In this document: positions 1-64,000 of the stretch, in pieces
How positions within the stretch are numbered: position 1 is the stretch's first letter
How the letters are laid out: each line of letters begins with the position of its first letter
Assembly (NCBI GenBank): GCA_951406725.2
Contig: OX597820.1
Span: 29,512,001-29,576,000 of the forward strand
From: Octopus vulgaris
Taxonomy: Eukaryota
Direction of reading: 5' to 3'
DNA length: 64,000 nucleotides
The notes under the pieces: generated by a model
The model's database searches: none
What the model was told of the DNA's origin: nothing
What the model saw: only the letters and a program-made list of their open reading frames with translations
Made by a program: the position numbers and the translations under genes

Positions 1-2696
1 TTTGTACTTTTATTAGATTTTATTATTATCACCATTAAAGTGGCAAGCTGCCAGAATCATTACCATGCCAGGCAAAATGCTTAGCAGTATTCTGTCTGAT
101 TTTACATTCTGAGTTCAAATTCTGCCGGGGTCCACTTAGCCTTTCATTCTTCCGGAGTTGATAAAATAAGTACAAGTTGAACACATCATTATCATTGGAT
201 TCACTTCCTACTGCTAACCAATGTAAGGTAGGAATGGAATCTATTGTCAGTCAAGCAAACATTGGCAGCATAACTATATCTGCAATTTAGTACTGTTTAT
301 GTGTGTCTGTGTGTCCAATTTCATTTCCCCATATCTTTCTTAATGAAGCATTTTACTGAAATTTTACAGATGTATTTTTGAAAGTGATCACCGTTTTCAT
401 TAAATGTCAAAGTTCCATGCTAGCGTGGGTTACATTGTTTGACAGGTGGATCTAAGGACTGCATTGTGCTCCAATGACTGCCTTGGCATGGTCTCTATAG
501 CTGGATACCCTTCCTAATGCCAACCACTTGTGAGAGGCTAGATCTGGCAGGATATGGCCAGTTTAAATGTTAAAGGGTTAATGATTAAAACCTTATGAAC
601 TCTTCTTTCCTTTCCTCATCATTATCAACTCAATGTCCATTTTTATATGCTTGCACGGATCAGATAGAACTTATCATATTTATCATACTCATCATCATCA
701 TCATTGTTTTACATATGCTTTCCTTGCTGACATGATCTGAATGGGTCACTACATCACATTTTCATAGGGGGTTGGAGGGGGGGTTACTGCTCACCTAAGT
801 GGATCAGAGGACTGCATCTAGCTCTCTGTATCCAGTTCTGTGTAACAGAATTATGAATAATACATGTATCACGAAGGATTTTCTCTTAAAGCCTTAAATT
901 ATATTCCTAAAAATTCATGACCTACCTTTTGAGAACCTCTGCTTTGTATTCCAAGTTCAAAGTTTGCCTTTCATCCTTTTTGGAGCAGTTTGTGAAATAA
1001 GTACCAGTTATACGCTAAGGTCAATTCAATGAACTATATCTTCCACTTTAAAGGGGTTTTTGTTTCCTTTTGTTTTTTATTTTGTTTTGTTGTTGTTTTG
1101 ATTTTTTGTTTTTGTTTTTTTCTCCTGATCAAAGGAACTTTCTATTGATCTGTCATAAACATTGCTTTTCCAGTTAGCTGGTGATGGAATAATCTCTGAA
1201 TGATCTATCTCTTGAAAACGGCACAAAAGAAAAAGCCAAAAAAAAAAAATGCTATTCAGTTGCTTCTGTTCTTGCATTGTTGCAACCAAGTTGTGATGTA
1301 TAAGTAACAGCAGCAGTCACTGCCATACACAGTGTTGTTGTTGTTGTTATTGTTTTCATTTTAACACTACATACTCCAAGAAAGATGAAATAAATAACTC
1401 TGCAATAAACAAGCTAACAAAAGGAACCTCTAGGTGTTGTTGAGCTAACCAGAAATAGCAGTCAAATCTCCCTTAAATCTCAAAGATATAAGACTAAAAA
1501 AAAAAAGCCTTCAGTAAAGAAACCAACAGGGAAGCATCTATGAGGTTACTGAGTCAGCCAGAAATGACAGTCAAATCTCTCTTAAATCACACTCTACAAT
1601 CTTAAAAATAAACAAAAAAAATAAAGCCACACGAGTGGATTTGGTAGACAGAACCTGAAAGAAGCCTGTTGTGTGTGTGTGTGTGTGTGCACTCGTATTT
1701 GACATAACGTACTGGTTTTGAAGGCACATGGCTCAGTGGTTAGAGCATTGGGCTCAATTGTGAGGTAGTGAGTTTCATTCCCAGTCTAGGCTGTGTTGTG
1801 TTCTTGAGCAAGACACTTTATTTCATGTTGCTCCAGTTCACTCAGCTGTAGAAATGAGTTGTGACATCAATGGTGCCAAGCTGTATCAGCCTTTGCCTTT
1901 CCCTTGGATAGCATCAGTGACATGGAGAGGGGAGGCAGGTATACACGGGTGACGTGCTGGTCTTCCATATACAGTCTTTCCCAGACTTGTGCCTCAGAGG
2001 AGAACTTTCTAGGTGCAATCCCATAGCCATTCATGATCAAAGGGAGTCTTTACCCTGATTGTTGTAAACAAAGGTCACTATCATAAAAACAATGCTGCTC
2101 ATTTCCAGTCTTCCATTAACTATGTGTCTGGTCATGAGGAAATATTACCTTGTTTGAAAGCAAGTGATGGTTGGCAAAAATAGACATCTGGCAATAGAAA
2201 GACCATATACTGCATTAATGTACAAAGTGGATGTTCACGGTTGGAACATACTTTGATCATAGGTCTACTGAATCATGGTTAACCTGCAGCTAATCAAAAG
2301 TTATCCAGTAAACTTTAAAATATAAACATTGATTGTTTGCAATTATTTCACAATTGGGTTTTTTCTGTTTTCTTTAATTTAATTATTTATTTTACATGTC
2401 TGGGTTTGTAGTGTAAATTATTTGGTGACCTCACTGCTGTTAGTGCCATGTAAAAAGCACCCAGTCTATGCTGTAAAGTGGTTGGCATTAGGAAGGGCAT
2501 CCAACCATGAAAACCATGCCAAAGGAAACAGTAGAATTCAGTGCAGCCTTTTGATTCACCATCTCCTGTCAAACCGACCAACCCATGCCAGCATAGAAAG
2601 CAACCATTAAATTATAGTAATGATGATGATGCTTGTATTGGTTAAATATTTCTGTGAATTTAGACATTTGTGTGAATTGTACTGCTGGCACGTTAA

Positions 2697-2908
2697 CCCT
2701 TTCATTACCAACCCGGCTGAAACCACCCCTGGGTCTGAGTACAAATGCCTTGTTTTCAAAAGTTTTGAATTAAGATCTTCCACCAAACCTTAGTCACAAT
2801 TTATGTTCCTATCAATGATAACTAAGTTGTTTTACTAAATTCTTTGTTATAATTAAAATAATTGAGAGAAAAACAGAGCATCTCAAAATAAATACAGTAA
2901 TGAAAGGG
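2697..2908. mobile_element. piggyBac-type MITE, family 1
   Basis: Perfect 12-bp TIRs ccctttcattac / gtaatgaaaggg with TTAA on both sides. Older copies lie at ~24845, ~37390, ~39835, ~55480 and ~60057. Confidence 0.8.
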
Positions 2909-4376
2909 TTAATCCTGTCAACTATGAAATAAAATACACCCTTTGGGGGTCAGTCTCTGAAAAAGACATTAACCCTTTAATTGTGAAATTTAATTTCATT
3001 ATTATTCCGCTAATGATGTTAAATATCTAAAAAAAAAAGTAGAATTAGTATTTTCTGCGAGTCTCATTACCTGAATAAATTTGGCATATCTCAACAAAAA
3101 ATAGTTTCAAACATGACACTCCTCAACAAAAGATAGATTGGTATATAAAACTACTTTCTGCAGTTAAAGGTAATGGAATTTTCAATGGATATTTCTGATT
3201 TCTGTAGAAAAAGGAGTAAATTACCCCTTCCTTCTGAAGTATCAAGTTAACATCTTGGAAAATTGCTAGCAATCTCTCTATCCGTCCATGCTAGGGTTGT
3301 GGCAAATTCCAATGTCTAACAAAACATATGCCCCACAACTGCAATGATAAGCAATGGTTGTCTCAGTCTATCTTCAATCATTTGGGTCACTTTATCATTA
3401 GTGTCTCACTACCTAGATCCTGGATAAGACATTCAACTGTACCCAATTCCTCCATGCAGTCCAAAAATGTCACTATACTGGCTAGGGCTAAAATCCCAAA
3501 GACCCTCCTCTATGTCCTTCAGAGCAGATTTATCTATGTGTAATAAACCCTCATAGGAGTAGTAATTTCCTGACACTCTTCTTCTTCTACAGAAAGCCTT
3601 TCAGTCCAAATTGCTGCAGTGATGATAAAGTAGTAGTGATGTACATATTTTAATTAATTCAAGGCAAGAGTACTCACTACTGGAACTAAGAAAAGGAATT
3701 ACATGAACTTGTATCATGATATTACGATATCACAAAAGCAGTGTGTTTACAGCAAAAGGATCTCATCCTTCCACCACATCTAGAAAACCACAGATAATGG
3801 GCACTACCCCTTTCTACTTTGACTAAACCGTTCAAAACTAAATGCAAGCATTCAAGAGTCTTTGGGTTTTTGTTTTTTACCCCTCTAACCCACAGTATAA
3901 TGGCAGGTACATGTCAACTGTTTTTGTTATAGCAACAAGACCAAACATATATGATATAAAGGAAACATTTTTAATTAAGATCCTTTATTTTTTCAACTCT
4001 TGAGTTGCCCAGAGATTTGAACAATCCATTTAACATACCCCATTTAGCAATATCTTATTCATCAAATTCTTAAATTTGTATTTTAAAAACTGAAATTAAC
4101 AAGGAAATCTTTAAATTTGAGGAGCTAGATGAAGCATTCAGTGTTTATGTTCAGAACAGTTAATCATGCCATGTAGTAGAGACCCACAGATGTGAGACGG
4201 CCCAATGACTCAGTAATGCAGTGGGGAAAAAACCCAGTGATTTGTGCCTTTAATCTAAATATATTAATCAGGTTATAATATTGTTCTCATTTTGGTTGTT
4301 ATAATCACATTTTAGCTGTTATATCTTCTGGTTTTCTGTCATATTTTTAATAACTTCCTCAGAAATTTAAACCACA

Positions 4377-4459
<83 letters not shown>

Positions 4460-5164
4460 TAGTCACAGCAAATTTTTGAAGTTTGATTCATTTCCTACTG
4501 TCATCCACTTCGGTTATGGAACAGGAAGAGGTAGAGAACTAGAGAGATTGGTGAAGATGCCTAATGACAAAATTAAAAGGGATCCATAATCTAGAAGTAA
4601 TTTTCTCTAGCAGAAAGCTTTTGATTGTTTTTCTCTTTAACTTTCTCTATGAATTACTGAAGCATTCTTCAGAGTTCCTTTGACTCAGTTTCCTCAGAAA
4701 TTCTTTGATGTATGGCTTTTCTATTTTTCATCTTGTTACAGTCATTAGACTGTGGCCATACTGGGGCCCCACCTTGAAGGTTTTAGTCAAATGTTTCAAC
4801 CCCACTACATTTTTTTTTTGTTATTTTTTTAAAGTCTGGTCCTTATTCTATTGGTCCCTTTTTCATGAACTGCTTTTACTCTTTTACTTGTTTCAGTTAT
4901 TTGACTGTGGCCATGCTGGAACATTGCCTTTAGTCGAGCAAATCGACCCCAGGACTTATTCTTTGTAAGCCTAGTACTTATTCTATTGGTGTCTTTTGCC
5001 AAACCACTAAGTTACAGGGATGTAAACACACCAGCATCGGTTGTCAAGCAATGTTGGGAGGACAAAGACACACAAACATATACACTAGTGACTAGGCTAT
5101 AATAAACAACACTGTTGTTTACAAAATGTTAGCATGGAAAACGGACGTTAAACATAGATGATGA

Positions 5165-5248
<84 letters not shown>

Positions 5249-6462
5249 CATATATACGATGGGCTTCTTTCAGTTTCCATCTACCAAATCCACTCACAAG
5301 GTTTTGGTCAGCCCGAGGCTATAGTAGAAGACATTTACCCAAGGTGCCACACAGTGGGACTGAACCCAGAACCATGTGGTTGGTAAACAAGCTACTTACC
5401 ACACAGCCTCTCCTATGCCTATGGATGTAAACAAACCAACACTGGTTGTCAGGTGGCAATGATTAGCTGCCTAGGCCTGTAGTGAAAGACACTTTCACGA
5501 GGTACCTATTTCAGTCTTTATGTTAAGTGGGTCCATCTAGAAAGCTACAAGGTTTTGATCTTGGTGGGGAACTAAGAATGCAGCACTTCAGCATCAAAAC
5601 TACAGTTACTTCAGTTCATTGCATTTTAGTAAATAAGGTGGTTTGGTGTGTGTGTTTGTGTTTTATCATGAATCATCATTATATCAGTTTTATTTATATA
5701 TTAGTTAATTTATTAATTAATTAGTCCAGCTTATGTTTCATAGTATTCTATTGTTTATTGATTGCTTCTTCCAACAATGGACTTCTCTGAAGGTTTCTTC
5801 TATACTTTGGTTACGGAAAGTTCATGGCATTTATTTTCATTCCTAACAAACGCCAAGCACATGCACACATGCCGACACAAAGCAACAGAGTCGATCTTTA
5901 GTTCTAATTGAAGAAGCCAATTAGAAAGCCTTTATATATACAGTTACTCGTTGTACAAGAAATAGCAGCCAAAATTTCCTCAACTTAAAAATTATTGTCT
6001 TGAAAACAAAGGTATACATTACATAATGTAGTCCTAGGTATAATAAATAAATGCACCCTTTTAAAGCCTAGCCAAGCTCATGGGCCTGGTTTCTATGGCG
6101 TATATGTTCCCCAGCTGGACAGGACATCAGTCCATCGCAGCGTTACTCATTTTTGCCAGCTGAGTGGACTGGAGCAACGTGAAATGAAGTGTTTTGCTCA
6201 AGAACACGCATAGCTTGGTCCAGGAATCAAAACCACAATCTTACGATCATGGTGCTGACACCCTAACCACTAAGCCATGCGCCTCTACAGTCCTAGGTAT
6301 ACAATGCATAAAAGAAAACAAGATGGTGAGATCATGGCTGGAATATCTTATCAAAGCTCTGTGCAATCAGAACTGGCACCCACACATGTATGCATGTATG
6401 CATGCACACATGTGTGAGAAATTGCAATAAGCAAAAGTTTATATCATTTGTTCCTAAATATA

Positions 6463-6877
6463 GGCATAGGAGTGGTTGTGTGGTAAGTAGCTTGCTTACA
6501 AACCACATGGTTCTGGGTTCAGTCCCACTGCGTGGCACCTTGGGCAAGTGTCTTCTACTTTAACCTTGGGCCAACCAAAGCCTTGTAAGTGGATTTGGTA
6601 GATAGAAACTGAAAGAAGCCTGTCGTATATATTTATATATTATATATATATGTATGTGTTTGTGTGTCTGTGTTTGTCCCCCAACATCACTTGATAACCG
6701 ATGCTGGTGTGTTTACGTCCCCCGTAAGTTAGCGGTTCAGCAAAAGGGATCGATAGAATAAGTACTAGGCTTACAAAGAATAAGTCCTGGGGGCGATTTC
6801 TTCGACTAAAGGCGGTGCTCCAGCATGGCCACAGTCAAATGACTGAAACAAGTAAAAGAGAAAGAGTAAAGAGTAAA
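6463..6877 (+). mobile_element. Full-length tRNA-derived SINE, family A (representative copy)
   Basis: A-box-like tggttgtgtggt and B-box-like ggttcagtccc, an internal TA/TG tract and a (gtaaaaga)n tail. Other copies lie at ~4876-5421(-), ~13287-13902(-), ~24407-24813(-), ~44290-44668(-), ~50290-50695(-) and ~63609-63983(-). Confidence 0.85.
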
Positions 6878-7486
6878 TATATTTCTCCATTGTGAAGCAA
6901 ACTGGATGATGATAATTTATGTGGAACCCCAGACTCAACTGTAGCAGTCATACATCTAATTGTACTAATGTATTAACAGCATACACACACATGCACACAT
7001 ACATACATACATACACATATACACACATGCATATATGACTGGCTTCTTTCAGTTTCTATCTACCAAAGCCGTTCACAAAGTTTGGTCAGCCCAGGGCTGT
7101 TATAGAAGACACTCATCTAAGGTACCATGCAATGGAACTGAACCCAAAACCAAGAAGAGAAAAACCTATAAATTATTACAGTTGGTAGTATTGGTTCCAC
7201 CTGAGTTGTCATGTTTGCGAGTATAAATGCAGTGAACCAGTGACTAGGCTATAATAAACAACGCTGTTGTTTACAAAATATGACAGCAAATAAATCGCTC
7301 ATGCATTTGTCTCTGCTCTTTAATAATTCTTCACTGGACCCCATTCTTATGAGGTTCCATTTTATTGCAATGACAATATGGATTATTATTCATTTTTAAT
7401 AACTCCTTGTTATTGATTTCACTGAACCAGATGTTTGACCATTTTGCCTGTTATCCAAAATTTTGCTTGGGTTGAACTGAAGCATT

Positions 7487-7518
<32 letters not shown>

Positions 7519-7699
7519 CATTGTTATTGATTTCACTGAACCAGATGTTTGTTTATCTTTATATCCAGCATCTTTCTGTGTTATCATCATCATCATTGTT
7601 GTCATTGTTACCATTTTGCATGTTATTCAAAATTTTGCTTGGGTTGAGCTGAAGCATTTTAGAATAGAAAAGACTAAGAATTTGGTCTATCTACAGATG

Positions 7700-8710
7700 T
7701 GTGCCCTCAACTCACCACCAACTTTTGTTTCCTCATAACTTTTTGGAAAATGCATGTCTTTTTAATGAAACTAGCAGTATACCCTGGCGTTGCTCAGGTT
7801 TGTTTTCTTTTCGACCCTTTAGAATTGGAATTTTTGAAAAGTAAAAATTTTGCATTATGTAGCTTGTTATTCTCTTTCAGTGAACAGTTTAATGGTTGAA
7901 ATACACTGAAAAATGGCGATACAGCAGTCAAAAGATCGTTAAAAAAATAGGGATTTTCATAGAAAAAAAGCACCTTTTTTATGTAAATAATTTTTGGTCT
8001 TAACATGGTCTGATTTGAATTTTTTATTTTATGGAAGGAAGAGCAAACTTTCTTCTATCATAGTCTCAATTTTGGTCAACTTGTGCTGCAGAGTCTCAGA
8101 GGAGATAGTGTTAGTTGAAGGCTACCAAACCTGCCACACACAGACTTCAGCTTTATATATGTATAGATTTTCCAGAGAAACGTGTTTTTTTTTGTTTTTG
8201 TTTTTTTTCTCAGATAGTATAGATAACAGTTATATCGGAATTTGTTGTGAAATCTTTTTTGGTGGGGATGGTGGATGGAAGATTCACATACTTTGATTTT
8301 ATTTCCTCATAACTTTCAGAAAAATGTATTTCTTTTATTAAAATCTTGCAGAGATATCTCCTTTTGAGTTAGTGTAGCTTACAATTACATCAGAATTTGT
8401 TGATTTTTTCTTTTCTTTTTTTGCAAAGGCTGGAAAGAGTTTTGGATAATTCACACAATTTGACTCTCTTTCCTCATAAATTTCAGAAAAACGCATGTTT
8501 TTTAATGAGATTTTTCAGAGATAACTTTCAGATAGTAAAGATTATGATCATATCATCATATTTGGTAATAATTTTTGTCAAAGAGGTGTGAAGAGTTTCT
8601 GAAAATTTACTCACTCTGACCTGCCTCGTAACTTTGTGGAAAATGCATATTTTTTAATAAAATTTTCTACAAATACATTTCAGATAGTATAGATAACGAT
8701 TATGTCTTGA
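7700..8710. repeat. Degenerate tandem repeat (units of roughly 170-190 bp) hosting the Helitron
   Basis: Recurring cctcataactt...gaaaatgcat...tttttaatga...tttcagatagta motifs at ~7731, ~8305, ~8472 and ~8624. Confidence 0.6.
7771..8167 (-). mobile_element. Non-autonomous Helitron
   Basis: The minus strand begins TC(TATACATATATAAAG) and ends in a CCTGAGCAACGCCAGG hairpin followed by CTAG. It is inserted between A7770 and T8168 with no TSD. Removing it restores tttaatgaaa|ttttccagag, matching neighbouring host repeat units. Confidence 0.85.
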
Positions 8711-9010
8711 AAATTTCATTTCATTAACATATATTAAATTCACTCTATTCCAGAAAGGAAAGGGTAGCATTGTCTTCAGAAGTCAATTATATTTTCAACA
8801 TCATTGTAATCTACATCATTCAAAATGTATGAAGAAACAAAGTCTAATTTTCTGCTCTAAATTCCAAAATAATTGTATTGTACTTTATCAGAAATGTATT
8901 TGTAAAAACAATTTCATTTATAGACTTTTTCTATTCCTGAGCATTATACTAATACATCTGTTTGTTTTGTACACCACCTGTCTTTGTCTTTTGTTTTTTT
9001 TGTAAACTCT

Positions 9011-9013
<3 letters not shown>

Positions 9014-9058
<45 letters not shown>

Positions 9059-9487
9059 GTATGTTTATATATGTATGTATATATATGTATATGTATGTGT
9101 GTATGTATATATATATATATAATGTATGTATGTATGTATATGTATATATATGTATGTATATGTACATATATGTATATGTATGTATATGTATGTGTATGTA
9201 TATGTGTATATGTATATTTATATATGTGTATGTATATGTATATATGTGTATGTATATTTATATATGTGAATGTATATGTATATATGTATATATAAGTATG
9301 TATATATGTGTATGTATACGTATATATGTGTATGCATATGTATATATGTGTATGTATATGTATATATGTGTATGTATATGTATATATGTGTATGTATATG
9401 TACATATGTGTATGTATATATATGTATATGTATGTAAATATATACGTATATATTTGTATATGTATGTAAATATATACTTATATATAT
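9014..9487. repeat. Long compound (TA)/(TATG) microsatellite
   Basis: Read directly. It is the source of the YI/CV/HT-rich pseudo-ORFs. Similar tracts lie at ~15960-16305, ~21955-22310, ~33830-34053 and ~52170-52470. Confidence 0.95.
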
Positions 9488-9741
9488 CATCATCATCATC
9501 ATCGTTTAACGTCCGTTTTCCATGCTAGCATGGGTTGATGTATATGCATTTTTCAGAAATTTATGAACAAATATCAAGTTGTAGACAGGAAAGGGTCATA
9601 TATCTGCAACCCTGTTAAGTCCATGTCTTGATTCGAACCCCCTTGTGGAACCATTTTATTTCAGTTACATCAGTAATGTCCTTGAGAAAGAGATGAACAT
9701 TAAGCAATCTTGTTTCCTCGCTTTGTATATTTTCCAGCTTT

Positions 9742-10030
9742 GTGTCTATATCAATATTATATATTTTACTCCGGAGACAACACACTACCATAACTAGTTT
9801 CAATATTTCTCTTCTCATTTATTCACTTATTGTCTAACTAACAGCATTTTAGCTGTGTTATGTAATTTAGCAGACTGATTCTTCGTGCTTATATCAATAT
9901 ATATATTTTAGTCTGGAGATAACATAGTAACGTAGCTAGTTTCAATATTTCTCTTATCATTTATTCATTTATTGTCAAACTAACAGCATTTTTGCTGTGT
10001 AATAGTACTACTCTGTGTGCCTATATCAAT
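9742..10030. repeat. Tandem duplication of a ~140-bp unit (two copies plus the start of a third)
   Basis: tatatcaatat...ggaga...ctagtttcaatatttctctt.tcatttattca.ttattgtc.aactaacagcatttt.gctgtgt appears at ~9747 and ~9890. Confidence 0.8.
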
Positions 10031-10248
10031 GTCATCATCATCATCATCATCGTTTTAGTATTCACTTTTCCATGTGTGCATGGGTCGGATAGAATTTGTT
10101 GAGGTGAATTTTCTTCAGCCAGATGCCTTTCTTGTCAAGAATCCTAACTTATTTCCATGTAAGGTAATATTTCCTCATGACCAAACACAGAAGACAGAAA
10201 ATGGAGAGCCGTTTGCATAACAGTACACTTACCTATAACTGTCACATG

Positions 10249-10516
10249 GTTAGTTAGTTAGTTAGTTAATTTGGCTCAAAAGCAAATAGCAAGGCCATGT
10301 AGGGGGACATGGAGTTAAGTACAGGGTGGTGTTCATGTAAAGAGTTCAGGCCACTTGAGGTCCAGGGAGGCTTTGAACAAAGCGGTCGTCGGCATCTTCA
10401 CCATCTCGTCTGGCAGCTTGTTCCACGGATCCGCAACCCGGACGGAGAAAGCTCCTCTCCTTCGATTGAGATGAAATCGTCGCAGGTAGAGCTTTTCGGA
10501 ATGACCCCGCAGCCGG
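10249..10516 (-). mobile_element. 5'-truncated CR1/L2-group LINE 3' end with (TAAC)n tail
   Basis: The minus ORF RLRGHSEKLYLRRFHLNRRRGAFSVRVADPWNKLPDEMVKMPTTALFKASLDLKW is a typical CR1-group ORF2 C-terminus. It is followed by a short 3' UTR and a tetranucleotide tail, with many intact CpGs. Confidence 0.85.
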
Positions 10517-12759
10517 AGGTAGAAACACACACAGACAAACTTGGAACTACAGTAGAAGAAACTTACACAAGGTGCCATGTAGTGGGACTGAACCTGAAAC
10601 CAGGTGGTTGCAGAGCAAGCTTCTTAACCACACAGCCATGCCTGCACCTAGGATATTAAAAATATATTCAGACAAATGGATGATTATAAAGAGACAGAAA
10701 GTGAAAGAGCAGAGGAAGGGGGTGGTTTTTTGCTTGTTTTTTTGTTTTTTATTGTTTTTTTTCCATCATACATAAAGTAACACATTTACAGAAGGAAATA
10801 AGACTATCTGCTGTTCATACCTTTCCTGGAGTTCTTGTTAATCAGATTTTAAAATATAACTATATAAATGAATAACAGACAAATTGCAGGCTCCGCTTGG
10901 CAAGAGTTTTATTATTATTATTATCTCAGCAGTGTTAACTCTCGTTAACTATTTATTACTATAGATGAAAACATAATTATTTTTGTCTCGGCACACAAAT
11001 ATGGTAGGCAAAAATTAATTATTTTTATTTGCTCACTACAGATTCTGTGTGTCTGTATATCCCTTTGGCAAAACACTTTTAAACATCCATGCTTAAAGAC
11101 CTGATATATAATTAAAGAACATTTATTTCTTACTAGTTCCACCGCTTCTTTCCCCTTCTCTGTCAACCTACCCCCCCCCCCAGCAAATGGCTGCTATTAT
11201 TCAATTATTTACTTTATCTTTTCTATTTTACCCTGCTTCAGTCATTGGACTGCAGCCATGCTGGGACACCATCTTGAAGGGTTTGGTTAAACAAATCAAC
11301 AACTGTACTTTTTTTTTTTTTTTCAAGTATGGTACTTTTTGCTGAAGCTAAGTTACAGGGACATACACAAACCAACACCAGACATCAAACGGCGGTGGAG
11401 ACAAACACAAACACAAAATGCACACATAGATATAGATATATATATGTATATACATATATTCTTACAGTTACCAAATTCATCCACAGAGCTTTGGTCAGTC
11501 TAGGGGGTATAGTAGAAGATACCTGACCAGTAGTGTGGAGAAAGAAGTCTTGCATCTAGAGTAACTACCAGTCTTCCTCAAAAACCCCTTGGACCAAACC
11601 TGAGCACATAATTGGGCTGATACAAGACCAACCTTGACCAACAGAGACCCTAAAAATTAGATTTGCTTGGTATAGCAAAGTATGTCCCCAATTCTGCTGA
11701 AAATCTAAATTTCTTTTGTATTTTCACTGGGTTTTAACTTCATACCATTTTCTCATTCATGGATTCTTTATTTTAATGTCTCCTCTGCTTTCGTTGCCTT
11801 TTTTTTTTTGTGTGTGTATGTGTGATTTTTAATGTTATAGACCTAGCTATCGATTTTATTTTAATTTTCAATTATAGTCGGTCATATGATAGCTATCTTG
11901 ACGGTTTGAAATAAAGATTAATGATATATATTCTAACTGGTAATGTGATGTAGTTTCAAGTTTTAAGTACACAAGACTTTCAAATGGTCGGCACATTAAT
12001 TTAGTTTCCGATGTAACAGCCAGTGGTTTAATTTGACATTCTGTATTCGAAACTTCATGGTCGTGTTGATTTTCTGACAGTTTTTTTTTAATTCTCTCTC
12101 TCACACACACTCTCTCTCTTTCTCCTCTCTCTCTTCCCCTCTTTCTCCTCTCTCTCTTCCCCTCTTTCTCCTCTCTCTCTTGAATGCTCTGTCTGTACAG
12201 AAGTACTATATTGAGGTACAGTTTACACACTAGAATCTGTAAAGCCAGTCTGAAACGGATTGTCATTATCATCATCACTTTCATCACCACCTCCACCACC
12301 ATCATCAAAGTTGTTAACACACAGGACAAAATGCTTAGTGGCATTTCTTCCGAATTTACATCGAGTTCAAATTTGGCTGAGGTCAGCTTTGCCTTTCATC
12401 CTTTCAAGGTTGATAAAATGAATACCAGTTGAGCACTGGGGTCAAACTAATTGACTCACCCCCTTCCCCAATATTTCAGGCATTGTGTCTACATTAGAAA
12501 GAATTATTATTATTATTATTACTGTTTATATCCATTTATTGCGTGAGTCAGATGGACCCCAGCAGTACAGAATTTTGCCACTCATCGTAGTCCTTTGTCA
12601 TTTCCATCATTGAATACCATATCCTGAGTTCAGCCCTACATCACTTCTTATAACCTCCTCAGAACTTTTTCTTTCATAGGTTCCTTCCATTGGATCTCTT
12701 GGCACTCCTTTTCACAACTTTTACCATCCAAAAGCACTGGTATGTCCATGTCAATACAA

Positions 12760-12826
<67 letters not shown>

Positions 12827-15800
12827 ACTCATTCTTCTAATTCCCAGAATTTTCTCTCAACTCATTTGTGCTCCATCATTCATTCATTGCTAAAATTACA
12901 CATCCAGAGGAATGGATTTACTGTTCCCAGTAAATAAATAAAAATTAATTTTTCTCCAGCCTTCATGCATCCTCCACATTCTATCTCCTTATTTCTCTAC
13001 TATACAATATCACATACGTAAACTGGTTTGCATTTGGCTAAGCTGATCTGAGAGCTGAAATTCCATATTCAACCAGCTTCATCATTCTGGCTGTTCAATT
13101 CTTTGTCCAAACTCATAGAGCAGCCCAAGAAAATGGAACTAGAAGCTGGAAGTCTGTCTGTCTGTTCCCAGTAAATGAATAAAAAGTCAGCATCTTCAAA
13201 TTGGTTTCTTTCCCTTTTTTTTTTTCACCATCCTTTTTTTTTACCAAGATGCCAACACATGAGCATTATCTCCTCTTGTTTCAGGCAGTGCTCCAGCATG
13301 GAGCACTGCCTTTAGTTGAGCAAATCTTCCCCAGGACTTATTCTTTGTAAGCTTAGTACTTATTCTAACGGTCTCTTTTGCCAAACCGCTAAGTTACGGG
13401 GATGTAAGCACACCAGCATCAGTTGTCAAGCGATGCTGTGGGGACAAACATATACACACACATAAACATATATATATATATATAGATATAGATATATAGA
13501 TATATATATATATATATCTTTTCTACTCTAGGTACAAGGCCAGAAGTTTTGGGGGAGGGACCCAGTCGATTAGATCGACTCCAATATGCAACTGGTGCAT
13601 AATTTATCGACCCCAGAAGGATGAAAGGCAAAGTTGACCTCGGCAGAATTTGAACTCAGAATGTAAAGACAAACGAAATACAGCTAAGCATTTTGCCCGG
13701 CATGCTAACATTTCTGCCAACTCGCCGCCTTATATATACGACAGGCTTCTTTCAGTTCCCGTCTACCAAATCCACTCACAAGGCTTTGGTCAGCCCGATG
13801 CTATAGTAGATGTTACTTGCCCAAGGTGTCACACAGTGGGACTGAACCCAAAACCATGTGGTGTGTGAGCAAGCTACTTACCACACAGCCACTCCTGCGC
13901 CTATGTTGTTTTTTTTTTTCTGTTTCCATTTTGTTTCATGTATGCCTGGAAGACATACAATAAAAGATGATGCAGACGGTCATGACAAGGACAATGATGA
14001 CAGCAATGATGATGATTTAACATCCTTGTTCCATGCTGGTGTAGGTTGGATGGTTTGACAGAATCTGAAGAGTTCAAGAACTGCATTATGCTCCACTGGT
14101 CTACGTGGGCATGGTTTCTATGACTGGATGCTTTTTTTTTTTTTTTTATGGTAGCAGCATGAGTGAGGTTGTCAGACAGCTTGCAAGACTACAGATCTCA
14201 GGAGAGGCGACTTTATGCTGGAAGGATTAGAATATGATAAAGGGGACCAGAGCAGAACAGGTTTCTTGTTGTAGAGAAAGTACATGGCTGTTGACATTTT
14301 AGAAGAGAGGTAGGGTGGGATGGAGAAGAGATAAAAATAGTGATGATGAGACTATTGTGTGGGTCTTCAAGATATGAGGTTAGTAGAAATAAAAGAGGGA
14401 AAGAACTAGGAGTGTGGTTGCAAAGTGTATGGGAGAGTGGGAGTTAGAGAATGGGTGAGACAGTGTGTGTGTGTGTATAAAATCAGCATCATTTAATATC
14501 TATTTTCCATGCTGGCATGGATTGGATGGTTTGACAGGAGCTGGCAAGTCAGAAGACCACTCCAAACGTCACTGTCTGCTTCAGCATAGTTCTTATAGCT
14601 TGATACCCTTCTTAATGCCTACTACTTTACAGAGCAGACTGGGTGCTTTTTTTGTTGGACCAGCAGCAGTGAGATCACTAAATAAATCACAAGACAAGCT
14701 GCCCCCCCCCCAGCTGACCTTGTTTGAATTGATTTTTTAAATAATAAAAAAAATTTTAATCCCTTGACGCTGGTATCACCCGAAGCATTCCCTACTCCAT
14801 TCCCTAAATTTGGATATATATATGTACATACATACATACATACATACATACATACAGCAGATTTCTTTCAGTTTCTGTCTACCAAATTCCCTCACAAGGC
14901 TTTGGTCAGCCCAAAGCTATAGTAGACTACACTTACCTAAGGTGAGACACAACCCAGAACCACATGGTTGGGAAGTAAGCTTCTTACCACACAGCCACTC
15001 TTGCACCTGTGGAAGCTATAGTAGCGATGTGTCAAAAAAAAAACTGTATTATTGAAAATTGTGATAACGGTGTAGGAGAAAGTGTTGTAATGGTTTCACT
15101 AGAAGTCATTGTAGGAGCTATGATAGTTGTGTAGCAGGAAGTGTTGCAGTTACTGTGGTTAAGGCATTGTTAGTTCCACTGTTGGCGTAAGACCATTTCT
15201 GTAGTTTCCTTACTATGTGAAAAGTGTGTAGAGTCGTCAGAAATAACATGACAAATCCTGTAAAAATATAACTCAAAAGAAAATATATAATAAAAAAAAA
15301 ATTTTATTTAGAAAAACAACATTTTTTAATACATTTAGCTCAAAGCAATCTCACTACATCCACAATCTTAAAATCTGTTTTGCTTCTTCCTTAAATAGCA
15401 ACACACATTTGTTTGTTTCTCAGTGTTTTAGTGAAAAATACACATTTCATGTGTTTAGTATTCCAAGGTTCTGAATTGTTTTGATTTAAAAAAAAAATTT
15501 TTTTTATCTATTTTATTTTCTGATTTATTGTTGGTTAGTAATTTTAAACAACACCGTGACAGTATTTACGTATTTATTTATTTACTTATTTTAATAACAA
15601 GTGAGTTATGATTTGCATGCAGAAATAATTAACGTACAGATGTTATGTTCCGAAATATGCTGTAAATTGTCCGTACTTTATTGAAGGACTGAAACAACAC
15701 CTCGCCCACAATATAAACTCTCCGTCTCAATTATAATTTTATCATTGCAATACCTTCATGGGAGAGGTTGGGGGAGGGTTGTTTGTTTTTATGCAGGCCT

Positions 15801-18800
15801 AGAGTTAGCAATTTATATCAGCTTGATTTTTTTTTTATATCTGGCACTGATCGGTGAGGGAGTGTTTGAATATCATGTAAAGTCACGATATCATGTAGAG
15901 TGCTATAAAGAATTAATGACTTTGTAACTGAAAGCTAAGTAATATTTAAATGTGTATAAGTATATAGCTAGATAGATATATGTATATAAGTGTGGGGGTG
16001 TATGTATATATACTTGAGTATTTATATGTATGTATGTATATGTACATGCATGTATTCATATATATATGTATGCATATGTACATGTGTATTTATATATATG
16101 TATGTTCACATATGTACGTGTGTGTATGCATATATATATATGTGTGTGTATTTTATATATATATATGTATGCATACATATATACATGTGTGCATTTCTAT
16201 ATGTATGTATGCATATATATATGCATGTATATTTATATATATATAGATATATATAGAGATATATAGATAGATAGATATATATATAGAGATGTATATATAT
16301 ATATTATTCTTATACAAGTATGTTATTCACAGTGACTTCGAAGTTTCACCCAGCTGAGCCATTATCAGATTGCCCATCAGATTAATGTAAAATAAAAACA
16401 AGCATTAATATGTATGTATGCATGCATGCATGTATTATACACACATGCATAGAGAGAAAGAGAGAGAGAGAGGCTGTGTAGTTAAAGTTTGTTTCCCAAT
16501 CACATGGTTTCAAGGTCAGTTTCAATCCCAGTGTGCAGTGCCATGGACAAACATCTACTTTAACCATGGGCCAACCAATGCCTCAAGTGTTGACTTGGTA
16601 TTCAGACAGAAACACAGCATAGATATACATGTGTGTGTGAGAGAGAGAGAGAGAGAGAGTTTGTGTGGTGAATGAGTAAGTGTGTGAGTGAGGGAACGAG
16701 AGAATGAGTGAGTCTTTGTGTTCGCTTACCTTTGCTCTTCTCTGAAAATCACTCAACTACAGGTGGTGATGTTGCTATCACATCTGCCATCAACAAGTTA
16801 TTTGTTGGCTTTGCACTTTCAAAGACATTTGAAATAAAGAGATCCCTTACTTGAAAAAAACAGGTAAGGGTTAGCAACAAGAAATGTACCCACCTGTTAA
16901 ACAATACTTCAATGACATATGCATCTCTTCTGTGCTAGCTTGGAAAAAAAACAAGTATAAAAATGAATTAACAAAAGGTGTACGTGTGTAATGGGCACAT
17001 ACACACACACATTATCATCATCATCATCATCATTGATATGCACACACATACACACACATAGTCCAACCCATGCAAGCATGAAAGTTGGAAGTTAGAAGTC
17101 AATGATGTGTGTGTGTATGTATGTATGTATACAAGAGCGGGAAAGATCTATGTGTGTATAGATTAGATGCAATGTGTATGACAATTCATTACCTATCAAT
17201 TCTTGTTTTTTCTCCAAAATAAGAGACATTTAAAGAAGTACTTATAGCAAATCAGGCATTAGAATTCTTGACACAGTAAACTAATTAAATGTAAATTTTT
17301 GAAAGTATTTCTTGTCTATTTTAATTTGCTTTAGATAAATATTGATGGATGGTTTTCTGGTTTGATATACGCATTAAGTCTTGCTCTGTATATTAAAAGA
17401 AAAACAATGAGATGTTGTGTTGTTCATACATTTACCAAGGACATCTGGTTATATTTTACCAAAAACAAATTTTTTTAAAAATATTTTTTTTGCTTATTTT
17501 CTTATGCTACCTGAGTTTAGTTATTTGCTCAAAGCATTGTGCTACAAGAAAATATAGTTTGAGGGAATGTTTCTTAAAAATGTAGAAGAATGCATCATTT
17601 AAGAATTCATTGCCTTTCAGGTACGAAACCAATCAACAGAGGAAAGCATTAAAAAAAAAAAATCAGTAGCAATGAATGATAAACTATTAATATTTCTGTA
17701 ACTGTTTTTTGCTGGAGGGTTTTTTACCCGAAGTATGAGGAATTAATTATTCTTTTGTTTGTATTGTAAGCTTTCTGTTAAATTCTATTTTGCGAGTGTT
17801 GAGGGAAATAATTTCAATCAAGGATATTTGTTAGGTCTTACCTTGGCTCTGTGTCCTCAAGGCCTGACAGCGTCATAGAGGTGCCATCGTGACACCCTGC
17901 ATATCTTGGGCAATTTTAGACATGACAGAATCCATCCCTTTCCAGATATGACCATCACCAACTTTTTAGAAAAAAGAAAGAGAGAAGAATCACAGTACAG
18001 GACTGATATTTTAATGACCCTGAAAGAACGAAAGGCTAAGTTGACAATTTATACACATACATATATATATATGTATGTATGTATAATAAATCCAAAAGAA
18101 TTGAACAAGAACACAACAGACGACAATAAAACATCTGGACAGATAAAAGATGCAAAGATAGACAGGAAAAAACAAGGATGGATCATTTGCAGCCTCCTCT
18201 CATCAGTTAAGTCACCAAATTATCCTTACAGTTTCGGGCAGTTACACTTGAAACTGTTCAAATCTGGCTGCCTCCAAAAATCTAATCTAAGAGCATTAAA
18301 TTTTGGGGGAGAAAGCTAGCGAATGTGTACGACAACAATGGCAAAAAACAGAGAACATGTTACACAATTACAAATGCAAACAACAGGAAAATAACAACAG
18401 GTATCTTTCAACTAAAAAAAAGCCCATGCTAGCATGGAAAGCAGGTGCTAAATGATGATGATGATATATATACATATATCTTTATATATATATATATATG
18501 TATATGCATGTATGAGTGTGTGTGTGTAAACATCATCACTTAACGTTCCTTTTTACCTTGCTGGCATGGGTTGGCTGGCTCAACATCAACTGATGAACTA
18601 GAGGACTGCACCAAGGTCCAGTCCCTGCTTTAGCACAATTTCTACAGCTGAATGTCCTTCCAAACACCAACCACCTCGCAGTATACTGGACGCTTTTGCT
18701 ATGGCACAAGCACTGGTGATACATGCACAATGCATACATACACTTATACATATAAAATTAAGGATATCTGACAATGCAAAATAACATGTTTCTAGCGGAA

Positions 18801-19360
18801 ACTACCCCCCCATTTGGATAATGTCACATTCTGATAGGGTTAGACAATTCCAGATTTACCTTCAAGCTTGGCAGGGCTGAAATCTAAAGCCTCAGAATCT
18901 AGAGGCTTCCAGTCAAAGTTTATAATATTTTTGACATTGCCTTATAGCCTTTTGAGAAGGATCCTCACAAGCGAATAGGCCTAGGGCCCCTTTTCATCTA
19001 AATCCAGTCCTAGCAGCAAGTTATGTACCGTCATATTTCTGTCTTTACTATTTTATGCTTCTCCTGTATTTCCCTGCTCATGTTACATTGGCTAATATTA
19101 CTAATAGTAAATTTTTGTATTTGAATATCTAACATCAATTATAGAGAATACTTGCTACGCAAAATGATTTTCTGATAACAATGAGTAATAAAATACAAAT
19201 GGCAAGTTCGCTCCCACCCCGCTCTCCTCAGTGTGTGACAGTTGGTGAGAAGGTGGGTAACCACACACATATGGCTTCATACAACCGAACCTCACATTAC
19301 CTTATTTTGCTCTTCACAAAACCACCCTGTGGCCACTCCCAACCCTTAACTTTCAATGGT

Positions 19361-19410
19361 CCAATCAGAATATTGAGCCACTTGCTCTTACTGTATAGTA
19401 TACTATAAAT
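19361..19410. promoter_or_regulatory. CCAAT box (ccaatcag) and TATA-like element (tataaat) in a unique intronic island
   Basis: NF-Y-type CCAATCAG at 19361, TATAAAT at 19404, and GC/CACCC-like boxes at ~19213 and ~19322. Confidence 0.3.
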
Positions 19411-20035
19411 TAATCTATATTATGTGGTTTTATTATGAGAAGTGAATAAAATATGCATGTGTGATTATAATAAATAAACAAGTAATTTTTTTCATGAATA
19501 GAAACTTGACAAAGGAAAGCTAATAATAAATATCTTTATAATTAGATATTGAAAACACATATACAAAACAAAACAAAATGGAAATTGAGAAGTATACATA
19601 CACCCTACGCCCACTCTACATCATTTCCATGGTTTGGTAAAATATCTTACACACACATAGCTGTCCAAATTGACAGTGTGTTAACCTTCCCTGTGAAACA
19701 CCCACATTTGAAATATGATCTGCAAGTGTTACACTGGTTTTATGGCCAACAGATTCAAGCATCATTGTGCCTGTCCACTTAGTTGTATGATATATAGTTT
19801 TTACGTGTCGACATACACACGTGTGTGTGTGTGTGTGTATAGTCACATTCTTTTTTTCTCTCCATTTTTTTACCTCTTTCCAACTGTTTTCTCCCCTTGT
19901 TCCTTTCTGTAGGAGAGCATAGGCTTGAAACATCAAAGACTTCTTCCATTTTTATAACTGTCAAACTAATACATCCTGTTTGTTGTTCCCTCTGCTATCC
20001 CTCTTTTGTATTTTTGTAGCATTTTGGACCATATG

Positions 20036-20066
<31 letters not shown>

Positions 20067-20079
20067 ATATGTATGTATA

Positions 20080-20262
20080 CAGTAATTCCTCGGTTATCAC
20101 GAGTGTTACATTCCAAGACCTCCCACAGAAATAATTAAAATCTAAAAAAATATAAATACCTATGGTTGCAGAAACCCCTGAGGAGTCCACAATATAAATT
20201 TACATATATTAGCCAGAAAAATCTGCAATGTACTGAGTGTGCGATATGGTGAGGGATTACTG
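20080..20262. mobile_element. pogo/Tigger-type MITE
   Basis: TIRs cagtaattcctcg / tgagggattactg, flanked by TA on both sides. Confidence 0.75.
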
Positions 20263-20270
20263 TATATAAT

Positions 20271-20301
<31 letters not shown>

Positions 20302-20823
20302 ATGTATGTATGTATGTATGTATATGATAGGCTCCATAAGTTTTCCATCTACCAAATTCACTTCACAAGACATTGGTCAGCCCAGGGCTGTAACAAAAAG
20401 CACTTGCCCAAGGTACCACGCAGTAGGACTGGACCCAAAATTACAGAGCAGCAAAGGAAGCCTCTTAACCACACACACATGCAAGCAATTGTAAAACTGA
20501 CAAGTGCTTTGTTGACTTAGCCACCCCTTTTTCAAACTGACCATAATACCATAGCTTCAAGAGGATTTCCCTGACATATTCTTACTTCTATTCTTTTTAC
20601 TGGTTTCAATCATTGGGCTGCAGCCACAGAGGGGGAGGGGGAAAGGGCTGCTACCTTTAATGGTTTTAGCTGATTATATATCAACTTTAGTACTTCGATA
20701 TTTCTGTTTTAGCCACATCAGCAAGGGGAAGAATGAAGTTGCTGAAGCATAAAAGGGAGGCATCTGAAGCAAATGGACATGTATGCATGCCTACATATCT
20801 ATATATACGTATATACATACATG

Positions 20824-21110
20824 CAGTTACTCTATCCAGATTACAAATTCAGGTTTATACTTGTAATTATTGGGACACGGGGTATATGTAACACACTGCC
20901 TAAAAATCAATCTTGAGAAATTTGGCTTCTCAAAACCAGAAAGGCGAAGGCTGATTCAAAGACTATAGGTCCATTCCATCACTGGAACTGTAAAAATCTG
21001 TAAAACTTTCCAGAAGTTTATTATTTAAGTATATATGTGCATGTCTAGATATGCAAGTATATGCATGAGAAGACATACGTAAAACAAAACATACAGATCT
21101 GCCCATATAC
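20824..21110 (+). mobile_element. Decayed 3' end of a restriction-like-endonuclease (RLE) LINE
   Basis: Reads QLLYPDYKFRFILVIIGTRG / YVTHCLKINLEKFGFSKPERRRLIQRL*VHSITGTVKICKTFQKFII*, with one frameshift and one stop. VIIG..G is the RLE C-terminal pattern. Confidence 0.65.
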
Positions 21111-21954
21111 ATCATCATCATCATCATCGTTTAACGTCCGTTCTCCATGCTAGCATGGGTTGGACAGTTCGACCGGGGATCTGGGAAGCCAGAAGGCTGC
21201 ACCAGGCTCCGGTCTTATCTGGCAATGTTTCTACAGCTGGATGCCCTTCCTAACGCCAACCACTCCGTGAGTGTAGTGGGTGCTTTTTACGTGCCACCTG
21301 TACTGGTGCCAGGCAAGGCTGGCATCGGCCAAGGTCGGATTGGTGCATTTTATGTGCCACCTGCACGGAAGCCAGGTACATACGTACAAAAATACCTTGT
21401 TGTTGATGTTGAAATTCCAATGAAGGAGCCTTGGATCCAGGTTAAAAACCAGCTCTTTCTCTATTGGCAAGAAATATTGAAATAAAACTGAATAATTACA
21501 TACATACAGACAGACAGACAGCTTTGGCAGCTTCTGTCTATCAAATCTCACTCTCAAGGCTATTGTAGAAGACATTTGACCAACGTTACCACACAGCAGG
21601 ATCAAATCCCAGATCACACAGCCATATCTTAACTGTAAACAAAGTCTTTATTGATAGCTTGTGTCCAATCAATAGGTTATGCAACTCTTACAATGGAATG
21701 GAGGCAAGATACTGTCTTGCCTCTAGAACTCTGGTTTACACATCAATATTAGTCAATGGGTTGATTTATTTGTTTGTTTTATATACTAACTAATGAGATT
21801 AACTTCATTGTAACTAGTAGAATAGTGTAACAAATAGGACTAATTAGAATGTGTGTGTGTACAATAGCTAGTCTTTCGGTCTTTCTCTCACAGACATACA
21901 CGTAGGCATTCTCTATTTTTCTTTCACATATCTACACACAGATACTCTTTGATT

Positions 21955-21986
<32 letters not shown>

Positions 21987-22185
21987 TGTATAGCATATGT
22001 ATGCGTGTGTGTTTGTATATATGTGTATGTGTATATATATATATACACAGATAGATAGATGTGTATATGTATGTATATATATATATATATATGTGTGTGT
22101 ATATGTATGTATATATATGTATATGTATGCATGTGTGTATATATATGTGTGTGTGTGTGTATATGTATGTATGTGTATATATATG

Positions 22186-22239
<54 letters not shown>

Positions 22240-22270
22240 GGCGTATGTAAACAATTTATCTTTCTACTTG

Positions 22271-22312
<42 letters not shown>

Positions 22313-24406
22313 AACTTCATAAGTGCCAACACACAGAACTCTTGGACCTTGAGTCATTCTGTTACTTCTAAATATTAATAAAAATGTGTGTGTATATATA
22401 TATATCAAATACACATGTACACACACGCACACGCATACATAGGATCCTTCCTTCTTCCCTCTTTCTCTTACATACACACACTTGCTTGCACACATATACA
22501 TGCAGGCACAATCCTCTCGATCTCCAGCCATACACGTATGTGTTATGTATGCATGTATAATGATGCTAAAATGCCTGGTTATTGATTACACATGCAAACA
22601 TAGATATGCATAGATATAAAGGTGGCGTTTGAATGTTTAAATATCGATTTCTTTTAACTTGGCACCGGACCATCTTATGTAATGAAGGTCAGGGGGGGAG
22701 GGGGATCGAGTGCGGTGGTGGGTGTGGGTGACAGGTGTGGAATGGTCGGCGGCGGGGAGGGATGCAAGGGCAATGGTTGACTTCATTGACCTCAATATGG
22801 CTACATCTACATCAGTGGCTTCTGAACTTCGAATGTATTGCGAAGAAACAGAATATATTGAGGCATATATTCTTCCAACACCCTGTTGTTTTCTGCCAGC
22901 TCTTTGCCATTCTAGTACCATGCGTACACACACACACACACACACACACACTCTCTCTCTCTCTCTCTTTCTCATGCTCACTCCTTCTCACCCCTCTATA
23001 TATATATATGTGTGTGTGTGTACGTGTGCATATGCATGTATTTATGTAATTGTACATCTTTATATATGTACGTGTATATAAATGTATGTATGTATGTATG
23101 TATCCTTAAACACATTTATACACTCATGATATACATATACGTGCCTACATATTCACTCTCCACACACACACATTCATGTATATGCATATATACAGCTATA
23201 TAGTATTGTTTTAAAGTTTAACTATTGGTACACATACATACACACACACTCTCTCTTTTCATATACACCTACACATACATACATACATTCTCTCCACAAT
23301 TTTGAAAACACACACACACACATTACACTTCACTACAATACACTCATGCTATTCAATGCTGTTTTAATGTTTTAAGCAATTGTATGTAGACTTACAAACC
23401 CACTCACACACCTCCCCCCCCCTCTCTCTCTTTCTGTATCTCTCGCTTTTCCTCTCCCCCATACATACAAACACTCAGAGCATTGTCTAAATGTTTAAAC
23501 TTCCCTCTCTTTATCGGATCAATACTCTGGTTATTGGATCAGCAAGTTGGCTTTCTTGGATTGACAAACAAGCTCACTATTGATCCCCTACCAACTGTTG
23601 CTTTTTCTGCTCTGAGAACTGAAGAATACTCCAGTAATGTGTTGCAACATTGCAAAAAATTTACACAGCTCTACATATTCCAGTGCAGGGATTCCCAAAC
23701 ATTTTCTTCTGATGTGCCCCTTCATCACAACCGAACAGCGACAGTATATCTCATGTGAATAACGTAGTGTAAAAGGATTGAATACCATAGAAGAAACAAT
23801 AGGCATTTCATCATCATCATCATCATCGTTTAACGTCCGCCTTCCATGCTAACATGGGTTGGACGATTTTGAGTGAGGGCTGGCAAGCCAGACGGCCGCA
23901 CCAGGCTCCAATCTTGATCTGGCAGAGTTTCTACAGCTGGATGCCCTTCCTAACGCCAACCACTCCGAGAGTGTAGTGGGTGCTTTTTACGTGCCGCTGG
24001 CATGAGGCCAGTCAGACGGTACTGGCAATGACCTCGCTCGAATCGTTTTACACATGCCACCGGCACAGGTGCCAATAAGGCAACGTTGGTAACAATCACA
24101 CTCGAATGGTGCCCTTTTACGTGCCACCGGCATGGAGCCAGTTGGCTGCTCTGGCAATGATCACACTCGGATGGTGGTGCCACGTAGAAAACACTTGTGT
24201 CAGTTCCACATAAAAGTGCTCATGCTGTGCCACATTAAAAGCACCCAGCACACACACTAAAGTGGTTGGCATTAGGAAGGGCACCCAGCCATAGAAACCA
24301 AGCCAAAATCAGGCTGGAACCTGGTGCAGCTGTCCAGCTTGCAAGCTCCAGTTAAATCATCCAACCCATGTCAGCATGCAAAAAGGGACATTAAAGAATG
24401 ATGATA

Positions 24407-24813
24407 CTCTTTCTCTTTACTCTTCTACTCGTTTCAGTCATTTGACTGCGGCCATGCTGGAGCACCGCCTTTTAGTTGAGCAAATCGACCCCAGGACTTA
24501 TTCTTTGGAAGCCTAGTACTTATTCTATCGGTCTCTTTTGCCGAACCACTAAGTTACAAGGACGTAAGCACACCAGCATCGGTTGTCAAGCGATGTTGGA
24601 GGCGGACAAACACAGACACGCAAACATACACAAACTTACATATATATATATACATATACACAATGGGCTTCTTTCAGTTTCCGTCTACCAAATCCACTTG
24701 GTCAGCCCGAGGCTATAGTAGAAGACACTTGCCCAAGGTGCCATACAGTGGGAATGAACCCGGAACCATGTGGTTGGTAAGCAAGCTACTTACCACACAG
24801 CCACTCCTACGCC
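24407..24813 (-). mobile_element. SINE family A copy
   Basis: Near-colinear reverse complement of 6463-6877. Confidence 0.85.
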
Positions 24814-25986
24814 TAAAATGATGATGATATTAATTTTAATTTAACCTTTTTGATACTAATCTGCCTGATATTACCCTTGGTTCCGTGATACAAATTCCGT
24901 GATAAAAAGTGATCTAAAAGAAAACCCTCAATCAAAATTTCATGTTAATTTATATTCCAAACACCAGTTTAATAAGGAAATAATGTATGTCTGTGTTTTT
25001 GTGTGATCTTGTCTTGACATTACGCAACAGTTGTAAACAAGTTTCACCTTCGTACAAGTTGTGTCGTTCATTTCCAGCCTCCTGTGAAAGCATGTCCAGA
25101 CATGGGGTACAGTTACTCTGCTTGGAAATGGGTGTGGGTTGACGACAGCAAAGGGTGGGCCAAGCTGTAGAAAATCTGCTTCAATGAATTCCGTCTGTTC
25201 CATGCAAGCATGAAAAAAGTGGGCATTAAAACAATGACGACAACTGTGGTAATGATGATGATAACGATGATAACGATAATGACTGTGATGATGATGATGA
25301 TGACGACGACGACGAAGACAATGATGATGATCTCCTTTAGGCACTAAATGCTATCACTAAACTTGTTGCAGAGATTTACACCTGAACAAGCTAAAATGTC
25401 TAATACAAGATTCAAATATTTCCTAGTTTCGTTTATTCTTTTTTCTTATTTTTTCAGTTACCTTTTTTTTGTTTTGTTTTCTTTAAATTTATTCTTCACT
25501 GATTCATTCAGTCATTCATTCATTCTTGTGTAAAAAGGATTTCATCTCAACACTGCAAACCATTTAACCACAAATCAGTTTTCCAGTTAGTTTAGCATTC
25601 TATTAAAGCTCACTGAGTTGTATGCTCTCTCTCTCTCTCCCTCCTCAGTGTATTTCTGTCTTTCTCCACCTCTGTCTCTTTCTTGCTTTCTTCCTCCCGC
25701 CTTCCCTCTCTCTTACTCTCTCTTCTACTGTTAAATGAGGAGGTGCTAAGAGGATCTCATCACTTCACCTTCTGAACATCTCAGTATAGTGTCAACGACA
25801 AGATTTGAACTCAAATCTCTTCGGTCAAAAGGCCACCTCTTTATTCACACAACTGTCCTGACTATTCACCTCTCTATTCATACACCTAACCCTAATGATC
25901 CCGACTCCTCCATCTTCAGGAGAATATTCACAGAAAAATAGAATAACAGTAGTATCCATCTCTCCATTTTCCTCTTTATTATTACT

Positions 25987-26655
25987 AAGGCAGCAAGCTG
26001 GCAGAAACATTAGCACACTGGGCAAAATGCTTAGTAGTATTTCTTCTGTCTTTACATTCTGAGTTCAAATTCCACCAAGGTCGACTTTGTCTTTCATCCT
26101 TTGGGGATTCATAAAATAAGTTCCAGCCCAGCACTGGGGTCGATGTAATCGGCTTATCTACTCCCCCAAAAAACTGCTGGTCTTGTGCCAAAATTTGAAA
26201 CTATTATTAGTATTATTAATTAAGGTGGTAATAATGGCAGAATTGTTTACACACCAAGTAAAATGCTTAGCAGCATTTCATCCATCCTTAAATTCTGAGT
26301 TCAAATACCACCGAGGTCGACTTTGCCTTTCATCCTAAAATAAGTACCAGTTGACACTGGGGTTGATTTAATCGACATACCCCCCCAAAAAAAAAAAAAA
26401 TTGCTGGCCTTGTGCTAAAATTTGAAACTATTATTAGTATTATTTAAGGTTTTTGAGCTGGTAGAATCATTAACATGCCAGGCAAAATGCTTAACAACAT
26501 TTCATCCGTCTTTACAGTCTGAGTTTGAAATCTACTGAGGTTGATTTTATCTTTCATCAATCTGGGAGCAATAAGATAAGTACCATTGGAACCCTGAGGT
26601 CAATTTAATCGACTAAGCCCCTACCCTGAACTTACTGTGCCAAAATGTGAAACCA
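25987..26655 (+). mobile_element. Head-to-tail trimer of family B SINEs
   Basis: Three consecutive ~220-bp units start at ~25987, ~26222 and ~26446, separated by attattagtattatt spacers. Confidence 0.75.
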
Positions 26656-28856
26656 TTATTATTATTATTATTATTGTTATTATCATTATTTAACTACACT
26701 CACAGAGTGGTTGGCATTAGGAAGGGCATCCATCTGTTTGTGTCCGTTGCCAGCCTCGCCTGGCTCCCGTGCAGGGGGCACGTAAAAGCACCATCCGTTC
26801 GTGGCCGTTTGCCAGCTCTGTCTGGCACCTGTGTGGGTGGCACGTAAAAAGCACCCACTACACTCACAGAGTGGTTGGCGTTAGGAAGGGCATCCAGCTG
26901 TAGAAACACTGCCAGATCTGACTGGGCCTGATGAAGCCTTCCGGCTTCACAGACCCCAGTTGAACCGTCCAACCCATGCTAGCATGGAAAACGGATGCTA
27001 AGTGATGATGATGATGATTATTATTATTATTATTATTATTTAACTACACTCACAGAGTGGTTGGCGTTAGGAAGGGCATCCAGCTGTAGAAACAATGCCA
27101 GATCAGACTGGAGCCGGGTGCAGCCTCCTGGCTTCCCAGACCCCGGTTGAACCGTCCAACCCATGCTAGCATGGAGAACGGACGTTAAACGATGATGATG
27201 ATGATGATGATGATGATGATCTGGTGAGTTGGCAGAATTGTTAGCACACTGGACAAAATGCTTAGTGGTATTTCATCCATCGCTACATTCTGAATTCAAA
27301 TTTCGCTGAGGCCAACTTTACCTTCCATCCTTTTGGGATCATTAAAGTAAATACCAGTTGAACATTGGGGTCAATGTAATCAACTCATCTCATCACCTAA
27401 AAAATTGCTGCCCTTGTAGCAAAATTTGAAACCAGAGCTGTGGCCATGCATGTGTGTATCATCATCATCATTGTTTAACATTCGTTTTCCATGCTGGCAT
27501 GGGTTAGACGGTTTGACTGAGGCCTGGAAAGGCAGCGGCTGCACCAGGCTCCAATCTGATCTAGCAATGTTTCTACAGCTGGATGCCCTTCCTAACGCCA
27601 ACCACCCCAAGAGTATACTGGGTGCTTTTTACATGCCACCAGCACAAGAGCCAGTCAGGGGCCACTGGCATCGGCCATATTCAGATGGTGCTTTTTATGT
27701 GTCACCGGCACGGGAGCCACTCAGGCAGCCCTGGCATCAATCACGTTCAGACAGTGCATTTTACGTGCCACCAGCGCAGGATCCAGTTGGGGGCACTGGC
27801 ATCAGCCACACATATATATAGTGTGCATGTGTGTGTGCGTGTGTAAGACCTTGCTGTACACTCAGTATGATGCCAGCAGCAAGTCAAATCTGCAATATAG
27901 TTCTAAAATCTCAGTTTCATTTATTTTATTTCTCTTGGTTTAAGGTCTTTCAGATAAAGAAGCATGGAGACACAGTCTCTCCCCACCTTTTCAATATTGC
28001 TCTATAAGAAAAAATTTTCTCTGGGTTCCCTTCTATTCTACCAATCTCCTTAATCATGAGTCATTTGTTATGTCAAAAGTTCATTAAAAACCCTACATCA
28101 TGCTGCTGTATTTAATTTTTGAGTGTTTTGTTTGTTTTTTATGCCAGACAGCAAGTTTTAGTGTTTTTCTTATCAAACATTTGATGTCAGCAACTAGCCT
28201 TGATAATTGTAAAGAGCTTTTAAACAACAACAATCTTTTCAAGATTCTTTGGAAAAATCTAAATCTTGTTCAAGCTTGTCCAAATTCACATTATACTGTT
28301 TTAATTAGGTTTTGTAGTAATGACCTAGTGTTCTCAATTAATCTTAACAGTTCTTAATGTTGTCCTTGTTGAATATTTATTTATTATTATTTGCAATTGG
28401 TGAAGAAAGCCTCAATGGTTTCATGGTTTCCAAGAATGCTGCCATTCACTGTTTCATTGCATTTCTGATGGTGACAGTGACAAGGAAGGGTCACCGACTA
28501 CAATTTCTTAACCAAGTTTATGCCATTGCCATTTTATATTAGTAAAAGTTACAGACAGACGTACATGCACACACACACACACACACACATATGCATGCAC
28601 ACTTGTTAAAGTTTGTTTTTATGTCAAGTTATATATAGAAACAATTTAACATCAAACTAGAGGATAATTTTTCATAATATATGTGTTTATTAAACTCACT
28701 GTCACTGTTGACTTTTATAGTATATCTAGGATATAATTTGAGAAAACTTTGCTCATATAACTACCAGGTCAAGTTACCTTTTAGGGTGTCCCTGATTGGC
28801 TTTCAGACAATAAGAAGTTAATTTATAAGGGGGAACTTACTTGCCATATAGCTGAC

Positions 28857-29620
28857 CAACTGGCTTGCTCTTATGTTGGTAGCAGATCAACTGGCCTGCT
28901 CATATACTGGTAGCAGATCAACTGGCCTGCTCGTATACTGGTAGCAGATCAACTGGCCTGCTCGTATACTGGTAGCAGATCAACTGGCCTGCTCATATAC
29001 TGGTAGCAGATCAACTGGCCTGCTCGTATACTAGTAGCAGATCAACTGACCTGCTCGTATACTGGTTGCAGATCAACTGGCCTGCTCTTATACTGGTAGC
29101 AGATCAACTGGCCTGCTCGTATACTGGTAGCAGATCAACTGGCCTGCTCGTATACTGGTAGCAGATCAACTGGCCTGCTCGTATACTGGTAGCAGATCAA
29201 CTGGCCTGCTCGTATACTGGTAGCAGATCAACTGGCCTGCTCGTATACTGGTAGCAGATCAACTGGCCTGCTCGTATACTGGTAGCAGATCAACTGGCCT
29301 GCTCATATACTGGTAGCAGATCAACTGGCCTGCTCGTATACTAGTAGCAGATCAACTGACCTGCTCGTATACTGGTTGCAGATCAACTGGCCTGCTCTTA
29401 TACTGGTAGCAGATCAACTGACCTGCTTGTATACTGGTTGCAGATCAACTGGCCTGCTCGTATACTGGTAGCAGATCAACTGGCCTGCTCGTATACTGGT
29501 AGCAGATCAACTGGCCTGCTCGTATACTGGTAGCAGATCAACTGGCCTGCTCTTATGTTGGTACCAGATCAACTGGCCTGCTCATATACTGGCAGCAGAT
29601 CAACAGGCCTGCTCATATAC
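28857..29620. repeat. 31-bp minisatellite, about 24.5 copies (tggcctgctcgtatactggtagcagatcaac)
   Basis: Units start at 28861, 28892, 28923 and so on. Copies are highly identical and have no spacers. Confidence 0.95.
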
Positions 29621-30596
29621 TTTCACTAGTTATATATGAGGATGAAGCCAAAATAAGGCAGAAACATATCTGAAGTTGTATCTGATATATTTTCTGGGAA
29701 AAAAGAAGAAAAAATCATTAGCCATCAGCTAATATTATTGATTTTTATTATGTCATATTTTTTCAAACTGCATATTTTATTGTACTTAAACTTTTTAATG
29801 TTCCACACATTAAATATATTAACATTTATGCAGCTAATGTTGTTTATACAGATGGTATCTCTGGAATTATTTAATGTCTGTAGTTTTTATAGTTAACCTG
29901 TAAATTGTCAATTTATTTCTCTTTGAGAGTATGCAATTTTGCCACTGTAATCATCAAATAGCTGTTACATAATTTGACTTGTACATTGTCGAATATGTTA
30001 CATAAGCATTCAATTCATGTCTGAATATGCCATAAAATATTTCTGGCATTGTGTCAAACTGAGAATTGATATTTAACATGTGTGATTGTATGGTTAAGAA
30101 GTTTGCTTCCCAACTACATGGTTTCAGGTTCAATCCCACTTTGTGGCAACCTTTTTTCACTTTGCCGCTGGACTGAAAAAGCACTATTTGAGCATGACCG
30201 TCACCAGTACCGCCTGACTGGCCCTCATGCCGGTGGCACATAAAAGCACCCACTACACTCTTGGAGTGGTTGGCGTTAGGAAGTGTATCCAGCTATAGAA
30301 ACTCTGCCAGATCAGATTGGAGTCTGGTGCAGCCATCTGGTTCACCAGACTTCAGTCAAATCGTCCAACCCATGCTAGCATGGAAAGCAGACGTTAAATG
30401 ATGATGATGATGGTACACTTATATTCTTTTCAAAATTTGACAGCACACCTGAACTAAAGACATAACTAAAAATATAAGGAAAAAATTATATTCTGGTTAA
30501 ACTGTGGCACACATAGCATCATCTCGTGGCACACCAGTGTACTGTGGCATAACAGTTGCAGAGCACTGCATAGCCTATAGAAACTGAAAGAAACCC

Positions 30597-30633
<37 letters not shown>

Positions 30634-31166
30634 ATGTGGCTGTCTCATTAAGAAGCTTACTTCCCAACCATGTAGTCTTGGTTTCAGCCCTGCTTGGGGA
30701 AATGTCTTCTACTATAGCTCCAGGCGATCCAAAACCTTATGAGTGTATTTGGTTAATAGAAACTGAAAGAAGCTTGTATTTATGTGTGTGTGTGGTCATA
30801 ATAGTTTACCATCAGTTTTTATTTTAACTCAGAGACTTTTCTCTTTCTTTTGCCATATTATAATGTTCGAGAGCTTTTCAAAGTTTTGCATACATTTTCA
30901 TTCTTTTATGTCTTTTACAATTCCAAACTTTTCTTTCTTCTTTCTTTTTTTTTTTTATGCTGTTGTTGTTACAACTAGCTCCATTGTGTCCATATTTGGT
31001 ACTTTTTCCTGCTTTCAAAAATACACATTCTGATAACCAATCAATCATTGGTCAAGTTTGATTGATATTGTGTGAGTGACCATTCATACTGATGCCAAAG
31101 ATCATGCATGCTTCAGACAAAAGGTATGTGTGAGTGTGTGTTTGCAAGTATATATGTGTGTATGTA

Positions 31167-31248
<82 letters not shown>

Positions 31249-31519
31249 GTGAGAGAGACAGAGAGGTGGAGATACAGACAGACAGAGGGGTGGGGAGACA
31301 GACAGACATGTGTATTCTCTTACTAACTCTGTTCAGAGGACTGTGATCATGCTGGAACATAATAAATGTTGCGTGTTTAATACAAACATATTTTTATATC
31401 AAACAGAGAAGCTTACTGTTTTTCATATCAGATAGCATTTTAATCTGTGCTTAACATAACCACCATCCTGTCCTCACCCATATACATTAAAAATCGGTTT
31501 TTCAAAGAAGAATATCTTA

Positions 31520-31720
31520 TTACCCTCAAACGACATCTGGACAGATTCCTTTGAGGGATACCAGACAAACCACCTATACTTGAATACATCTTAGTCAGCA
31601 ACAATTCCCTGCTTGGATAGGCTATGATACCACAAAACTGACTTAAAAATTACTCAACAGATTCAGGTGGTGCCATTAGCGCTTTGCCTGTCCAAAGCAT
31701 TTTCATAAGTTTGTCCTAAA
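31520..31720 (+). mobile_element. LINE (CR1/L2/Jockey-group) ORF2 C-terminal remnant
   Basis: Reads KRHLDRFL*GIPDKPPILEY...NNSLL, resembling the K..LD.FL..IPD.P...NSL end motif of these elements. Confidence 0.45.
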
Positions 31721-31819
31721 TGTCCGTGCTTGTTGTTAGACCTTTTTAGTTAGACCTTTCATATGTTCTTAGTAATAAATATAAAGCTTTCCTTTCATAA
31801 GTCTTAAGTTGTTCTAGTG

Positions 31820-32122
31820 CAGTGGCTTCCAAAGTGGGCTGTATTGACCCTCTGGTGACGGTGGGAAGTTCCAAGGGGGCATTGAAGAAAAGTTGTGCGG
31901 TAATGGGGTAGCGACTCATATGGGGCAATAATGGGGTGGCAATTCATGTAAAAACAACAAAATAATGGGTCCATTAGGTTAAGTTTTATTTGTGAAAAAC
32001 AGTTGCTTTGAATTTGCTTCAGAAATAGGTCTATGCTTGTGATGGTTAGTTGCGGTGGGGGCGCTAGGAATATAGTCTGGGTGTCAAGGGGACAGCAGCC
32101 CGAAAAAGTTTTGGAACCTTTG
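31820..32122. mobile_element. hAT (Charlie-like) MITE
   Basis: TIRs cagtggcttccaaagt / aagttttggaacctttg. The 8-bp TSD ttctagtg / ctctagtg matches at 7 of 8 positions. Confidence 0.8.
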
Positions 32123-32990
32123 CTCTAGTGGATGACAAAAATTGAGAATATGTATCATATATGATGCAGGAAAACAGGAAATGTGTCCTGTGTGTCACAT
32201 GTGACATGCAGGACAAGTAAAGGGCTAATCTGGAGATGGCCTGAGCCAAGTTTATTTAATACCTATCGTTATATATTCTACATTTAAATTGTATTGTGTT
32301 CTTCCTTGAAATATTGCAATGTATGGTCTCCTTAAATGATTTGACATAGGAGTTTTCTGCAACACACAACAATTCATAATGTTTAGGCATGGTCACAGCC
32401 CTCTAAACAGAGTTGTAGTGCACCTTAGCACTGTATGCAACAATTTCTTTCATATATATATAAGTTTGGAAAAGGTAGCAAGTGAAAATTCTGTTAATGT
32501 AATTATTAGCTCAAGCTTATATACATTCACTGTATATTAGCTATGAAAATAATCTAATAATGTGATGTTTGACACAAAAAAATGGATATTAGTACGCATG
32601 GAAATATAAGAGATATAGGTTTGATTCCCCCTTGTACTAATACCCATTTCTTCATTCAAGGGCCTATATGCCCCAGTATTAGTCTATTTTCTATAGCCAA
32701 TATATGGTGAACACTTATCAACTTCAGCATATATTTACCGAATATATATATATATATTTAAAACAGAGTCTGTGTGTGTGTATGTTCCTTATGGATTTGA
32801 AAACTGAGTTGCTGATTTTGACGTATGAAATATCAAAAGGTTCTGTAATCTTTTGACTACCAAATAAACTATATTTTTTGCACAACTCTTTTTTCACTAC
32901 AAAACTAACCTTGGAAACAAGGTCAGGTCGCACACTTATGAAGTCTTTAGCTAAGGGAGGCAAATTTCAACTATATATATATGTGTGTGT

Positions 32991-33280
32991 GGAGGCGCAA
33001 TGGCCCAATGGTTAGGGCAGCGGACTCGCGGTTTCAATTCCCAGACCAGGCGCTGTGAGTGTTTATTGAGTGGAAACACCTAAAAGCTCCACGAGGCTCC
33101 GGCAGGAGGTGGTGATCCCTGCTGTACTCTTTCACCACTCTTTCTCCCACTCTTTCTTCTGTTGGCCTGCTCGCTTAGCCAGCGGGGTGGCGTCATTCGA
33201 AGGCTAAAACAATGCCAACACATTGTGACCAGCGATGTGTAACTACATCTGATGGACTGGTCGGTCACGTGATCACGTGA
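32991..33280 (+). mobile_element. tRNA-derived SINE, family C (CORE-like relatives elsewhere)
   Basis: ggaggcgcaatggcccaatggttagggc head and ggtttcaattccc B-box. Related heads or CORE-like cttgagcaagacacttt...cactcagctg segments occur at ~1722-2057, ~6040-6285(-), ~41095-41355(-), ~43345-43645(-), ~47450-47650(-), ~49588-49905, ~55035-55334(-) and ~61497-61710. Confidence 0.75.
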
Positions 33281-33956
33281 CATATATATATATATTCAAG
33301 CAAAGTTACACAACATGGCTGAGTACAATCAGACACAAGACCCTCCACCACAGACAGTCCCAGTGGAAGACTCTCCACCCAGATATGTGTGGAAACACAA
33401 GACGGGCTACATTTTCAAACATCTGTGAGGAGAGGTTTCTCTCAGGGCTGTCTCTCAGCACAGTCTTCTCCCACATGAGTGCTCTCGAGTGTGTTAAGTG
33501 TGACTTTGTGCAGATATATTTCGTTCAACACTGCTTTGCGTGACATTTTAGTACACACAGATATATATGTATACACACACACACACGCACGCACACACAT
33601 ACTTATACATTTTATTCCTTCATTTCATTTTACACGAGAATATTTTGATAGTGACTTCAAAATTTCGGTTCAGTTGCCTTCATCAGACTATATGCCAAAG
33701 ATAACTAAGCTGATACTTTGAAGTCACTATCAACTTCTTTTTTTTTTTTTGTGGCAATAAAATCAATGATACTTTACTTAAATCTATTGAGTGAGCCTTC
33801 AATTAATGTGTTTTGTATATAGAAAATATATATATATGTGTGTGTGTGTGAGAATATATGTATATATTGATGTGTTATGTTTGTATATATTTATGTGTTA
33901 TGTATATATTTATATCTATACATGTATGTATGTATATATATATGTATAGACGTATG

Positions 33957-34058
<102 letters not shown>

Positions 34059-34418
34059 CTTAAATATAAATGTATACCTCTGTTTCTTTATATCTGTCAA
34101 TGTCTTGTTTTGCATTCAATATCATTCAACTATGGTTTGTTGAACAGCATTTCTGCATCACTTCAACTTTATTCACTTGCTACTTACCTGTAATTATTGC
34201 ACCTGCATTTTTTCTTTTCTTTTTCTATTTCTATATTTTTCGTTATTTTATTTTATTTATTTATTTTTTGCATTATTTTTATTTTGTTTTCATTGTTTAT
34301 TTATGTTTTACTTGCATGACTTTGTTGTTCTTGTTGTCATTGCTGCTGCTGTCATTGCCGCTGCTACCTCCACCACCATCACAACCACCACCACTACTAC
34401 TTTTATACTGATACACAG

Positions 34419-34478
34419 GTATCAGACGCAAAACTTTTTCAGGAGATGTCATCGACTGTGACCAACTTAACAGAAAAA
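34419..34478 (+). CDS. ARFGAP1: Candidate duplicated/alternative ArfGAP1 exon, 60 nt, phase 0-0, VSDAKLFQEMSSTVTNLTEK
   Basis: Acceptor ttttatactgatacacag|GTA and consensus donor AAA|gtaagt. Same length and phase as exon 41922-41981. It is 8/20 identical to the recalled human peptide, with hydrophobic positions 6, 7, 10, 14 and 17 conserved. Confidence 0.75.
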
Positions 34479-35016
34479 GTAAGTGTCCCCCCTCCCTCGC
34501 CAAACTCTATTGAATGGCATCTTTTATTTTATGGTTTTATCTTTTCTTCTTTTTTTATATTTTATTTGCTTTCTTGCCTGCTATTTTCCCCACACCCTTA
34601 ATTAATTTTTTTTTATCTATCATTACTCACCTTTTATTTTTTTTATTTTATTTTTTTTGCATTGTTTGTAAAACTAATTGTTATTTTCTTTATAATTGTT
34701 TGTCTATGTAACAACATATCTTCTGCTACAAAACTAACATGTGTAGTTACTAAACTAAGAAATAACTAAATTGATTAAAATTAATTAAATATTTATAGTT
34801 TGTTTCCCAGCCACATGGTTCCAGGTTCAGTCCCACTGTGGCACCTTGAGCGCTCACTTTTAGCTGGATTGGTTTAATTAAAAATGACAAACTTTATTAT
34901 TATTATTATTCTGATGTGTTGTTTGGAACATAATCAGCAAAAAGTCTTACATGAAATTATGATGATTTCTTTTAAACTGGTGTGTGGGGTTACATGATAG
35001 AACAAGGGTATATTGA

Positions 35017-35350
35017 GGGCCAGATATATGGGCCTAAGTGTGCCATGGTTCAGGGGAGGCCCCAGGTATTGGAGCACCTCTTTAGCTCAAAGACACCTAA
35101 AACTTGGAGTTAGATTTTTTTTTTAATTCATCTACAGCAGTCAAATAATTTGTAACCTCTTTTAATCCAATAGGGTTCTTTTAAAATTACTGAGCCCTCT
35201 GTTGATTTATTGGGGCCTCTTCAAACTGTTTGGGGCCCTTAGATTTAAAAGAGCCCCTTTTGGTTATCTTATGTTTTGAATTAGTAAAATCATAGGGGAG
35301 CCCCTAAAATCTATTAGCCCAGGGGCCACACAAGATCTTAATCCAGTCTT
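35017..35350. mobile_element. Degenerate hAT-like MITE (CAGGGCCGGATT-type ends)
   Basis: agggccagatat ... ttaatccagtctt ends with internal ggggccc motifs. A similar end occurs at ~18980-19011. Confidence 0.45.
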
Positions 35351-36862
35351 AGTTCTCTCATAAAAATTGTTAAATGAAATGAATTGTTAGTCCATTCCTG
35401 AATTTCAATTAGTTTGATCTCTGATCGTCATCATTTGTTTTATTGGTGGATATGTAGGTGCAGACATGGCTATATGGTTAAGAAGTTTACTTCCCAACTA
35501 AATGGTTTGGGGTTCTTCCTTACAGCACGGCACTTTGAGCAAGTGTCTTTGACTATTGCTTCCACCTGGCCAAATTTTTGTCAGTGGAACCAGTTGATAG
35601 AAACTGAAAGTAGCTTGTGTGTGTCTTGATATCACTTGGGAGATGTGAGTGTCACTATCATAAAAGCAATGCTGTTCATTTGCAGTCTTCTGTAAAAACA
35701 TGTCTGGCTATGAAGAAATATTACCTTTGATTGGAAATAGACATGGGTTGGTGATAGGAAGGGTATCCAACCATAGAAAATATGCATCACTGAATTTTGT
35801 TTAACCCATACAAGCATGGAAAAGTGGCTGTTAAAATGATAAAGATGCGATGCACTTAATTTCTGGCTAAGAAGCTTTATTTCTAAACTAGACACAGTAA
35901 AATGCTGTTCTCCACTTGGTTTTGAATTGACAGTCATTAGAACATTCGACAGTATATTTCATGGTATTCATTCCAACTCTTTTTGCTCTGAGTTCAAATC
36001 TCACCAAGGTCGATTTGGCCTTTCATATTTTTGAGGTCAATAAAATGTACCAATGTAGGGCAGAACTGTAGGAAAATCAACCTGGATGTCTTCCAATATT
36101 CATTCAGCTCTCTGGATTTTGAGTTCAAATCCCACTGTGGCTCACCTTAGCTGGTAGTCTTAAGTTATCAACCAGTTTGACATCACCACCTGGCACCAGG
36201 GATGTCTTTATAGAGCCCTGCTCTGTAAGCATCCAGGTTAGATCTTTGGGTTTTTGGGGGGTTTTTTTAGGATAACTTCATCCCTCCATCTCATTTGTCT
36301 TGGAGGCCTTACCTCTTGAGTAGGATATAAAAAAAAAGAGGGAAAAAGTATTCTCATCTAGTCTTCTAGCATTTAGATTATACTGTGAAATGTAATGCTT
36401 ATTTATTCAGTTTGTTTTGAATTACTCATGCACAATCTCATAGTTTTAAGATGTCAATGATGTGATTGTATATTTTTAGAACCACATTCTATGATAGGTC
36501 TGAAAGGCCAAGTCTGGCCAGTTTGAACATAAAACAGGTTGAATATTTGGGGCAGAAATGCCTGGCTTAGATCCTAAAGGGTTAATGTTAGAGTCATAAA
36601 TTATTTAAAATTATTTTTCACAAAAGACGGCCATATTAAGCTGATGTTGAAGCTCAATCAAGTAGACCAACATTATCAATGATGGATCTTCAACAGTGAT
36701 CCACAAAACTCTATCAGCCATGCTTCTTTATATATAATCCTGTTTTCTTTTTGTTATTGTTGTTTGTGTATTTTTTAACCAGTCATTCTTTATATCCTAC
36801 TATCAGTATATGTTTGTGTGTGTGTGTGAGAATATATGTATGTGTGTATATGTGTGTGTATG

Positions 36863-36921
<59 letters not shown>

Positions 36922-37903
36922 ACAAACAGTTACCCCTTCGAGATCAATAAAATCAATTGATATGGGTATGGTTTGAACTCTAACCTTCCTAGACACTTAT
37001 TGATCTTCCATTTGATTCTTTTTATCTACCAATGATCCATTGCCATCCATTCTAGATTGCTGGCTCCCATTTTCACTAATCCATTTTACAAACCACGAAA
37101 ACCTCTTCGTGACTGCCCTCAACTGCATGCTAGAAATAGCAGCTAGATTTCCCTCAAACCATACACTGTTCTATTATAAAAAATATAATGGCACATGGAG
37201 CAATTTAGTAGTCTTAGAGGTATTACATCTGATTAATAAAAGACATGCTTCTTTCAGTTTCCACTCACAAGGCATTTGGTTGGCCCAAGGTACCACGAAG
37301 TGAGAATGAACCTGAAATCATCTGGTTGGGAAACAAAGTTCTTTACCATAGAACTATGTCTGCACCTTCACATGGCCACACCTGTTTAAAAATTATCTAA
37401 ATATAAAGCTTTCCATCAAAATTTTGTGTAAAATTATGTTCCAAACACCAGCTTAATAATAACGACAGTCATTTTCCTAAATACTTCATTATTTTCAAAA
37501 TCACTTCCAAAATTAATTGAAAGAAAAAAAAACAATGGTGTATTTCAATAGAAACACAACCACAAAAGTGTTGACATCCTTTTCTAACATTTTTTTTTTA
37601 CTCCTAAATATTTAACCATTTTCTTGTGTGTGTTTGTGTGTGTGTACACTATTTCTAAAACATGGCTTTCTGATTTTTGAAATTTGCAATTATCTGCTTG
37701 AAATCACAGCATTTTGTAGTTTAATTTTCAATTTCACAGGAACGGAAATCTTATTAAGGACTCTGGATTTCATTTTGAAATCTGTTCTTTTTTTCCGTGC
37801 CTCCTTTCCTCCCTCCTTCCCATTACATTAGTTCTTATTTTGAACTGGGCAGTTGCCAGGGCTTGGGTTTTGCAGATCTCTATCAGAATGCCAATTTTGC
37901 CAG

Positions 37904-37939
<36 letters not shown>

Positions 37940-38043
37940 TTAACGAGTCTCCAAACTGTACTTGGTTCGGAGCTGGTCATTGATTGTGACTTGCCTTTGC
38001 TGGGATCTGTTTGGTTTCCTACACTCTTATACTCTTATCACAG

Positions 38044-38064
38044 CCATGGGGTGGGGGAGGAAAG
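38044..38064 (+). CDS. Candidate 21-nt in-frame microexon (PWGGGGK) between the two paralogous exons
   Basis: Pyrimidine tract tttcctacactcttatactcttatcacag|CCA and donor AAG|gttaga. Phase 0-0, in non-repetitive sequence. No homology support. Confidence 0.35.
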
Positions 38065-38377
38065 GTTAGAGTTCAGTGGAGTAACTGTATTCTCATATTC
38101 TCTCACTCACTTCTTTGCTGTTGGTCTTTTTTTTCTTTCTCATTCTCTGTAACAGAAACACACACACTTCTGTCTTTCTTTACCATCTCCCTTCCCTTTT
38201 CTTAGTCTCTCTCTCTCTTCTCTCTTCCTCTCATATAAGCTCACACATACACATATAACATATGCACACACACACACATGTGCATATATTACATACTCCC
38301 TCTATCTCTCTCTCTCTTTCACATATAAACCCACACACTCATATAACTCACATTCACACACACCCGTGCATATATCA

Positions 38378-38446
<69 letters not shown>

Positions 38447-40082
38447 GCACAGACTTACACCTTATTTCATTGTCTGTTCTCTGCTTTCTTTTTTGCCCAT
38501 CATTTTCTTTTCCTCTCACTCCTCTGATTTATTCCCTCATTCCATTACTCTTCTCTTTTCTCTCTCCCCTTTCCATACACACACACACACACACGTGTAT
38601 CTAAGTATGTGTATATATATAGTGTGTGTACATATATATATATATATGTGTGTACATATATATATATACATATATGTGTGTGTGTGTGTGTGTATGATGT
38701 ATATATGTATGTATGACTCTCCCTCCTTTCTCAAAGCTGTCTGTTTCCATAATGTCAAATTAACTGATTCCTTATTTAGATTGTATTCCAGGGACAAGAA
38801 ACTTGCTTTGGCTTCAAATATCTTATTCGCTCAACTAACAAACACATTCCTAATCACTCTCAATCTTCCTTACAAGATAGCAGTGGTGTGGAGGGCCACG
38901 AAACATTGCTGCTGTTTCACAATGGTTTCACTTTGATGCTTTCAGTTGCATTGGATAGTTTAGAAGGAAATCACATTCAGTGAATTGGCAAAGCTATTAG
39001 AGTGTCAGATACAATACCTCAAAGTATTTGTTCCTTTGTTCCGAATCCTTGTTCTCTGAGTTCAATTCCTACCAAGGTCAATTATGTCTTTCATCATTTG
39101 AGAATCAATAAGAAAAAAAAGTATTGATCCAGAACAGTGGATTGATGGAAATGTAAGAATGGTGGGCCAAATGTCTTGTGGCATTTGTTCTGGTTTCTGG
39201 CATTCTGAATTCAAATCCTACCATGGTCCCCCAACCCTTGCTTATCTGAGCGGTAGGTTTAATTTGTTCTGGTTGATACTTCACACCTCAGGTGTCTTTA
39301 ACAGTGTTCCCATTGTTGCAGTCATTTTAGCCAGGTTTGCAGTTTAAGGATATCTTCCCTCCCTCCCACTTGTCTTCGAAGTTTTATGAATGGTCATGGG
39401 CATCACCTTCTCTCCTGTCTAAACAGATTAAAAAGAGAGAGACAGACGGACTTTGGCTAGATACAAAAACCTTGTACTTTAGAAGAGGTAGAAAAAGAAA
39501 GTGTGACAAATTTTTCCTATGCAAATTCACCTCACCAAGGTATTGAAGCTACATCTCTGTCTCAACATTTAACCTTACCAAACAGAGGAAAACTGAATTC
39601 TTTTGTGCTGAGTGATGATTAAAATAAACTGATGTTGAATGGAACAAATTTAACTGAAGAGTTTTAAATAAGGGACATAATTACTCCAAAATAACTTGTC
39701 ATCAGTTATTCCGTTTTTTCCTGAATATTTTAGTTTTTTGTCTCCTTTCTCATTTGCTGCATTGGTATTTCTGATGACTTAGAAGATTAATCCTTGCATA
39801 AAGCATGCATCTGCACAAGTTACAGTTGATTAACCCTTTTTATACCAACCCACCCAAAATTACCCTTGGTTCTATGGTACAACCTTCCTGCTTTGAAGTG
39901 ATCTAAATTAAAATTTGTTTAAAATTTGATGCTGTGTTCTGAATATCAGCTTAATAACAGCTAAGTTGTTTTACTGTATTCTTAATTATTTCAGAACTTA
40001 ATTTAAATAAAGAGGGTACATTTCAACAGAAATATGGTAACAAAATTATTAAATAGAAGAGGATATAGTTGAACCTGACAGA

Positions 40083-40091
40083 TTATTATTA

Positions 40092-40141
<50 letters not shown>

Positions 40142-40410
40142 AAAACTATTACATGCTACTTTGGTTAGGAAGGATGTTGTCTTGAGGTTTGCAGACAAGT
40201 CTCCTCAAATTTCAAGAATCTTTCTTCAGGTTCTTGCAGAATACAGGATGTCTCAATTCCCATATTCTTCAGTCTCCTGGGTAGCAGTTTGGGTGTTGTA
40301 CTAAATGCATCAATTACTACAAGAATAGATAATGTCTTCTATAATCTCTTCATATCTCTGGCTTCGTCCTGACCTCATCATTTCTATAACATTCTTGTCC
40401 AAAAAGTTTT
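40083..40410 (-). mobile_element. Decayed R4/Dong-like RLE LINE 3' end with (TAA)n tail
   Basis: The minus strand gives fragments like LSILVVIDAFSTTPKLLPRRLKNMGIET...KILEI*, followed by a long (TAA)n run at 40083-40137. Confidence 0.55.
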
Positions 40411-40495
40411 GCAGCATTTGAGATGGTTTGATGATAGAGTTTGTAATTTGCTGTTTTTCCCTCTTTTCAGCTTGATAGGTTTATCATCATCATCA

Positions 40496-40533
<38 letters not shown>

Positions 40534-40534
<1 letters not shown>

Positions 40535-40750
40535 GGTGGCAAGCTGGTAGAATCGTTAGCACACTGGACGAAATGCTTAGCAGTATTCTGCCTATTGCTA
40601 TGTTCTGAGTTCAAATTCCACCGTGATCAACTTTGCCTTTCATCCTTTTGGGGTCGATGAAATAAGTACCAGTTACACACTGGGGTTGATGTAATCAACT
40701 AGCCCTCCTCACCCCAAAATTTCAGGCCTTGTGCCTATAGTAGAAAGGGC
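40534..40750 (+). mobile_element. tRNA-derived SINE with Nin-domain-like core, family B (representative copy)
   Basis: ggtggcaagctggtagaatcgttagc head, gagttcaaattcc B-box and core gcctttcatccttttggggtcgatgaaataagtaccag, flanked by (ATT)n. Copies at ~37-182, ~12320-12510, ~13518-13730(-), ~27221-27435, ~42545-42735, ~43676-43912(-) and ~63285-63465. Confidence 0.75.
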
Positions 40751-41921
40751 TATTATTGTTATACTCTGAGTTGATGAAGAAAAATCAAACCAAATAAATA
40801 TAGCAGTTAATTAATGAATTAGGTAAATTAGATAAATGCCATTTTTTAGATTTTAGATATTTATGAATGCCACTTTGCTTTGAGACAGAGACTCAGTAAT
40901 AGATTTGGAATCATGAGTCTGGCACTTGCTGAGTGACTCCGTTAACAATGACACTGGTGCCAGTCAATCACATGATCTCAAATTAGTTGTGTAAATAATA
41001 TTTTTACTAGTTTTATAAATAATTTTTACTGTTATATTTTTTGTTAGAAGATCATTAGTATGTTACTTAAGAATACATGCAAGATAGACTAAAATAAAAT
41101 AATAAATGTGCCCTTTTAAAGCCTAGCCAAGCTCATGGGCCCAGTTTTCTGGTTTCAATGGCATATGTATTCCCCAGCTGGACGGGACGCCAGTCCATAG
41201 CAGCATTACTCATTTTTGCCAGCTGAGTGGACTGGAGCAATGTGAAAATGAAGTGTTTTGCTCAAGAACACAACGCGTCGCCCGGTCCAGGAATCGAAAC
41301 CACAATCTTACGATCATGATGCTGACACCCTAACCACTAAGCTACATGCCTCCACAAGATAGACTAAACCCTATATAAATTTATTACATGTTATATAAAC
41401 TAATGTCCCATCAAGCAAGGTGCATGTCACCATTTCAACTTCATTTTTATGGTGAGATGCCACATGATCACATGACCAACCAGGCTATCAGATGTCATTA
41501 CACACCACTGGTCAGAATGTTTTGCATCATCTTAGCATTCGAATAATGACACCCTGCTGGCTAGGCAAGCAGGTCAACATTCTATCCTGATCAAAAGGAG
41601 ACTGGAACAATGAAATGTTTTGCTCAATGTGCCGCCCAGTCTGGAAATCAAACCCACAATCCATTAATGATGAGTGTGATGGCCTAGCCTCTGGGCCATG
41701 CACCTTCACATGGTGAGATATATACCTTAAAAAATATTACATTATGCGTAGGCTAATGTCCTATCTAGCAAGGTGCTTGTCACCACCTCAACTTGATTTT
41801 TTCAGTGGGATATATACCTCTCACTTTCCAAGGGTGATCTGGAGTGTGAGTTTGTGTTTTTTGTAAAGTTTTTTGTGTTGGGGGAGAGACTAATGTTAGC
41901 GTGGTTTGTTTTGCATTTCAG

Positions 41922-41981
41922 GTGAAAGAGGGCACACTGCTGAATGACGTCGGCTCCTCCATGAGCGGTTTTGCTTTCAAG
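41922..41981 (+). CDS. ARFGAP1: ArfGAP1 internal exon, 60 nt, phase 0-0, VKEGTLLNDVGSSMSGFAFK (N-terminal half of the ALPS2-type helix)
   Basis: Acceptor ttttgcatttcag|GTG and donor AAG|gtatgt, with a branch-like actaat at ~41889. The peptide matches human ArfGAP1 VKEGKIFDDVSSGVSQLASK (recalled) at 10/20 positions. Confidence 0.9.
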
Positions 41982-42162
41982 GTATGTCCAGCCACCCTCC
42001 TCACTCCCTGTAAATAAAAGTACACATGCACACACACACATGCACATACACATGCACATTCATGCACACACACATGCACGCTCACGTGCTTATACACACT
42101 TGTACACACATACACAAAGTCTCTATTTTGATTTTGATTTGTGTTTTTATGTTTTTTTAATA

Positions 42163-42483
42163 TTTTTACCTCCACCTTACCGAAGGCAGAGGTATTGTTT
42201 TTCAGTTGTGTTTGTTTGTTTGTCCATGGACAAGATTCATGACTGGCATGTACTGATTAGATTTTGAGATGAATTCAGTACCGGACAAGGATTCTGGATT
42301 ATTTTTCCTGTTTTTTTACTTAATTTTTGAGAGCAGTCAGGTTCATTTTTAGTATTCTCACTTGTGAGAGCAGCAGTTGAGTTTATTTCAGATACTCTCA
42401 TTCTAAAAATCATCTCTGGCTAATCATTGAAAGAACGTTGGTGTTGCCTTGGTGGTGATTTGTGCTCTCTGAGTGCTCTTGTT
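42163..42483 (+). mobile_element. Helentron/DINE-1-like (HINE) non-autonomous element
   Basis: 5' tttttacctccaccttaccgaaggcagaggta sub-terminal inverted repeat, then (gttt)n microsatellite. The 3' end has a cttggtggtg partial inverted repeat and a gtgctctctgagtgc hairpin before a T-rich flank. Confidence 0.65.
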
Positions 42484-44129
42484 GTTAATAATTTGTTTCT
42501 ATTCTAACATTACAGATAAGGTATTGAACTGAGGAATCTTTAACACTTCAGACAAAATGCTTCATAACATTTCTTCTGGCTCTCAACATTTTCATTCCAA
42601 ATTCTGCTGAGTTCAACCTTGCCTTTCATCCTTTTGGGGGTCAATAAAATAGGCATCAGTTGAGCACTGGGGTCAGTGTAATCGACCAAACTCCTCCTAC
42701 TAAAAGTGCTGTCCTTGCCAAAATTTGGAGCCATCATTATGGCAGCAATCTAGCAGGATCCTAGTATGTCAAACAAAATGTTTGGGGACATTTTTTCCAA
42801 TTCACATTACTTTTCATTTTCCTGAGGTTCATTAGAATCATCCCCTAAATCTGAGATCTTGTGTCTGTGTTATAAATCATTATTACATTGTAAGAAATCC
42901 TTACTTTGTTTTAATGTCAGAAAAATTATTACTTTTATTACAAGGAGTAGGAGAGAAACAGATTGAGTGTCTAGTTTCATCTATCCCCACTCCACTATAT
43001 TCTCAAGTATATATATATATTGACATTGACACAAGGCTAGCAATTTTGTGTATGTGTGTGTGTATGTATGTTGTGTTTTGGGAAAGATCAAAGATAAAAA
43101 ATTGTCATGTTTCTATAAATTTCTAAATTTCAATTTGAAAATTGGTACAAATTTGTAAATTTCACAAATTGAAACAAATTTTGATATAAATTTTTCAAAT
43201 TTGTACCAGTTTGAAAAATTTACAAAATTCTTTTACACTCTGAATTCACCTTGCTGGAGTCTATAAGATAAATACCAGTTATATACTGGAGTCAATCTAA
43301 TGACTGTTCCCTCTAAAAATATATGGGCTTGTAAATAAGGTAAAGGAGCACTCTGTTGGTTGCAACGACGAGGGTCCCAGCTGATATGATCAACGGAACA
43401 GCTTGCTTGTGAAATTAACGTGTAAGTGGCTGAGCACTCCATATTCACGTGTACCCTTAACGTAGTTCTCGGGGAGATTCAGTGTGACACTGGCCCTTTG
43501 AAATACAGGTACTACTCATTTTAGCCAGCTGAGTGGACTGGAGCAACGTGAAATAAAGTGTCTTGCTCAAGGACACAATGCGCCGCAGGAAATTGAACTC
43601 ACAACCTTACAATCATGAGCCAAATGCCCCAAACCACTAAGCCACTGTAACAAGAAACCTATATTATTTCATGTTATTAATATTGGTTTCAAATTTTGAC
43701 ACAAAGCCAGCAATTTTTTTTTTTCAGCAGGAGTGGCGAGGAAGTTGATTACATCAACCCGAGTACTAAACTGGTACTTATTTTATCAACCCCCTGAAAG
43801 GATGAAAGACAAACTTGACTTCAGTGGAATTTGAACTCAGAACATAAAGACAGACAAAATGTCGCTAAGCATTTTGCCAGGCAAGCTAACAGTTCAGCCA
43901 GCTCACTGCCTTATCTGTTATTAATATCACCGAAGTTGACTTTGCCTTTCATCATTTTGGGGTCAGTAAAATAAGTACCTGTTGAACACTTGGGTTGATG
44001 TGATCAATTTTCCCCCACTCCTGAAATTGCTGGGTTTCTGCCAAAATTTGACACCAATATTAATGTTGATTTGTTGTCTATCTATGTTTGTTATGCATGC
44101 CTAATTTATATACAATCTGTGTCTTTCAG

Positions 44130-44278
44130 TTGTCGTCAGCTAGCGCTAAAGGCTGGCAGGGTTTGTCTTCATCACTTTGGGGTGGAGAACCAAAAACAAC
44201 TCTTGCTACTGCTGACACCAGCCCCGGAGAAAAAACGTCGCTCCTGGGTGGAGGAAATGGATCGCCAACAAAGGGAAG
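44130..44278 (+). CDS. ARFGAP1: ArfGAP1 penultimate exon, 149 nt, phase 0-2, LSSASAKGWQGLSSSLWGGEPKTTLATADTSPGEKTSLLGGGNGSPTKG(R)
   Basis: Acceptor gtgtctttcag|TTG and donor GAAG|gtaagt. SAKGWQGLSSSLW corresponds to human GSKGWRDVTTFF (recalled). Splice phases fit both neighbouring exons. Confidence 0.9.
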
Positions 44279-45373
44279 GTAAGTCAGCTTTTTATCTTTT
44301 GTTTGTTTTAGTCATTGGACTGTGGTCATACTGGACACCACCTTGAAGGGGTTAGTGGAAGAAATTAACCCCAGTACTTATTGTTTTGAGATCTGGTACT
44401 TATTGTATCGATCTCTTTTGCCAAATTGTTTAAATGTAGGAACATAAACAAACCAATACCAGTTGTCAAGTGGTGTGGTGTGCAACAACAAAAACATAAA
44501 TACACAATAAGCTTTTATGTGGTTTCCATCTACCAAATTCACTCAAGGCATTGGTCAGCCTTGGACTGTAGTAGAAGACACTTGCTCAAGGTTCCTTGCA
44601 GTGGGACTTAACCTGAAACCACATGGCTGCTGAACAAGCTTTCTTAACCACATAACCTTGCCTGTGCCTAATGGCCAGCAACAAACTGGCCTCCGTGCCG
44701 GTGGCACATAAAAAGCACCATTCGAGCGTAATCTTTACCTGCATCGCCTTACTGGCACGTGAAAAACATTCGAGTGAGGTCGTTGCCAGTGCCACTGGAC
44801 TGGCTCCTGTGCAGGTGGCACATAAAAAGCACCGTTTGAGTGTGGCCGTTGCCAATACCCCCTGACTGGCCCTTGTGCCGGTGGCACATAAAAGCACCCA
44901 CTACACTCTCTGAGTGGTTGGCATTAGGAAAGGTATCTAGCTGAAGAAGCTCTGCCAGATCAGATTGGAGTCTGGTGCAACCATCTTGTTTGCCAGACCT
45001 CAGTCAAATCGTCCAACCCATACTAGCATGGAAAGCAGACGTTAAATGATGATGATGAGGATGAATGTTTGTAGTAGTCTATGTTAAAAAAAAAAAACTA
45101 AATTAAAAATTTTAGTTTTAAATGATTCTACAGCAATATTTGCCCATAACTGTATTTGAATATACTGCAACTTTGTTATTCTCGAATGCAAATTATCTTC
45201 CTTGTAAATGCAGTTTGAAATGACCATTTAGTTGTGTGGAATATGTATTCACCCCCTCCCTGCTCTATCTCTCTCTCTTTATCACACCTCCATTCAGTCA
45301 AGAGAGCTTTTTTGTTTAGCAAGTTACTTAGTGATCTCAGTTGAGGAAGTGCCACAAAAAATGGCACTTAGTA

Positions 45374-45416
<43 letters not shown>

Positions 45417-45421
<5 letters not shown>

Positions 45422-45790
45422 GTGGCACATAAAAAGCACCATCCGAACGTGGCCGATGCCAGCGCCGCCCTGACTGGCTCCTGTGCCGGTGGCACATAAA
45501 AAGACCATCCGAACGTTGCCAGCGCTGCCTTGGCTGGCTTCCGTGCCGCTGGCACGTTAAAAACTCCATCCAATCGTGACCGATGCCGGACCCCCCCTGG
45601 CACCTGTGCAGGTGGCACGTAAAAAGCACCCACTACACTCGCGGAGTGGTGGGCGTTAGGAAGGGCATCCAGCCGTAGAAACTCTGCCAGATCAGACTGG
45701 AGCCTGGAGCAGCCCCTAGCTTCCCAGACCCCGGTCGAACCGTCCAACCCGTGCTAGCGCGGAAAACGGACGTTAAACAATGATGATGAT
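45417..45790 (+). mobile_element. Retroposon 3' part with internal ggcacRtaaaaagcacc repeats and (GAT)n tail, family D (representative copy)
   Basis: ggcgttaggaagggcatccagc...ccaacccRtgctagc...cgttaaac(gat)n, resembling an RTE-type 3' tail. Copies at ~21110-21378(-), ~23807-24185(-), ~26692-27220, ~27458-27810(-), ~30160-30412, ~44670-45060, ~57500-57868 and ~62303-62470. Confidence 0.8.
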
Positions 45791-46504
45791 ATATATATAT
45801 AAAGTATTTGGTATTTGGAAGGGCAACCAACTGTAGAAACTATGCCAAAGCATAGATATTAGCCATTAGAACTTGATGCAGTCTTCTGGTTTGTCATATC
45901 CCGTCGACCTGTCCAACCCTTGATAACATGGTGGATGGGTGTTGAACAATTATGTTGCCAATTAATGATGACAGTGACAATAGTGATTCCTTAAAAAATG
46001 TGACAGAACTGACAAACATTGAAGCACTTTCAATTCTAATAAATCTTTGCAAATAAAACATAGCTGTAGGAAATATATTTATCTGTATAATTATGGCATT
46101 AAAATGCCCTCTCAGAGAATGTACAAATCTAAATATAAATATAAGTTAATGTTCTAATAAAACAAATTTAATGTAGGTAACTAGAGTGTTACTGTGCCAA
46201 ACTAAATGCTTCATGCCATTCTGTTTTGTTTCTCCAGATTCTGAGTTCAAATCCCACCAGTGTCAAATTTACTTTCTTTCTTTCAAGGGTTGATAAAATA
46301 AATAGCAGTAATATACTGCTGCTACAGTAATCAACTACATTCTTAACTGTAAACAAAATGGTCTTATGTCTAAATTAGTAACTAATATTCAGCCAGATTT
46401 AACTCTGCTAAGGATGTCATTGCCACCACCAATGACAGAATATCAACCATCTGTCTTATCCTGCAGGTTGTCTGTCATTCTAGTAACTGACTTACTTAGC
46501 TTAA

Positions 46505-46722
46505 CCCTTTAGCATTCAGATTACTTCATCAAATGATATGTTTATTTATTCACATTGTTTTGAATTCAGCATGTAATATCTTGTACCTTCACGATTTCAA
46601 ATGACGTGATTATTTCCTTTTGGAATGACATTGTAAGGTAAGTTTGAAAGGCCAGATGTGGCTGATTTGAACTTAAGATAGAATATTTTAGGCCAGATAT
46701 GGCCAGTTTAAATGCTAAAAGG
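46505..46722. mobile_element. piggyBac-type MITE, family 2
   Basis: TTAA-ccctttagcatt ... aatgctaaaagg-TTAA. Related copies lie at ~36365-36585, ~54818-55017, ~57335-57915, ~61843-62008 and ~62664-63253. Confidence 0.75.
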
Positions 46723-47853
46723 TTAAACCTTCCTTCCCTGTGGAGCATAACCCATGAACAGCTTGTCTCCTTTGTTCTCAACTCTGGGTTGTCTTTCTTC
46801 TCCTAAGTCCTCTTGGTTTTAAATTGTCATTGTTGTTTCTATAACTTTGCTTTTTGTTATTCCAGGTAGGAATATTGGCCCCTACACAAAACCATTTTTA
46901 ACTCTGAGAAAATAAGGTCCATATTAGTCTGGCATTTATTCTTTGACTTGTCCAGCATGGGAGGCCCTATCAGGAGCTTGTACTCTGCTGGTATTAACTC
47001 TCAGAGGCAATGAATCTCACAAGCCACCACACCACTGCAACTACTGGATGCTGCGGTGGATTCTAGTGATTTGGCTTTGTCTAACTCTAACCATTCACAG
47101 TTGTCTACTTAGTCACTGTCTTGCTAGATATCTTACTTTTTATCTGTCTGGGTAAAACATCCTGCCATTAAATTACAATCTCAGTTGGAAGCCTGAACAA
47201 AAAAGATGTAATTTAATATTTTTCTAAACATATTTTATTGTAAAAGGATTGAGATGTCTGGCATTTTGCTATACTCAAGAAAACCCATCCATCCGCCACA
47301 GCAGAATTAATACCAGTGTTAGAGCCACATAAAAAGCACTGGTATTGGTGCCATGTAAAAAGCACCCAGCACATTCTGTAAAGTGGTTGGCATTAGGAAG
47401 GGCATCCAGCTGTAGAATCCATGCTAGTACAGGTGGAGCCTTGCATAGTTCTCAGGGAGATTCGGCATGACACAGGATGTGACAAGACTAGCCCTTTGAA
47501 GTACATGTCCAACTCATTTTTGCCAACTGAGTGGACTGGAGCAACATGAAATAAAGTGTCTTGCTCAAGGACACAGTGTGCATCTAGGAATCGAACTCAT
47601 GACCTTACAATTGTGAGCCAAATACCCTAGCCACAAAGCCATGTGCCCTCGCAAAGTTAAATCATAATTATTGCATGTATACTGTATTTTCCTGGTATTA
47701 CCCCTGATGGCAAAAGTCTACTTAAAGTTAGCCATCATATGACTGGTTAAACTCATAGAATTATAATGTCTAATATCAATTATAAAAAGAAATTCATGCA
47801 TATACAAGGGAAATGATAATTTCTAATATTTTTTTTTATTTTCTATTTTCTAG

Positions 47854-48526
47854 AGATCCCAGCAAGAACCGGTTGTTGTCAGATGATGAAGATTCTTGGG
47901 GAAGCTGGGGCGCTGGAGACTGGCATCCCGGAGAAAGCAATGTTAGCAGCAATAGTGGCAGCACAAAGGCCCAAAGCCCTCTAACGGACATTTCACAAGA
48001 CAACCCTGCAGCTAATGCTGCTGCAAAAAAGAATGAGATGAATGAGCTGGAGAAATGGCTGAACGCTGGCCAGCTGGATAATGACAGCCCGAAAACAAGG
48101 GCCAGTAATACGCCGTCCAAGAAGTCAGATTTTATTTCCGATTGGGACGATTGGCAAATGGGTGGCTCAAAGGGCTCTGCCTCACCTGCTTCGTCTACCA
48201 AGTCAGCTTCCACTATAGAAAGCCCAGCTTTGAGTAGCAAGAAGAAGACAACCCCGTTGACAAAACCACAGCAAAATAAGATCCCCAAAAACCCCACTGC
48301 TTCTGCTGCTGCAGTCCCAGGCTGTTACGAGGCCTCCGACTGGAATAATGAATTCAGTGTCAAACAGAATGAACCACTCGTTGGTAATCTGGTGGACCTT
48401 GGTTCCGAGACAAGCACGGCTCAGGACAATTTTGGCTGGGACAATGAGGTGTGGGCTCAGGATAGTGATGATGAATGGCAATCTCTTGAGACCAATAGTA
48501 CTCCAAGTCGATCAAGAATTAAGTGA
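47854..48526 (+). CDS. ARFGAP1: ArfGAP1 terminal coding exon (223 aa plus TGA): disordered tail with Trp/acidic coat-binding motifs
   Basis: Acceptor ttttctattttctag|A completes the AG|A Arg codon from the previous exon. This is the only long, non-repetitive ORF in the window (track ORF 47813..48526). It carries DSWGSW, SDWDDW, DWNNEF, GWDNEVW and DEWQSL motifs like the ArfGAP1 C-terminus. Confidence 0.9.
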
Positions 48527-48973
48527 ATGGAACGGTTAATAGTTAACTCGTATAATGTGAATGACATGGGAAAGAAAGATTTAAGTTTCCTGTTGTTGAT
48601 GTTGTTGTTCTTGTTGTTGTTCTTCTTCTTTATTTTTCTTCCTTCCCCCTTTTCCTTCTCCCCATCCCTTCTCCTTCCGTCCCTCCTTCTCCCTCTCTCC
48701 CTTGATTAAATAAGTCTAACATAATGGCAGAAATACAGCCACCACCAACAAACACATTCCCACTAACACTATCATATAATCACCACCACACTTTACACAC
48801 ACACACACACACACACTTCTTCAACATACATATAGGCATGCACATTCATGCATCTACACACACACACACACACTCCTACCTCAACACATACATTTGTAAA
48901 TCGACACACACATTCATACATCTACACAACTACATACATACATACTTTAGTAGCATTTTTGTTCAGAATATTT

Positions 48974-48979
48974 AATAAA
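48974..48979 (+). promoter_or_regulatory. First AATAAA downstream of the ArfGAP1 stop codon (candidate polyadenylation signal)
   Basis: AATAAA about 450 nt after the TGA. Further AATAAA hexamers occur downstream (e.g. ~53025 and ~53188), so the 3' UTR end is undetermined. Confidence 0.3.
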
Positions 48980-49034
48980 CATACTAAACTCTAGAATAAT
49001 TTGGATGCTATAAAACTGTGGAGATACACACTCA

Positions 49035-49102
<68 letters not shown>

Positions 49103-51285
49103 AGGCAGACATTAAACAGTGATGATGATGATGATATATACATACATTGGGATGCAGATAATTATTTATACAAATTTGCATTTGTGTATGTAACTGTCTG
49201 AAGTTCTAGGTGCATTTGTTCTGTGTATGTATAGGTATCATGTGTGAGAGTGGAGATAAGTATATTTGTGTATATGTGTGTACACATACACACACACATA
49301 CACGGGTATGCACACACATACTTACACACACACAGAATGAGGGAGAGAGGGGAGGTACTCCAGCATGACAGTCCCTGTAAAGGCTAAAACAAACTCTGCA
49401 GGATATCATATTTTCTGGCATACAAGTTGAATTTTTCAGAATAAAAGTTACAGCCAAAAAAAGCTGTGGGTCAACTTATGTACCAAGATGAGTTTGGAGG
49501 ACCAAAAATTCCATGTGAAATGCAACAAGATTTGGAACAACAGTGACTATGTTTGAATGTGTTAACACTATATACTACTACATGTGATGGCACGTAGCTT
49601 AGCAGTTAGGCTCACGGTCATAAGTTCATGAGTTTGAAAACTGGTGGCGCTGAGTATCCTTCAACAGGACACTTTATTTTATGTTGATCCAGGCCACTCA
49701 GCTGCCAAAAATCAGTTGAGCAAGTAATTCAAAGGACCAGGGGCCAGTCTTGTCACATTCTGTGTCACGCTGAATCTCCCTGAGAACTACGTTAAGGGTG
49801 CACATGTCTATGGAGTGCTCTGCTACTTGCACATCAGTTTCACAAGCAGGCTGTTCCCTTGTTCAAATCAACTGGAACCCTCGTCATCATAACCAATTGA
49901 GTGCCAGTCCAATATACTACATCAACTTCTGTGCCAGAAAATATGGTATTCTACGTCATAAAGGTTCAATATTGTTTCATAAAAGTCACTACTCTAGTTT
50001 CATATCAACTGGCTGTCTTCAGATGGAACTAAGATATGTTTTAATAAAAAGAAAAATGAATTTATTCTTGACAGTGCTGTGAATTGGTTTGTCTCTTCAA
50101 CTTCCATTGCCATTGTGTCTCTTGAGACTAGGCCTGTGTTTGTTTCTATCTTGTAGAATTTGTTGGGTTAAATGTTGAATTGAAAATACTTCTTCACACC
50201 ATCTAAGGGCTATCACCCAACCAGCTGATATGAGACTCTCTGTGTGTGTAATTATATATGTATATATATATTCTTTTTTCTTTTATTCTTATATTTATTT
50301 CAATCATTTTACTGTGGCCATGCTGGAGCACCACATTGAAGTGTTTTTGTCGAACAATTTGACACCAAGACTTATTTTTTTAAAGTCCTAGTAATGATTC
50401 TATTGGTCTCTTTACCAAACTGCTAAGTTACAGAGACGTAAACATACCAGCACCAGTTGTCAAGCAATGATGGGGGACTAACACAGACACAAAGACACAC
50501 ACGGACATATGATTGATTGATTCTAGTTTCAGCTCATGAGCTGTGGCCATGCTGGGGCACCGCCATTTATATATATATATACAACAGGCTTCTTTCAGTT
50601 TCCATCTACCAAATCCACTCACAAAGTTTTGGTCGGTGCGAGGCTATAATAGAAGACACATGCCCAAAGTGCCATGCAGTGGGACTGAACCCAGAAATAT
50701 ATATATATGATAATCAGCTGCAGCAGAAGTTACAGAATGGCTCAAGGGTCAAGAGTCTAATGTATCGGCACTTATCAAACTGGTTTCAGTTTCATAAGTA
50801 TACCAATGCACAAAACTTCCAGCCCTTGAATTACTCTGTATGTAACTTCTGCCAGTTATTAATGATATATATGTAAAAGCATTTCATGTTATACTTAGAA
50901 TACACACACACACACACATTTATACATACGTATATTTATATATGTATACATATACAAACACATGTGTATATGTGTGTGTGTGTTTTGAATTTATGAATGA
51001 GATAATGTTTTCAATTCATAATCTGAAGTTTATACCTATGACAATCTACTCAGAATTCTGAGTAATGAGGGAAAGGAACCTTTAGCTTAAAGCATAAATA
51101 TAAATATGTGTATGTGGTGATGATGATGATTGAAATATATACAGATAAAAAATATATCATCATCATCGTTATACGTCTGCATTCCATGCTAGGATGGGTT
51201 GGATGATTTGACTGAGGACTGGCGAACCAGATATTGATAGATAGATAACTGGATATCTCTAAACACACATATATATATATATGTT

Positions 51286-51338
<53 letters not shown>

Positions 51339-52377
51339 ATAATAATAATCAGGCAATAATTTAGTAGCTCTGCATCAGCAAGACTTCAAAAAAATCTAGA
51401 AAAAAAGTGAAAGGGGTTGTGAACTTGCTGTGAGGAGTGGAATATCCAACGTTTCAGATTCAATCCTTTGTCGGGGGGGCAGAGAGAAAGAAAAGGAAAA
51501 GAAAACTACCCCTTTCACTTTTTTTCTATATACCAACACACACACACACACACATTATATTTATAATAGAATAATGAAGGCGAGGTGTACCATTCAGAAT
51601 TTTCCTTTCTCTCTTTCTCACTCTACCTCCCTGCTCTGCCACCCCACTCTGCCCCCTTCTTCCTATCAACAACAACTCTTTAACAACAATACCAACAACA
51701 ACATCTTCCAATAGATTTACAAAATATTTAATTCAATACATCAGAACATTTCAGGGGAAGAGGGGTGTTGTTGTTGTTGGGTGTTTTTAGTAATTTTTTT
51801 TTTTCTTAATTTTAAATGTTCTATTTTTTATTTCCCCCTAAAGACCATTTCCTGTGACTTGAATCAACCAATTTTCGTTTTTGACTTCTCGGCAGTATTA
51901 CCATGAAAATGTATATAACACTTACACGATCACCCATCCACCCCAACCCCTGTTGACAAATGTGGTGACAATAATAATGATGATGACGATGGTGATGATG
52001 ATGTTGATGATGATGATGGTAATAATAACGATGATGACGATGATAGTGGTGATGATAGCTAATTATATAATTGTAAAATTATATAATAAAATTGATAATA
52101 ATTATACAATAAAAATAATTTGCTCAAATAATTTTATAGGCTTAGAGAAAGCTAGAAGAAATTACTTCAGTGTGTGTGTAGATATATGTATGTATATGTT
52201 GATATGTATGTATCTGTAGATATGCATGTATATATACATAGATATGTATGTATTTGTGGATATATTTATATGTAGATATATATATATATGCATGTATGTA
52301 TATATATATATATGTAGGCATGTGTGTGTATAAATATATGTATGTATTATATATATACATGTGTGTGTATGTGTGTG

Positions 52378-52409
<32 letters not shown>

Positions 52410-52433
52410 TATTTATATATGGGTGTGTGTATG

Positions 52434-52470
<37 letters not shown>

Positions 52471-53223
52471 TAAATGTTGGTGATGATAAACCAGGTATAT
52501 TATGCATTATCTACTGCTGGGTGGCCAACAATCAGTTTAGTTTCATTTGATGCAGTGATGATGATACTTATGATGATGATGATGATTTTCTTTTTTTTTT
52601 TCTTACTTATTAGTTCAAAGAGGTTATTGCCTATAATCAATTGAATCAACCTTAATATGTAACCAGTACTTCTTCATCAACCAGCCTCCCTCAACCTTCC
52701 TCTCCTTCAACCTGATCATTATTGTCCAAGAAAGCAGCACCTTCATGTTACAGTAGTGTTACTTCCATCAGATATTAATGCAGCATTGCTGCTAGTTCCA
52801 CAGTATTGACCATTCCTTTATTATGATCATAACTAATTAAAGTGTTATTTAGGATTTTTGTCGTCCTTCTCCGCCACCATTCCCCTCCATCCTTCCCGTC
52901 CATCCTCCCATCTCCGAATAATCCCCAGGTTTAGAATACACAAATGTTACTGTCCATTCATAACAACAGCAACACCACCATAATAAAATAATATAGCTGA
53001 TTCGTTTAAAACTACCAATATGTTAATAAAGGGTAATTAGTTATTTGTTGTCTGAAAAAGAAACATTCTGACCTCATGGAAACATTACTTGCTCATTATT
53101 TCATTTCAAAGTTATGTATATGTATGTTCTCTCTTGAAAGTTTATAAATTCTTATGATGTCAACGACATACAATTCTCCCTGGTATGAATAAAGTTTCTA
53201 AACTGGATAGAAAAATTCAAAGA

Positions 53224-53293
53224 ATTGGTTTGGTCCAATGGTAGGACATCTGTCATGTTTGCAGGAGATGTGGTTTCAAGTCCGATGGGCAGT
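53224..53293 (+). pseudogene. Degenerate tRNA-like sequence enclosed by a short inverted repeat
   Basis: D-arm GTCC-aatggta-GGAC, anticodon-like arm TCTGT-catgttt-GCAGG and B-box-like ggtttcaagtcc. The acceptor stem pairs poorly. Confidence 0.4.
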
Positions 53294-53604
53294 GTTCTGA
53301 CATTTTCTATCCAAAGAGGTTTTTTTTGTTTTTAAACCCAGTATTTACACAATATTGTTTAAAGTTTTATTTGCTTTGAGATTCATCATTCCAAAAAAGA
53401 ATTGTGCATGTGTGTGCGTGTGTGTTTGGATTTATGAATGAGAGAGAAGGAAAATAGTTCTTAATACACACTTATTCATTTGTTTGAAACAGAAATCAGA
53501 AACTCCTCCAGTGTTTCTTTGACATTTTTACACTGACTGTATATGTATGTTTAGCTATGTATGAATGTGTGTGTGTGTGTCTGTGTATAAATATACATAT
53601 ATAT

Positions 53605-53670
<66 letters not shown>

Positions 53671-53675
53671 CTCAT

Positions 53676-53982
53676 ACCATAAAAAGTCAGGAGGTAAGAG
53701 AGGTAAGTATATTTATTTAAGCACTCATTATCCTTAGGATTATGGCCTTTTGCAGCCTTCATCATTTAATAATAATTTCAGTGTATAATAAATTACTTTA
53801 CATGCCTGTACCAATATACATGCTATACATTGTATAATACAATTGGTGCATACATGTAAAATAATTTATTATAACCTGAAATTATTATTACATGATGAAG
53901 GCTGTGAAACAGCTGTAACCTTAAGGATAACAAGTGGTTAAAGAAATTTATTCACCTCTCATAGCTCCTGACATTTTAGGGT
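53676..53982. mobile_element. Foldback element with ~135-bp inverted arms and hammerhead-like relics
   Basis: aaaaagtcaggaggtaagagaggt...cagccttcatca is mirrored by tgatgaaggctg...acctctcatagctcctgacatttt. Confidence 0.65.
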
Positions 53983-56216
53983 TTATATACTCCTCATGAA
54001 ATAATTTCATTGATTGGATCTGGATTTCAACTGCATTATACTCCTCCATTTTGGGTTAGTATATGGTATGATAGCCAGGACCACTGGAGGAGTTCTCTAT
54101 GATAGCCACATAATTCTATTAATCCATATATTATACTTCAAATTTATGTGTGTTTACTTTAAAAAAATTTTTGTTTTATGTTTGTTTTGCTATGCAGGCA
54201 CGGGGTAGATGAATATGTTATGTAACCAAATGGATGTGTTATAAACTACAGGTGCTAAATAATATATATATAGAGAGAGATATATGATATAAAACTATAT
54301 TCTGCTGGAGAGTCAAGCATTTTGGTATTTTACTTAACAAAAACAAAGAGAAACACCATCTATCTGTGTTATTTATGACACACACACACACTCACTCTCT
54401 CTTTCTCTCTCTCTCACACACACACACATGCACTCACAGACACTTATCCTCAGATTACCTTTCTTCACCCTCTGAAGAAGAAGCATTCAGACATGATGGA
54501 AACATTACTAGATTATTATTTCATTATATATTTTACTCTGAAATATTTGTGCTAGAGAAGTTATATTCCTATACAGAAGATTTCAATTTTCTTGTTAGGT
54601 TCAGATGCAGTATTATTGAGTTGCTAGTTCTCTATAGACATTTGTTGCTAATTAATTCTTTCAGGATTCTGAAATTTTCAATTATTCTTAACAAAAGTCT
54701 CCTACAGTCTACAAATGGTTGGAACTGAAATACCATGGATCAAATTTTTAGGAAAGTAGGATTTACTAAGAATATATAGTCTAATTATCTATAGTTATTT
54801 AAATCAATATCTTTTTAGCTCTTTAGCATTTAAACTGGCCAGATCTGGCTCAAGTATTCTACCGATTTTATGCTCAACCTGGTCAGATCTGGTTTCACCC
54901 CCCCTCCTACAGTGTCATTTGAAAAATGAGCAATCACATCATCAAAATTTTGAAGCTACACGATGTGAATAAATAAGCATTGCATTTCAGAGAATAATCT
55001 GAATGCGCAAGAGTTAAAGTTTCCTTCTTCGTTTAGTTTTATTTATTTATGCGCCCTTTTCAAGCCTAGCCAGGCTCACGGGCCCGGTTTCCTGGTTTCT
55101 GTGGCGTATATGTTCCCCCCAGCTGGACAGGACGCCAGTCCATCGCAGTGTTACCTAAAAAAACAGGAAGAAAGAGTAAGAGAAAGTTGGAGGCAAAAGA
55201 GTACAACAGGGGTCGTCACCACCCCTTCCCGGAGCCTCGTGGAGCTTTAGGTGTTTTTGCTCAATAAACACACACAACGCCTGGTCTGGGAATCAAAATC
55301 GTGATCCTCCGACCACGAGTCCGCTGCCCTAACCACTGGGCCATTGCGCCTCCACTCTTCATTGAGTACTGATTCCTTAACTCTTTCTTCGCCACTTTTT
55401 TTAATAATGAGTTGATACTGGCTCCATCGTTCATATTAAGAGAACAAGGGGCTTCAGTTTGTTTGAGCTAATCATTTTGGTATCAGTCCACCTGAAATTT
55501 CCTTTGGTTCTATAAGTCAAACTTACCTGTTTTAGAATGATCTAAATATAAGCTTTCCATCAAAGTTTCATGTTAATTTATGTTCGAAGCAACAGCTGAA
55601 TAATATCACAATTATTTTACTAAATTCTTCATTATTCTTAACATTAATTACAAGAGCTCTTGTCAAACCATCCAATCCATGCCAGCATGGAAAACAGACA
55701 TTGAATGATGATTACATATATATATTTGGTTATATAGGATTCATGAAGAATCAAGGCATTTCAATTTATAGTATGCCACCAATTGGCTAGATAGAATCAC
55801 ACAGAGCAGACACTGAAGTGATCCATTATCAGTTTTAAAGCAACAATAAAGATCAGTCACTGTTGTATAATTCGCAAATCCATTTGTTTACCAGTAAATC
55901 AGCACAAAAGAATGAGGCACTCAACACATTTGGTAAAAGTTATTGTTATTAGTTAATAACAGTCTGATCCGGAACTAAATTAAACTGTTATTAAATTTTA
56001 TATATATATATATATATATATATCATTTAACATCCGCTTTCTATGCTACCATGGGTTGGATGATTTGACAGGACTGGCAAACCAGATGGCTGCACCAGGC
56101 TCCAATCTGCCAGATCACAATTGGAACCTGGTGCAGCCATCTTGTTCGCCGGTCCTCAGTCAAATCGTCCAACCCATGCTAGCATGGTAAGCGAATGTTA
56201 AACAATGATGATGATG

Positions 56217-56239
<23 letters not shown>

Positions 56240-56255
<16 letters not shown>

Positions 56256-56850
56256 GTAAAATAAGGATTCATATAGAACTGGGTACTTGAAAAGATATGC
56301 ACCAAGTAAGGTTGGATCGACCTGTGGTTCCAGCCTATGGTTGGTAAGTATCAAATAGGATATTCCGGTTGTGTACTCAGAGAAATCCAACTCTGAGTAT
56401 TTAGCACCTAGGGCTGGTCCAAATCATGCATTATGTTGAATTGTATGTTGTTGGTATACTCCAGGGTATCTAACAAGTTTCATAGTTAGCCTCAACAGAC
56501 TTCAGCCATGTCCCTGCTGTATTCTTGGGATATTCTTTTGTTTGTAAAATTATGTTTCATCTGATGATTATGGATTTTTGTAATGAAGTAATGTTCTTAT
56601 TCTTCTATTAAAAAATATGTAAGAAACAGCTGTAATGAGCTAACATTTATCCACTGTCTGTTATTATTTATTTGATTCGCCATGATAGATCGCTACCCAC
56701 TACAGATTCTTTATTTTCTCTCCTTGTTTCTTTCTGTGTTCCTTTCTTTAGAGGAGCATAGACTCGAAACATTAAAGACTTTTTCATTTCTGTTTGTTGT
56801 CTACACCACCTGTCTTTGCTTTTTGTTTTTTTGTGAATTCTCCCCCCCTA
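56240..56850 (+). mobile_element. Penelope-like element terminal relic ending at (TA)n
   Basis: Contains ctgatga...gaaacagctgta (56561-56634) and cttt..gaggagcatagactcgaaacattaaag (56742-56777). Its 3' end is shared with relics at ~8930-9013 and ~19840-20030, which also stop at TA-rich repeats. Confidence 0.5.
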
Positions 56851-58765
56851 TATATATATACATACATATATATATATATATAAGGGTAAATAATTATTAA
56901 TTTTAAAATTAACAAATATTACCAAGTAGTTTTGGTATGGAAAGAGAACCATTATCGGTAGGAACTTTTACAAAAAGTTTTTTTATATATAAATATAATT
57001 AGGGTTAAGCAACAAGTTATGTGGTTAAGCAACTTGATTTATATTTACATATATATATATATATATATATTCAAGTATGAATTAGAAGCAGTGCTGGTGT
57101 TGTAAAAATTATCAAGCATGCATACTCAATGTATGTGCTTTGCTTGTTTACCAGAAGGCTGCAATTTGATGCAGTGTAGATGACTCTCTCAAAGCACTGG
57201 TGTTAAAATACCTGAAAGTCATATATATATATATATATAAACTAAGATGAACATATAAGTATATTTCTATTAAAGTGAAACAACAAAATGTCAGCTTAAG
57301 TAAATATGAATGAATATTACACATTGTATTAATCCATTAGCAGTTAAACCAGTCATCATCCAGCCCAAATATTCTACCTGTTTTACGTTTAAACTGGCCA
57401 AATTTGGTCTCATACCTATCCTACAACTTCATTCTGAAAATAAATAGTCACATCTTTGAAATTATTAAGCTACAAGATAATACATGATTAATTCAAATCA
57501 ATTGAAATCAAATTCGATGACTGGCATCCGTGCTAGTGGAGCACTAAGAGCACCATCCGAGCATGACCGTTGCCAGAGCAGCTATCTGGTGTCTGTGCCG
57601 GTGGCACATAAAAAGCACCATTTGAGTGTGATCATTACCAGCATCGTCGATTTACTGGCACTTGTGCCAGTGTACAGGTGGCACGTAAAAAAACACCATT
57701 TGGTTCTCGTGCCAGTGGCATGTAAAAGCACCCACTAAAATCTTGGAGTGGTTGGCGTTAGGAAGGGCATCCAGCTGTAGAAACTCTGCCATATCAAGAT
57801 TGGAGCCTGGTGCAGCCATCTGGTTCGCCAGTCCTCATAGAAAGCAGACGTTAAACGATGATGATGATATGAATAAGTAAGCATTTCATTTGATAATCTG
57901 AAAGCTAAAGGATTAAGTACTGTTTGAATTTTTTTTATTACCAAAAGGAATGTATTTGAATGTGTGGGTGTGAAGTACAACATTTAAAGTTCTTTCTGAA
58001 AAGAAGACAAGTATTATGAGACTGAAATAATCCTTAGGGCATTTTGGCAGGGTAATCCAGACTTGATTAGTTGGTACTCATAAATATTGGGTTTGCTGCT
58101 GCTGTTGTTGTTGTTGTTGTTATTGTTGATCTCATTGTTGAATAGTAGTCACTTCATCTAAGGCAGATGTTGTTGGTGGTGGTGGTTGTTGTTGTTGTTT
58201 ACATCTATGATTGAAAGCGTTCCAGCCATGACTATCTCCTCTTTGTCCCATATGCAGTTTGTCTTGAACTAAATCATCCAGTGTTTTACATTGTTTCATT
58301 TTGTGTTTTTGTTTTTTTTTCAAGACTGTAGTATGTGATTTCAGGAAAATATAGTTTGTTATTTCTAGCATGTCAGGTATTATCATCATAGAGCAAGCAT
58401 GGGTAACCTTTTTCAAGGAGTAGGCCACATGAAGCATGCCTCATCATCAGGTGGGCCATTCTGAAAGTCTCATGGGCCACAGGTTATCCATGACTGTCTT
58501 AGAGACCTTTTGCTGAGGCACATCAATCTGACTGGCCTATTATTCCAGCATAACACATCATCTGTGTAGGATCTGCAAAAGGTTCCTAAGGGTTCTACAA
58601 GAAAGAGTAAGATATGCTAATTTCATGATCATATGTTGTACATAATACATGTACAACAGATTGGTTATTGTAATATAGACATCATCCCATCTAACCGATT
58701 ATGTTATCAAAAAAATATAACAGCCATTGGAGATATATTTAGTGATATCTGTAATTTATGAACAC

Positions 58766-58802
<37 letters not shown>

Positions 58803-59459
58803 GATATTTACCACAAGAACTATGATGAGAAAGATATGGGATATAATTTTTTTTTTTTTTTTTTGTGCATGGGCTCCTTGAGACATGTAATTTATTTTAA
58901 GGGTTATGCAAAGGTAAGAAGGTTGCGAAACATGTGTGCATGCAGAGAGTCATCAAGCATGAATGCACAGGTAGAACTCAGTATAGTAGGAGACTGACTC
59001 TGCCCAAATTTAAAACGTTTGTAATTTCTACAATGGCTCTGGATACTCTTTCTTCCGACAGTCAATGCTCAACAGATATTTGTGTGTGTGTGTGTGTGTG
59101 TTGAAACAAATATGGTGAAGTCACTTAGAATAAAAAGACTCAAAATATTACGACAGACTCAATATATTTTAGTAAGGTAATGAATGCAACAACAAAGGCT
59201 CATCTGCTATACACTTGTGTGAATGTGTGTGAGAATGAGGGAGAGAGGGTAGAAGAAACAAAAACAAGACAAGTTCAGAATAAAAAAAAATTAGTTTGCT
59301 ATTCTGAAAAATGGAAGTAGTTAATTATTATGTTCCAGATATTGTACTTTGGAGTTTTGGTGTAAACTGACAAAAGAAGAAATATATATATATATATAAA
59401 GTATTAGTAGCTCATTATCATGAGTTCAAATCAAAGTCCTGATGTCTAATAAACAAATA

Positions 59460-59844
59460 CCATAAATCCTCGAGTATAATCCGCATTTTTTTCTCAAAAT
59501 TTAAAGGTCAAAATCCCTAGTGTGTACTATATATGAGGTTAAAAATGAAAATTATTTTCTAAGCAATGTCCGAGTCTCTATTTACTGTCTGGCAAATATT
59601 TCTTTATTTTCTGCAAGCAAAATGCACAAAAGAGCTACACGTTTGTATTCTGTTATATATACAATAATAATAAAAGACATTACCGTATACATTTTTACAA
59701 ACCAAGGACGTTATATAGACCTCCTTGAGTCAAGTTAGAGAAGGTGTGTGTATTATACACAAGTTTAGGTTTTTCAGAGGTACAGCCCCCTAAAAATCCC
59801 CTGCATATTATACTCAAGGGCGGAGTATACTCAAGGATTTACGG
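59460..59844. mobile_element. Tc1/mariner-superfamily (Tc2-like, CCGTA-ended) MITE
   Basis: ~25-bp TIRs ccataaatcctcgagtataatccgc / gcggagtatactcaaggatttacgg. The left flank is TA and the right flank is TG. Confidence 0.8.
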
Positions 59845-60230
59845 TGATAATAATAATAATCTGTATTAAGATTTTTTTTAAATATTAAAAGCAGGTAAAT
59901 TTGAAATCTAGCTGGTGTTGTCATTCCTTCAAGAGAGAAAAATGAAATAAAAAGTTAACAAACATGAGTACACAGATGACAGAGCAAAGAGGTGAAATGT
60001 GACTCAATAAACTGCTATGTGATACCTCTTTGAAAATGTCCATCTTGTACTTAGTCCCCTTTGATACCAACCTGCCCAAGACTCTTCCTGGTTCTATGAT
60101 ACAAACTGTGTTTTAAAGTGATCTAAATTAAAACAAATAAAACTTCCATCAAAATTTTATATTTTAAGTTTTTGTTCTAAATATTAGCTTAATTGACAAT
60201 GTTATTTTACTAAATTCCTTTTTCTTTCTT

Positions 60231-60262
<32 letters not shown>

Positions 60263-60788
60263 CAAAATTAATTGAAACAAAGACAAAAATATGGTAACAA
60301 AAGGGTTATCGAGAACGAAACAATATAAAATATTGATTTTTAAAAAATTATTTTCCTCATACAAATCAAAGAATTCTTTGCCATTTGATATCTTGAAATA
60401 GCTGCCAATCTCTAGATAATGTCATCATCATTGTTATTATTGTTATTATTATTATTATTACTATTACTTGCAGTATTGAGATTACCAGAGACTAAGTCTT
60501 TGGATCAGTTCTTGTCACATTCCAGGTAATAATCGTCTGTCAAATTGCATCCTGCCCTTCTTCTAACTGCATTTTGGCCTCAAAGGTTACTGAATAGTTC
60601 TTTTGTTTTGTTTTGTTTTGTTTTTTCTTTTTGACAATCTGCTGTAATATGAAGAAGTTAATGCAAGAGGAAGGTGCCAACTGTCTCAACAAACCATTGT
60701 ATAAATACTGTATGTGTATATGTATGTACATGTATGTTTGTATGTGTGTGTGTATATATATATGCACACATACATGTGTATATATATA

Positions 60789-61117
60789 GTTAATGTTTAC
60801 AAGTATACTGGCATGCAAAAATCAACCTTTTTTTTTATTTCAGTGGATTCCTATGTTTTTCAATGGAGATTCTGAATATGCCAAAAACCATGTTAACTTT
60901 TTTTTTTAATCTACGTGGAAAAATATTTTTCCACGTACATTGAAAAAAATAGTTAAAATTTTTTAATTTGGGGTGGGGACAGGGTATTTTAAAATTTTGC
61001 AAACATGGTTTTTGGCATATTCAGAATCTCTGTCATCAAAAACATAGGAATCCACTGAAAACAATTTTTTTAAAAAAAGGTCAATTTTTGCATGCCAGTG
61101 TACTTGTAAACATTAAC
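60789..61117. mobile_element. Foldback MITE with ~105-bp TIRs, inserted in a TA-rich tract
   Basis: gttaatgtttacaagtatactggcatgcaaaaa...ccaaaaaccatgtt is mirrored at 61002-61117. A perfect internal 26-bp palindrome lies at 60912-60937. Confidence 0.8.
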
Positions 61118-62862
61118 CATATATATATGTATATATATGTTAATCTGGAATATTTCAATGAAATTGTACTTTGTAAAAGATATTACTTTTACAACATATT
61201 TTTCCATATAGTATTTTTTTTTCTGTAGATCCTTCAATTCTTTAGTAAACAGGTGTATTGTTATAAAAACCATTATTGTTTTGTGTTATATCTGAAAAGA
61301 AAAAAAACTATATGTTTCAATGTGTTTATTTCAGTGTTTCCTGCACATTAGACTTGACAAGTTTACAAATTGGCAAGTAAAACTGTTGTAGATATCACTT
61401 TTTATAAGTGAAATCTCTTAAGAAATATTCTGCCCATTCAAAGAAGCGTTTCAGTTATTTCTGGTAAAATAATGAAGAACATAGGGGACCTATTGTGGAG
61501 GTGCATAGCGTAAGTGGTTAGGGTGTTTGGACTCGTGATCATAAGATTGTGGTTTCAATTCCTGAACTGGGCAATGTGTTATGTTCTTGAGCAAAACACT
61601 TCATTTCATGTTGCTCCAGTCCACTCAGCTGGTAAAAATGAGTAATCCTACAATGGATCATTGTCCCATCCAAGGAGGAATATATACACCAGAGAAACCA
61701 GGAAACTGGCTTTGTGCTCCTTACGGAATAATATGAACTAACTATAGGGGACTTAGTAATAAAATAAATAAGTTATTTCTATTCTTGTGGAAGAGATATT
61801 CAAGTTATTTTAATAACACAAATCTGTTAAATTTGCTTTATACCTTTAGCATTTAAACCAGCCAGATCCAGCCTCTCACACCGACCCTACAATGTCATTC
61901 TAAAAATAAAATAATCGCATCATTGAAATCTTGAAGCTACAAGATGATGCATGATTAATTCAAGACGAGCATTGCTGTTGACATAGTAATCTGAATGCCA
62001 AAGGGTTGAATTTAATTTTTATTTTATAAGGTGTTAGCAAAAACATCCAGTTGTAGAATCTATGCCAAAGCAGACACTGGAGCTCATTGAAGTCCTCTGG
62101 CTCATTGGATCCTGTTGAATCATTCAACTCTTGTTAACATGGAAGAGAAACGTTAAATGATGGGGATAATGTGGTTGTAGAATTTTCATTGCCCAACTAA
62201 AACCTGACACAGTTATACAGTGAAGCTGTGTCAGTGATCTGATTACTGGTGTATGTAAAAAATTTGGACATCTCTTGAAATAACTTAAATTGAAAGTTCA
62301 AACGCCAACCACTCCGAGAGTGGTTGGTGTTAGGAAGGGCATCAAGCTGTAGAAACTCTGCCAAATCAAGATTGGAGCCTGGTGCAACCATCTGGTTCGC
62401 CAGCCCTCAGTCAAAATCATCCAAACCATGCTAGCATGGAAAGTGGACGTTAAACGATGATGATGATGATGAGTGTTATTAAATGACTAAAATGGCTTCT
62501 CTGATGTAGTTGCTTCATTTTCAGTATATGGTCTAAGATCAAGTACTATTAAACCTTTTGATACCAACTTACATGAGACAACTATTTCTATGCATTTGTT
62601 TTAACTGTTTTGATATCAACCCATCTAACAGTGCTCCTAGTTCTATGTTACAAACCTGTTTTAACCCTTTAGCGTTTAATTCCGCCATATCCGGCCCAAT
62701 TATTCAATCTATTTTATGTTAAAAGTGACCAGATCCAACTTCTCACACCTACCCTACAATGTTGTTCTAAAAATATACAAACACACCATTGAAATCTTGA
62801 AGCTACGATATAATGCAGGATTAATTCAAAGCAATATGAATAAATAAGCATTACATTTAATA

Positions 62863-63215
62863 GAAAACAATTGCAGCATGGAAGGTGTTTATAAGCCATT
62901 TAAGAAACACACAAAAACCGTTAGATTCTCTTCAACATTTGAATTCAATTTGCCAAAATATTTTCATCACTTTGAGACCGCAACCTGTTCACTGACAAAA
63001 TTCCATGCAGCATGGAAGGAATTTTGTCAGTGAATAGGTTGCAGTTTCAAAACAACAAAAATATTTTGGCAAATTAAATTCAAATGTTGAAGTGAATCTA
63101 ACGGTTTATGTGTGTGTTTCTTAAATGGCTTATAAACACCTTCCACACTGCAATTGTTTTCGTTCCAGCACACAATCTCAGATCAGGTCACTTGCTATGC
63201 AAGTACATCTCCGTA
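62863..63215. mobile_element. Foldback element, probably an inverted Penelope-like pseudo-LTR with degenerate hammerhead motifs
   Basis: ~140-bp inverted arms (62863-63004 / 63018-63161) with an asymmetric right extension. Each arm has hammerhead-like topology. The element is nested in a piggyBac-type MITE. Confidence 0.6.
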
Positions 63216-63608
63216 ATACATTTGACAGAGTAATCTGAAAAATAAAAGAGTTAAAGTTATCTAATTTAAAACCTTGCAAATGCAGTAAGCTGGCAGAATC
63301 ATTAGCACACAGGATAAAATGTTTAGCAGCAGTTCAAATTCCACCACAATAAATTTTGCCTTTTATCATTTTGGGGGTCAATAAAATAAGTACTGGGGTT
63401 CATGTAAACAACTAGCCCTTTCCCTTCCCTTCAAATTTCAGGCCTTGGGCCTGTAGTAGAAAGAAATTAAAACTTTTCATCAAAATTTTATGTCAGTTAA
63501 TTAACCTTACACCAGGTTAATAACGACAAAGGTATTTTACAAAAATTGCTCGTTATTTTCAAAATTAATTGAAGCAAAGGTGGTGTATTTCATTGAAATA
63601 TATTTTTT

Positions 63609-63983
63609 TACTTATTTCAGTCATTTTGACTGTGGCCATGCTGGAGCACCGCCTTTAGTTGAGCAAATCAACCCCAGGACTTATTCTTTGTAAGCCTAGT
63701 ACTTATTCTATCGGTCTCTTTTGCCAAACCGCTAAGTTACAGGGACGTAAACACATCAGCATCGGTTGTCAAGCAATGTTGGGGGGACAAACACACACAC
63801 ACAAACATATACATATACATACACATATATATATATATATATATTCTTTCGGTTTCCGTCTACCACTCACAAGGCCTGAGGCTATTGTAGAAGACACCTG
63901 CCCAAGGTGGCATGCAGTGGGACTGAACCCGGAACCATGTGGTTCATAAGCAAGCTACTTACCACACAGCCACTCCTATGCCT
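63609..63983 (-). mobile_element. SINE family A copy
   Basis: Near-colinear reverse complement of 6463-6877. It explains track ORF 63659..63949, which is nearly the same as ORF 24476..24718. Confidence 0.85.
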
Positions 63984-64000
63984 ATGGCAACAAAAGGTTT

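Follow-up and report, generated by a model that had tools for sequence, protein, structure and literature searches.

The window analyzed here, 64,000 nt of the Octopus vulgaris genome (contig OX597820.1, positions 29,512,001 to 29,576,000), carries on its forward strand part of the gene for the vesicle-traffic protein ArfGAP1, including two phase 0-0 exons of 60 nt each that we refer to as A and B. Exon A (34419 to 34478), an optional duplicate unit, is separated by a GT-AG intron of 7,443 nt (34479 to 41921) from exon B (41922 to 41981), the standard unit, which encodes the first half of ALPS2, a lipid-packing motif that senses membrane curvature; the intron contains no third copy of the unit. 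Exon D (44130 to 44278) opens with the remaining half of ALPS2, in helical register with B, and the last coding exon (47854 to 48526) runs to a TGA stop. All of these features lie on the forward strand.

Two 60-nt exons in the octopus ArfGAP1 gene

The coordinates, lengths, AG acceptors, GT donors and translations of A and B given in the original prediction were all verified, as was its assignment of the gene to ArfGAP1, since the protein P0017 matches ArfGAP1 from the PDB at 1e-67, with ArfGAP2/3 hits no stronger than 4e-28. Residues 21-584 of P0017 are collinear with the genomic exons with one substitution, and no exon for residues 1-20 was found within the 180 kb examined. The exons for the N-terminal ArfGAP zinc-finger domain (PF01412) lie 144-168 kb upstream of the exon pair on the same strand, and exon D, present in single copy, has one match genome-wide, as expected of a single gene. 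Both exons had been described as missed by the ORF track, which is incorrect: their frames are present within stop-to-stop ORFs at 34320-34601 and 41850-42017. The sole O. vulgaris protein record that we saw (P0014, CAI9725391.1) contains neither A nor B, an omission that our analysis flags.

A and B share 4 of 20 residues, as originally reported, and 27 of 60 nucleotides (10, 13 and 4 of 20 by codon position). Their identities to the human peptide given in the original prediction were reproduced against the mammal-type ArfGAP1 P0207, at 8/20 for A and 10/20 for B. We scored both units with a profile built exclusively from 30 single-copy units from outside the Lophotrochozoa, with the octopus units left out, and they ranked first and second among 173,144 stop-free six-frame windows from 244 kb (B 43.4, A 32.5, runner-up 19.2). 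Between the flanking exons, where 86 stop-free 60-nt candidates are bounded by AG and GT, the third-best score was 1.1, and none of 20,000 shuffled peptides reached the observed score for either exon. The profile scan revealed no third copy within the 244 kb, nor is there one in 44 two-unit proteins. A and B are real, homologous exons.

The donor of A matches 8 of 9 consensus positions, and its acceptor is preceded by an AG-free zone of 269 nt (34148 to 34416, forward strand) that contains a long U-rich tract and a single TGCATG. At 9 other acceptors of ArfGAP1 this zone measures 17-152 nt. Gaps of at least 250 nt between successive AGs are rare, at 11 of 13,287 in the 244 kb. The zone probably belongs to a regulated 3' splice site whose branch point lies far from the exon, and the length of the AG-free zone suggests that A is the regulated exon of the pair. 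YCAY hits near A are due to a simple ACC repeat and were not counted as evidence.

Helix chemistry of the two units

The unit that matches A and B in P0207 spans residues 259-278, and ALPS2 of mammalian ArfGAP1 is placed at residues 264-295 in the available text of PMC13139335. The original prediction placed both exons in ALPS2, but the 20-residue unit covers only the first 15 of its 32 residues. The proposed hydrophobic face (positions 6, 7, 10, 14 and 17) is present in both octopus exons and, among copies from 19 other species, in all 19 of A and in 18-19 of B. The accompanying description of a Ser/Thr/Gly-rich polar face was right as to Ser and Thr, but octopus A lacks glycine and has 4 charged residues among the 16 at positions 5-20. 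Octopus B has 2; the mammal-type unit within ALPS2, like octopus A, has 4. This difference extends across species, with 3.7 charged residues in A against exactly 2 in B; in 17/19 species A carries more charges than its own B, and in the other 2 the counts are equal. A also has a lower hydrophobicity than B and varies more, and its hydrophobic moment exceeds that of its own B in 18/19 species (0.54 in octopus, 0.50 +/- 0.06 across 19 species).

ALPS motifs are described as having a polar face with no or very few charged residues, and charge on this face is stated, for the Nup133 ALPS, to lower curvature sensitivity (available text of PMC13530154). By these standards the sequence of B and the start of D conforms to the ALPS pattern, being amphipathic, low in charge and S/T/G-rich on its polar face; 18-residue windows (starts 296-314) have hydrophobicities of 0.29-0.51, moments of 0.21-0.42, 1-2 charged residues and 7-9 S/T/G. 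A, as read from its sequence, is amphipathic with a bulky hydrophobic face, and appears less ALPS-like than B. The helical offset is 29-59 degrees between B and D and 149-176 degrees between A and B (19/19), the latter being the arithmetic of a 20-residue period rather than independent evidence. With its hydrophobic face some 160 degrees out of register, A would likely fold as a helix of its own, leaving the ALPS2 that follows it intact. A predicted structure of the single-unit Dimorphilus protein has a mean pLDDT of 51.8, falling below 50 in the unit region, too low to inform this question.

The greater charge, lower hydrophobicity and higher variability of A relative to B would also be expected if it were a real optional exon encoding a spacer or a helix that binds a coat or adaptor protein instead of a membrane anchor, and the mammalian brain isoform with an altered ALPS2 changes AP-1/sigma1A binding (available text of PMC4944158). 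This is the strongest of the alternatives that we considered, although still improbable, since the five hydrophobic positions are retained in all 19 A copies and the profile of A resembles that of the single mammal-type unit located within ALPS2.

Isoforms and the origin of the exon pair

As an exon, A is not new: it already appears in isoform records of O. bimaculoides and of O. sinensis, where it is included in isoforms X1 (as residues 272-291) and X3 and not in X2. Most of the isoforms tallied here are gene-model records. Of 44 species groups, 22 have both A+B and B-only forms, 5 have A+B only and 17 have a single unit or none. Four Logan contigs (P0032, P0033, P0034 and P0111) encode full-length A+B and B-only proteins within 5.2 kb or less each, and for this reason we take them to be spliced RNA. 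Among 24 runs listed for O. vulgaris, 20 hold the last exon, and no RNA run is among the holders listed.

The original prediction held that the two exons might be either swapped or doubled. Doubling is borne out by 44 records in which A and B are joined. Swapping, in which A and B would be mutually exclusive versions of the first half of ALPS2, is compatible with their equal lengths and phases and with the frame and register that A would share with D, but in groups with an A+B record all 31 single-unit forms contain their own B and none contains A (a tally that left out P0082, a model terminating 3 residues past A). We also see nothing that would block A-B joining, given that the frame is kept, the intron is 7,443 nt long and the AG-free zone of B is just 20 nt. 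The one record that resembles a swap is the annelid-like P0126, in which a single A-like unit (16/20 to the A of P0120, log-odds +18) lies directly upstream of D-type sequence; it may be an A-only form without a paired form, and may represent a lineage that has lost B. Mutually exclusive use is thus quite unlikely, and A is better described as an exon added ahead of B or skipped.

Records with A+B come from octopus, cuttlefish, snails, mussels, oysters, a chiton, nemerteans, a brachiopod and annelids, and the pair is absent from all 30 named cnidarian, arthropod and deuterostome records. From this distribution across molluscs, nemerteans, a brachiopod and annelids we infer a single duplication in the lophotrochozoan ancestor. 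The proposal of an old tandem duplication conserved at the protein level is upheld by the profile homology and by A+B records in four phyla, which make the duplication, judged from these sequences, much older and wider than had been proposed. A is missing from the records of 17/44 groups (for example scallops, clams, Aplysia, Lymnaea, Capitella and Dimorphilus), which means either losses or missed annotation. In Candidula (P0047) a 20-residue insert preceding B has no unit-like score and resembles intron sequence, and it was not counted.

Because 20 residues are too few for a tree, we used a classifier, and leave-one-species-out profiles assigned 40/42 units to the correct class across phyla, the exceptions being the A of Mytilus and the B of Lingula. 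A diverges fast, with a mean A-A identity of 8.8/20 against 13.9/20 for B-B. If the pair had instead arisen repeatedly, or been homogenized through gene conversion, the symmetric 60-nt module would offer a ready substrate, and further optional repeats are found near the unit in Exaiptasia and Branchiostoma. Twenty residues also carry little phylogenetic signal, and in oysters, Mytilus and Pomacea A shares as many as 11-12/20 residues with its own B. On average, however, A is as close to the B of other species as to its own (8.1 in both cases), units are classified correctly across phyla, and the order and optional status of the exons are identical in every group with both forms, so that repeated origin seems slightly less credible even than swapping. 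Finally, the loss of Gly4 in octopus A and its 4/20 identity to B might suggest a decaying pseudo-exon or splicing noise, but this can be dismissed almost entirely, as A has an open frame, a near-consensus donor and counterparts in four phyla; its sequence in the window recurs unchanged in the records of O. sinensis and O. bimaculoides, and Argonauta matches it at 15/20.

A probable optional helix ahead of ALPS2

We consider it likely, on the strength of the sequence comparisons, that A is a tandem duplicate of ArfGAP1 exon B that is added ahead of B or skipped and that contributes one extra amphipathic helix strengthening membrane binding. After the duplication, B would have specialized toward a low-charge ALPS while A kept an outgroup-like chemistry. 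The 20-residue repeat would rotate the hydrophobic faces of A and B by about 160 degrees relative to each other and force a chain break near the conserved Gly4 of B, giving the order helix A, turn, intact B+D ALPS2. Inclusion of A may then raise binding avidity while its greater charge lowers curvature selectivity, shifting the place or time at which ArfGAP1 triggers GTP hydrolysis by Arf1.

The closest known parallel is in the same gene and the same segment, the mammalian brain-specific ArfGAP1 isoform whose ALPS2 is altered by deletion/insertion (available text of PMC4944158); in the mammal-type P0207 the sequence change coincides precisely with the end of the unit of 20 residues. The mammal-type and vertebrate-type records seen have one unit and ALPS2 itself is altered, whereas in octopus a duplicate is added in front of an intact ALPS2. 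In public lophotrochozoan models (e.g. XP_029639123.1 versus XP_029639124.1) A is already a 20-residue isoform difference, but these carry automatic names and none of those seen labels A as a duplicate of B; our literature search found no paper describing the duplication. Tandem duplicated exon substitution events likewise involve ancient, internal, homologous exons of equal length (available text of PMC9741552), but there one exon replaces the other, and the strict definition bars ArfGAP1, where adjacent homologous exons are joined in one protein and, in groups with an A+B record, single-unit forms are always B. A further analogy is the vertebrate COE/EBF H2d-H2a pair, in which a tandemly duplicated helix-coding exon repeats the helix within one protein (available text of PMC2394523); there inclusion became mandatory and the helix belongs to a dimerization motif, while A has remained optional and is part of a membrane sensor.

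More speculatively, and with a real but minority chance of being correct, a splice switch that predates the divergence of these four phyla may set the number of sensor helices in ArfGAP1 (none, B, A+B, or A alone in some worms), under tissue-specific and possibly neural regulation, and shift ArfGAP1 away from strongly curved Golgi buds, toward membranes that are flatter or carry more charge. If true, such a switch would parallel the mammalian brain ALPS2 isoform by convergence, and A and B would be a natural pair of charged and low-charge sensors. These findings refine known ALPS biology modestly and offer no new mechanism. The A+B pair is a character common to four lophotrochozoan phyla, and its members are natural, deeply conserved homologous helices with charge as their main difference. 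Together with isoforms that differ by one helix, they make it possible to test directly how the number of helices and the charge of the polar face affect the curvature selectivity of ArfGAP1.

The exon pair and its setting in ArfGAP1

Exon A (34419-34478) and exon B (41922-41981) of the original prediction were recovered in the sequence, each at 60 nt and with the AG acceptor, GT donor and translation proposed for it. The 20-residue segments that they code (units) agree at 4/20 residues, as had been claimed, and the exons at 27/60 nucleotides. Matches to a mammalian peptide put at 8/20 for A and 10/20 for B gave the same values against the unit of P0207, a mammal-type protein identified as ArfGAP1 by agreement of 139 of its first 140 residues (compared by eye) with the ArfGAP1 chain of PDB 3o47. 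To guard against circularity, the scoring profile drew only on the single units of 30 named records from cnidarians, arthropods and deuterostomes. On this outgroup profile B scored 43.4 and A 32.5, the highest value for any other of 173,144 stop-free windows (244 kb) was 19.2, and 0/20,000 shuffled peptides reached the observed score for either exon. Their resemblance is not due to chance.

The window (G000:C7:29512001-29576000) lies 144-168 kb downstream of the ArfGap-domain exons. Together with 180 kb upstream it is collinear with residues 21-584 of Octopus sinensis ArfGAP1 isoform X1 (P0017), with one substitution, and the last exon (47854-48526, next in order after exon D) is 100% identical to O. 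sinensis ArfGAP1 as a rounded value. Among solved structures, P0017 matches ArfGAP1 best at 1e-67 and ArfGAP2/3 at 4e-28. Exon U (90 nt, outside the window on its 5' side) is separated from A by an intron of 53,067 nt (G000:C7:29493352-29546418), A from B by 7,443 nt, and B by 2,148 nt from exon D (44130-44278), which has a single match genome-wide. The intron on the other side of U is 96,881 nt long (G000:C7:29396381-29493261), the gene's other introns being 2-25 kb, and O. bimaculoides records divide the gene near these two large introns into two models, with records of 224 aa and 304-365 aa. A tandem repeat at 28976-29639, visible as recurring ORF translations with a period of about 31 codons, is probably a satellite.

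Optional inclusion of exon A

Exon A is already in public gene models: both units (A+B) are present in O. sinensis X1 and X3 and O. bimaculoides X1 and X2, and B alone in O. sinensis X2 and O. bimaculoides X3 and X4. The sole O. vulgaris record found (P0014, CAI9725391.1) is without either; both short exons may have been overlooked in annotation, or both may truly be skipped. O. sinensis X3 also omits a second optional segment, the 23 residues 169-191 of X1 (G000:C7:29379520-29379590).

The pair had been proposed to swap or to double. Doubling is borne out by 44 A+B records, but swapping is not: in groups with an A+B record, 31/31 single-unit forms match the B of their own group and 0/31 match A, a tally that excludes P0082, a Mytilus model ending 3 residues past A. 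The pair falls outside mutually exclusive tandem exon substitutions as defined in PMC9741552, where ARFGAP is absent from the main text. In two clusters resembling squid or cuttlefish and in the oyster cluster, Logan contigs no longer than 5.2 kb code for complete proteins of both the A+B and the B-only form, and we infer that these contigs are spliced RNA. The reading frame is intact across the A-B junction.

The B acceptor is unremarkable; the AG-free zone at the A acceptor extends 269 nt, against 17-152 nt at nine other acceptors of the gene, and only 11 of 13,287 gaps between AGs reach at least 250 nt. Long AG-free zones mark regulated exons with distant branch points.

Two records, however, run counter to a pure cassette. 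Annelid-like P0126 (Logan) has a lone A-like unit ahead of D-type sequence, which is either an A-only splice form or a case of B loss, and Lineus X3 (P0342) omits both units. Other records without a unit, besides P0014, are P0351 (Limulus X3) and P0069 (Mya); in all four the 60-nt exon or exons were either skipped or missed, and half an ALPS2 remains.

Distribution and origin of the duplication

Of 367 collected proteins of at least 40 residues, 44 had two units and 203 had one; the other 120, among them many fragments or distant relatives, had no unit above the cut-off. A third unit was found in 0 of the 44. A+B records come from cephalopods, gastropods, mussels, oysters, the chiton Liolophura, the nemerteans Tubulanus and Lineus, the brachiopod Lingula, and the annelids Owenia and Paralvinella. 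Two units occurred in 0/30 named outgroup records (one per species) and in none of the further isoforms listed for six outgroup clusters. The 44 lophotrochozoan species groups divide into 22 with both forms, 5 with A+B only and 17 with a single unit or none, counts resting on the best 120 of 2,389 matches in one search, the best 150 in another and up to 15 listed members per cluster, so that absence of A or of the pair from a group's records is weak evidence.

Leave-one-species-out profiles assigned 40/42 units correctly to A or B (the misses were Mytilus A and Lingula B), and A shares 8.1 identities with the B of its own species and also 8.1 with that of other species. From the distribution, this classification and the equal identities, the simplest reading would be a single duplication before these four phyla split, in keeping with the old tandem duplication first suggested and presumably more than 500 million years in age.

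The A/B feature is real and present in existing gene models. No published description was found of A as an old, optional copy of the first half of ALPS2 shared by four phyla: mostly non-subscription papers yielded none on ArfGAP1 with exon duplication or octopus, and titles and abstract openings of related literature none on the duplication, although splicing catalogues in supplements may list the exon. Mammalian ALPS2 splice variants are alike in working but alter the motif, whereas lophotrochozoan A adds a duplicate; the closest structural analogy is the helix exon duplication of COE/EBF (PMC2394523).

Other segments between ALPS1 and ALPS2 also vary. No exon A was seen in scallop records P0009/P0039 and P0010/P0040, and Pecten and Argopecten X2 omit the 30-residue exon U, which lies in this linker. 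Separate optional linker segments of 18-19 residues occur in Exaiptasia (P0364/P0187), Branchiostoma (P0138/P0357) and corals (P0133, P0134), the cnidarian one looking like a repeat of a U-like segment. This linker may be especially prone to acquiring optional helical modules.

Helix chemistry and a proposed function

On curved membranes ALPS2, which spans residues 264-295, folds into an amphipathic helix (PMC13139335). The P0207 unit covers residues 259-278, so that it supplies the first 15 residues of ALPS2 and exon D the remainder. In a single continuous helix, A's hydrophobic face would be turned 149-176 degrees from B's, a consequence of the 20-residue period, and B's would be turned 29-59 degrees from D's, in 19/19 species. 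Because A and B are out of register and B and D in register, A would likely form a helix of its own, with a break near Gly4 of B (kept in 21/21 B copies) and an intact ALPS2 behind.

Charged residues at positions 5-20 number 3.7 +/- 1.0 in A, exactly 2 in B and 3.5 in outgroups, with hydrophobic moments of 0.50, 0.40 and 0.45, respectively. On these values B looks specialised to a low-charge ALPS and A appears to have retained outgroup-like chemistry. Added charge reduced the curvature sensitivity of the Nup133 ALPS (PMC13530154), and ALPS2 senses curvature less strongly than ALPS1 does (PMC3983069). A live alternative is that A serves protein binding, in line with a mammalian brain isoform with altered ALPS2 that binds AP-1/sigma1A more strongly (PMC4944158). 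If A instead acts at the membrane as a further helix, its inclusion would, by analogy, give ArfGAP1 higher avidity and lower curvature selectivity.
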